Shown here in pieces: positions 1-64,000 of a stretch of DNA of 64,000 nt. Source of the DNA: Pseudogymnoascus verrucosus (Eukaryota); assembly GCA_001662655.1 (NCBI GenBank), contig KV460224.1. One strand, written 5' to 3'. The notes beneath the pieces are model-generated. The model saw nothing but the letters and a program-made list of their open reading frames with translations, searched no databases and was not told where the DNA came from. Each line of letters starts with the position of its first letter. Positions within the stretch are counted from its first letter, which is position 1. The position numbers and the translations under genes were made by a program.

Positions 1-2
1 AG

Positions 3-3000
3 ACGGGGACTGATCGATCGCTCATTTCCCTGTTTGATTCCGATAACCAATATATTGTCGCCGAAGCAACACAATCTTCGCGGTTGTTGCCATCAGTGAG
101 GAGCGGGGACTGCCGCCAGCCCCTATGGCTGTGCGGCACCTCTATTCCTCGCAGCCATGGCGTCTGCGAGCTTAGCCTCCTCGGCGAGAACACCACCCGG
201 ACAGATGAGGCAAGGAGCGAGACGTCGACGGAACTACCACTCACCCTGGCGGACGACTTGGTCATAGATCCTCGATTTTGCTCCAAACCCTACTGTCAAC
301 CCGGAACCCTGTGCCGGTTTTATGCCGCCGTACCCATCCGAACGCGACGGGGCATCAATATCGGCGTGTACTGTGTCATTAATGAAACTCCAGGCAAAGT
401 CTGGACCGAGGAGTATACTCAAACATTACGCGACATATCCCATACTATAATGGATCATCTCGAGTCAAAACGATTGGGAGATTTACATAGAAGGAATGAA
501 CGCATGAATCGAGGCTTAGGGTCCTTCATCGAAGGCAAATCGACGCTATCCGGCTGGCAACCTGGCCCTCATGCGGCAGCTTTTGTCGATAAACCCGCAT
601 TTGAGGGTGACCTTAATCATAAACAACAGTCCCTGCAGCTCGAACAAAATGACCTGGCGAATAATGCTGCCAAGTCTGGAATATTACCCATTGCGGCATC
701 AGTCGATCCAACCGTTCCTCCTAGGCAGAACGCGGAAGCACGGTCATTTGGGGGTTCTTTCCGACATATTGAACGTCCGTTAGAAAATAGGGATGGCATG
801 TTGGACTGTGAAAGCCCAACTGGTGTCTTTTCGAAAGCTGCCAATATTATCAGGGAGTCAACAGAGGTTGAAGGATGCTTGTTTGTCGATGCCACGATGG
901 AGGCTTATCGATCTCCATCACGGACTAGTACCAACGTCAACTCGATGGGACTATTTTCTGCGGCAAGCAGTAGCGATGACAGTTCAGATCATGCACCTGG
1001 CGAGCAATCTTGGCGGCATTGCAGGGTACTTGGGTATTCGACTTCCGAGAAGTCAAGCATCGACGGAGATTCATCAAAGCAACATGCCACAGCGTTGCCG
1101 GAAAAATTTCTAGCCAAGCTGCTGCAGAGATATCCTAAAGGCAAGGTTTTCAATTTTGGCGCAGATGGAGTGCTTCAATCCTCTGACTCATCCGAAGAAG
1201 ATGGGAACTTCTCGACGTCAGAGCTTACTGAAATACTTCCTTTACTATCTGACAGCCGGGACAATATGCCTAACGTATCCATGCGTGATAAATCTCTAAA
1301 GAAGCCATGGGCTCGACACCGAGAGGGGAGCGTTCTCATGAAAGCTTTCCCCGGTGTTCGAAGCGTCGCATTTACCCCGGTTTGGGACCCGAGGAAAGAT
1401 CGATGGTATGCCGGTTGTTTCATCTATACCAACATTCTAACCCGAAGCTTTACCGTCGAGGGTGAACTAAGCTATTTGAGAGCATTCGGAATGCTCACTA
1501 TGGCTGAGATCTTGCGTGTCAACGACTGGCAAGTTGATAAAGCAAAGTCTGATATTCTCGGGTCGCTCTCACACGAACTACGCTCCCCCCTTCACGGGAT
1601 TATATTGAGCGCCGAATTACTAGGCGACACAAGACTCAGCGTCTTCCAAGGTAACGCCGCTCACACCATAGAAGTATGCTCTCGCACACTTCTCGACACT
1701 ATAGATCATCTCCTCGACTATTCCAAGATTAACAGCTTCGCGAGGAGGGGTTCCAAATCGAAAGTTAGTCGCGGACCTCAACCTGTTGCAGTTGTGGACG
1801 ACTCGGGACAATTTTGCGAGAAGAGCCTAACGTGCAACACTCAGCTTGACCGTCTTATTGAGGAAGTGACTGAAAGCGTTTTTGCTGGCTATACGTTTCA
1901 GTACTTGTCCATTACGCAGCCTTCTGTAAGGCAAGCCAAATCGATAGATCGCGACGGCATGGCCAGTCACCAGTCAAATCCCATGCAAACTATAGTCCAA
2001 TTTGACCCGGTACCAGCTGCTGGTGTAGGGTTGAGCCAAGAATTCGGAGAAGTGTCAGTTATATTATCTATCGATGCTCGCCAAAATTGGTCTTACTTTG
2101 TTCAAGTTGGAGCTATTCGCCGTATTGTCATGAATATATTCGGCAACGCATTAAAATACACGCTTCGAGGCACAATCAAAGTCTCCTTAACGCAAGAGAG
2201 ACGCTCTATCCAACGCAGGGGGAAAGAGCAGGTTGTCAAATTTACCGTTCAAGATACAGGGAAGGGTATTAGCCCCGACTTTCTCCAACACGAGCTCTTT
2301 CGTCCGTTTAGCCAGGAAGACACTTTAACACCAGGTACTGGCCTCGGCCTAAGTCTTGTGAAGCAGATTGTGTCGCAGTTGCGAGGAGAAGTCTCGATAC
2401 AGAGTCAAGTTGGTATTGGGACTACGGCATCCGTCATTCTCCCATTAGAGCAGGTTTCGCAATCTCCAGAAAAGGCCCTTCTGGGCTCAGAAGACGATCA
2501 AATGTTTGAGGAGCAGGTCCGAGACCTTAAAGGGCTGCGTATCGGGCTTTCGTTGTCGAACCATAATGGGGACGGTAGCATCTCCGACTGGCAGAAATCA
2601 GTACCAGACATTTGCCGCGAATGGCTTATGATGGAGATTGTCTCCAACATGCCTGGTACAACTACAGCAGATATTTTGCTGTGGTCGCAAGATGAGCTGC
2701 CAAGCTTGTCTACGGACATACAGGCGCTTGCCAAGACCCCTAATGTGGTTATCTGCCCCAATGCTTTGGTGGCTTATCGCCAGTCGCAGATTTTTGAAGC
2801 AGCTGATTATGCTGCGGTTTTTGAGTTCATTTCTCAACCGTAGGTTCATCTATGCATTATTGCTCCACTGTAGTACTAATATACTCATGCTATCACAGAA
2901 TCGGTCCTCGCAAACTTGCTCGGGCGCTATTTCTTGCGTATACACGATGGATGAATTTCTCCGACTCCCCGACGAGAAGTTATGCAACCCCATCATCAGT

Positions 3001-3601
3001 CAAACGACCGGACAGTCTTCACAGGACGCAAAGTTCCTTTACTATAACGAATACGAGCAGGCCAGCTGGAGGTAGAGTGTCATCGTACTCACACAGCGCC
3101 AGTTCGAGCCCCACAGACTACGATGACACGTCGGTATTCTCCGATGTGAAGGACGAAACGTCGGTGAACTCGACGACACCTGACGAACCTTCGACTTCTG
3201 AACCTCCCGATCCATTCACCAAGTTCTTGCTTGTCGACGACAATCATATCAATTTGAAGGTGCTGTCCACTTATTTGAAGAAACTCGGTGTAGAATATGA
3301 CCTTGCAATGAACGGAAAAGAAGCGGTTGATCTGTTTTGTCTATCCTACCGTACGTACACCTGCGTTTTGATGGACATTTCCATGCCGGTCATGGATGGA
3401 TTCGAGGCTACGAGGTATATACGGGCCCACGAGGTTCGGGAGGATCAGCATCGTGTCCCTATCATTGCGCTCTCCGGTCTGGCCTCGGAAGACGCCCATC
3501 GGGAAGCGATTGGCAGTGGAATGGATCTTCTCCTTACGAAGCCAGTCAAATTGAAAGCTTTAGGCAGTTTATTGAGCTCGATGGGGATTATAAACGTTTA
3601 G
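3..3601 (+). CDS. Hybrid sensor histidine kinase (GAF - HisKA - HATPase_c - receiver), 5' end outside the window
   Basis: Frame is open from nt 3 (TGTDRSLISLFD..YIVAEAT, GAF-like). H-box SHELRSPLHG, N-box NIFGNALKY, G1 DTGKGI, G2 GTGLGL. Intron 2840-2898 (GTAGGT..CAG) joins to the receiver exon LLVDDNHINLKVL..LMDISMPVMDG..TKP. Confidence 0.93.
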
Positions 3602-4590
3602 CCAGCGACCTTTGAATGAAACCCGCTCTGTTGGTCTTGCACCGCACGCGGAGGACTACTTTGAACAAGGGTCTGAACGTTGCAATACGCACGTGCCGTC
3701 ACGACCATGCCAGATTGTGGCTACTTCAATTGAATGTTCGTGTCAATGTATGATCCTGCATCCAGATGTAGAGGCTGAGATCCACCCTACTTTGCACCCG
3801 AAATTTTTATCGAAGACTAGCGCCAACATAGGCTGCAAATCCGTTTGCTGGCTTCATGGCCCGAGCAGTTGTTTGTCCAAGGCTAGATTTATACAGTTTT
3901 GATATGCTCTACGATACTGCAATTTCTAATGTCGGCTGACAATAGAAGCGCAATGCGTCTCTATAGCCGACACTAAGTTTGAATCGGAGGTGGATTCACG
4001 AACGAGGGCTAAGGCGCGGACCTAATGGTCGCTGCTGTGCTGGTAAAAAGCAAGGCATCGCGACATCCGAAAGAAGAAGTACTTCGTGCCGGACGCAACA
4101 CTCCAGCATACGCATCTCGGAAGAGGCGAGTTGGGTATGTAGGACATCATGCTGGGGGTGCAGGAGGAGGTATTTCTGTAGGTTTAAGGCCCGCCCGGGG
4201 GATATATGAAGGGAATTGTCGTGGATGGGCATGTTTGCATTCCTAACGACGTGTTTGTGAACGATGTGATAGGCGGTGAGGCGAGATTCGATGGTGTGGT
4301 GAAGGTTTAGTGGCTTGTTCGCTGAGTTAGCGACCTTTGTGGTTGATTTATCTGTCGTCTGCCTGTTCATTCCACAATGCCCTAGCAGATAACGAAGAAA
4401 CACGTAAAGCGTAAATGCGGACTGAGAAGATTATGAAACAAATCCCAAGAATCGATCCTTATGTCATTGTTTGGAGTTTGGACAATTGAGAAAAATGTAG
4501 GAGCATCTGACGACTTTATATTTTAGAATGGGACTCGCAAGCGTCATCATTACTACGGAACAGAAGCTAGGAAATCAATGCACGGTAGAT

Positions 4591-5360
4591 TTAGTTTTTG
4601 TCAACTCCTTGACAAAAAAGCCATCTAAAAAGAGAGTCAGTGACAAAATGTACCAAAGCCATGGAAATACATACTTATAGCAGTTGCTCGTGAAGAAATC
4701 CGGGCTAACTCGTCCAAGATGCGTCAAATCGACATGTCCAACGCCATGAGCACCATCTATGAGACTTAAAATTTGCTGAGTTTTGCAAGTTTCCACCATT
4801 GCTTCCCACGGAAATCGTGCTCCAGGGAAAGTGAGTACCGTATCAAACATGGCGAGCTTGACTGTCTTTCCGTCGTTTTTCAAATCCTCTACCGTATTAA
4901 TAAACTTAGAAATGATATCTTCATCCTCTTCCGGATAATCGATATGAACACATACCCTCTCGATATGCTCAGTTTCGCACAAGGAGTCGATCGTCTTCTC
5001 ACACGCTCCATATATTGTGCTGAAGTGAATGATCACATCTCCCTTCTGATATACGAGGTTGCGTAGGACTGTATTTACGCCTGTTGTTGCATTTGGAACA
5101 AAGACGACTTCATCCATAGACACACTGAGGAGAGGTGCAACCGCACAGCGAGACTTCTCCAACAGATCAGGATAGGTATATCGAAGGAACGTATCAGGCC
5201 GAGCCTCGGCGAGATCCTGCAAGTCGCGTTGATAATCTCTGACGCTTTTTGGGAAAGTTCCGAATGAGCCATGATTTAGCGGAGTGTAGTTTTTAGCAAA
5301 GTTGAAATAGGCGTCTTTCATCTCGCGCCCAAAGGGAACGGAGTTCTCTAGTTTCTGCAT
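4591..5360 (-). pseudogene. 3'-truncated PLP-dependent aminotransferase class V (Egt2/LolT-like C-S lyase family)
   Basis: Motifs LNHGSFG, FVPNATTGVNTVL, IDGAHGVG, SNCYK. After intron 4625-4674 the frame reads KWLF and then unrelated CQGVDKN-stop. I found no C-terminal half downstream. Confidence 0.7.
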
Positions 5361-5949
5361 GGCCGTTAGATTTGTAGGGTTGTTCGGTTCAGGTGCTTGG
5401 CGTTGATGTAGAAGAGTCTCAACTCTCGTCTCCGGAAGCCGGTAAGTCGGAAGAGGGTCACGTTGGGATTTTGTTTTACCATGTAAGGTTGACCTCTCTT
5501 TTGGACGTAGAACCCTGTTCTAATATACCTATAGAGTATTAATGAATGTTAAAGCTACAATTATATACGAAGCTAAGAACTAATAACTTCATATTAAACT
5601 TATTATTTATTCACTAAATCTAATTAAATACAATTGATTCATGCCCTAACTTGTGCCCACTTCTTAGCCAGCACCTTGTTGACAGTCTTTCAATGGTCTG
5701 CAGTCGCATGCAGCTGGTGAGAATTCAGCCAGTTGAGTATCACTTTGACCCTGGTCAGAAACAGCCAAGGAACCTCTGTATAACCACATATCAACCGGCC
5801 TCAAATACTCCGCAGCCTTGTGTCTCTGCAGGATTCCAACTTACTGTTAGGATGGATTTTAAGACTAGATTACGATTTTTCACAATCTCATGCTCTTCAT
5901 TGCATCTACTCGGTCAATCTGTTCTTGGTTTGAGGCCCCAAAGAAAGAC

Positions 5950-6720
5950 ATGGATCCACTTGCGAGCGTGGTTGGAGTGGTCAAACTTGCGGCTCAAATC
6001 GCAGGAGCGTTAAACGATTTGCGAACACTGTGCAAACAATTGCCTGGAAGAGTTCACGCATTGAGCAACGAGGTCTCTGATATTGAAGTTGTCCTCATTC
6101 AGGTCGCTAGAGTCCTCCAAGAAAGATCCTGCTCGCCCATTTCGATGGCGGAGACAGACAGCAAGTTCATACTACAACTGCTCGTGAAAGCAGAGACAAA
6201 GTTAAAAGAGCTGAAATCAATTGTAGACGGTCTAGCAGCCTCATCAAATCAAAGCAATGTTATTATCTTCCGAGCAGGCCTCTGGCGAAAAGAACAACCA
6301 AGACTGCTTGCCCTGCAAGAAGATATTAAGGCCATTAAATCGAGCCTCAATGTCGTACTTGGCGCATCAAATTCGTATGATGCCCTTCCCCTTTTTGAAA
6401 ACTATTTACATCAGTTTTGGTTTTCAAGCTAACTACACAAAGTCGAGATATGATGCGTGTTCGATTAGATATTGAAAGCCTATCTATGGTCACCATAAAG
6501 TCTGCACAGAACCAAACAGCTTCGTTGCATGAATTTCTGCAAGGCATGACCCTGCAGCATAGGGAAACAACAGAGTTTGTTCGTGAGAAGCATCAACTAG
6601 TCGACGAGCGGATTAGCAGAGTTGAAGAAATGCTTAGAGCCTAATTAGAGCAGATCTAGACTGCTCAACCCTAACCCTAAATAGTAAGGTTATTATCCCC
6701 TCCTATCCCTAGGTTAAGGA
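5950..6720 (+). pseudogene. Fungal N-terminal HeLo-like domain gene (STAND/ankyrin type), disrupted by RIP-like stop codons
   Basis: N-terminus MDPLASVVGVVKLAAQIAGALNDL..ALSNEVSDIEVVL; intron 6375-6442; exon 2 reads to VEEMLRA and then meets in-frame TAA/TAG codons as the sequence turns AT-rich. Confidence 0.65.
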
Positions 6721-7330
6721 TAAACTACCTAATTCTTCCCTTACTATCTATATAAGTATAGTAATAATCCTTATTCTAGTTAGTAATCTTTAGGCTATAC
6801 TTAATGTTAACCTAAATATAGTACTATATACCCTTAGTTCTAGTAATCTTATATACCTTAAAACTATAAAGAGCTTATACTTCTCCCCTAGGGTAAAGCT
6901 GTTAGTGTTAACCTAGGTGCTATATACATTATAGAATGCTTTATAAAGGTCTTCTTAGTTATCTTACTAGCCTTAGATAAGGGTTACATTTCTAAGATTA
7001 ATAAGGTCCTTTATATAGGAAGAGTTAATGTTTTAAGTTAAGACTTAGATAGTATATTACCTACTCTTAGTAAGGGCTAAATTTATGTTAATAAATAGAA
7101 CTAGTCTATTTAGGCTATGTTATTTACCTTTAACAATAGGAATAGAATACCTTATGCATCTATACTGCTAATAATAAGGATTTCTTTCTATAGTGCCATT
7201 ATGTTGAAATTAGCTAGAGGACTGTTAATATCTTTAATTTTTAAGAATATAAAGTTTGTGAGTAGTAGATGACTGTTTAGCTGTTTGTGATAATGAGACG
7301 GCGTAAATCCTATTGTTAATCTACTCCTAA
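6645..7330. repeat. AT-rich, RIP-degraded sequence
   Basis: Strong TpA excess, CpA/TpG depletion, no ORFs. Confidence 0.7.
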
Positions 7331-8241
7331 CATTAAATCTCTTTTATCTATAGTCACGGTGCATCTAGAGTTAAGGTCGTTGATTTAGCGACGCTTATAG
7401 ACATGTAGAACTGTGAAAGAAGAAAGTTGTCTGACAAATGACAGGATGTTGACGTAGAAAGCCTCCGAGCTAGCTTACTACGTAACCCGATCTCTTGGTA
7501 AGCGGTGGACAATTAACCGTCATGAACACTCTTTTTTACACCCATTTTTGGTGACAAACGTCCCAACTTTTGGTCGTAGCGATGAGGTATGCCCAATTTG
7601 GATTACTGATCGTGCGCTAGGAACGGTTCTGGCAATGTGCTCGGTGACCACTAGCTGCCACCCAGTTATGCATCGGTCTCAACCCGGCATGACTCTAGCC
7701 CAGTAAGATCACTAATCACAAGATCTAACGATTGCTGTTACAGCCAATAGTTTTGCTTTCATTTTGTTGAGTTGTTGATCCGCGCCATTATCCCCCCTCT
7801 AGGGAGCTAGTTACTACCCCACAGTCTGCCAAGTGAAGGACGAACGATAACCTCAGTTTCAGGCATGTGCAATGGCGTGTGAAAACCTGATGTCGCTAGG
7901 CAAGACCCCACTAAGTAAACTTGCGGCCAACATGTTGTCGAACAATTCAGTAGCAAGCGCGAAGCATGTCAGAAATCCTCACTCAACGGCTTAGATCTCT
8001 GCGCTCGCGCCGTTGTGGGGCCCATTTCCGCCTCCACAATCCCCAGACATCAAAGCGGGGAATGTGATGAAGATGGTCAAGGGGGTGCTCTTACTTACTC
8101 GCACGAGCGGGTGGAGGGAGTGCGGGGGACACAGCTAAGTTGACGGTAGTACCCCTCCTCCGTATCAAATAATTTTAATTGATTTTCTTTTGTTGTGGTG
8201 GAATTGTTCTAGTGTTTGTTGTGTTGGCGCGATTTTGTGTG

Positions 8242-8279
8242 TCATTCGGTGTCGTATATCATTCGGTGCACAGATACGT
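8242..8279 (-). mobile_element. Isolated Fot1/pogo-type terminal inverted repeat
   Basis: Two TCATTCGGTG sub-repeats followed by CACAGATACGT and TA; same ...ACGT|TA end architecture as the element at 18182-20021. No partner end found. Confidence 0.5.
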
Positions 8280-8973
8280 TATAGAATAGGTATCTCAAAA
8301 ATATATAAATAACAATTTGGTCTGTCAACTATTCGTATATGCTAATGCAGCAACGGAGGGGCCAAGTAGTACGCAAGACGTTAATGAATTAAAAATATTT
8401 AAAAATAAGTTAACTTATTATTAACTTAGTTAATCTCTATTTTTGAGAATTTGGTGTGGTAGTAGGTATCACCTCTACGTCATTATCACCATCACGCCAT
8501 GACTTACGTTAACCTCGAAAGCAGCTACGACTCGATCTCAGATCGTCCTTCGGGCCTAACAGCCTACGCGCAGCTCCGGTCATAGTGGGTTATTGTCTCT
8601 CATATAATTCCCGGCGGACATTTGCAACTAGCTTATAAACGTAGGTGCGTCGAATATTCGCCTACACGTATGAGTAATCATGAAAACCCGACGTAAAGTT
8701 CCCAGGAAACTCTAATTACAATTAGCAGTGGTGAAGTCGGGACAATTATTACACCGCCTCCCTTACCGCAACCGGCAAACCTATTGTGATGTACGCATTG
8801 TACGTCCGTAGGATGCGGCTCAATGCACGTACCTAGAATAATGACAAAGAAAGCACTACGTGCATTAACATTAACGATCTTGTACGGCGAGCTTCGGTCA
8901 AGTACAAAAGGATCATGTCACCACGAGAAGTAAATTTCACATTGGAAATAATATTGTATCAGCAACTTCATAC

Positions 8974-10044
8974 ATGTCTTCATCCACAAAGCGATCAGTT
9001 CTTATTACAGGGTATGTTACGTCCATTAAACCATCGGTCATACTTTTTCTTCTTATTAAGATGATTCGAAACTGATAATTTTGGCACTGTAGCTGCTCGG
9101 TCGGTTCGTCCGGTCATGCTCTTGCCCTTGAATTTGCGAATCGAGGGATGCGTGTTTTTGCAACCGCTCGCTCAACCAATTCTCTTTCCCAGCTTGAAGC
9201 GAAGGGTATCGAGATACTTCCACTAGATGTCACGAGTGTAGAGAGCATTTCTGCACTAAAGGCCGAAATCACGAAGCGGACTGGAGGAAAGTTGGATATT
9301 CTCTTCAACAACGCTGGTACAAGTATGTTAACATCTTCCCTCCGCTTTTTCACCCGAGCAGAACCTAGGCGTACGGAAGTAGGGTTACTAACAAACTCGA
9401 CAGTGTATGAGGCTCCAGCTGTCGAAGCGGATATCGTCCGCGTCCGTCAAATGTTCGACACAAACGTCTTTGGGCTGTTTAACATGACGCAGGCCTTCCT
9501 TCCTCTCCTTTTAGCCTCCGCGTCAGAGTCTCGCCTCCCTCCTACCATCATCAACACATCTTCGATCGTTTCCCGTGTCCCCTTTCTCTTCTCTGCCAAC
9601 TACAACGCCTCAAAAGCGGCCGTCACCTCCTACTCTGACACTCTCCGGCTCGAACTAGCTCCTCTTGGAATCAAAGTAGTTACGTTATTCATGGGCGAAG
9701 TCTCAACTAGACTAATGTCACCTGACAACATCTCCTTTGGCGCCAATAGTCTCTACATCGATGCTGAGGCGGGCGTTCAAGAGAGGAGTCGATCGCACGC
9801 AGCCAAAAGCATAAAGCCGGATGAATTTGCGCGCCAAGTTGCCCATCAGATTTTCTCAAATCCTGCACTTGGGAAGGGTGAATATGTGTGGAAGGGTACG
9901 CTGGCTACATTGGTTTGGTTCCTCAATGCCGTGGGGTTCAGAAAGATTTTCGACACCTCGGTGGAGAGTGCGGTAGGGCTTAATAAGCGTACGGTCAAGA
10001 AGGCAATTTACGACAACGGTCAGCGTAGCATAAAGCAGGAATGA
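8974..10044 (+). CDS. Short-chain dehydrogenase/reductase (Ayr1-like classical SDR)
   Basis: ATG 8974; intron 9012-9092 gives the Rossmann motif TGCSVGSSG; NNAG; second intron ~9324-9402; catalytic YNASK. Confidence 0.9.
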
Positions 10045-10367
10045 AAGATTCTTTTAGCAGTTAAGAAGCGTGTATAGGGTTGTATTGAATGGACATAGTT
10101 GAGATTTGGCTGTATCTAGTCTACATAATAATAGCATTTTTAACATACTAACGCTACGTTCTACACTTTTTGATTCAGAGACTAACTTACTGGTTTTAGA
10201 GAATTCGTTATCTCTACATCATCACTCTGTGCCTAAATAGATAACTATGTTCAAGCAGAAAGAAGATGCGCTATCATGAAAAGGTTTGGTTGTATCACTC
10301 GAGAACTCTAGTCCTGCTGCCGAAAAACAGATACAGTAAGGACTACTTCGATATTTTGATTTATTCA

Positions 10368-11819
10368 CTAGTTCTGTTCATCTAGAGAGATCTGCTTTAA
10401 GATAACCGCCACCTTCTTGAACGTGTTTCTTACATTGGCCGGCCTCATAACGCCATGACTACTAGGAAGCACGCTCAGGCTCCCGCTTAATTCACTCCAA
10501 AGCACATCTCTCTGCCTCGCTGATAGCAACCCCACGTCGCCACTAGCAAGCATAGTACCAATACCCAAAAGCCGCTCGATCCTCTCCAGAAGATGTACCA
10601 CGACTTCAGAAAATACTACGCCTTGTATACATGGTTCTGCCACGGGTAAGCCTCCGGAAGAGAGCCTTGGGATGGGGCGGATGGGGTCCATGGCAATTCG
10701 CTCGATGCGGTTAGTCAGATGCTTAAGGATCAACTCATAAAGAGATATAAGTTGTATGAAGATACTCGTGATGGTTAGCGCTGTGGGTGCTAACAGCAGT
10801 GGCTCCGAGACATCCGAAGAGCTGGGCAACGAGGAAAGCGAGGGCGAGGGCGACAAGTAGTGGTTATCAAGATAGGACGATATTGACTGTGGTAATAGCT
10901 TCGGAAACGTTGCGTCCGTCGTTCGCAACACACGCAGATGACTAGGAGTCGAGTGACTGCTAAGAAGCTGTGTCAAGATTTGTAGAAACTCTTGTGACGC
11001 CTTCAGCATGAACTCGGCCAGCGTAGTGTCGTCAATGTGCAATACACCGTTTTGGTAGATGAAGCTGTCAAGATCCAGTATCGATTTGTTTATCTCAACG
11101 GCTGCCATACGGATGTGTAGATCGAGGTTGAGCTTGGAAAGCTTGACTAGGGTATCTGAGGCCACAGGAACATCTCCTGCGAAGCGGCCCGGCCTCGAAG
11201 GCGCCCGGATTTCGACAGCGGGGTAGGTACGACCAGACGGAGAGGTTGTAACGGCTGTATCGAGTGCGTAAGAAGGTAAGATTTTGAAGCTGGGGTTTGG
11301 GTCGGTGTCCGGCTGGAGTAACATGTGATCAAGGTCGTTCGCTGTATCCCAAGGAAGCGAGGCTTGACTAAGCAAGTTCATTCCCATGGTTGGCCATGCA
11401 GGTGCCATATCCAAGGAGTTATTCGCAGGCGTAACGAGGACTGTTTCTCCGGTGACTGCTGGAGACATAAAATTGCTCCAGTCCAGCTGGTTGCCTCCAT
11501 CTAAGATTGGAGAACCCTCGTGCGACCTACCGGGAGACCTCGCCTGGTTGTGCTCTCCAGCACCAGGCGTAGTGTAGGCAGTATTGACGGTAGAGACTGA
11601 TATGTTTGGCGAATATTTGGAACTTTTGTCCTCAGAAGCACGCGCTCGCCGCGGCCTTCCAACTTTGTTTTGAAGTCCAGCAGTACATTCAACACCTAGC
11701 AGCACGCATCGCGCGCAACGGAGGTCGTTGACATGTAGGCGTCGACATCGTGTCTTGTGTTTCCTGCAAATTTCACACGAGACTCGTCTTTGCGACTGAT
11801 GGACTTCTACAGCGCCCAT
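10368..11819 (-). CDS. Zn(II)2Cys6 transcription factor
   Basis: CEICRKHKTRC-x8-CARCVLLGVEC near the N-terminus followed by a basic GRPRR linker; first in-frame ATG at 11819. Confidence 0.88.
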   Translation of the reverse strand: MGAVEVHQSQRRVSCEICRKHKTRCRRLHVNDLRCARCVLLGVECTAGLQNKVGRPRRARASEDKSSKYSPNISVSTVNTAYTTPGAGEHNQARSPGRSHEGSPILDGGNQLDWSNFMSPAVTGETVLVTPANNSLDMAPAWPTMGMNLLSQASLPWDTANDLDHMLLQPDTDPNPSFKILPSYALDTAVTTSPSGRTYPAVEIRAPSRPGRFAGDVPVASDTLVKLSKLNLDLHIRMAAVEINKSILDLDSFIYQNGVLHIDDTTLAEFMLKASQEFLQILTQLLSSHSTPSHLRVLRTTDATFPKLLPQSISSYLDNHYLSPSPSLSSLPSSSDVSEPLLLAPTALTITSIFIQLISLYELILKHLTNRIERIAMDPIRPIPRLSSGGLPVAEPCIQGVVFSEVVVHLLERIERLLGIGTMLASGDVGLLSARQRDVLWSELSGSLSVLPSSHGVMRPANVRNTFKKVAVILKQISLDEQN

Positions 11820-11982
11820 AACGATTTTTGCGGATGCCAATAAGCGCGTCTGGACCTATACGGTGAGGATAAGCTTGATCTAGACCAATGTACAAGAGTC
11901 CAGGATAGTGTGCAGTGCTGTACTGTAGTACAGGTTGCGATGCCGAAGCAAAAGGGCCAAGGAGCTGGGTATCGCTCCTTTT

Positions 11983-12042
11983 AAAACCTTCCGTGGAGGG
12001 TTTTTATAATGCAGCTGCTTTTAAACCCTCCGTGGAGGGTTT
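11983..12042. promoter_or_regulatory. Tandem PDRE-like palindromes (TCCGTGGA core) in the divergent TF/ABC promoter
   Basis: AAAACCTTCCGTGGAGGGTTTT (11983-12004) and AAACCCTCCGTGGAGGGTTT (12023-12042); cores at 11990 and 12029. Confidence 0.6.
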
Positions 12043-12578
12043 TGGAATGCATATGCAGGGGTCGGGCGATCTTGTAATCTTGACGACGCAGAGACCCACC
12101 TCATCTCGATTAAGGTTATGGTTCGTGAAAAGTAAAACTGCCGAAGTCCGCCTACGGAGGCTGATTAGTGATCGGAGAGAAGGTTTGGTGTCAGGATAAG
12201 GGCGCCGCTAAGGAAATCATACGTCCGTAACTCACAGGCTTACTCCCCACCCACAACTTCCCTACCTCTCTAGAGCTCTAGAGAGTCCCAGTGCATTAAA
12301 TGCATTAACAAAATCCACTTTGCCTTTCCCGAGGCTTTAATCCCCCCCGGTATGGATCAATGCTTTGAATAGCAAGCCCGAGTAGTAACTTCCCTTAGGA
12401 TGGCCATAGTAAATTTCCCTTGCTGTAAGTTATGTCATCTCATCTCTTCCAACCTCTTATATACCCTCGGCTACACAGCAAGCAACCAAGTCTTCTACAA
12501 CATTGTACGACCTCGTTCTTCCAGCCTGAAGAGGTAGTCTTTCTTCCAATAATCGAGTACTAGCTTCACAACTTCAAA

Positions 12579-15500
12579 ATGACGCTTGGGGCGTCAGACA
12601 TTGAAGATGATTCCATTACGCCAGACAACACAACTATTCCCGCAAAAGTCGACGAGGGTGCTTCTGCTACGAGATCAACCTGGAACATGGCCTCAGAAAT
12701 GCAACAGATGAGGGACCGAGATAAACAAGGTGGAACGAAGCCCAGGAAGCTTGGTGTCACGTGGCAAAACCTCACCGTCAAAGGCATTAGCAGCGACGCG
12801 ACGTTCAATGAGAACGCCATCTCCCAATTCTATCCCTTCTATAAAGGTAGCAAAGGCAAGCCGATCAAGACCATCATTGACAACTCCTACGGCTGCGTCA
12901 AGCCCGGCGAGATGTTACTGGTTCTTGGACGCCCTGGCTCAGGCTGCACGACCTTGCTGAACGTACTTTCTAACCATCGGCTGGGCTACGAAGAAATCAC
13001 CGGAGACGTCACCTTCGGAGACATGACCGCCAAAGAAGCCAAACAATATAAAGGCCAGATCATTATGAATACGGAGGAGGAAGTCTTTTATCCAACCTTG
13101 AGCGTTGGCGACACCATCGATTTCGCCGCTCGCATGAAGGTCCCTTACCATCTGCCGCCAGGCATTAAGACGGCGGAGCAGTACGCCCAGCACAACAAGG
13201 ACTTCCTCCTGCGGTCTGTCGGCATCTCTCACACGGCCTCCACCAAGGTGGGAGACGCCTACGTCCGCGGTGTCTCTGGCGGGGAAAGGAAACGTGTGTC
13301 TATCCTTGAAAGCATGACGACTCGCGCAAGTGTCTTCTGCTGGGACAATTCGACGAGAGGTCTGGATGCGAGCACAGCGCTCGAGTGGATCAAAGCTGTC
13401 AGGGTGATGACTGATCTACTGGGCCTCACTACCATTGTCACTCTGTATCAAGCGGGCAATGACATCTATGAGCATTTTGACAAGGTGCTGGTTCTCGACA
13501 ATGGCAAGCAGATGTTTTACGGTCCTCAGGCGGAAGCAGTGCCCTTTATGGAGAATCTTGGTTTCATGCGCGTTTCTGGTTCCAACCGCGCCGATTTCCT
13601 GACGGGTGTAACCGTTCTAACTGAACGCCGCATTGCCCCCGGCTCGGAGAAGAAATTTCCACGTTCCGCCGACGAGGTCGTCGCTGCCTACGACCGGTCG
13701 GAGATTAAGCCCCGCATGCTGATTGAGTGTCGAGACTATCCTACAAGCGAAGAAGCCAAGGAGAATACGGCCAATTTTCGGGAAATGGTTATATACGAGA
13801 AGCACAGAATGGTGTCTGACAGCTCGCCCTTTACCACCAACTTCTCTACTCAAGTCAAGGCTGCCGTCATCAGGCAGTATCAGATTATGCTAGGTGACAA
13901 GTCGACGCTCATAATGAAGCAAGCTGCCACAGTCATCCAGGCCTTTCTCGGCGGCTCTCTCTTCTACTCTGCTCCTAGCAATTCAGCTGGTTTGTTCCTA
14001 AAAGGCGGTGCCCTTTTCTTCTCTATCCTGTACAACGCCCTTATAGCTCTGTCGGAAGTCACCGATTCCTTCACTGGAAGACCCATCCTAGCCAAGCACC
14101 GCTCCTTTGCTTTGTACCATCCAGCGGCGATCTGCATTGCCCAAGTCGTCGCTGATTTCCCTGTCCTGTTATTCCAGGTAACGCACTTTGGATTGGTTCT
14201 CTACTTCATGGTTGGTCTCAAGAGTACGCCCCAAGCATTTTTCACCTATTGGATTACCAACTTCGTCACCGCCATGACCATGACATCTCTCTTCCGTCTT
14301 ATTGGCGCCGCCTTTCCTACTTTCGACGCCGCAACCAAGGTCTCGGGCCTGACAGTAGTGGCGCTCTTTGTCTACATGGGTTATATGATCGCGAAGCCTG
14401 AGATGCATCCGTGGTTTGTTTGGATTTTTTGGATCAATCCTATGGCATATGGCTTCGACGCTCTTCTTAGTAATGAGTTTCATATGCAAGAAATCCCATG
14501 TGTTGGCCCCTACCTCATTCCCAGCGGTCCTGGATATACGGATGGCATTGGTGGACAATCTTGTGCTGGTGTGGGTGGCGCAACACCGGGTTTCACGAGT
14601 CTGACAGGCGACGAGTACCTGAACTCCATGTCCTTCAGTCACAGCCATATCTGGCGCAACGTCGGCGTCATCTGCGGTTTTTGGGTGTTGTTTGTTGCGG
14701 CCACTATTTTCTTCACTTCTAGGTGGAAGCTTCCAGGAGAAGGTGGTCGCAGTCTTCTTCTTCCTCGGGAGCAACAGCATAAGTCGAGACATCTATTGCT
14801 ACCAAAGGATGAGGAGATACAAGCTGCCGAGAAATCTCCAGCCGAATCGGACTCTGACATGTCAGGAGAAAGCGTCATTAAGAACCTCAATCACAACAAC
14901 AGCATCTTCACCTGGAAAAACTTGACGTATACCGTCAAAACATCTGAGGGTGATCGCGTCCTGCTTGACAATGTGCAAGGTTACGTCAAGCCCGGCATGA
15001 TGGGGGCTCTCATGGGTTCTTCTGGCGCTGGCAAGACAACTCTTCTTGACGTCCTCGCGCAACGCAAAACCGAGGGCACTATTTCTGGATCTGTTTTAGT
15101 TGATGGCCGTCCCATTCCCATCTCGTTCCAGCGATCCGCGGGGTATGTCGAACAGTTGGATATTCATGAGTCCTTAGCGACCGTACGTGAGGCTCTCGAA
15201 TTCTCGGCACTCTTGCGCCAGTCTCGCGATACACCTGACAATGAAAAGCTACAGTATGTTGACACTATCATCGACCTTTTGGAATTGAATGACCTCGAGC
15301 ACACACTTGTTGGCCGTCCTGGTGCTGGCCTTTCGGTCGAGCAACGTAAGCGTCTTACTATCGCTGTTGAGTTGGTAGCAAAACCAAGTATTCTCATCTT
15401 CCTCGACGAACCTACATCAGGACTCGATGGTCAGGCTGCTTTCAATACTGTTCGCTTCCTTCAAAAACTTGCAAAAGCCGGACAAGCTGTCTTAGTGACA

Positions 15501-16940
15501 ATACATCAGCCATCAGCACAGTTGTTCGCGCAATTTGATACACTCTTGTTGCTGACAACAGGTGGGAGAACTGTCTATTTTGGAGAGATCGGTGATGAGG
15601 CGAGCACTGTCAAAGACTACTTTGCTCGCCATGGAGCCTCTTGTCCACCTGAAGCCAACCCTGCTGAGTTCATGATTGATGTGGTGTCAGCGGGAAGCTC
15701 CTTCAATGACCGAGATTGGAATAAGATCTGGCTGCAATCGCCAGAACACGACCAGCTCTCTAATCACATCAGCACCATTGTAACAGAAGCCGCTGCTCGA
15801 CCTTCGGGAACTATTGACGACGGACACGAGTTTGCGGCGTCGATGTGGACGCAAGTAAAGCATGTGACACATCGAATGAATATCTCACTCTTCCGGAACA
15901 CCGAATACCTCAACAACAAGTTTGCCATGCATATCAGCTTAGCGTTATTGAACGGCTTTAGTTTTTGGATGATAGGGGATCACCTCACAGATCTACAGCG
16001 GAATCTGTTCACGGTCTTCAACTTCATCTTCGTCGCGCCAGGTGTCATTTCCCAACTTCAGCCTCTATTTATCGACCGCCGCGATATCTACGAGGCACGT
16101 GAGAAGAAGAGCAAGATGTACCATTGGGCTCCCTTCGTTACTGGCCTCATAGTCTCGGAAGTACCCTATTTGCTAATTTGTGCTTTCCTGTATTACATTT
16201 GTTGGTATTTCACTGCTGGCTTGCCTACCGCACCAGAATACGCTGGTAGTACTTTCTTCGTCGTGGTAAGTCTCCTCCCATTCCCAGCCACCCTCGAGCT
16301 GGCATCGCGAAAACTGACATGGAACCAGGTCATGTATGAATTTTTGTATACAGGCATTGGACAGATGATTGCCGCTTATGCCCCCAATGCGGTTTTTGCA
16401 TCTCTCGTCAACCCTCTCGTTATCACAACTCTGGTCTCATTTTGCGGCGTCATGGTACCGTACAGCCAGATCCAGCCCTTCTGGAAATACTGGTAAGCAC
16501 AGTTCACATTACTCGTCCAAGAACCCGACTTCAGGCAAAATCTAACAACCTTCTTTCACAGGATGTACTACATAGACCCCTTCAACTATCTTATGAGTTC
16601 TCTGCTTGTCTTCGTTACTTGGGACAAACCTGTCAAGTGCACTACCAACGAACTCGCCATATTTGACCCCTCTCCGAATTCGACCTGCGGTGACTATCTT
16701 GCAAATTATATGCAAGGGATGGGGTCAGGCACCAACCTCCTCAACCCAGACGCTACCACCGACTGCCGCGTGTGTCAATTTGCTGAAGGCAGCGACTTCC
16801 TGCGGACCTTGAATCTCAAGGAAGAAAGCTACGGGTGGAGAAATGCGGGCATTGTTGTTGTATTTGCGATTGGCATATACGGGTTAGTGTATCTTATGAT
16901 GAAGCTGAGAACAAAGGCTACGAAAAAGGCTAAGTCTTAG
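12579..16940 (+). CDS. Full-size ABC-G (PDR-type) multidrug transporter
   Basis: NBD1 [33 protein letters not shown]2 [30 protein letters not shown]; two TMDs; introns 16266-16328 and 16493-16561. Confidence 0.96.
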
Positions 16941-17994
16941 ATGAAAAGGGTAATTATTGAGATTAGTAGTGTAGGGGGACGGCGGTCGGCCAGCGTCGGG
17001 CAAGACGGATTGGTCGAAAGTGTGGGTAAATTACTCTGGGTTTTAGATGGGGAGATTGTTTTCTGTGTTCATTGCCTTGGGTTTGGCGTCTATTTCGATT
17101 ATATTTGCCATCTTTTGGGAGGAAGTTCCGATCCAAAACAAAAATTCCTTTGATGGAGATAACGCGAATAGAATCTCCTTTGTGGCAACTGCCATCGCTC
17201 GTCGTCGGTTCGTATCCTTTCCATTATATAAAAACTGTTACTGACGTCCCACTAGCGACATGCTATTACGTGAGAAGGGATACGGATTATATAAAAACGG
17301 TGGGCGAAAGGTTTAGAAAAGAAATTCAAGAGCAACGTCATTACTTTGGATGCAACAGTACAGGTGCAAACGTGTGGGCAATATCATCTCGTTCAATCGC
17401 TCGCATTTATATTTAACTCACAGTACAGATAGAGCTTGCTCACTCTACAGCCAAACAGGATTGACAAGAACTACTGCGCTCCTAATCCTTACTAGCACAT
17501 CGAAACAGTCGCGCTAGAGGAAATATTCCCCTATACTATTAAAAGCAGCTTCCTAGAATCCACATATTAATAGAGTTTGTGCATTAACCGCTTTCTTTAA
17601 AAATGGCGTCTCGTGAACTATAACCCCCTCTTTAGATAACACAACGACATGCTGACGGCAGTAGCTAGTAGAAAGGAGCAAGTTTGAATAGCAGGTTAGA
17701 TAAGCATTTTGCTAGGCTCTATCTTTCCATTTCACTAAAAAAAGCTTCTAACTTTGCCTAGGATTCCACAACCCCCACTTCTGCCATTTGCTCTCTTTCC
17801 CAACCGTTTGAATTGTGTTCGCGTAAAAGAATGCTCCTTACATCATAATTACTTTGCTAGAGACCATCTCTTCTACCTCTTTATATCTAAAGACTACTAT
17901 CATCTCTTAATCTATTCTCTTATAGTTATACGTTAAGCTAATCTAGTCTTTGCGTTCTAACATTATCTCTTTATAACACTTAATACATAGTATA

Positions 17995-18179
17995 ACGTAT
18001 TTCACAAGCGAATGAACAACCCAAGCGAGTGAACAACGGCAATTCTCACCAAAAACTGTGAAGTTTAGAGTGCTATATCTCAGCAACGCTGTTGTAATAA
18101 AATATGAAATTGTATATTTGGCCTTTTATAAGTTGTTAAAGTGTTTAATTTAATTTTTAAAACTATAATGCAAAACTAG
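17995..18179. mobile_element. Truncated end of a second Fot1-family element
   Basis: TA followed by ACGTATTTCAC terminus and two CAAGCGA(A/G)TGAACAAC sub-repeats; cut off by the element starting at 18182. Confidence 0.6.
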
Positions 18180-18181
18180 TA

Positions 18182-20021
18182 ACGTATTTCACGGGCGAGC
18201 GGGTCACACGAGCGAGCGGGTCACCAAAACACTAAAATTGACTATTACTGCCTACTACTACACCACCACCCTACATAATGACCCTTATTCGATCGTAATT
18301 GAATCCTTGTGCTTCTCGCACGTACGGGAATTATAGCCTATAATACCACATAAGCCACAGCGCTTCTGTCAGCCCTTAGAGCCTACCTGCCGACTACTCT
18401 CTCTTGCCACCTCTGTACGGACTTAAGCATCAGCCTCAGCACTGTGAAGTATATCCACTCCATCTCGTATAGAGAGACTACCCCCTTGCATTATACGTCT
18501 CTTACGCTTTCTTTCCCTTCTCTTTTTCTGTTCATTTGCTGCCTATAGAGCCTTAACTTCTACTTTAAGTAGAACAGCAGAATGCATCATAACTTGCGCC
18601 CCTTTAACAAGGCAGCTAATAGCATCATTAATTAAAGTAGGAGAGTTATTCTAATGTCTTATAACACGCTTCTTAATATGCTTTGTTTGAAAGTTAAGCT
18701 CCTTTATAGTTTAAGGAGTTTTTAAGGTCTAATTGTCGCTCTTAACTATTAGAGGAGTTAGAGTTCTTAAGTATAGATTTAAGTAAGAGAGAACATTCTA
18801 TAGTTTATATAGAACTAGCCCTATAGCTTAGAATCTGCTCTTAATGTTCTACTCTATAAATGTAGCTTTAAATGCTTCTTTAAATATAGAGAGGAACTTA
18901 AGCTTTATAATGTAGTTTAGCTAGTTTTATATAAAGGTTTTAATCTACTTTCTATATAAGAGCTTTAGTAGTGTAAAGTAGCTTACATTAAGAGGCTAAA
19001 GAATATATAACGAGTATAGTAGTATATAGAGGGTAATTATCTTCCGTTCTATATAGTAGTGTTAAAATTAAGTAGAGAGGTAGCTCTTATACCTATTAAG
19101 AATAAGAAGGCAATAGGTTCTAACTATACAAGCATTTGTATGTTAATTAAAGTGTTAAATCTACTTATACCTAATTAAATTTAAAGTCTACCTATTCTTA
19201 CTTAGTGTAATTACCTAGTCTTCTAGTAATCCTAAGTCCTTATACTAAGTAGAGAGGTAATTCTATGCTTTAAAAATAATAAATAGCAGAAGGGCCTATC
19301 TATACAAATTAACACCTTAGATAATTAACACTTACTCTCTATTCCCTAGCTATATAGTCTTTAGACAACTCTTTACTTCTAAGCTTATAACTACCTTTAT
19401 AGTAGCAATAACTCCTATTATAAAACCTGCTTTATTAAAGTTGTAGATATCTTGCTCTAAGATTCTATATTTTATAACTATGTTTTGTATAAAGGAGAAC
19501 TACCCTTTAATTATCTTAGGATCTTTACATTTTACTCGTTTATAGTTGTACTTCTAACTAAACTTTAATTTGATTTCTATATAACGCTTTATAAAGCTAG
19601 TAGCCTAGTTTATCCTAATAGGGCTTTTGCCTTGTTTAGAGAGTAGAAGGTCTGCTATTTCTTGTATAGCTTGTAGCTAGGGTAGAAACCTATGTGAATC
19701 TAGGTTAAGGATATATTAAACAAGAGCTGACTCTTCGTACAAAGTTAATTTTTGTAAGTTAGGAGTAGAGTTGCGTTAAGAAGTAACACCGTTAAGTTGT
19801 ACACAGAGCGACTTAAATAGGACGTTGTACAACATTGCAGCAGCTCGAATACTCTTAATATTGCCTTCTTTAAGTGCTATAATAGCCAATAGTATTCTAC
19901 CCTCTTAATTAGAGGATTGGTCTTGTGTTGGTTGTAGCATTGTTAACTATAGATAGGTTGACGCGTTTTAGTGTTTTAGTGACCCGCTCGCTCGTGTGAC
20001 CCGCTCGCCTGTGAAATACGT
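18182..20021 (-). mobile_element. Complete Fot1/pogo (Tc1-mariner) DNA transposon, 1840 bp, RIP-inactivated
   Basis: TIRs ACGTATTTCACGGGCGAGCGGGTCACACGAGCGAGCGGGTCAC / GTGACCCGCTCGCTCGTGTGACCCGCTCGCCTGTGAAATACGT; TA on both sides (18180-81, 20022-23); interior colinear with the DDE transposase copy at 62964-64000 but full of stops. Confidence 0.93.
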
Positions 20022-20114
20022 TAGCATATATACTTATACTAATGCTCTCGTCTTAGATGATAGCATTAAAGGATACTAATTTGCATCTTGAAATAAACCC
20101 CTACACAAACCTTA

Positions 20115-20186
20115 GATGAAAGTGAGTCTGATCTAAAGTGTGTTAGGATTGTGGCTAACACACTTTAGATCAGACTCACTTTCATC
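20115..20186. repeat. Perfect inverted repeat with 32 bp arms and an 8 nt loop
   Basis: GATGAAAGTGAGTCTGATCTAAAGTGTGTTAG gattgtgg CTAACACACTTTAGATCAGACTCACTTTCATC. Confidence 0.95.
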
Positions 20187-20650
20187 CTGCTCACAATTCG
20201 TACGTATATAGCTCAGAGCCCCAGAAGAAGGCAACTCCCCTAATTAAGGTAAGGAACTCGATATAACAGCCAAAGGCACAGTTGTAATGGATTCAGAAGC
20301 GGTGGCGGCTCTGATATTGTTGATATATCTGTTTCCGATTTTTCATCTCGTTCACAGAACACCTCTCGTTCACAGAAAAACATAACACTTGCACTGTAGA
20401 CACCTCTCTAGTGCAAGTATGGTAAACGGTACAGGAATATGGTGTCGTTAATCGTAGTATTTAGGTCCTTAGCATCAACCCATCCGTCAATCCATTAGTT
20501 GACTAGGCACCGAGAGCAGCGAAGATGGGGATGCAAGATAATTCTTCGAGTATTAATTTGCTATAGAAATCGAAGCAATATCTTGCATCCCCCCCACTCT
20601 CCTCCAGCCAAGCACACCACTATATGCCCACTAACACTCGAAGAATAGTC

Positions 20651-21114
20651 ACATACGACAATAGACTCAAGAGAACTAGGCATCTCTGTCGGAGATGGTC
20701 GCTGAATGCAACGACTTTCAGATTTCTATTGATGGAAACTTGATAACTAATTGCTGTATCACGTAACGGTTCTAAGGTTAATGTTGCTTTTATCTAACAA
20801 CACTAGCATACGAAACGGCTAAATGTACACGGCCATCGCAAAACGGGAAGATGCACAAGCTAGCGCTTTTTTCTAAAACAGCCTAAGTCATCACGTTTAC
20901 ATTTCAGACACAGTTGCAAAACACTCAGGAGCATGGCTTCGATGATTCCATGGTCGACAGGTCGTTGCAGGACCAACTTCTAGCTAGGGAACAGAGGCTC
21001 GAGAGTCAAACTCACCGAAAACAGCTTACACGTCCGCTCTGCTATACATAAGCTTGAGATCGGTGGATTTGTAGTTGGGTAGGTGACCACCAACGAATAC
21101 CCACTGTTGTATGT
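20651..21114 (+). pseudogene. 5S rRNA pseudogene split by a ~345 bp insertion at 5S nt 35/36
   Basis: 20651-20684 matches nt 1-34 and 21031-21114 matches nt 36-119 of the intact 5S at 25561; about 8 substitutions, half of them RIP-type; ends in a T tract. Confidence 0.92.
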
Positions 21115-21551
21115 TTTTGCTAATATTTTTTTACCTACGTGAACATGTGAATGATGATGCTCTGGACGAGAAAATGGCAATCGGGAGGCATAGAAGCGAC
21201 AAAGTAAGTGCTTGGGGGGACTTACAATGGACAGCGACGAATAGCAAGTACATGACACGGGGAAATTGCCCTCCGTAGCTTGACGGAGCTAGCAATTGAT
21301 CAATCTATTTGGCCTTGGAGATGGTTACTAACACTAACGGCACGATCGGAATGCTTGCCCATCTAGCGACTTCAAAAGTCATATATCTCCGGCGACGCTA
21401 CCAGTTTTCTGCACGGCCCCTTGTCAATTAAGCAATGGTGCATTATCTCAATGTTACTCAATATGAGTTTGTTTTATTTGCGATTTTGAGGGGTTATGGG
21501 GTACTTATAGGTGGGCTATTTCTCTGTATTGTGTTTCGGCTTGTTGCCTAG

Positions 21552-22852
<1,301 letters not shown>

Positions 22853-24599
22853 TGGGAAGGAGATGGGAAGGGGATTTGAGGGATCCGTGTGGGGTGGAGA
22901 GTATGAAGTGTGGCCGTAGGGGTGGTAGATGATGTGAAGGACATCTACATAGTGAGCTAGCTCGGTGCTGCTGGCGGGAGGTCTTGTAGAGAAGGATAGC
23001 TATATTCATAAAATCCTGTCTGCTCTATAGACATTTGTTATGCCTTGTCGGCATTTGACTTGCGAGGCTGTAGACATTTTCCACCTGCCCTTTTTGTCAA
23101 TGTTTCATGCACAGTACAACAAGCTTTGATGTTTCTCGCCTATCTTCCTATTCTTACGATAAGTGGACCCCCAACGAGGTCTTGATGGATCCGTAGCAGC
23201 TTGTGCCAAGAGTTTGGCGATACTTGGACCAGCTTAAATCAACGACATGGGGTGAAGGACGACCGTTCCCTCCTCATTGGCGGCGCAACCTGCGTAAAGG
23301 GGTTTTCGGCGAAGGGCTTTGATCGTAATTATGTCAGAAAGCTCACAGTAAGCAGTAAGTGCCAAGTATTTTGCGAAGTGCGAAGTCGGGACCTTTGCTT
23401 GTTTCGGTAACCCATGTGGCGCCGAAATTCGCGACGAAGAAAGATGCCCGGGTTCCCATTCGATCTATAAGGGAGCGGAGTCTCATATACCGCAGCAGAA
23501 GAATCCCAGTTCCCTATCCCTGGCTAAATTATTGCTTCCCCCTCACAACCTCACAACACAACTCTCTTACCCCAGAAACCTCGGAAGCAACGACCCGCCA
23601 GCACGTCCTCGATTTCCCCGGAGAAGCCTCCAAATTAAATCGCGTAACAAAGCAGGGCCTGTGATTTCCGGATGGCGGCCCGTCTCTGACAGGGGAACAT
23701 CGAATTGGTGGGATTTCGCGGGGGATCATCGACATGCTGATCTGATATTAACTATGAGGTAGCTAGGGTTAGCTGTGCATGTATCTGTTAGACCCCGCAA
23801 AACACCTTTAAGTATAGCTTTTCGCCATTATAGAGAGTACCTTTTGGTTTTATTTAGAAAGCTTGGATTCTAGTGTATATATTTTTCCAGTGCTTGATTT
23901 GTACTAAATCAGCTACTATTCAAGCCTAGGAGGAGTTACGCCAGGCTAGTGTTGCAGACCGGAAGCTGGAGCGGCTCTGGAAGAAGAGGGGTAGCAGCTT
24001 TCCGCAAAGCTGGCCAACCAATTCTACCCGCAGATCAGGAGCCAATTCCTGCCCCACATGCCGAAGCCCAGGCGACCGGAGCTGAGGAAGCTACCAGAAA
24101 TGGGAGTGGGAGTGGGAGTGGGAGTGAAGACAATAACGATAGCAGCGTTGAATTTCATCTTTGATAATTACACTATGTACCTTTATATACAATTTTCTAT
24201 GTAAAGGTACTTACTTATTTTGCTATGACGCGACGCACTTGCTTCCTCCGACAGTGAGCGAAGCGAACAGGCAAATCCGACGATCAGTCAGATGACCTGT
24301 GGGGTTTTCGGATTCGCATGGGGTTTTAAAATAAATTGCACTGCAAAGCGGACAAACACACCCTTGCTCCCTCCACCAATAAACCTACAAATAAAATTCT
24401 TTCTCTGTCGTAATTTGTTTCTTGGTTATTGTGACAATGGATTTGTATTCTACAACCCCAATTTCGCATCATACCCATAGCGCCAACCGCGTCTTCAACC
24501 CATCAAATTGCAATCTGCAGTATCAGTATGGAATGTTCAAGATGACGACTCATTGGATGACTCTCTTCCATCACTTAACGAGTTGTCACGCAATCGAAA

Positions 24600-25115
24600 A
24601 ATAGAGGCCCCTTAAGTACCCTCTTAGGATCATGAGCCCGTCTATAGCTCGAAGCGCTAACTATTCAACGAGGGCTATGTACGTACTAATCCCACAACCT
24701 TGAACTCAGTCTTTACGCAGGCTAACTAAGGTAGGTTTCGTACCTTACCCCTATATTAGCAAACACTTTACTAATTCCCTACATAAGTGTCTCTAATCAT
24801 TAAAGATGACAGCGAAGGTAAAAGCAAGGATGAAGCTGAGGCTAGGCTTAGAGTCCTTAGGGTAGGCTAATCAACTATATATAAAGTAGGTGGCATAACT
24901 AGACTAGTAGTGCTGCTTCTATTATACTATAGCTTGCTTATGCACTTTAATAGACAGAGAAAACTAAGATAAGTATTACTTAGTAGCCTTTAGCTCCTTA
25001 GTGCCTTGTTAGTAGAGTAGGGAGAAGGTATTTAGTAATAGGGCTTCTAATTATATCTTATAGCTATAGATGTAGTAAGGTAGGAGACGATTGAACTTAA
25101 TATAACAGTAAAAAG
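24600..25115. repeat. RIP-degraded AT-rich repeat remnant
   Basis: TAG/TAA/CTA-rich, no ORFs. Confidence 0.5.
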
Positions 25116-25121
25116 CATAGT

Positions 25122-25419
25122 TGTAAGGACACAGGGCACCGTATCACGAGAAGTTGTATATGGGAGTGCAAGTCGGATATCAGTCGGTACAATCCTATAG
25201 GTCTACTACGAAGGATACAAAAAAGATAGAGATGTAACCCTCTATGGCTGTTTCCTTAAATACCCGAAACCGCTCCGACTCAGCTAACTCCCTGTTTGCC
25301 TAAGGCTTCCTTTCGCTATGTGCCTAAGGGTGTCGGTCGCGACTGCCCCGTAACGGCCCTGAGTCTCGATGGCGCCACATGACGGCCGTAACTAACCCGA
25401 GTCAGGAGGCATCCTTACA
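25122..25419. mobile_element. Solo LTR, 298 bp
   Basis: TGTAAGGA...TCCTTACA termini; 5-bp target-site duplication ATAGT (25117-21, 25420-24); the empty site is visible in the paralogous segment near 20278-20290. Confidence 0.88.
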
Positions 25420-25560
25420 ATAGTTGTAATAGACTTAGAGGTAGTAGCAGCTCTAATATTGTTTACATATCCGTTTCTAATTTCTCATCTCGTTCACAGA
25501 ACACTATAACTATTAGACTAAGCACACTACTATATATCCACCAACACTCGAAGAATAGTC

Positions 25561-25679
25561 ACATACGACCATAGACTCAAGAGAATTGGGCATCCCGTCC
25601 GCTCTGCCATACACAAGCTTGAGATCGGTGGATTAGTAGTTGGGTGGGTGACCACCAGCGAATACCCACTGTTGTATGT
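25561..25679 (+). rRNA. Dispersed 5S rRNA gene, intact
   Basis: ACATACGACCATAG...GTGACCACCAGCGAATACCCACTGTTGTATGT (119 nt), followed by a T-run Pol III terminator; TATATA about 30 nt upstream. Confidence 0.97.
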
Positions 25680-26113
25680 TTTTTTTCCGGTTCTTTTTTT
25701 GTCGCCCACCTACCTAGGATGGATAAGGAGGGAAGGGGAGGAAGGGAAGGGGGGAAAGGGAGGGATGTGGGCGTAGTGATATCTGGCACAACATTGTCTT
25801 GAACACCGCCTGAATGCGATTCTAGCTGTATAATTCTACGCCCTGGAAACAAGGCCTTGATAGTATTCCTAGTGTATCCTCCACACAAATACCCATCCAG
25901 GCGTTATGCCAACCGTGGACCCTCTTGAATATGAATTATGACACAGCAAAGTTTGTCTTGAAGACAATGGAAATGGATAATAAGAGCTTCTAGACTAGTA
26001 CATATACTTACTACGCTGCTTCTACAAAGTGACCCAACGCCACATGAACGCCCAACAACACACCTCTCCATGTCCCTCTATTCCTACAGCATAATGCCCC
26101 CGTCTCAGCAGCC

Positions 26114-27167
26114 CTAAAAAAACATCATTGCTGGAGTCTCCGTCGGCGTCGGCTCCACAGGCGCCGCACCTCCCGCCCCATCACCACCCGGAACCGGGCT
26201 CCCCGACTTAAAGAACAAAAACTTAATCGCCACCGCCAGCGCAAAATGCAGGACAACCACCAGCACCAACAGCGCCTTGCCGACCTTGCGCTCCGTGGCT
26301 CCCAGCACGGGGTACAGGTTGCGCAGCAAGAAGGCGACGCTGAGTCCGAAGCCGACTCCGACGAAGACCCAGTTGAGGATGCTGATGCGTGACCAGGAGA
26401 TCAGGGCCACGGGGATCCAGATTAGGTTCGAGTAGCCGTAGAGGGCGACGCACTCGAGAAGCTGGGCGGTGTCGGCGCCGAAGTAGTGTAGGGCGCCCCA
26501 GAGAACGACGGGGATGACGGCGGTGTAGCCATAGATGAGTCCCGCGGCACCTGGAGGGTGTTAGTAATGATCTTTCCTTGCCTTTCATGTGAACTCAATG
26601 GGGGTAGTGGTAGAGGGGTATCATGTAAAGGGGCACATACCACTCAGCAGCTTGAAATCATAACGGAACCCATCCGAGCTCTTCCCTGTATCCGCTAGGT
26701 ACTGGCTCACAGTCCCGCCCACAAACAGAATAAACACAACCGTCGTAGCGATCCAGAACGGGCCGTATAGATCTGGGTTGCCATCAAGCACGTCGAGGAA
26801 GTTGGCGCGTGGGTATAGTGCTGCGCCGCAGCGGCTCAATACCGAGGAGGTATCGACATCGAAGAACTGGGAGTAGAAGCCGAGGGAGAGGAAGTGCTTC
26901 GTCGAGGAAGAGGAGGTAGCTGGTGGGGGGAGGCCGGCGGATGGCTTATTGCTGTTGTTGGGGGAGGTGAAGGTGGAGTTGTGGAAGGAGAGGTCTTCTT
27001 GGAGGTCTGTGTGGCCGAGATCACCCTGCGAGATGAAGTTAGCACATGTGGGATGTGAGTTGGTGATGAGGCCTAGGAGGTGGGATGGCGCAAAGGGGAG
27101 GGAGGGAGCTCACCTCGTCGTCCACGTCGACAACGACGTCGTATCCCGCGTTGTTGCTGCTCGACAT
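26114..27167 (-). CDS. Yip1-family Golgi membrane protein (Yip5/YIPF1-like)
   Basis: MSSSNNAGYDVVVDVDDE; FYSQFFDVDT; PDLYGPFWIATTVVF; hydrophobic C-terminus; two introns. Confidence 0.88.
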
Positions 27168-27530
27168 TTTATGTATCGTTCTTCCGTCCTCACCGCGTCG
27201 CTCTTAAATTCCAAATCACAGCCCGACTTATTTTTTTCCTTGCCTAGCCGTATGCGTTGTGTCTTCAATATCGATCGCGATATCAGATTCACATCAATAG
27301 ACTCGATGAACTGTTAGGCCAGCTTTCCCTGACGCTCAGGGCCGCGAATAAAGTGGTCCGTGCACTACAAGCTCCATTGGACATCACGAGGCTGAAAGGC
27401 TGTGGCTGAAATGTGGCTGACATAATCCGAGGTCCAGATATCACCACAAACGCCGTCATTAACCGCAACGAGAACATTCTCCCAATTCAAACACAACACT
27501 AGGAGACCATCCTCACAAAAACTAGAAGCC

Positions 27531-28177
27531 ATGAATACAGCAACGCCCCGTATTGCTTCCGCCATTGCGCGCGCCTCACGCTCTGCCGCAGCAAAGCAAT
27601 CTCCTTCCCAGCTTCGCCCTCTCGGGTCCCGTATCCAGAGCATCCGCATACCTACATCAATCCCGCAGTCGCGCCTCTTCAGCATCGCAGTAGCACGCCG
27701 CGACAGCTCAAAAACCGCACCAGCTCCCGGGACATCCTCTCCCGCCCCATCAAAAGCACCAAGCAAAATCTACAGCTTCGAGGAGGTACGTCCCACCCCT
27801 CCATCCACCCTCCCAAGACCCAAGCTAACCCCCTCCCTCAGGTCCGCACCCACGCCCAAAACCCAACCCCCACCTCCCCCATCCTCATCGACGTCCGCGA
27901 ACCCGGCGAGCTCCACACCACAGGCCGCATCCCCACCTCCGTCAACCTCCCCCTCTCCTCGTGCCCCGACGCCTTCTTCCTCCCCGCCGACGAGTTCGAG
28001 GAGCGCTTTGGCTTCGAGAAGCCGAGAGAAGGGAGGGGGGTGGTTTTTTACTGTAAGGCGGGTGTGAGGAGTCGCGCGGCGGCGGCGTTGGCGAGGGAGG
28101 GGGGGTGGGGGCCGGTGGGGGAGTTTCCGGGGAGTTGGTTGGAGTGGGAGGGGAGGGGGGGGGAGGTCGAGAGGTAA
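27531..28177 (+). CDS. Single-domain rhodanese (thiosulfate sulfurtransferase), probably mitochondrial
   Basis: Arg/Ser-rich presequence; intron 27787-27841; LIDVREPGEL..GRIP; active site FYCKAGVRS. Confidence 0.88.
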
Positions 28178-28451
28178 GTGTGTTTGGTGGCTAGATTGTC
28201 ATGGGTTGGAAATAGTTGGAGGAGAAAGTTAAATCAAGCTACATAGATCACAAATACATATATAATCTTCACCACCGTGTCCTCAACAAACCCGACATCC
28301 CACGAAAGTCAAAAGATAGCATCGTCATTTACTCCAACTTAAATTACCCAGTGTACGTATACATAACACCCCCGTCGCCGGCCCCATCCCATAACCCCAA
28401 CCGGTTCTACTTGCACGCCCTCCCTGACCAACCCAACCCGTTCATAGCACC

Positions 28452-29689
28452 TTACTCGTCAAACACCTCCTCCACACGCGGTGTAAGGTTTCGATTTACA
28501 GGTGTCGCCGTCGACATCTGCGGTGCGGACGACGAGGTAGTTGTGGCAGTGGCTGCAGGAGGTTGGCCGGGGACTTGTAGTGGTCTTGCCGAGGTGCCAG
28601 AGGAGGCGGCTTTGCTAGACTTCTTCTTGGACTTCTTCTTTTCCTATATAATTCGTTAGTATTATCATTCAAGTAATCAAGCTGAGGTAGGAGAACAAAC
28701 CTCTTGCCATCCCCACACAGGCCTGAAGCTGTCAAAGAATCCAACATCCTCGAAGAGGTTAGGGTACAGCCAGAGTCCCGGCGGCGCCACAAAGTACGTA
28801 AGACCGAAGAGAATAAGACGGAAGATGCTCATAGCGAAGAATAGACCAATCAACCCCAGCATACCCATACTGAGATACCACACCCCCAAGCGCATCTTCA
28901 TGGGCCAAAGCGGAAACATGACGATAGCAAACACAATCGCCAGCGCACCAGCAGCATACAGCTTCGTCATGACCTGCGACCCCTCATACAGCCACACAAA
29001 GTGCAGCTCCTCGCGACACTCCTGCTGCTGCTCGATCTTCACCGTCCACAGCCCCTTGACGCGCTTGCCCTTGGCAACTGGGCCGTGGTCGTGGCCCTCA
29101 TGCGGGTCAATCTTGGAGACGCGCAGGGCGAGGAGAGAGAGCGGGAGGAGCTTGAATACGTTTTCGAGGGAGGGGCGGTCGGTGATCGGGGGGAGGAGGG
29201 CGTTCTTGGCGCGAGCCTTCTCGTACGCTGGGCTCTGGAGGGCGCGAAGGGCGCGCTTGACTTGGGTGGTGTCAGTGGTGGTGGTCAGAGGGGAAGAGTG
29301 AGTGGGCGAATGAACGACTTACCCTTGAACATGTCCTTGCGCTGGCCATTCAGAATACACGTCCGCGGCTTCAAGTCCTGGCTCTTGAGGAAATTGGCGA
29401 CGGCGATAGCAGCTGGGTTAGGTGGGCCAGGAGTAATCGGCTGTGGTTGCCCTTGGGCGGGACGTTGACCTCCGCCTTGTTGCTGCTGCTGCTGCATCTG
29501 CTGCATCTGCTGCTGCTGCATGTGCTGTTGCCTCTCTTGCTGCTGCTTCTTGAGCATCTCTATGAACTCAGGGACAGAGACGCCCTGCTTCGCGGCGTCG
29601 GCGGCGAGCTGGCGCTGCATCATCTGGATCTGCTCTGGGGTCGGTTGTTGCCCCGGCTGCAATGGGGGAGGGCCGCCTGGACTCGCCAT
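28452..29689 (-). CDS. SEC62: ER translocation protein Sec62
   Basis: Q-rich N-terminus; LKPRTCILNGQRKDMFK; VMFPLWP..GVWYLS; LWLYPNLFEDVGFFDSFRPVWGW; two introns. Confidence 0.93.
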
Positions 29690-30165
29690 TTTGGATGTGC
29701 GGGGTTGTTGTGGAGCTATAGGAGAGAAAAAGACACTGAGGTATCTGTATGTACCTGTGTGGTGTTGTTATCCAGTGGTGTTGTCGTGAGCGTTTTGCCT
29801 GGTTGTGAGTTTGGATCGCGCTTCGGGCTACGTGTTGGACTTTATTTCAAATGAGAATCATCATATCTGTCACTAATCGTGGCTGGCGGGACATGCCGCA
29901 AGCGCAAGGCTGACAAGCCTCGTTGTCCTCAGGCGTCGCAATGCGCGAAAGCGACCATGTGAGAGATGAGTGAGCGTATGTCATCAGTTCCCCCATCTCG
30001 GCCAGCCAGCATAAATTGGCATCAACACAATCAATTGTTGGCGATTTATACAATGAGCTTCTTCTACTTCTAGTTGTTATATATTTTAAATACCTAATTT
30101 TTCTCCAAATCTGATGTCTCGTTCCCTTCTCATTTCAGGTGTCGGGTTGAGCGCGAACTATCCTA

Positions 30166-32059
30166 ATGTCGTCTGACGACTATGCGCCTGGAAACGATGC
30201 GCTCCTTTCTGTCGACGAGACGCGCGTTCAACTCTCTCAGAGAGATCTCTCTCTTTCGATTCCTATTAATTTTATGACCGTTCCGGGGGTATCCCTTACC
30301 GCGGCATGCTTTGGGGATCGAGTGATTGGTGAAGGCGAGCTGTCGCGATGTTTCTCAAATCTCTTGTCAGTAGGATTCCGTCGCTTTGAGCTGGACCTGT
30401 AAGTTTCCAATTGCTGCAGATAAGGGCCTTCACTGATTATGATTTAGGTATTGGGATGCTGGACGAAGTTTGTGGAGTTTCTGTCCTGTCGAAATGAAGC
30501 AAATGCCAGGAAACGACAACGGCAGCTCTTCCTTGTCGCAAAGTCGCACGACGCCTGCAACCACAACGAATCAAGGTAGCCTATCATTTCCAGCCGGTGT
30601 GGCAACTTCAATATCAGCACAAGGTACCAATGATGCTTTGCTTGTCTCGGGAACATCAGAAGGTTCATCCGGCCCTCCGGCGCCAACACCATCAAGTGAG
30701 CCGATGCACGCGGAGGGACCCTACACGTGCTCGCCCGCGGCGACTCTAGAGACGTTTGGACACCAATTGCACAGCTATCTTGTAGATACACAGAACACAC
30801 TGGCGGCTCAGATCTCATATTATGTGTTTAACATCCACGCCGCGGCATCACCGACGTCACCCGATTCCCCGGCGCAAGCTCCTACTAATCCCCCTGTTGG
30901 CGGGGAACTCATCGGGGGCATGCTGAGCAGCAATCTCACTTCATACATATACTCCCCAATTAATCTATCCAACAACCGAGCCAACCTGAACTCGTCGTGG
31001 TACACCGTCCCCGAACGCTACCGGCCCGTGTCGGACTACTATTCCATCGCAATAGACGACAACGGCGTTTGGTCCACCGACGATGGCTGGCCCTCGGAAT
31101 CCTTCATCGAGTTCTCCAGTCTCAAACGTGTTCTATTCCAATTCGGCACCATCGACCCCCAAATGCAAGGCGCCGACTACACCCCCGACACCTCCATCCT
31201 CTTCCCCCCAGGCTACATCACCCAACCCCAACCCGGCGTCTCGCTCAACTCCACCGACCGCCTCACCAGCGGCTGCTACCTGCACTCCCCGCCCGCGACT
31301 CCCTCCAACACCAACTCCTCCTGGGCAACCTACGCCCTCACCACCCCCCCCACAAACAGCACCCTCACCTCCCTAACCACCTGCGGCATCTCCCCCCACC
31401 TAAACACTACCCTCACGGCCCCCGCCTCCACCTGGCCCCTCCCCTACCGCTCCTTCGCCCTCTCAACCCACTGGTCCTGGGCCCCCTCCGAACCAACAAA
31501 CTACTCCATGAGCCTCTCCCCCGCCAACGCCGCCCTCATGCGCTGCGCTGTCGCCTCCCCATCCGGATCCTGGGCCGTAGCTTCATGCGCTGATAAATAC
31601 TTCATCGCCTGCCGCTCATCCCCGTTCAACTGGTCCATCTCTGACCACCCCGTCGCTTTCCCCTTCGCCGCTTCCGCTTGTCCACACGGCACTACGTTCG
31701 TGGCCCCGGCTTCGGCGCTGGAGAACGCGTATCTCGCGCAAGCGCAACAGGATACCCATCGCGATTACGACAGGCGGGGCGTGTTCGTCGCTTTCAACTC
31801 CGTGCAAGTCGACGGATGCTGGGTCATTGGTGACGCCGACGCAGAGTGTCCGTATGATCGCGTGACGCTCCTTTCGTTTGCGAGGGAGAGGGAGATCGTG
31901 GTACCGACTGTGGCGGCAGTTATTATTCTGGTGATCAGTGCATTGACGGTGTTTAGTAAGGTGGCGGGGAATAGGAGGGTGGGGAGGGGGAGGAGGGGGA
32001 GGGATAAGTGGGGGAGGGCAGCGGCGAATGGGTTTGTTTATGAAGGGGTGCCTTTGTAG
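30166..32059 (+). CDS. Mtc6-like membrane protein (PLC-like N-terminal region, lectin-like domain, C-terminal TM helix)
   Basis: LSQRDLSLSIPINF..GFRRFELDLYWD (intron 30399-30447); GWPSESFIE; WSWAPSEP; C-terminal VVPTVAAVIILVI..YEGVPL. Confidence 0.75.
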
Positions 32060-33441
32060 TGTGTATGAGAAGGGGGTGTTTTTGTTTTAAAGGGGGACTT
32101 TTGCTTTTAGGGGGAATGGGGGAAGGCGTTCAGGTGGTGAGACCGGGTATGATCTTTGCATTTTACAGCTGGGATGGATCTTTTGATTGCAGTTGAGAGG
32201 GAAAGATGGAGCCAGGACCAGGGAGCAAGGAAAGGAGAGAAACAGGAGATGCCACACGTGATCCTGCCAACAGTCATCATGTGACATCTCCCTCGGATTT
32301 CTCGGCGTCGACGGTCCAGCCATCCGTGGTTCACAGCCAGTGGTTCACAGTAATACACAGTACAACAAATGTGACAAAGTACCTCCACACCCACTGTCGT
32401 ACGAGCGAGTACAACAGCGCCACAGCCACAACGGCAACTTTCGTATTCGGATCGGATCCTCAGTGTAGGCTGGTGATTGGTGGCGGTCCCTTGCATTGCT
32501 TATTTTGCATCTCACGAGCATCTTGCGGGAGCGTCTGGCTTGCATTAGGGGCGGTGTGTATCACTCACTTACTGGAAGCTGGAAGTTAGAGTGCTGATGC
32601 AAGAACTTTCAACGCCGTCACCACGATAATGAGGAGGGGGATGAGGGAGAGTGGTGCACTAATTTGACGTAATTAGGGGGGGGATTATAGTAGTAGAATG
32701 GGGGGTTTTAGGGATGCATATCCTCATTTCCAGCGTACATAGCGCTACACTTCCACTAGAGATACCCTAGAGAGCCCTATTTCGGGGGCATACCGTTCGA
32801 TTCTATCACTTCTTGCTTGTAATCCGGATCGCGGATGTTGGTAAGCACCGAAATATGAAATGAAATGCCAATTTTTCTAAGAGAAATACCTGCTTACATA
32901 AGCCATTTCTCCAATTGCATGTACCCCACTTTACGGAGTTAGAGTAAACAACCACTCTCCGAAAATCAAATTTAATTAAATTTCACCCTATCCAGCCAAT
33001 TACAGCCCTTTATTTACACTCTTCGCCGCTGAAAAAGTAAACACTAACCCGTGAATCCATTAATTTGCATAATTTGCCTGTATTATTCAGTCAACCTAGC
33101 ACAAAAACTACACATTTAGGGGGTTTCTTTGGGGAAAAGAACCGCATCACAGGCAGTCCACTCACTACGCTCCTTCTCTCCCTATCCCTAATCTCTCTAT
33201 TTCTCCTAGATTACTAGTTGAACCACCCTCCCGGAGCTTCTTTATTACCTCCCTCCACTTCTCTGCGGCCCGGTGTACCCTGGTCCCCCTTTAACAGATT
33301 GGCGTCTCTCGCTACTCTACCTGACTTCTTCCTCCTCTCTTTCCTCCCCTTCCTCTTTTTATCCCCATACATATAAACGCGACAATCTCGCAGCTTCATT
33401 CTCTCACGCCGTGTCCGGAGAGATTGACTACAACCCTCGAT

Positions 33442-35271
33442 ATGGCGACCATCCAGGACATCAACAACGCGACTGCGTTCGCCTCCCCCGTCGCCGACGC
33501 CAGCTTCGCCTCGTTCGTCGAGAACCCCTTCGTCGACAACATCATCCAGACCCTCGGCGGCTTGTCAGCATGGCAGATCGCCTTGACCCTCTTCCTGGGC
33601 CTCGTCGTCTATGATCAGGGTACGCTTTTACCACCCACCCGCGAAGCAAGGGAGAACACATGGCTAACGAAATAACAGTCAGCTACATTTCCAAGAAGGG
33701 ATCCATTGTTGGCCCCGCTTTCAAGATCCCCTTCATGGGCCCCTTCCTCGAGTCCGTGAACCCCAAGTTCGAGCAGTACGCGGCCAAGTGGGCTTCCGGT
33801 GAGCTCAGCTGTGTCTCCGTCTTCCACAAGTAAGTCACAAGCAGCACCCTACAGACATCAATTGGCACGCGATCTAACAGCAACCCCCCAGGTTCGTCGT
33901 CATCGCCTCCACCCGCGACATGTCCCGCAAGATCTTCAACTCACCCCAGTACGCGAAGCCCTGCGTCGTTGACGCAGCCCACAAGCTCCTCGGCGCCGAC
34001 AACTGGGTCTTCCTCGACGGCAAGGCCCACGTCGACTTCCGCAAGGGCCTCAACGGCCTCTTCACCCGCTCCGCCCTCGACATCTATCTGCCCGGGCAAG
34101 AAGACGTCTACAACGAGTACTTCAAGAAGATGGTGCAAGTGACCGCCGACGCCGGCGGCAAGCCCGTCCCCTTCATGGCCAACTTCCGCGAGGTCACCTG
34201 CGCCGTCGCGCTCCGCACTTTCTGCGGAACCTACATCACGGACGAGGGCGTCAAGAAGATCGCCGACGACTACTTCCACATCACTGAAGCCCTCGAGCTC
34301 GTCAACTTCCCCATAATCATCCCCTTCACCCGCACCTGGTACGGCAAGCGCGCCGCCGACCTCGTCCTCATCGAGTTCTCCCGCTGCGCCGCCAAGTCCA
34401 AGGCCCGCATGGCCGCCGGCGCCCCCGCAAACTGCATCATGGACCAGTGGGTGAAGACCATCCTCGAATCCGCTGCCTACACCGACCGTCTCAACTCCGG
34501 CGCCTCCATGGAGGGAATCACCAAGCCCGCGCCCCTGCTCCGCATGTTCTCCGACTACGAAATCGCTCAGACAGTCTTCACCTTCCTCTTCGCATCCCAG
34601 GACGCCACTTCCAGCGCCGTCACCTACCTCTTCCAGACCATGGCCCAGCGCCCCGACGTCCTCGACCGTGTCCGCGCCGAGAACCTCCAAGTCCGCGGCG
34701 GCGACCGCGACAAGCGCGTCACGATGGACGATCTCGACGAAATGACCTACACCCGTGCCGTAGTCCGCGAACTCCTCCGCTATCGCCCCCCAGTCCTCAT
34801 GGTCCCCTACCTCGTTAAGAAAGCTTTCCCCATCACCCCCGAGTACACCGTCCCCAAGGGCGCAATGGTGATCCCGACCACCTACCCCTCTCTGCGTGAC
34901 CCAGAGGTCTACCCTAACCCCGACACCTTCGACCCAGAGCGCTGGATCTCGGGAGATGCGGAGACGAAGGGGGCGAAGAACTTCTTGGTCTTTGGCACGG
35001 GAGCGCATTATTGTTTGGGACAGGTTTATGTCCAGAGGAATTTGGCGCTGTTGGTGGGGAAGGCGAGTATGAGCCTGGATTGGGTGCATCATGCTACGCC
35101 GTTGTCGGAGGAGATCAAGGTTTTTGCTACGATTTTCCCCAAGGTAAGATTTGCTTCCACCCCCTTTTTTCTTGGGGGCTTTTTTCGATGCTGGGATGTG
35201 TATACTGACTATAACAGGATGATTGCCCGTTGACATTCACCGATCGCCCAGAGTCAGCGAATGAGTTGTAA
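33442..35271 (+). CDS. ERG5: Cytochrome P450 CYP61, sterol C-22 desaturase
   Basis: [38 protein letters not shown], heme motif [22 protein letters not shown]; three introns. Confidence 0.96.
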
Positions 35272-35558
35272 ACACAAACACGTCCTTTTGCGACGATTGT
35301 ACCTACCACCATACCTTCTCCGGACCCCGATCCGATAGTGTGTTCATCTGCACCACACTTTTTAAATCCCCCCGTCTCTTTACCTTGACGGGCGGGGGTG
35401 ATAGATGGATGGATAGAAGGAAGGACGGCGTTTTCTTTTAATTGTTATTTTTAATAGGGAAATGGGGGAAAAACTTCTAATTTTATGCTTAATAATGGGT
35501 GGTGGAAGAGAGACAAGATTGGGGGTGGATGGGGTGGATGGGGTGTTTTTTCGTCTTC

Positions 35559-35596
35559 NNNNNNNNNNNNNNNNNNNNNNNNNNNNNNNNNNNNNN
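35559..35596. other. Assembly gap
   Basis: Run of N. Confidence 1.
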
Positions 35597-36528
35597 GGGG
35601 AGGAGGTAGTAGATACATATATAGTGTGTGTTATCTGTGGTAGAGGGGGAGAAAAGAATTGATTGAGCTTACGCTTATGTTTACTATTTCTCGTCTATGT
35701 GTGCGTTAAATGTCTTGTTTGAATGGGAAAAATGAATAGCACAACTTCATACAATGGGTTGTATATCCAAATCATGCCTACTACGTTTACAGTGGAGGAG
35801 AATATCCCACGTAGCCACACTTCACATCACATCACACCAAGCATAGTACACACAAAAGTCATCGAAATCGAAGTGGTCTATTCCCACTCCCCTATCCTAT
35901 ACTATCTCGCTCTGCCGTCTATGGCGACACTCCTCAACACCCAGTATCCATCCTTCCACGCTGTCCAACCCCACAGGGCTAGATCATCTACCCACCACAC
36001 CATCACCACACCCCTCACACAGCCTCATCTCAACCCCACAGCAGGAGATAGTCCATACATAACCGCCATTACAGCCTCGTCTCAATCTCCCCACCGCCAT
36101 CCACCATGCACGCAACCCCCCCCCCCCCCCCCAAAAGCAGACAACCCAAAGCCAAACTCCTAAAACCCCCCCTCTTACCCAGAAAAAAACACAAACAAAT
36201 CCACCCCAACGATTCAACAGGAACAGCCTAACAGCAACAGCAAAAGCAAGTGAATGGAAAACAAAAATTATAATGTACACAAAACGTGGTACAGCTTCTC
36301 TCTCTTCTTCTCTCGTCCGCTGGAAGATGATGATCTGAAGTGAAGTGAAGTGAATAAAAAACGATGCCCAGCAAAGATTCTAGAGAACGCCGGTATGCAA
36401 TGGGAACATTAAATGGGGTGTTGGTGAGGGAGATCCCCTCGCATCCGGGTATCCAAGGCCGGCATTGTCATAAAACAGTCGTCTCGAAAAGTCAAAAAGA
36501 ACAAACCCGCTCCCACATCCGCCCACTC

Positions 36529-39500
36529 TCAAGGCGTCTTCCCTCTCTTTCGCTTCTCTATGCTACTCTCGCTATCAAAGATATCGCTCACCGCCGCCAC
36601 CGACCACGTCCCGCACGAGGAGTGTATGACGAACAGTCCAAACGTGGCGATGTTGACGAGGTGATGCAGCATATACACATACGTCACGCCGTAGACGGCG
36701 GCGTACATGGCGATGATGAAGAAGAAGGAGGGCATGGCGTAGCGGAGGCGGTTGGAGACGCGGGGGATCATCTTGCCGCTCGTGAGCGTCTCGACGAGGA
36801 GGATGAACGGCATGATGGAGAGGACGTTGTGGTGGGAGGAGAAGGGCGTGAGCCATTGCACGACGATGTTGTTGGCCCAGACAACGAGGATGGGGAGGTT
36901 GATGGCGGGGATGGTCCAGAGCATGAGGGTGAAGACTGAGTGGGCGTAGTTGTAGAAGTGGTGGTTTGCTGCTGATCGCGTGTCGCTAGCCAGTCGCCAT
37001 GCGCGGGTGCAGGTCGTAATCTGGACGAGGCAGGCCACCAAGTAGGCAAACTGGTAGGGGATGAATGTCGCCACCAGTATTAGTAGAATGCCAGTTATAA
37101 TGAGACGTCTTCGTGTCGACGAAGGATAAAATGCAGCCGAACTGGATAGCCTCTTGTCATTCTTCCCGAGCCAAGCTGGGCTTGTATGCACCAGCCCATA
37201 CACTATCGAGCAAGTCTGAATCAGGAGCAAGAATCCGTAGTTGATTATGATGCATATCCCGACAGAAATAACCCCCGTGAGCGGTACCAGGAACCAGAAA
37301 AATGGATCTCGAGACCCCAAAAGGAGCTCGTTCTGCTTGAAATCCACAAGCGGCGATGTTACATTCCCATTCCAACTCCATGGACTCGAGTTCGCTGAGA
37401 CTGGTGAGGCCGAGCTCGATGAGAGAACCCACGACACAATCGTGAGACACAACATAACCAGCGGTATGGTGCGGCGGAGACAAGCGTCCATGCCCTCAGT
37501 AAACGAGACGAAAATTCCGGTGTCGTTATATATCGAAAGCTGCTTTCCAATAACCAGACAAACGATAAGCAGGGGAAATGCAGCAATGATGGTCCTGTAG
37601 CGCATGTACAGTTTCCCGAAACTCCCAAAAACGTCCACGGTGAGAGATACGTCGACTGATGACCCACAGGTAGGGTCTGTCCATATCTGCAGGCTGATGC
37701 CTTCGTGACCTTGGCGCGGCTCAAGCGGAGGAGGCATGAATGGGGCAACACCGTGCAGGTTGATGCTCGCCTGCTTGACGTTGACAAAGTATTTCGATTC
37801 GTATGGCTTTGACAGGTACTGGCGTACCAACGGCGTGAACAGCTGGCCTTCATCTCCGCAAGCTTGATTGCCCACGTTCAAGTTGTATGAAAGGAGACTC
37901 GAGTGTAAAGCAGGGATATTTACTTCCATGACCATAGGACGTTTATCCGGTAGTTTTGTCTTCATTCCGAAAGCCAGGAGCTTTTTGAGACTCAGAGACC
38001 CCACTCGTTTTGATACCTCATTGTCGCTGAACTCCGCAACAACCCAGCCTGGGCTTGGCTCTGTAGCCTTGTCGACAATCGCAACGAATTGATGATCCGC
38101 AATATCAGCCAGCTCATATTGTAGATACGAAAATGGGGTAACCGGTTCGTCATCCTGGCCGATGAATGGATGCTTCGACTCCCGTGTGGAAGCAGGAAGC
38201 TGGATAACATCGGCTGCAGCATTCTTGCACGCAAGTCTCGCCGACCCCGGCTTATCACCAGAGAGGTCGATGTTCATAGAGAGCAGAGTAGCCGACTGTC
38301 CAGCCTTCAGGGGGAATACACTGCAAAACAGCACCTCTAGCTTCCCGTGTCCTCCATCCTCATCAGGCTTCTGGTCAGAGAGCAGAGTGAATCTCGTCCC
38401 GGGTAAGTTGGTTGGTATTGGCAGCAGATAGGCCTGAGGTTTACGCGACTGCCCGAACTTCCTCAGCGTCAAACTCTTCCCCTGCTGCAGTATTGAGTTC
38501 GAGCCGTCCTCGAGTGTCAGCAGAGTGCTCGGTTCCTTCCGCGGCAGCGTCCTCTCAGCAAATGGTTCCATTCCTGTTAAAAGACGTTTCTTGAACAAGC
38601 GCATCCTCTCCGCCCTGGGTTTCGTCTGAGCTGCTCGGTTGACATCCACCACATCATATAGCGATTTTATCACAACCTTTCGGAATTGGTCGCACCATAG
38701 GATGGCCTGGTGGTCCATGCCCGTCCAGACTGTCGGGACAGTGGTGGTGAACACTGTAAACCCATGAGTCTCTGGGACAAGCGACTCCAGACTTGCGTAA
38801 TCCGAGGGCACCATCGTATCTAGTCCTCCACCGGCAATAGAAATTAATGTAACATGCCACAGCGGGTTGTTGTTTGCCCACTGCTGAGAGTATGCCTCAC
38901 GCCAATAGCGGTTGACATTTTCGTATATCTCCACAATCTGCGAATCAAACGACACAGGCGGGCGCGCATGGGGTGCCGACATTGTTATTATGGTATTAAT
39001 GGAATTTGATTGGTAGTTCGGCATTACCAGCATCGTCCGCGCGACAATCCCGCCCATAGAGTGTCCCAGTATTATGACTGACGTCGGGTCTGGGAGGTCA
39101 GGGTCTCGTTGGGATTGTCGCGGATCGTGGTATAGGGAAAGAATATATGCCACAGCTTCGTTCAAGTATTCGGCTTGGTCGAGGATGGCCTGGCCATGAA
39201 ACGCTGTGAACTCTTCGTTGAAGTCGACTGTGAAGAAGTCGAGATTCCTCGTTCCAGCCTTAAGGACGGCCTCGTCGTGTCGGAGGACATCGTGGAAATA
39301 GTTCGCAGCTTCTGCAGCAATTGGTCGGACCTGCTTATAGCTTCCTGCGTTTCCTGGTATGAAAAGGATTGGGACTCCCTTGACCTGTTGGGCATTAGTA
39401 TGATCTCATAAGGAGCAACAATCGCATTACCTTTGTGTCCTCATCTACCGTCGCTTCACGGTATAGATATACAGAATATTTGCTGGCAAAGCGCGTGTGC

Positions 39501-40099
39501 TCCGTGTCAAAGTCCTTTAGTTTGGCAAACGCTGGCCTCATGTATGACATTCGGCACCCCTTGCTGTCCAATTGTCGCGTTGTGAAGGAGTAGAAGATCA
39601 TGAACATCGACAGGATCGCAAGCAGCGTTACAGCGAAGGTAGTCGGCGAATTTGACCAGGGACTCCGAAACTTCGTCCGTCTTGCTACGAAATGGGGTGG
39701 CATCTTGCCGTCGTTGATTACCTCAGTGGGAGGCACAGCGACGAGGCCTGATTTCGCAGACCCGTTCTTGGTCACAGACCCATTCCGTGTCTCCCCAGGC
39801 TTCCAGATAGTATTGCTCGGCCTTCGACTCCTCGCGGTATCAGGGACATCTATACTGTTCCGCGACTCAAACGATCTTCGTATGTGCTGGTTGACCCCGA
39901 GCCGTGAGGGCGCATCCAGAGTTTCGCTATTGTCCCGTCGCGAAGGGGGGCGAAAGCCATTGCCACTACCGTTCACCTCCGTACCTTCCCAAGTCGAAGT
40001 TATAATATTGTCAGGAGCGACTGGGGCCGCTAGGGTCGAAGGATCCGAGTCGTCATCGCCGTCGTCCTCTGCGGCCGATGCAGGAGATCGTGGCCGCAT
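36529..40099 (-). CDS. BST1: GPI inositol deacylase (PGAP1 family)
   Basis: CRMSYMRP..ASKYSVYLYRE; intron ~39385-39430; IPGNAGSYKQVR; GHSMGG nucleophile; DHQAILWC; multi-TM C-terminus. Confidence 0.95.
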
Positions 40100-42958
40100 C
40101 TATAATAAAATTAAGAGAGCCACTGTTGCAGAATTGCTCCCCTTTCCCAACGCCTCCTTTGGCCTACGACACGACGGTCTTTTCGAAAAGAGGTAATCGT
40201 GTAAAGACTGAGAGTACTCTTGAGTACAAGAGGAAGGGAAACTTGGCAGGAGATGGGGTATAGAGTAGGGTAGGAGGAGGAGGGGAGGGAAGGTTCTGTG
40301 GGTGAGGAAGGAGATACCCAGGGAGATTTAACGGGGGGGGGGAGGGAAGCTTTAGATTTGGTACATTGGTGGAGAGCACGGAGTACATTTCGTAGCTTCC
40401 ATAGGCGAACACACACGCAACACGGGCCACGACGACTTCACCGCCTTTGGGAATTTAGTAGCACACAGTCACTAGTAAAGCACTCTAACATTAATCCCAT
40501 AATCCCGTAATCACACATATGTCACTTTCTTTTTCAATCTATATTCTAGATCCTCGAGTACAGGTACATTATATATCCCTTGCTTTCAAAGCTTCAAAAT
40601 ACGCATGCAAGGGTACTTGCGTATCACATAGGTGGCAAGGCAAGGTAGAAAAGTGCTGGTTGTGGTATTGTTATGCTCCCTTCCGACTGTTTGTTGTCTT
40701 TTGTTGTCTTTATTTATTGACATCTCCACTGACAGCCTCGCCCAGGGTTCAAATCGTCGCTGCCTGCAAGTAATTCTGGGGCTTGGCTCGCGCCGTTGCT
40801 AGTCCGACCCAGTCACTAAGACCTGCGCTTGGCGTCGCCGAACACGTCAAAGGGACCCTTCTTTTTATACCTTAATTCCAGCCTGGGCAGGTGTTGAAGG
40901 GACAACAGATAAACAGCAAAAGATGCCTCTGTTCGCATGCTACTGAGAGGGAGGCGCAGGGAGGATCTCTCGTCGACCAGGAGATCTCAGCATGCATCGC
41001 AGAATCTCTGTGCAGCAACGAAAGCGGACGAGATGACATAGGCTTTCGGGAGTTAATCGGGACCAGTCATTTGATGTGATTCGACGGTGATAAAGCACAC
41101 TGACGGAGCACTTCACTATGCTCCCATTACATGTCAACATGGCGCCACCGGGGGCAGAATGACTACTGTGACAGACCCCCAAACCATGGAAATTAGCTCC
41201 CGTCGTGATGTGAACTCGACGCCGAATAGGGTCAATCTAAAGTGTGTCCTTGGGGTTTCTGGCGTGAGAAGCTTATCCCCCACATCAAACCATCGAGCCC
41301 TATTCGCACGGAGAGGAGAACTCTATTAATCCATCCTGTCGCTGAGAAAATGGACGGGTACTTCCACAACAGGTTGTTGTACTAACGAAGGATTCATGAT
41401 ATGGCACTTGGCAAAACTTAACATTACGCCACAATCTCACAATCTCACAATCCCACAATCCCACGGCCCATCACCAGGATCACGATAAGAATGGGCACAG
41501 TCTCAAAGCACCATAAACGTGCCAAGTCATAGGCACTTTGTTCGCTTGAAACATACACCACGGAAGCTGAAAAGAAGCACCATCGAGTGTCTCGGCGTGG
41601 CATATAAATCCACTGCCATACGTCAACACAGGTCCATTCAGTGACCACGCTCGGAACAGCTTTTCTGCCATCCTGGCCCTGCCACGGCGCTAAAGCACGC
41701 AGCCCGCAAAGTACCACTTTTGAGCTAATCCCACTGCGTCGACTTGTGTCCATCAGCAAATGAGCTCATAGACAATTCTCCAAGGAAGGTGGTTCATGTT
41801 GCACACAATTTGGAAATGACAATTGGAGAACCCCTACGTCCAGGACAGTAGCGCATCTATTTCATCTGGCCCCTATCATCGGAACCCTGCCGACTTGTTG
41901 GTTGCGGCCAAGATGGAAGTGTCTCCGGCCAAGAATATAATTGCTATCAACTTTCAGGATATCAACAGCGACTGTTCTTTACGATGCACTCAACAGCCGT
42001 CGCGTCTCCAAAGCAATACACCAAACGCGTTATTTCTCATCTGCGAAAAGCAGTACGTGGCCCGTGAAACGTAATCCCCATCCCGTACCCCCACCTCCGT
42101 CCGTAACACAGCCTCCAGCCCCCAACACCACACCCGCACTCAAGCATTATAATACGCGGCTTATATGCACCGTCGAGGTAAACACGAACAGATCCCGCCC
42201 CCGAACAATATCCGAATCCTGCGCGTGCGTCATCAAGCAATTTTCTGAAACAACCCCTCACCTACTCCAAACGGGGCCCTTACCTTCCAATTTGAAGCTA
42301 TGGATTTTGTCATACAGAACTCCAGTGTGCTGTTACTCGCTGGAGTAAGGGGGAAACCACTTGATGTGAGGTGTAGCACAGGGAGCAAACATTCGGCTTT
42401 CACCATGACCTTGACCCGAAGTAACTCCTTGACCCCATATCCGGCGCCAAGGTGATGGCAACGATGCTCCAATCGCACTGGCAAATTCTGCCAGTCTAGG
42501 GGCTGAAGAGCTGTGCCCCGCGACAATGTTAATATAGGGATAACGCAAATGATCATTGTATTGCTGACTGCAGCGGCCTCCTACAGAGTGGCACAGGGGC
42601 TTCACAATATCGTTTATAACAAGCAATAGATTCCATTATATTTCAATAGTTGCACCATGCGCATGCCAGCATTATCTCCACTAGTAGACAAAGCTCCCCT
42701 TTGTCTGGTATATGCCTCAATAGTCATCTAGACATCCGGTGCGTATTATAGCCCTATCAGCACTTAATGGTACATAAGCAATTGCAACTGGTCTTGACTA
42801 CCCGCCGAGCTCCACCCATCTGATTGATATACGGGGTCCACGTGCAAAAGTGAATAATTGTGTTATTTATACCACGCTATGCCATACAGAATATATACAT
42901 TAGACTAACTTGATATTACCCCTTCCATCTGCCAACAAAAAAAGTCTCCCTCTGCTAC

Positions 42959-44051
42959 TTAATGAGCTAGAACATTCTGCTGGGTGCTTCGAACAGCCTC
43001 CTGCAACCACGCCGGCCAACCACGAAGGGCAGATCCAACCGAATAACGTCCAGGCAAGAATATTTGACCGCTGTTACCGGATAGAATATGGTTCATAATG
43101 GTCTCAACCACTGGCTCTGGCTCTAGGAGGAGCGGCTTGAATTTCCCCTGTCCGTGGACTTTGTCAATCAACGCAGTCCGGATGTAAGTAGGGTGAACGA
43201 TACTAAGACATATGTTAGAGATCATTCTCATTTCAATAACCTCGCGGAGAGTTGCCGCGGTAATCCACCTCCATATCACTTACCTAGTGCGAACCTTCTT
43301 CGCATTATACGCGTGCCTCAGCTCCTGTGCCAACCCCTCATGCAGCGCCAGCGCTCCAGCCTTAGAGCACGAATAATCCACATTCTGCACCCCCGTAATA
43401 AAGCTAGCCAAGCTGGCAATAGTCACAATGTGGCCATGGTTGCGCTTGATCATCGCGGGCAGGAATTCCTTGATGAGCAGGAAGTTTGAGATCACGTTCA
43501 CATCGAAGACTTGACGGATCTCCTCCTCGCTCTCGGCGAGCATGGTCTTGATCTTCATCACGCCCGCATTGTTGACTAACACCGTGGGGTCGCCGTGCTT
43601 GGAGCGGATGGTCTGGGCTACCTCTGCGAGGTTGGCGGAGGAGGTGATATCAGCCTCGTAGAAGTAGGCGTTTGCAGCTGTGATACTAGTTAGACGAGTG
43701 AAAGTATAGAAGTTAGGGGCCAGGAGAGAGTGTTAACTAACGAAGAGGAGTCCTAGGAGGCATAACATCCAAGCTGATAACCTTGATACCCTTCGCCGCC
43801 AGCTTCCGCACGAGCAAATCCCCAAGACCACCTGAGCCCCCCGTGACGACTACTACTTCCTGGCTCCACACATACCGGTCCGAGACGAAGTTATTCAGCA
43901 CTGATTGAGAGAGTAGGCCGTTGACTTTGCGGAGAGAGAGGATGGCCAGTATGGTGGGGAGAGCGAGCTTGACGCTGCGGGGGGTGTTTACCCATCCCAT
44001 TACGAGCTTGATAGCCAGTGGCTGGAGGCTTTGGGGTATCGTGATCGCCAT
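42959..44051 (-). CDS. Membrane-anchored SDR (retinol dehydrogenase / 17-beta-HSD11-like)
   Basis: VVTGGSGGLG, VNNAG, YSCSK; two introns. Confidence 0.9.
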
Positions 44052-44541
44052 GGTTACGGTGTGATAGTAAGCGGTCTATAATACGATAAATGCAAATATA
44101 AGCTCAAGGTTGATACCCTAGGATGAATATGCCTAGATACTTTACTGAAGAAAGAGTTAAATGCTGGTAGTTAAGATATCCTATATTATAGTTGTGATGG
44201 GGGTTGATCCCAAATAGCCTCGGTCCAGAACGTGGTTCTGAGCTTCTTGGCGGGAAGCACATGACAACTCACGAAAGTCGCCCTTGAACACTTTCTTCTC
44301 ACTTAATCTCGAGCTTCACAATTTACTTTCTTTAAAATAGCAATAAATTAGTATTGAATTCTAAATATTTGACGCCGTCGCGAATGAACGCCAGTATCAA
44401 ATCTATGTATTGTCTCCCAACCTCCCACGCCAACGTCCCAGGGTCGCACTCTACATAAACTGGCCCCAGACTTCAAACGGTCGCTGTAACTACGCTGTGT
44501 ACCAGCCACAAGCCGCTGCATTGCTCAAGTAAATCTCACAC

Positions 44542-46305
44542 CTACGCCACGCGATTCAAATCCTTGGCCTTCGCCGCTGCCCGCTGGCAAGCGTGATCAA
44601 ACTGGATACTCAACAGACTAACCACCAGTGCTGCCAATCCTGAAAACAGCGTGACCACGTAAGCGTTGCGGTAACACTCCAGGCCCAGGTCGCACACGCG
44701 ATCGCCATCTTTGCCAATGACACTATGGGCGTCGAACACGACGCCATAGAAGAGATTGAAGATGTTCCCGGACAGGACGGGTGCGAGGGTCATGAAGCCC
44801 CAATTGGTAGAAAGGCCGTGGATGCCAAACACCTCCGCGACGATTGAGGGGAAGACGCCGAAGAGGAACCCGTACGCCAGACCGCAGAGCGATGAGACGA
44901 GGAATAGATAGTGTGGGTCTCTGATGGTTATGGCGAGGAGCTGTGCGATCGTGAAGATGGCTGAAGCTATGGTGAGGCACCATGTGCGGCTTGCTTGAAG
45001 GCGTCGCACGAGGATGTCGGACCCAACGCCGCTGAGGAGGCGGCCGAAAAAGCTGCATATGGAGAGGATAGAGACGTGCATTGCACGGCGCTTCGTGATG
45101 TAGGTAGGGTCAGTGTTGGGGTCGTAGTGGCGCCACAGGGCAGTTGCGTCATTGCCGATGTTACTACGGCAGATGTTAGGCATGTGTAGTTGTGGATGGG
45201 CGTAGATAGGATGACTTACTTGATGGTCATCAAACCGATGCCGGAGAGGAGGCCCATGAGCGCGAAGAGGAACCAGAATTTGGTGTTCATGAATAGGCGT
45301 AGGCCACGGATATCTACATGGTGGGAAGGGTCTTTATGAGCCACATTTCCTTCTAAGTCGTCACGAATCGAGGCATTCGATGATAGCAACGAGGACGTCT
45401 CGCTGATCTCGATCGGGACGGTGACCGGTGCGGCGGCACCGGACTCTGAAGTGGTTTCCAATGAGGATGTGTTTGATATAGAAATGAGGCAAAGGGAAAT
45501 ACAACGTACCAGGTTCCATAGACGCACGTCGGTTCGCGTGTTTAGTCTCTTGGGATCGAGTGCGGATCAAGGGGTTGGAATCCGTGCTTGAAGGTGTATC
45601 GCTTGTGGGAATCGAAGAATATGCCGAATGTGGGTAGATATGCATGAAGAAGAACGAGACAAAGATTATGCCTGATGTTCCAGCAGCAAGGAGAAGCAGG
45701 AAGTCACCCGTATTGCCTTCGAAGGCAAGCTGGGCAAACGCAGAGAAGAAGAAGGCGCTGAGGCCAAATGCAGCCAGCGGGAATGCCGTAGCTGTCCCTC
45801 GGTGGTGAGGCCAGTTGAGGGCAGAGACTTTCACGGCTGCTGCGAATGCACTGCAGCTTCCGAATCCCGTACATACTGCATAGAAACACAGCGCAGCCAG
45901 TGACCCCTCCCCGCTCACATATGCTTGTCGTAGAGGAAAGTAGCCCACTCCCAGCAACAGAGCGCCGGCTAGAACAGCAGGTCGAGGTCCCTTATTGTCG
46001 ACGAATATCCCAACTGGTATGCCCATAGCGTACATTCCCATATTGGCGGAAGTTCCCTAGATATCTTAGCTTCGGGTCCATAGATGCGTGGTCCAGAGCC
46101 TTACGATCAAGTTGCTTTCTGTCGAGGAGAGCTGCAGCTTCTCCGCAAACTGGGGTCCCCACGCCGAATAGGCATACTATTTGAGTCAGCTCAAGCAACG
46201 ACACAGGTCTGTAGAACCTACGTTTGTCCCGCAAGCAATGGATATGGCTGTGGCAGCGATGCTGGACACAACTCGCGCCCTCGTCAGGGATCTTTCAGAG
46301 GCCAT
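44542..46305 (-). CDS. MFS transporter, Mch1/nodulin-like
   Basis: SIACGTN|Y..SAWGPQFAEKL; GMYAMGIPVG; NWPHHRGTATAFPLAAFGLSAF; GRLLSG; several introns. Confidence 0.88.
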
Positions 46306-46710
46306 TGCAGGCGAATTGGATGCTAATAGTTGCCGGTAAAATTACGAGGCCATGTAGTTGATGAATGCCGTGCTCACAGAGTCGTCGGCAGCTTCTTCTA
46401 TATCTGCATGCTGAACACTGGATTGGTGGAACGTTTGCTGTTGATTGTGGTCTGTAAGCAGAAGTTGTGTTCATCCCCAAGCCGACGCCGGTGTCTGGGC
46501 CTAACTTGGCCTTATCGGGTATTACGCGATAAGGACATGATGATCTAGCCCAATAAGGCTAGTATATGCCGAGCCGCGATGTCATCGAGCAGGCCGCGTG
46601 GGTGAGACCCTTCGTCGGCGCTTCCTCAAACCACAACCACGATCGTGCGAGTAAACACAAACTCATAACTGTACTGCTTTCCGCCAGGCTCTATAGCATA
46701 CTGCGGGAAG

Positions 46711-48266
46711 ATGGGTGCTCTATTATCTATCCCGCTATTGGCGGTGCCCAGCATCGGCACTGTAAGTTGCAGCCTCCCGCGTGGGATGCCTCGTCCTCTT
46801 GCTAACACCAGGACAGGTCCTAGGCTTCGCAGCTTCGTGTTGCGGCGCGGCGACTTGCTCAGCGATATGTAGCATGTGCGGTAAATGTGGCAACAGGTAT
46901 GTGAATTCGAGATACGATGGACTCTCATCAGGCAACTAACTATTGCCCTAGTGTCGCCACACGTATCGCCTATGCCCTTATTCTTATGGTTAACTCGATC
47001 TTTGCCTGGATTATGCTCACGCCGTGGGCGATAAACAAACTACAACATTTGACACTCGATTATATGACGATCAGCTGCCCGGAAGGCGCATGCTATGGAT
47101 GGGTTGCTGTCCATCGCATCAACTTTGCGCTCGGGGTTCTTCACCTGTTGCTGGCGTTACTCCTCCTTGGTGTCAGGTCTTCGAAGGACCAACGAGCCGG
47201 TATTCAGAATGGATTCTGGGGTCCTAAGATTATTGCATGGCTTGCGCTGATTGTCCTGTCGTTCCTCATCCCCGATGGATTCTTCATGGTCTGGGGCAAC
47301 TACATTGCCTTTGCAGGCGCGATGCTATTCCTCCTACTCGGCCTCATCCTCTTAGTTGATCTGGCGCATACATGGGCAGAATACTGTCTATCCCAAATCG
47401 AGGAGAACGATTCGAAGGCATGGAGGGGTATTCTCATCGGATCCACTCTTGGGATGTACGCGATCTCGATCACGATGACTGTTGTGCAATACGTCTTCTT
47501 CGCTGGCGGAGGATGCTCTATGAACCAGGCAGCAATCACAATCAACTTGATTCTCCTGTTTGTTGTGTCGGCGATTTCCGTTCACCCTGGCATCCAAGAC
47601 TATAATCCAAAGGCCGGGCTTGCGCAATCAGCCATGGTTGCTATCTACTGCACCTATCTCACCATGTCCGCAGTTTCCATGGAGCCTGACGACAAGCACT
47701 GCAACCCCCTTGTCAGAGGGGGACAAGCGACAAGAACTACGACGGTTGTCATTGGTGCTATTGTTACCATGCTTACTGTTGCGTACACAACCACCCGCGC
47801 TGCAACTCAAGGCATGGCACTCGGTGGCTCAACCCAAAGCATCAGGCTCTCAGATGACGAGCACGGACTTATCACCACGCAGCCCGACAGCCGCCGTGAA
47901 ATGCGCGCTGCCGCTCTCCGTCAAGCTGTAGCTGAAGGCAGTCTCCCGGCCGATGCACTCCTGGACGACGACAGCGACGACGAGAGCGACGCTGGGCGCA
48001 CGGGCAAGGATGATGAGCGTGGCGCGACTCAATACAACTACTCCCTCTTCCATATCATCTTCTTCCTTGCAACGGCCTGGGTTGCGACGCTGCTTACTAT
48101 GAATTTTGAGGAGGACTCGTCAGAGGATGGCCTTGACTTCGTGCCGGTGGGAAGGACGTACTGGGCTAGCTGGGTGAAGATTGTGAGTGCGTGGGTGTGC
48201 TATGGTATCTACACGTGGACTCTGGTAGCGCCAGTGGTTCTTCCTGATCGTTTTGAATTTTCATGA
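46711..48266 (+). CDS. TMS1: Serine incorporator (Serinc/TMS) membrane protein
   Basis: MGALLSIPLL..SCCGAATCS..CGKC; VHRINFALG; RAGIQNGFWGPK; YNYSLFH; WVKIVSAWVCY; two 5' introns. Confidence 0.93.
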
Positions 48267-49406
48267 GGAGAGGCTGGTTGGTAGGCGTTGGCATGCTGTG
48301 CGCTGTACATAGTAGTTTTTCAATACCGCATTGGTTTATGTAGATACAATCGCGAGTGGAACCTAAATAGTAGTCTTGAGGACTATAATCTGAATGGATA
48401 TCCCTTTTCTAGTAATAAGGAATGTCTTTCTCCAATTCCCAGTACCTTCCAGCTGTGTCTATAAATATCGTCCTTTTTATAGCAGATGCCCCTTTTCTTG
48501 GGGGTCAAGGCGGTTGCCATATTAGGGCGCGCATTAAATTCAAGAAGACGATGCCACCAGCATCTATGCCCGCTGCTACTCGTACTGATCTGACTGCACT
48601 AGGTAGAAGGGTGTGCGGGCGTGGCACGAGGGCGTCACGGGGGACCGACTAATCCTGGCACACCACACTTCTTTTACTGCTTGCCATTTAGGCTGGGCGC
48701 ATTGGTTGTTAAATTGTCCAGCGAAAGGCACAGCATTCGTCAAAAAGGCTTAAAGCACAAGAGATGGAGCTAGCAGATCCGCAACCCCCGAAGTACTATC
48801 GGCCCTAATTAAAGCGGAAGTATAAAAATCCATGAATAATTCCACTGTAAATATAATTCGCTCTTTTTGGTCAGTTCCTCCAATTAACTTGTGCCCGATT
48901 AAATAACCGGCCTTCGCACTCATGAAAACCTGAAAGTGCTGGTAGATGAAAGAGGCCTTGATATACATGCACCTTGAAAGAGTGAGAATAAGAGTTATAA
49001 TACTGCCGAACGAAAGTGCCGGATCTGTCGACTATTTCGGCATATATATTAGGTTGCGGAGTAATTCCTACCGTTTTTTCATAGTTCCCTTGTACGACAC
49101 CGCCTTCTAAGGCGCTATAATCAATATACCCCACACAGAGTTTAAGTTTATAATCTCGTGCCCGGAGCCGGATGGGCAACTATATTAAATTCTTCAAATA
49201 CACCCCACCGGACGTGTCAGTAGATCACCTCGCTTTTAGGCTGTGCCTATGTCCCGCATATGCGCCATGGGCCCCCGCCATTCCCTCTCAACTGAACTGT
49301 ATATGAACAAGCCATCAGAATGTGACCCCAGATTTTCCTGATGTGAGACTGACTGCTTTAACTGCATCGAGGAGGAAGAAAGTTGACCGTTCTTTAACTC
49401 ATAAAT

Positions 49407-50471
49407 ATGCTGCTCCTCCGTTCATTCTTCTTGGCCATCCCCTTCGTGGGCTTATCCACGGCGGCCCTCACATACAAAGGAGCAGACTGGTCATCGGTGC
49501 CAGTAGAAGAAAAAGCTGGAAAATCGTATAAGAACACAGCAGGGACGAGTCAGCCGTTTGAGACAATTTTGAAAGCCAGCGGTGCCAACACCGTACGCCA
49601 GCGTATCTGGGTCAACCCATCCGATGGCAATTACAACTTAGACTACAATATCAAGCTGGCAAAACGAGCCAAAGCTGCTGGGTTGAAGATCTACCTCGAC
49701 CTTCACTACGCTGACAGCTGGGCCGATCCAGGAAAGCAGCCCACCCCGTCAGCATGGGCGAGCCAGGGTATCAACGACCTTGCCAACACCGTCTACCAAT
49801 ACACCTTGAACATCGCCAACACCTTCGCCAGCAACGGCATAGATGTGGCTCTCATGTCCATTGGCAATGAGATCACTGCTGGTATGCTCTGGCCCCTTGG
49901 AAAGATCGCCAACTCGGGCGGAGCATACAACACTGCGCGCCTGTTGCACTCCGCTGCATGGGGTATCAAGGATTCCAACTGGGGAACCAAACCACTCATC
50001 ATGATCCACCTGGACAATGGCTGGAACTGGGATACCCAGAAGTGGTGGTACGACCTGATCCTCTCCCAGGGTCCCCTCCTTGCTTCCGATTACGACGTCC
50101 AGGGTGTCTCGTACTATCCGTTCTACAACTCCGCTGCCAAGCTCTCGTCCCTCAAGACTAGCATCACCAACATGAGATCGACTTACGGCAAGCAGGTCCA
50201 GGTCGTTGAGACGGACTGGCCCACGTACTGCCCGAAACCCGCATATGCCTTCCCCTCAGACATCTCGAGCATCCCATTCAGCCCAGAGGGACAAACGACG
50301 TTCATGAAGAATTTGGCGTCTACGATCTCGTCAGCTGGTGGGAACGGGCTCTTCTATTGGGAGCCGGCGTGGATTGATAATGCGAGCTTGGGAAGCAGCT
50401 GTGGGTATAACTTGATGGTTGATGATACGGGGAAGGCCATGTCTAGCTTGGCGGTATTTGGATCAATCTGA
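49407..50471 (+). CDS. Secreted GH53 endo-1,4-beta-galactanase
   Basis: Signal peptide; GADWSS, VRQRIWVNP, DLHYADSWADPGKQ, IGNEI, SYYPFY, VVETDWP, FYWEPAW. Confidence 0.96.
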   Translation: MLLLRSFFLAIPFVGLSTAALTYKGADWSSVPVEEKAGKSYKNTAGTSQPFETILKASGANTVRQRIWVNPSDGNYNLDYNIKLAKRAKAAGLKIYLDLHYADSWADPGKQPTPSAWASQGINDLANTVYQYTLNIANTFASNGIDVALMSIGNEITAGMLWPLGKIANSGGAYNTARLLHSAAWGIKDSNWGTKPLIMIHLDNGWNWDTQKWWYDLILSQGPLLASDYDVQGVSYYPFYNSAAKLSSLKTSITNMRSTYGKQVQVVETDWPTYCPKPAYAFPSDISSIPFSPEGQTTFMKNLASTISSAGGNGLFYWEPAWIDNASLGSSCGYNLMVDDTGKAMSSLAVFGSI

Positions 50472-51024
50472 GTATAGTGAACAATATTCTATGCTTTAGC
50501 AATATCACGACTTTGGTTCCATTGTATGACTGCCTCTGACTGACTTGTTAAAGAAGATAAAACAGGAAGGACCTGGATAGATAAATCTCAGGGATCCTTC
50601 TGCTCCATGGGGGAAAATACTTCTGGTTATACCTCGCGCCTCAGATATGACCATGGAGTCAGGCTGCCTGGGGTGTGTGTGGCCTTGACCCCCACAAGTG
50701 GCGTTTGTAATGCGTTGTTCGATTGATGTCCCGTCTCGGGTTACCCCGCCACAAATGAGGCTGACCGCACAAGTCGTGGGGGCTGAGGGGTGAGAGATGG
50801 TCCTGCATTTGCGCCGCGCAAGGTTGACCTGCAATACCAACACGGCTTCGCAAAGCTTCTGATATAAAGCACTCCCATGGATGAGAACTATACATATCAG
50901 GTGATTCCGCTTCATCTTCTGGAACCTTTGATCCCACTTCTGTGAATCTCCATCATATATGTCGAAAGGCAGTATCGAGTCTAGTGGTCCGTGAGGCTGT
51001 AGCACCCCAGCAGGTTCCAACCAA

Positions 51025-54000
51025 ATGGTGTGTTTGCGGGATGAGATATTTTTTCAAATCTATCCATATTTCAACTCTCCTTCACCTATATTTCATGTTT
51101 ATAACTAATGTGTCAAGAAAACCTTCCTCCGCCGCAAGAAACGGCACGGCGACGGAGACGGATCGAAAAACCATTCAGCTGACGATGAGCTTCGCGATTC
51201 GGACGGTACTGCGTCCTCAAATGTCACTGCACACCCCCCATTGCCATTGTTATTTCGACACTCCCATCAAAGTACCCAGTCGGGCCACAAGGACTCCACT
51301 CATGAACAACAGCCAGTGTCGCAACCAAAACTTTCATCGAATATCGAGGTGCGAAAACCTCCTGCCAAGGACCCTCTTGGTCTAGAAGTTATCTATAGAC
51401 CGCCTGGAGAGCACAAGGTTGATATTGTTTTTGTACACGGCCTTGGTGGTGGTAGTCGAAGGACGTGGTCTAAAGGCAGCAATCCTGACAACTTCTGGCC
51501 GCTTAACTTGCTACCATTTGAGGCCGAAATCGAGGAGGCGCGAATTTCGACATTCGGGTACAATGGTACCTTTAATGGACCAGGGATCAGAAACTTGATG
51601 CTGTTCTCGGAGCTTTCTAAGGATTTTCTATACAATCTGAAGTATGCATCGTATGAGTCTGAACAAGGGACAAAATATTTTGGGATAGGTGAAGTACGTA
51701 CGACAAATAATATTGATATGTGCTTGAAAAACAAAGTCTAACGTGACTACAGAAGCCCATCATTTTTATAGCCCATTCAATGGGTGGACTTATAGTGAAA
51801 GAAGCATACCTGGAAGGGCAAATTGATTTCCGGTATAAGGAAATCATTAAATCGGTCTCATCTATCATATTCCTCTCAACTCCACACCGTGGAAGCAACA
51901 TGCCTGAGACATTGCACAAAATTTTTGGGGTTACAAACATAAATTACCATACGAAGTATCTTGAAGACCTGGTGCCCAGGTCCCAAGTGCTACAGAGTCT
52001 GAACGACCGATTCAGGCATGTGGCATCGAATTTACAAATTGTATCGTTTTATGAAACGCTCCCAACAGCAATAGTTATGCGAAAGATGGTAAGCAACTCG
52101 GTTCGAAGTTAGTGAAGGTTTTTAACGGCTAACTGAGGAACGTAGATGGTGTTGGAGAAAGACTCATCCATTTTGGGCTATCCTGGGGAAATATCAAAAC
52201 CACTTAACGCCGATCATCGCGGGGTTTGCAAATTTGATGGGCCTAATGACCCCAATTACGTTAGTGTACGGAATGTCATCCAGTCACTCATTAAGAGTCA
52301 CAAGCCAAATGGTAAGCTATGGTTCCTCACTCAAACTGAGTCCGGCTAACAGAGTTAGTGATGTTGGTTGCAGAGGAAGTCCAGGAGAGCAGTGTACCAA
52401 AGGTATCATTCGACTTTGAGGCATACCTCTCAGCTCCTGAGTCACCAGAAAGAGACTATAATTTTTTCCGTGACAGGTGGACGCCAGGAACTTGTAACTG
52501 GATTCTTAAAAATGCCACATTCAAGGATTGGTTACAGGACACCCGCCGCAACCCCCGAGTTTTATGGATCAATGGGAACGCAGCCAGTGGAAAATCGATC
52601 CTTTCGTCTTTTGTTATTAACCACATGGCTCAACTTGGTTGGTCCTGCCAGTATTTCTTCATTCGCTTTGAAAACAACAAGAAGCGGACGTTGAATAATA
52701 TGATGCGATCTCTGGCATGCCAGCTGGCACGTTCCATACCGGAATATGCCCAAAGGCTAAGGCAACTACAAGTTACGGGTGCTGATCTTAAAACAGCTGA
52801 TTTCCAAAGCCTTTGGTTGTGGCTATACCAAAGGAGTCTGGTCACATTAGGCATTAAACGTCCATTGTTTTGGATCATTGATGGTGTTGATGAAGCAGAA
52901 AACCCTGAATCTATTGTAAGAGTTTTTTTGAAACTCTATTCAGCGACTATACCCATCCGTGTGTTGGTTGTGAGCCGTCCAACACATGAAATCTCATCAT
53001 CCTTCCAGAAACTACAGAAGCAGATCCATTCAGACAAAATACACATCGAAGGAAACCAAGAAGATGTCCTCAGCTATATTACCAATGAAATGAATCTCGC
53101 AGGAGAATCTCCTTATCGAGAGGACATTATCCGCCAGATTCTTGAGAAAGCGCATGGCAATTTCCTGTGGGCCCGTTTTGCCGTGGAAAAAATAAACAAG
53201 TGCCATACCAGGTTAGATGTGAAAGCGGCACTGAATGAGCTCCCATTGGGAATGGAGGGACTTTATGATCGAATGGCAAACACAATCCAGACACAGCCCA
53301 ATGGTAACAATCAGACGCTTTCCAAAATTATTTTGGTCTGGGCAACGTGCTCTCAGCGATCTCTAAGTGTAGAGGAGCTTCGTGATGCGCTGGGAAAGGA
53401 TAGACCCCTTGATATCTATAGGGCTATTACCGATGTATGCGGAGGATTTGTGGTGATTGATAATGAGGAGAAAGTTTCCATGATCCATGCGACGGCAGTG
53501 GAATATTTGTTTCAGAAGGATCGTGAAGATCACCAGCTTGTTATCAACCAGAAAACTGCAAACGACGAGCTATTTAAGAGTTGCATACTCTGCTTGATGG
53601 ACCCAAAACTTCGGAGTCGGGTAAATCGAAACGATCCACCAGTTTTCCTGGACTATGCAATGAACTTTTGGTTTATTCATCTAGCACATGGATCTGCTAC
53701 TGAAACAGATGTCCTCATGCTACTGTTTAGGTTCTTACAGGAACCGCATGTGCTGACATGGATAAGCATAGCAGCCAAAAAGAAACAGCTGAGAGGGTTA
53801 ATAGAAGCTCCTCGGCACATGGTGGCAGTTGCAAATATGTTAAGTGAACTCCATATACAGGATGACAATGCCATAGAGCAGCATAAAGCAATTGAGTTGC
53901 TCACAAGCTGGGCGACAGATCTTGTCAATGTTGTTGGGAAATTTGGAAGTTATTTGACCAAGGACCCAGACTCAATTTACAAATTAATCCCGCCTTTCTG

Positions 54001-56284
54001 CCCAGAAAACTCTGCCATTTATCGGCAGTTTGGGTGGATGGAAATGCAGGCACTTTCCGTTTCCGGAACCTCAGCCACTGAGACCTGGGATGAATGTCTG
54101 GCCTGTTTTTCATTTGGGCCAGACGATGATGCGAGTACTATTCTAGCAACCGGAAACCATATTGCCATTGTGGTCTATACCTCGTCATCCAGCCACATAT
54201 ATCTATACAGCTCAATCACATTTAAGGAGGAGCGCCAACTTATTCACCCAGAGTGGGTTCACGAGATCAGAGCTGGTCAAATAGGCGATCATCTTATTAC
54301 CTATGGCCGTAAGGCTATAAAAGTTTGGAAAATATCCACTGGTGAATGCATTAAGACAATCAATAATGAGGCCAACAATCCAATGCCACAGGCCTTACTA
54401 TTTCACGACCAGCGGAACCGAATTCTTGTTTTAGGCAAGGACAGATGCATCATATCAATTTCTATCAATGATGGCGATACCGCTGAATGGAAAATAAATC
54501 CAAGTATTATCGACAGGAGTCCGGATGATACTAAGTTAAAAGAACCGATATGTTCTGCCTTCAGCCCAGATGGAAACATGATTGCATTCGGCTATAGTGG
54601 GCACTTGGTCACAGTGTGGGAGACACAAACCCAGAAAGTTGTTTCCAAGTTGAGCATGAAATTTCACAAAGAGAATATGACGATCCCAAAATATATCGAC
54701 GGTGAAATTGACAATCTTTTGTGGCATCCATCCAGCGGAGAAATTATTGGCTTGCAACGCGACGGCTTATTGTTCAAATGGGATCCATATGATGATGAAT
54801 CTATTATAAAAGTGAGGGTTGAGCAAGCATACCGCCTGGCCATCAGTCCAGATGGTTCACGTCTTGCCACTGGTGATGCAGAGCATGTTATCAAAATATT
54901 TGCAACGGCTGATCTGTCCCTTCTACACAGCTTATCGACGCAAGGCTCTATCCGTAGCCTTTCATTTAGCACCAACTCGAGGCGAGTGTATGATGTACGG
55001 GGAGGGTACGGCAATGTATGGGAGCCTAGCGGTCTAGTCGACCCCACCAGCGTTGTTGGATCCCTTTCCCATAAAGAAGAATATCAATTTTCCAGAGCTC
55101 AAAATATCACGACCCTCTATGGGCAATCAATGGCGCCTATATATTGCTATGGCACCGAAAACGGACCTGGGATGTTGCGTGAGATTGGCTCTAGGGCAGT
55201 ATGGCAGCTGAAAAATGGATTAGACGATGTGCCTATCCATAAACTAGCGTTGAGTGACAATGGAAGTCTAGCTGCAATTGCAGACATGAGTGGGAGGGTT
55301 TCCATAAAGGTCATTTCAAAAGACGACCAGGAGAGTGGTGACCTACAGATTCACCACGACTTTGCAATCAATATTGGTCGTAGTAGCGGAGTCATATCTC
55401 GATTGCTATTTCACCCAGGAGGCGGCCAGCTATTTGTCGACACGACTCGTGCTATATACACCATCAATATCACCTCTCATGCTGTGATTTCATCAAAGTT
55501 CGTGCGTAGGATGATGAAAACACAATGGATATGCCATCCTACCAACCCCGATTATATATTGGGCTTTTCGGATACCCTGGTCTATGTTATCAATTGGGAC
55601 AACGTGGAAGAGGTCAAAACGTTTGGATATTTCCCGCCCCGTCAGGAACTGCACCCAAAATCGTCGTCATACAAACTTGTACACAACCAAGAATATAACG
55701 ACCGGGCTTCCGAAGGGGAACAAGTGCCCAACTCTAAGACCAGGGGACCCGATATCTTGCTCGAAATTTTACATCATGAGCTGTTGGGGCAGCCTGGACG
55801 TGTGTACCTTGGATTTAGTGTGGCGGATATCAAAGTTGGATCTGATGGTAAAGGCAGTTTGGTGGGCGACACGGAGGCCCCCAGCAATAAACTTCCATAC
55901 ACAATATTGCCTCAGAATGTTACGTCTCACATACGGGAACCTCTTGCGCTATTATCACATGGAAGGCTCGTATTCCTTGATACAGAGCAGTGGATATGCA
56001 CCTGGACTCTATCTTCGGCTGTTACGAAAGCCCCGCAAGCGCACAGTAACTCAGAACGAGAGGACGCAGCTCCGGCCGCCTCCGAAAGGCCACAGGTCGT
56101 TAGTGACCACAAGAAAGAAACTTACAGAAGCATCGAAAAGTATTATTTCCTCCCTGCAGATTGGGTTACTTCAGGCGACGGCCAAGCATGCTCCATCATG
56201 CGCGATGGGACTTTGCTCTGTCCGGTACGAGGCCATATATCAACGGTGCAATGTGCGCGGCTTCGAACATACTTTTCTTCGTGA
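51025..56284 (+). CDS. Fungal NLR-like STAND protein: alpha/beta-hydrolase (SesB-like) - NACHT - WD40-like repeats
   Basis: VFVHGLGG, AHSMGGL, STPHRGS, ADHRGVCKF; Walker A GNAASGKS, Walker B IIDGVDE; AFSPDG / AISPDG blades. Multi-exon; the start (ATG 51025 plus intron to 51117) is inferred. Confidence 0.88.
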
Positions 56285-57245
56285 TGCAACTCAAAATATA
56301 CGGGGCCGTATGGTGCTGTTAGCTGACTTTGTCTGAAATTCCTTTTTTAATCCAAGTTTACGGTAAGAGGCAGAACTGAGATAGAGAGGGGTAACTCTGT
56401 CAGCACCGAGATAGACTATAGCATAGGAAAATTGATCTACTCAACTTTGATAACTTTATACCATATAAGCCGCCCATATATGAAGTCTTGCACCTCAATA
56501 AGAGGATCATCGTATTTGTGACCACCATAAGTCGAATTAGACTTCGTGGGTCTCAGAAAAAGATCGGCGGGATCCACATTGGGTGTCAAAAAAGTGGAGG
56601 GCGGTTTGATCTACGCAGAGACGATATTTGGCGTTGCCCAGCCATTAATATGCTCTCATATCCCTTTGCTTTTTGTAGACCTAATTGCATATGCTTGTTG
56701 GAGAGCGGGTTACATTTATTTTAATTTAGATAATCAACAAGGAATATTAAGCATAGATTTTAGAACATTTGAATAAATTAGATAATAGTCAAGTATTATA
56801 AAATTCGGATTTTAGAACATTTAATCTGGCGCCAGCCGCCTTCCAGGTTGGTAACGATTCCAAATTTTGGTTCAAAGTGAGCCTTTGTGGCAGTACTAGT
56901 AACCTTTTGAGGTAACCAACTTACTTCTACTTGCATTTTTTGTTGCTCTATATATATTAGGGAACTATTATCAGGCATTGATCCCACTCATAGATTTAGC
57001 GTCTGTTTTGACCGAGGTGCGTTTTAGAGCGTGCCTGGAGTCTACTTTCGCTAGTGAATTGCTGAACCAGGGATATGCCTTTTTGCGGTGGATTATGGCC
57101 TGGCGTTATGTACTAATGCCTTGTGGAGTGAAGCTACTACACCAGTGCCCCCAAGAAAGATGGGCCTTCAAGTTTGACTCCCCAAATAAAGACGTCGACT
57201 GATGCTACAAATTTCAGTTTTGATATTCATGCAAAATAGATCAAG

Positions 57246-60169
57246 ATGGGCGACCCTGACGTCTATTGCGCGATATGTGGTGGGCCTGTAGTCGAAGTCA
57301 AGATCTCCGCCAAGCCTCGCTCCGAAGTTTTCAAGGCCGCACAGCGTGGCGAGGAGCCAGACATAGACTCGGATGAATATTATTGGGAAGAGAGAACCTA
57401 CGACTGCGAAATTATATCGAAGGAAGAAGCAGCGTGGACTCGTAATGTAATGGTGCTCGGCTTCAACCCGAATCCTAAAGCCCGCGTCAAGTAAGGTTTC
57501 ATCTGCACCAAAATCGGCAGCGCATAGAAATTAACAAATGCAGCGGTGCCTTCCTAGCTACCTTTGGTACTTATGACGGTTTCGGTGAAGTCACAGTCCA
57601 CGACTCATTTGATCCGAATTTCGACTTAGCAGAGCTAGGGGATGGTCCAAACCTGGATAACAGCTTCCAATGTTACGAGAACATGGGAGAGGAAAGTAAC
57701 ATTGAACCCGTGTTCCCATTCCATAGGCCATGCTACTATGTCCTTCGGCGCCAGGTGAGCGAGCGGATCGATGGGCTGCCGCTCGTGTCGGGCCTCGTGG
57801 CCATGGACAAGGACATCCTGTTTGACATGATGCGCATTCTGGCCGACTTCGACAAGTTAAATATTGACTATGGCACCCCAAATCCGCAAGAAGAAGAAGG
57901 CGGTCGCTGGATATCAAATGCTGGGAAAGAGATTTTTGCTGCAAACCCTGGGCCAGTGAAGGGGCTAGAGGGTAGGATTCGAGGGCTGATAAGCGCAGGG
58001 TACTTTACTCTATCCCAGGAAGCTGAGTTTGACTTGAGCAATGGTGTGCGGCAAGATCCATTCCAAAAGCTACCTTTTGATATTTTTATCAAGATTGGTG
58101 AGCAGTGTGAAGACTCAACAACCTTATTAAACTGGGCAAAGGCATCCTGGTTCGCAAACGTCGCCTTCCGGAGTACCCAGGAAAATTTCTGGGCGACGAT
58201 AATACGAATACAGATGGGCTGGTTCTTTGAGCTACTTCCATGCCTAGATGATGACAAACTATGTTATGGGTCGAGCATGAGGGCCGTGTTTCTATGGGCT
58301 GCTTACCACTCCGAACAACACCTCGGAATAAAAGGAGGACCCTTCCTCTGCATTGCCAACCGCCGGCGCATTTGGGCCAACCCATGTACAGAATTGGCGG
58401 ACCGATACTGCAGCAAGTTGCCACCTCACCTCCTCGTCGCTAACAGTAAGAATGCCCCCATTAATTTCCGTGAGATGCTTCTATCCAAGGCCACGTGGAG
58501 TCGTAAGTACGTTGTAACACACAGAAATCAAACGCAACTGTATAGCACGGTACAGAAGTGTTTTTGGATTGATGAGTGGAAAGACACATATGAGAAGACG
58601 CAAACCGTGGAAGCGTTCTTTATGCAGAGCAACGGATTTCTCACCGCTATTGCGCTGACGACTGAGGGTGGTGAGTCTCGGATGGTGGGCTCGATAGACG
58701 AGAGTTCCGTAAGGTTCAAGGCGACCATTTCAGTCGAAGATTGGATTTGTGCGATTGTCATTCATATACCAGGTATAGAATTAGTCGGAAGGCTATGGGG
58801 CAGTATAGAAGAGACATCGCCAAAAGGCATTACGGTTGGTTGGGCTCGATCCAAGCACTTCTTCACATAGCTTGCTAATAACCCTCACTGTAGATCATCT
58901 GCAAGTCTGGGAGAGAGCTTCATCTCGGTGATACGAATCAAGGTTATACTGTGCGAGCACTAGTGGCTCGCCAGGGCTATCAGGTCGTCGGGTTGGTGGC
59001 AGAAATGGCTGTAAGTCTGAGTGGCCCTTTCAGGAATGTATATGTGATGGTTCTTGTGAATTAATATACAACAAGGCGGATAACCCTTCAGCAACCTTCA
59101 CCCGTCTCGGTTTAATCACAGTGCGGAACGAGGAACTAGATGAACGTCGCATCCTTCGTGACCATATAACCCGCCGAAGCCATCCGCGAATCGACGAACT
59201 TATGTGGAAAGAAGACGGAACCCGCTTCTTTGGAACCCCATACTGGAACAACCCTTCCTTGAAAGTCTTGCACAGGGACGAAGCACAAGAGCTAGGAGAG
59301 TTGGATGGCTGGCTGACTGAGGTCCATCAACAGCTTGTGCCACAGGAGGCTCTCATCTGGGCCAAGGACATGACAGAACTCCGACAGCTCAAGAGGGTGT
59401 CTATCTTTACGACATATTCACACATGGCGGATATCAGCGGCGTCAAGGTCGAAGCTTACCATATTTGTGGTTTAGGGGTCATGTTCTCGGAGGAGCACAC
59501 CGAGGGCCAGCGGTTAATTGGTGTCGAGGGGAAACTTGAAGTAGATGGTCAAGGAGATGACCTTCCTGCCCTCGACGGACCACGTATTCCGCATCGCGCG
59601 GGTGCAAAGCTCCGCGAGATGAAGGGAGACGGGAATTTCCGCATTGATCTTGATATCGATGGGCCAGGCGGTGAGATTATAACAGAAGTATTCCTTGGTT
59701 GGGGCGAATATGACTCTGTAGACTGTCTTAGGGTGGGTTGACCACGCCTATGGTAATCTTGTTCAAGTTGTGCTAAGAAGTCAAATAGTTCCGCACCAAC
59801 CGTGACCGAGAGGTCGGATGCTCGACAGCACCCAACGGATGTTATTCGGGTCCCGACGCGCCAGAGTGGGTTTCTATGAAGTCCTCGCCAAACAAGACCA
59901 TCGTTGGCATCATTGCGACATTCGCTGGTGGCCCTGGTGTAAGCAGGGGCGAGGCGCCTCGTGTGAGATCATCCGAAGTTTTCTGTACAGATAATGAGAC
60001 TGATAAGCGACAGACTCACACAGAATTAACGTCATTGGCGGCACTCTCAATGTCATTGGGCATCGACGAAGAGACAGTGGAGGAAAGCGACGAAGAGGAC
60101 GAAGGAGAGAGTGAGGACTATGAGGAAGCCGACAATGAAATGTATGAAATGGATGACGTAGATGAATAA
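57246..60169 (+). CDS. Uncharacterised multi-exon protein with an F-box-like motif and acidic tail
   Basis: N-terminal YCAICGGP; DPFQKLPFDIFIKIGEQC; NRRRIW; colinear ORFs separated by GT..AG introns; D/E-rich end. Exon structure is approximate. Confidence 0.65.
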
Positions 60170-60715
60170 AGAGAAAATAAATGTAAAGAATTACATATCA
60201 AAACAATAAAGGAGTTTCTTCCTACCAAATCTGAGTCCAAGCATAGGTTGCTGATAGTCCCTCTGTATGCATTCCAAATTCTTGTAATTTCGCGTGGGGA
60301 AGATGCTAACTAAACTAAATTTAGTCTCTCTCCAGTATACTAGTTCCACCAATGATCAGCCCGCAATATTTTGGGATTGTACTAAAGTCTAGGGGCACCT
60401 ATATTTAGAGAGTTACACTAACCAAACTGGGCCTAAATCTGACAGCTGTAAACAAGCGTTTTAGGGGTGCACATCTCTACCCTTGACAACTACCAATTGG
60501 CATCACTGACTATGCTAGCCAAGTGGGCGAAGCATTGTTGAAGGATTGAAGGAGACAAAACCCTGCTCGCTGTAGCTTGTAATTCAGCTCAATATACGAA
60601 ACAATGGCTTGACCTACCACGAGGAGCCCGGAAGCTCCAGATATAAGCTTCCCACGTAGCCCCCATTCCTCGCCATTTCGACTTGAGCAACCCCTTTAAC
60701 AGTTTCTCACCGAAT

Positions 60716-62650
60716 ATGCTTCGCTATTCTGTAATACTATTAGTTGCCGCCTTTGCCACGGCGGCGACGGCAACGGCGACTAAACCGCCACCAGTGACTG
60801 TTACTGTTACTGTTGCGTGCGAGTCTACTCCTACGCCCACGGTCGACCTTGGATATGGACGGTACGCTGCAACTGTCAATGTGAGTAATAACCCCTTTAT
60901 TATATGCCACTGTGCCATCTGACCTCCCACAGGACACTGGATACCCTTACTACAAGTTCAGTAACATCCGATATGCAGCACCTCCCGTTGGAGATCTCCG
61001 CTTCAGACAACCAGTTGCGCCATCAGGCAGTGACAGCACTGTCCATGGTGGCAAGACTGGCTACTCATGCATGCAAGGCGATCCAGGTACGTTATTCCAT
61101 TCCTATTTGCACTACTACAGCTGAACATGTAAGCTTGGTACCTCCAAGTTGCTGCTGGGCTAGTGCTGCCAGCATTTATAGAGGGAAAGAATGTTTCGAG
61201 TGTCGTGGGCAAAGCTGCCGCATCACAAGATTCTAGTTCTCCGGCAACTCCTAGTTTATCTGATATCCCCAAACAAGATGCTACTACTTCGGAGGACTGC
61301 CTGTTTTTGGACGTGCTGGTCCCACAGACAATATACGAGTCCCCTCGAAGGACAGATACCAAAGGAAAGGGAGGCGGTATGTAAATCGAAACCTGCAAGA
61401 CAGGAAATTACTGACATCAGGCAGCACCGGTCCTGGTTTGGATCTATGGTGGTGGATATACGTCGGGCGATAAAAGTGGCCATGCTGAGACCCTCCTCGC
61501 GAGCGCCAAAGACAATGGTGAGGATGGGTTCATATATGTGGCTTTTAACTACCGCTTGGGTATGTTTGGTTGGCTCGCTGGTTCAACTTTAGAAAAAGAT
61601 GGCTCGGCAAACGTTGGCCTCTATGATCAGAAACTCGCCTTGGAATGGATTCAGAGCAATATCCACCTCTTTGGCGGAGATGCGGAGAGAGTCACAGTTA
61701 TGGGAGAGAGTGCCGGCGCAAGTTCCATAATGCACCATATCACGGCATATGGGGGAAAGAAGGGGAATGCACCTTTTCGGAGAGCCATACTCCAGAGCCC
61801 AGGCTGGCTCCCCAGTAAGGCCGCCGCCGCCGACGAAAATATCTTTCAACAGACGCTCACAATCGCATCTACTGTCACCAATAAGAAGATCACTACCCTT
61901 AGTGGCTTACGCAGTCTTACGTCAAGCGAGCTCTACTTGGTCAATGCTGCTGTGGTTGGCCTCTCGCCATATGGAAGCTTCACCTACGGCCCGACGGTAG
62001 ACGGCGACTACGTACCGAAACTCCCTGGGGATTTGCTCCTTAATGGGAACTTTGACAAGAGCGTTGAAGTTATGGCTGCGCATAACGCCAATGAAGGCAT
62101 CCTCTTCGCAACGCCCTTTGCAAAGTCCAACAAAGACATGGCAACGTACCTCAAGTCTGCTGTCCCATCCTTGGACGACACGGCATTGGAAGTTATCCTC
62201 GACTCTGTGTACCCTGAAGTCTTCGACGGCTCTTTTGACTACACCGACCAATTCGAGCGAGCCGCGACCATTGTGGGCGAGGCATTTTTCTCGTGCAACA
62301 CGCGTTACCTCGAAGCCGCGTTTGGGGAGAAGTCATACAGCTATCTCTTTGACGCTGTAAACAGGGGCTTCCATGGCGAAGACTTGACATACACTTTCTA
62401 CAACGGCCCATCAGCTGTCGCAGATGGCGGAACCGTCAACGCAACAGTCGCCAAAGCGCTGCAGAGTTATATCACCCACTTCGTGGCGACGGGTAACCCG
62501 AACGGAGGTTCTGCGCCATTCTTCCCTCAGTACGGGTCGAATTCGAGCGTGCAGGTCGTGGCGCCGGATGACTTTGGGACTCAGATTACGGATCCTGAGG
62601 ATAACAAGAGGTGTTCGTGGTGGCAGTCAGCGACCGTGTATGATGACTGA
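60716..62650 (+). CDS. Secreted type-B carboxylesterase/lipase
   Basis: Signal peptide; NIRYAAPPVGDLRF; SEDCLFLDV; VWIYGGGY; NYRLGMFG; GESAG; HGEDL; three introns. Confidence 0.93.
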
Positions 62651-62862
62651 GGAGTTGAAGTTTAACTGGAGGAATTAATCGTTACGTCCAGCCTCGGGAT
62701 GTGAAATGTTGGCTATATTTCCGAAATATGAGTACACCATACTTGAATGGTCCCGCTGTCGCTGCCCCTCCTCTTCTTCATTTCTCGACAACGGGAGCAT
62801 CTATTCCTAGCTGTCTAGGGTGAGGCAAAATTTATATAAGGAGACAAAACAAAATGACAAAA

Positions 62863-62881
62863 ACATACAACAGTGGGTATT
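62863..62881 (-). pseudogene. 5S rRNA 3' stub (nt 101-119) with T-run terminator
   Basis: ACATACAACAGTGGGTATT is the exact reverse complement of 25661-25679 and is preceded by an A run; identity stops abruptly at 62881. Confidence 0.8.
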
Positions 62882-62963
62882 ACTATTCCTAAGGCAACGT
62901 AGGTAGATACAGGCACTTACGCTACTACTATATTAGTTATTAGCTTTATTACCCTCCTTTATA

Positions 62964-64000
62964 ACGTATTTCACGTACGAGTGGGCCACACGGACGAGTG
63001 GGCCACGAAAACACCAAAATTGACTATTACTGCCTACTACTACACCACTACCCTACATAATGACCCTTATTCGATCGTAATTGAATCCTCGTGCCTCGTA
63101 CATGTACGGGAGTTATGGCCCATAATACCACATATGCCACAGCGCTTCTGTCGGCCTGTAGAACCCACCTGCCGACTACGCTCACTTGCCACCTCCGTAC
63201 GGACTTGAGCTTCTACCTCAGCACTCTGAAGCATATCCTCTCCCTCTCGTACGGAGAGACTGCCGCCTTGCATTATACGCCTCTTGCGCTTCCTTTCCCT
63301 CCTCTTTTTCTGTTCATTTGCTGCTTGTAGAGCCTTAACTTCTGCCTTGAGTAGAATAGCAGAATGCATCATAACCTAAGCTCCTTTGGCAAGCCGGCTT
63401 AGTGCGTCATTAATTGAGGTAGGAGAGCTATTCTGATGTTGTATAACACGGTTCTTAATATGCTCTGTCTAGAAATCAAGCTCCCTTATAGTTTGAGGAG
63501 TCTTTGAAGTCTAATTGTTACTCTCAACTATAGGAGGAGTTGGAGTTCTTAAGTGTAGATTTAAGTGAGAGAGGACACTCTGTGGCTCGTACGGAACTAG
63601 CCCTGTAGCTCGGAATCCGCTCTTAATGTTCTGCTCTGTAAATGTAGCTTTAAATGCTTCTTTAAATGCAGAGAGGAACTCAAGCTTTGTAATGTGGTTT
63701 AGCTGGTTCCGTACGAAGGTTTCAATCTGCTTTCCGTACGAAAGCTTTAGTAGTGCAAAGCAGCTTACATCAAGAGGCTGAAGAATGTGTGATGAGTGTG
63801 GTGGCATACAGAGCGTGATTATCTTCCGTTCTGTGTAGTAGTGCTGAAATTGAGCAGAGAGGTAGCTCTCATGTCCGTCGAGAATAAGAAGGCAATAGGT
63901 TCCGACTATACGAGCATTTGTATGCTGATCGAAGTGTTGAATCCACTTATACCTAATTGAATTTGAAGTCCACCTATTCTCACTTAGTGTAATCACCTAG
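62964..64000 (-). mobile_element. Fot1/pogo DNA transposon with DDE transposase pseudogene, running off the window
   Basis: TA plus ACGTATTTCAC TIR with ACGAGTGGGCCAC sub-repeats; LLILDGHESY, PPHSSHILQPLDV, C-terminal CGICGIMGHNSRTC knuckle; in-frame stops present. Confidence 0.93.

Follow-up and report, generated by a model that had tools for sequence, protein, structure and literature searches.

One 5S rRNA gene in the DNA analyzed here, a stretch of 64,000 nt (the window), is split by an insert, and this insert is very probably a copy, deleted in situ, of a long element that integrates site-specifically into 5S genes. We slightly favor the view that the parent element was of the Starship tyrosine-recombinase type. 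The parts of the split gene and the intact gene used for comparison are as follows.

20651..20686, + strand: left half of the 5S pseudogene, corresponding to 5S nt 1-36 by alignment to 25561-25680; 4 changes relative to the intact paralogue
20687-21030: insert between the 5S halves, 344 bp, starting with TGTCGG and ending with CTTACA
21031/21032..21115, + strand: right half of the 5S pseudogene, corresponding to nt 36/37-120; 5 changes relative to the intact paralogue
21116-21120: T-run terminator of the split 5S unit, directly after the right half
25561-25680, + strand: intact paralogous 5S gene, matching Rfam RF00001 with 74.2 bits (gathering score 38)

Rfam recognized only one intact 5S gene in the window, at 25561-25680, and this gene was taken as the uninterrupted reference for the target site, with the motif CCCGTCC at its nt 34-40. 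Its letters agree with the majority of 5S contigs, for example at 20676, 20678, 21070, and 21081. BLAST comparison of the split with the intact gene gave 91% identity over nt 1-34 (E 2e-08) and 94% over nt 36-120 (E 2e-33). An earlier description made from the letters of the window (the sequence-only reading) had held that both halves of the gene are essentially intact, and the alignment bears this out: nt 1-36 lie to the left and nt 36/37-120 to the right of the insert, both halves are complete, and no 5S sequence was lost at the break. The insert had been put at about 345 bp with TG..CA ends and was measured as 344 bp, TGTCGG...CTTACA. As proposed, the duplication is at most 1 nt, since only a single C (nt 36) can be assigned to either flank, which leaves a duplication of 0-1 nt. 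The contrast drawn with a nearby LTR at 25122 also holds, as this solo LTR (25122-25419, 298 bp, TGTAAGG...CCTTACA) is bordered on both sides by a 5-bp target-site duplication, ATAGT, at 25117-25121 and 25420-25424.

When the split 5S was scored as one unit against RF00001, it reached 17.2 bits (E 1.6), below the threshold of 38, and this copy is a dead pseudogene. It differs from the intact gene at 9 of 120 positions, six of the nine being C-to-T or G-to-A changes in the split copy. In the left part of the insert, 6 of the 8 listed differences show T or A in the window against C or G in other copies, while in the right part all 8 listed differences are of the opposite kind, with T or A in the other copies. 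The mutation pattern is consistent with repeat-induced point mutation of both a repeated element and the 5S sequence flanking it.

The insert is single-copy in the window. A permissive Rfam search of 20200-21300 assigned no RNA family to it, the matches being weak hairpin matches on a palindrome at 20527-20592 and the sub-threshold 5S. Its single-strand fold shows no special structure (z-score -0.04), its open reading frames of 30-58 aa are unremarkable, and the 344-bp remnant is without coding capacity. The two termini have only TGT/ACA in common, with no clear terminal inverted repeat. Subterminal inverted matches are present in permuted order (20686-20698 with 20948-20960, and 20707-20715 with 20961-20969); a perfect match of this kind of 9 nt was attained in 28 of 1000 shuffles and is thus mildly unusual. 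A degenerate CCCGTC-like repeat can be read at both insert junctions and is not significant.

To follow the insert outside the window, contigs of four public runs (X1, X2, X3, and X5; about 31-33 million letters of contigs each) were aligned to 20200-21400 at a likeness of at least 80%. Sampled words of 20280-21400 were present at 97% in X1, which may be the window's own sample, at 90% in X2, and at 15% in X3 and X5, which carry other organism labels. The results below refer to the 32 listed of 492 pieces and to the 24 listed of 171 loose ends. In these genomes the insert falls into two parts.

20687..20869: left terminal part of the insert, 183 bp, starting with TGTCGG; multi-copy in the four related genomes and joined there to 5S nt 1-36
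20867..20872: internal deletion joint in a T6 run; alignments of the left type extend up to 20869 and those of the right type from 20867 on, with a 3-nt TTT overlap
20870..21030: right terminal part of the insert, 161 bp, ending with CTTACA; low-copy in the related genomes, with other sequence before it there

The left 183 bp were found in several diverged contigs in each of the four genomes. Summed contig depth over 20692-20855 in X1 was 1887-2517, while flanking single-copy bins had about 200-230, summed depth not being equal to copy number. The corresponding values for the left part and the flanking bins, read in the same way, were 188-439 and 35-46 (X2), 34-58 and about 10 (X3), and 133-220 and about 31-35 (X5). 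A letter other than that of the window was carried at position 20719 by 7, 6, 5, and 5 contigs, and at position 20778 by 8, 4, 3, and 3 contigs (X1, X2, X3, and X5, respectively).

The sequence-only reading would have been contradicted by a single-copy insert with no other 5S gene broken at this position. This was looked for in the four genomes and the opposite was seen: 11 of the 32 listed pieces (3, 13, 18-22, and 26-29), all from other loci, cross the junction 20686|20687. Four of them (18, 26, 27, and 28) bridge it strictly, with at least 31 letters on both sides, while piece 3 has 30 letters on the 5S side, six pieces have 17-26, and piece 13 has 8. In the junction pieces, similarity to this locus sets in at 20641-20670, where the 5S gene starts or a little upstream of it. 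The different sequence that they have further upstream speaks for distinct 5S loci and against copies of a single duplicated block. On the inner side, the other copies continue past 20869 into a common sequence that is absent from this locus (loose ends in 4, 3, and 4 contigs of X1, X3, and X5), and a 30-letter continuation seen there was not found in the window. Left-end copies run inward for at least a further 3.6, 3.9, and 4.8 kb (pieces 21, 28, and 26). Several left-end pieces end early, at about 20760-20764.

The right part (20867-21030) is rarer, with one extra contig at 20905 in each of X1, X3, and X5 and none in X2. Contigs with the right part number 1-3 against 5-8 with the left part, and the left excess is seen in all four genomes. 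The right end is joined to the right half of a 5S gene in piece 23 (X3) and piece 31 (X5), both covering 20867-21060, with 1742 and 443 further letters, respectively, on the inner side. In these two genomes the right end lies beside an apparently orthologous flank (pieces 23/24 and 31/32), the two pieces being in separate contigs. Piece 8 of X1 covers 20867-21030 and stops at 21030, its 697 further letters not lying on the 5S right half, and piece 13 of X2 has 190 unaligned letters ahead of its 8 letters on the 5S side; these two may be copies outside 5S genes. Uninterrupted 5S sequence in the related genomes was seen in paralogous genes only (joints 20684 to 21031).

The joined 344-bp form occurs in both X1 and X2, where, among the 32 listed pieces, it is bridged only by contigs of its own locus, piece 7 of X1 (0 differences) and piece 14 of X2 (2 differences). 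The joint in the T6 run is the picture expected of an internal deletion at microhomology, and the bridging at its own locus only, together with the TTT overlap, points to a copy that collapsed in situ. The demonstrated length of the other copies is at least 3.6-4.8 kb, a lower bound, against 344 bp here. The sequence-only reading had offered a small non-autonomous or a collapsed 5S-targeting element. As other copies are kilobases long and the 344-bp form was met at this locus only, the second of these descriptions fits and an element moving as such a small unit does not.

We therefore propose the following course of events, in which each step is conditional. In a lineage close to Pseudogymnoascus, a long mobile element would target 5S rRNA genes and integrate specifically between their nt 36 and 37, and a full-size copy would have entered this 5S gene. 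Later, nearly its whole interior would have been deleted in place, with the joint in a short T run, so that of the two termini 183 bp (left) and 161 bp (right) would remain, and the locus would then have gained C-to-T and G-to-A changes of the repeat-induced point mutation kind. Integration that is precise, recurs at a single position in a conserved gene, and leaves no staggered-cut duplication suggests conservative site-specific recombination, most likely by a tyrosine recombinase of the Starship (captain, DUF3435) type encoded by the element. Such an enzyme would recognize a short core in the conserved 5S sequence and would act without a staggered-cut duplication. The type of recombinase is something that we infer. 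No DUF3435 gene was found among the 63 scanned of the 98 window open reading frames of at least 110 aa. The same scan gave no reverse transcriptase, and its only transposase was a DDE_1 reading frame of an unrelated pogo-like element.

That some Starships insert into 5S rDNA, as the sequence-only reading had stated, is in print: of the curated Starship sites, 23% are in 5S rDNA, distributed over no fewer than five distinct positions (PMC11162782). In that survey, the Arwing family uses a CCCG/GGGC core, Fusarium Starships have the manually curated direct repeat CCCGTC (supplement S1; examples are Ffuj_Starship1 and Foxy5176_Starship2, Gluck-Thaler and Vogan 2024), and many predicted Starships carry (T)CCCGTC(C) (supplement S7). 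One captain of the CCCGTC-type Fusarium Starships, fusequ2_tyr5478, belongs to fam09, that is, Arwing (PMC11162782 S4, Table 1), and the supplement also lists a Lasallia element with an insertion-site string that equals the antisense of this 5S region. The split at nt 36|37 falls inside CCCGTC, in the middle of the CCCGTCC at nt 34-40, which is a 5S site of the Arwing type. As for the host, a Sec62 reading frame of the window shows 98, 95, and 95% identity to proteins from three Pseudogymnoascus strains, with further matches in other Leotiomycetes; judged by these similarities, the host lies within Pezizomycotina, close to Pseudogymnoascus, as is expected of a Starship host. For Pseudogymnoascus, 11-33 Starship recombinase (captain) genes per genome and 0 delimited elements are given among nine genome rows (PMC11162782 S8). 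The recombinase families fam01, fam04, and fam06 are listed for one strain (S4), and fam06, Enterprise, belongs to the three families with the strongest ties to 5S (PMC11162782).

The Fusarium CCCGTC Starships share with the present case the insertion place in 5S, a Pezizomycotina host, the inactivation of the 5S gene entered, and the lack of a staggered-cut duplication (PMC11162782). They differ in that the insert here is 344 bp without a gene, in a Leotiomycete, with no captain linked to its ends and a certain repeat of at most 1 nt against 6-7 bp. This last difference, a certain duplication of no more than 1 nt where the Fusarium elements have 6-7 bp direct repeats at the same site, is a point against the collapsed Starship. 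The 8- and 7-letter end words of the insert were not found among the direct-repeat and terminal-inverted-repeat strings of the part of the PMC11162782 supplement that was compared. Enterprise-family Starships that target 5S, such as Osiris of Aspergillus fumigatus (PMC12153272), always enter and fragment a 5S copy and are present in several copies per genome, as here, and the same is true of Voyager of Macrophomina phaseolina (PMC9156397). Unlike here, these elements measure 37-138 kb or more and have direct repeats longer than 6 bp (PMC12153272, PMC9156397), and Voyager sits 20 bp from the 5S start rather than at nt 36 (PMC9156397).

Among other explanations, an element of a few kb with a tyrosine recombinase that is not of the Starship kind, for example Crypton-like, could have used the same 5S core and collapsed by deletion. 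The site-specific signature without duplication is common to both readings, an element of 4-6 kb would satisfy the known length of the other copies, and there are several copies per genome, more than is usual for one Starship family. Yet Starship recombinase genes are abundant in Pseudogymnoascus, the exact site is a documented Starship site, and we know of no Crypton that targets 5S genes, so that we consider such an element unlikely.

The left excess is another point against a collapsed Starship, as antisense retroelements truncated at the 5' end would also give it. An R2-like, site-specific non-LTR retrotransposon antisense to 5S would have its constant 3' end at the left junction and would lose right ends by 5' truncation; more contigs carry the left end than the right end in each of the four genomes, and several pieces of the left end break off at about 20760-20764. 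Site-specific non-LTR elements often lack a regular target duplication as well. What makes this origin distinctly unlikely in our view is that the left junction has no A-rich or simple-repeat tail, nor is there a tail at either junction, and that truncation should join variable inner points to the 5S right half, whereas the listed pieces continue inward for kilobases. We know of no element of this kind in Pezizomycotina.

The recurrent junction could instead go back to one ancient insertion into a 5S gene, with the broken gene then spread by duplication or gene conversion, in which case it would not stem from site-specific integration. 5S units in this DNA do duplicate with their flanks, the split and the intact unit having about 170 bp of upstream sequence in common, and in filamentous fungi 5S families undergo birth-and-death evolution and include many pseudogenes (PMC5555474). 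Against this stands the match of the junction contigs, which begins only at 20641-20670 while the upstream sequence differs; duplication would need to start at the gene start each time, and we regard such a spread as improbable.

A miniature non-autonomous element that transposes as a 344-bp unit, with the recombinase supplied in trans, would explain why both termini are kept; it would also be in keeping with the subterminal inverted match, a perfect one of 9 nt that only 28 of 1000 shuffles attained. There is also a precedent in an engineered mini-Hephaestus, which was excised when its captain was supplied in trans (Urquhart et al. 2023, PMC10104507). Like the remnant, mini-Hephaestus is a two-ended Starship miniature without a working captain, but it was made in the laboratory, whereas the remnant is a natural deletion, mutated, and without a sign of having moved (PMC10104507; bioRxiv 10.64898/2026.09.21.753150). 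A circular intermediate, which joins the right end to the left end, has been reported for Hephaestus (bioRxiv 10.64898/2026.09.21.753150). Our literature search for natural miniature Starships or Pseudogymnoascus Starships, which covered sources other than subscription journals, found only engineered minis and one review. Since the internal joint was bridged by own-locus contigs only (pieces 7 and 14 of the 32 listed), no second joined copy appeared among the listed pieces from four genomes, and the insert is unique in the window, a mobile 344-bp unit is quite improbable.

The TG...CA ends, the typical size, and a true solo LTR with a CTTACA end 4 kb away would fit a solo LTR of an ordinary LTR retrotransposon, but this is very improbable given a duplication of at most 1 nt instead of 4-6 bp although both 5S halves are complete (the neighboring solo LTR has 5 bp), left and right parts that separate at 20869 in other copies and differ in contig number where an LTR would appear as a whole unit at both ends, and the lack of similarity between the insert and the neighboring LTR. 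A Helitron was rejected as its ends and site do not fit, and an intron or RNA-level insert was rejected as the insert matches copies that continue as kilobase-long DNA elsewhere.

Returning to the collapsed 5S-specific element, 5S genes are a favored landing site of giant fungal transposons, and for Pseudogymnoascus recombinase genes have so far been counted while no element borders were given (PMC11162782 S8). The relic provides both termini and the exact target, and with them a handle for extracting full-length copies from long-read assemblies, after which the cargo of such elements can be asked about in Pseudogymnoascus. This genus includes the agent of bat white-nose disease. The finding, at a site already known for Starships, is a useful handle on undelimited Pseudogymnoascus elements and not a surprise to a specialist. 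More tentatively, the termini and the nt 36|37 site may define an undelimited 5S-specific element family in Pseudogymnoascus and its relatives, either a Starship lineage with almost no direct repeat or a different 5S-homing element, with the 344-bp remnant as a natural miniature still open to mobilization in trans by a resident recombinase; we think this unlikely.

The relic also illustrates how an element can decay by internal deletion to a few hundred bases, and some of the "truncated" or split 5S pseudogenes of fungi may be scars of such elements. In Aspergillus nidulans, conserved sequence blocks lie behind 5S pseudogene halves. The 5S families of filamentous fungi show birth-and-death evolution with many pseudogenes (Rooney and Ward 2005 as cited in PMC5555474), and the truncated 5S pseudogenes of filamentous ascomycetes resemble the present one in belonging to dispersed families with many dead, truncated copies, but differ from it in that the present one lacks neither half and its break has an identifiable cause (PMC5555474).

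A further observation concerns other 5S copies in the related genomes. In all four, some copies start at nt 55-57 (21050-21052) with conserved non-5S sequence before them (2-4 contigs per genome). This looks like a second recurrent 5S breakpoint and is possibly the end of another 5S-targeting element. In X1 and X2, single contigs run from 21118-21133 (the 5S 3' end) back to 20644-21052 (the 5S start or nt 55-57), so that at other places in these genomes whole and partial 5S copies may lie in tandem or close to one another. Scans of metagenome contigs with the left-end pattern and with the 5S/left-end junction pattern gave no match, a result that is not informative on absence elsewhere.

The two 5S units of the window are paralogues with about 170 bp of common upstream flank.

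20254..20650, + strand: upstream flank of the split unit, in part common to the intact 5S unit

Within this flank, 20254-20362 is homologous to 25093-25116 plus 25420-25504, and 20610-20650 is homologous to 25520-25560. The solo LTR sits in the upstream flank of the intact 5S gene, and the split unit has no LTR at the paralogous site (about 20273-20279), from which it follows that the LTR arrived after the two 5S units had diverged. Between the homologous segments, the split unit has about 247 bp of extra DNA (20363-20609) against about 15 bp in the intact unit. The first letters of this extra DNA repeat, in diverged form, the 14 nt that precede them (TCTCGTTCACAGAA), and the extra DNA also includes a palindrome made of two 23-nt arms (20527-20549 and 20570-20592, 91%).

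Just upstream of the split unit lies a pogo/Fot1-like DNA transposon, an AT-rich gutted copy at 18180-20023 with 58-nt terminal inverted repeats (97%), and between it and the 5S unit there is a perfect hairpin at 20115-20186 (32-nt arms, 100% complementary, 8-nt loop), a putative MITE-like or foldback remnant. An older, mutated end fragment of the pogo/Fot1-like kind is present at 17984-18038, and a second copy runs from 62962 to 64000 (300 nt, 87% identical) with the DDE_1 transposase reading frame at 63514-63996 on the - strand. At a distance of 80 bp from the start of this second copy, an isolated 5S 3' fragment on the - strand (62846-62881) comprises about nt 100-120, the T-run, and 17 nt of downstream flank, and matches the split unit with 89% identity over 37 nt. 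At 35559-35596, a run of 38 N marks an assembly gap or a masked stretch. Otherwise, the window carries genes for a PDR-type ABC transporter, a GH10 xylanase with a fungal CBM1, a Zn2Cys6 factor, and a NACHT-WD40 protein, together with housekeeping genes.
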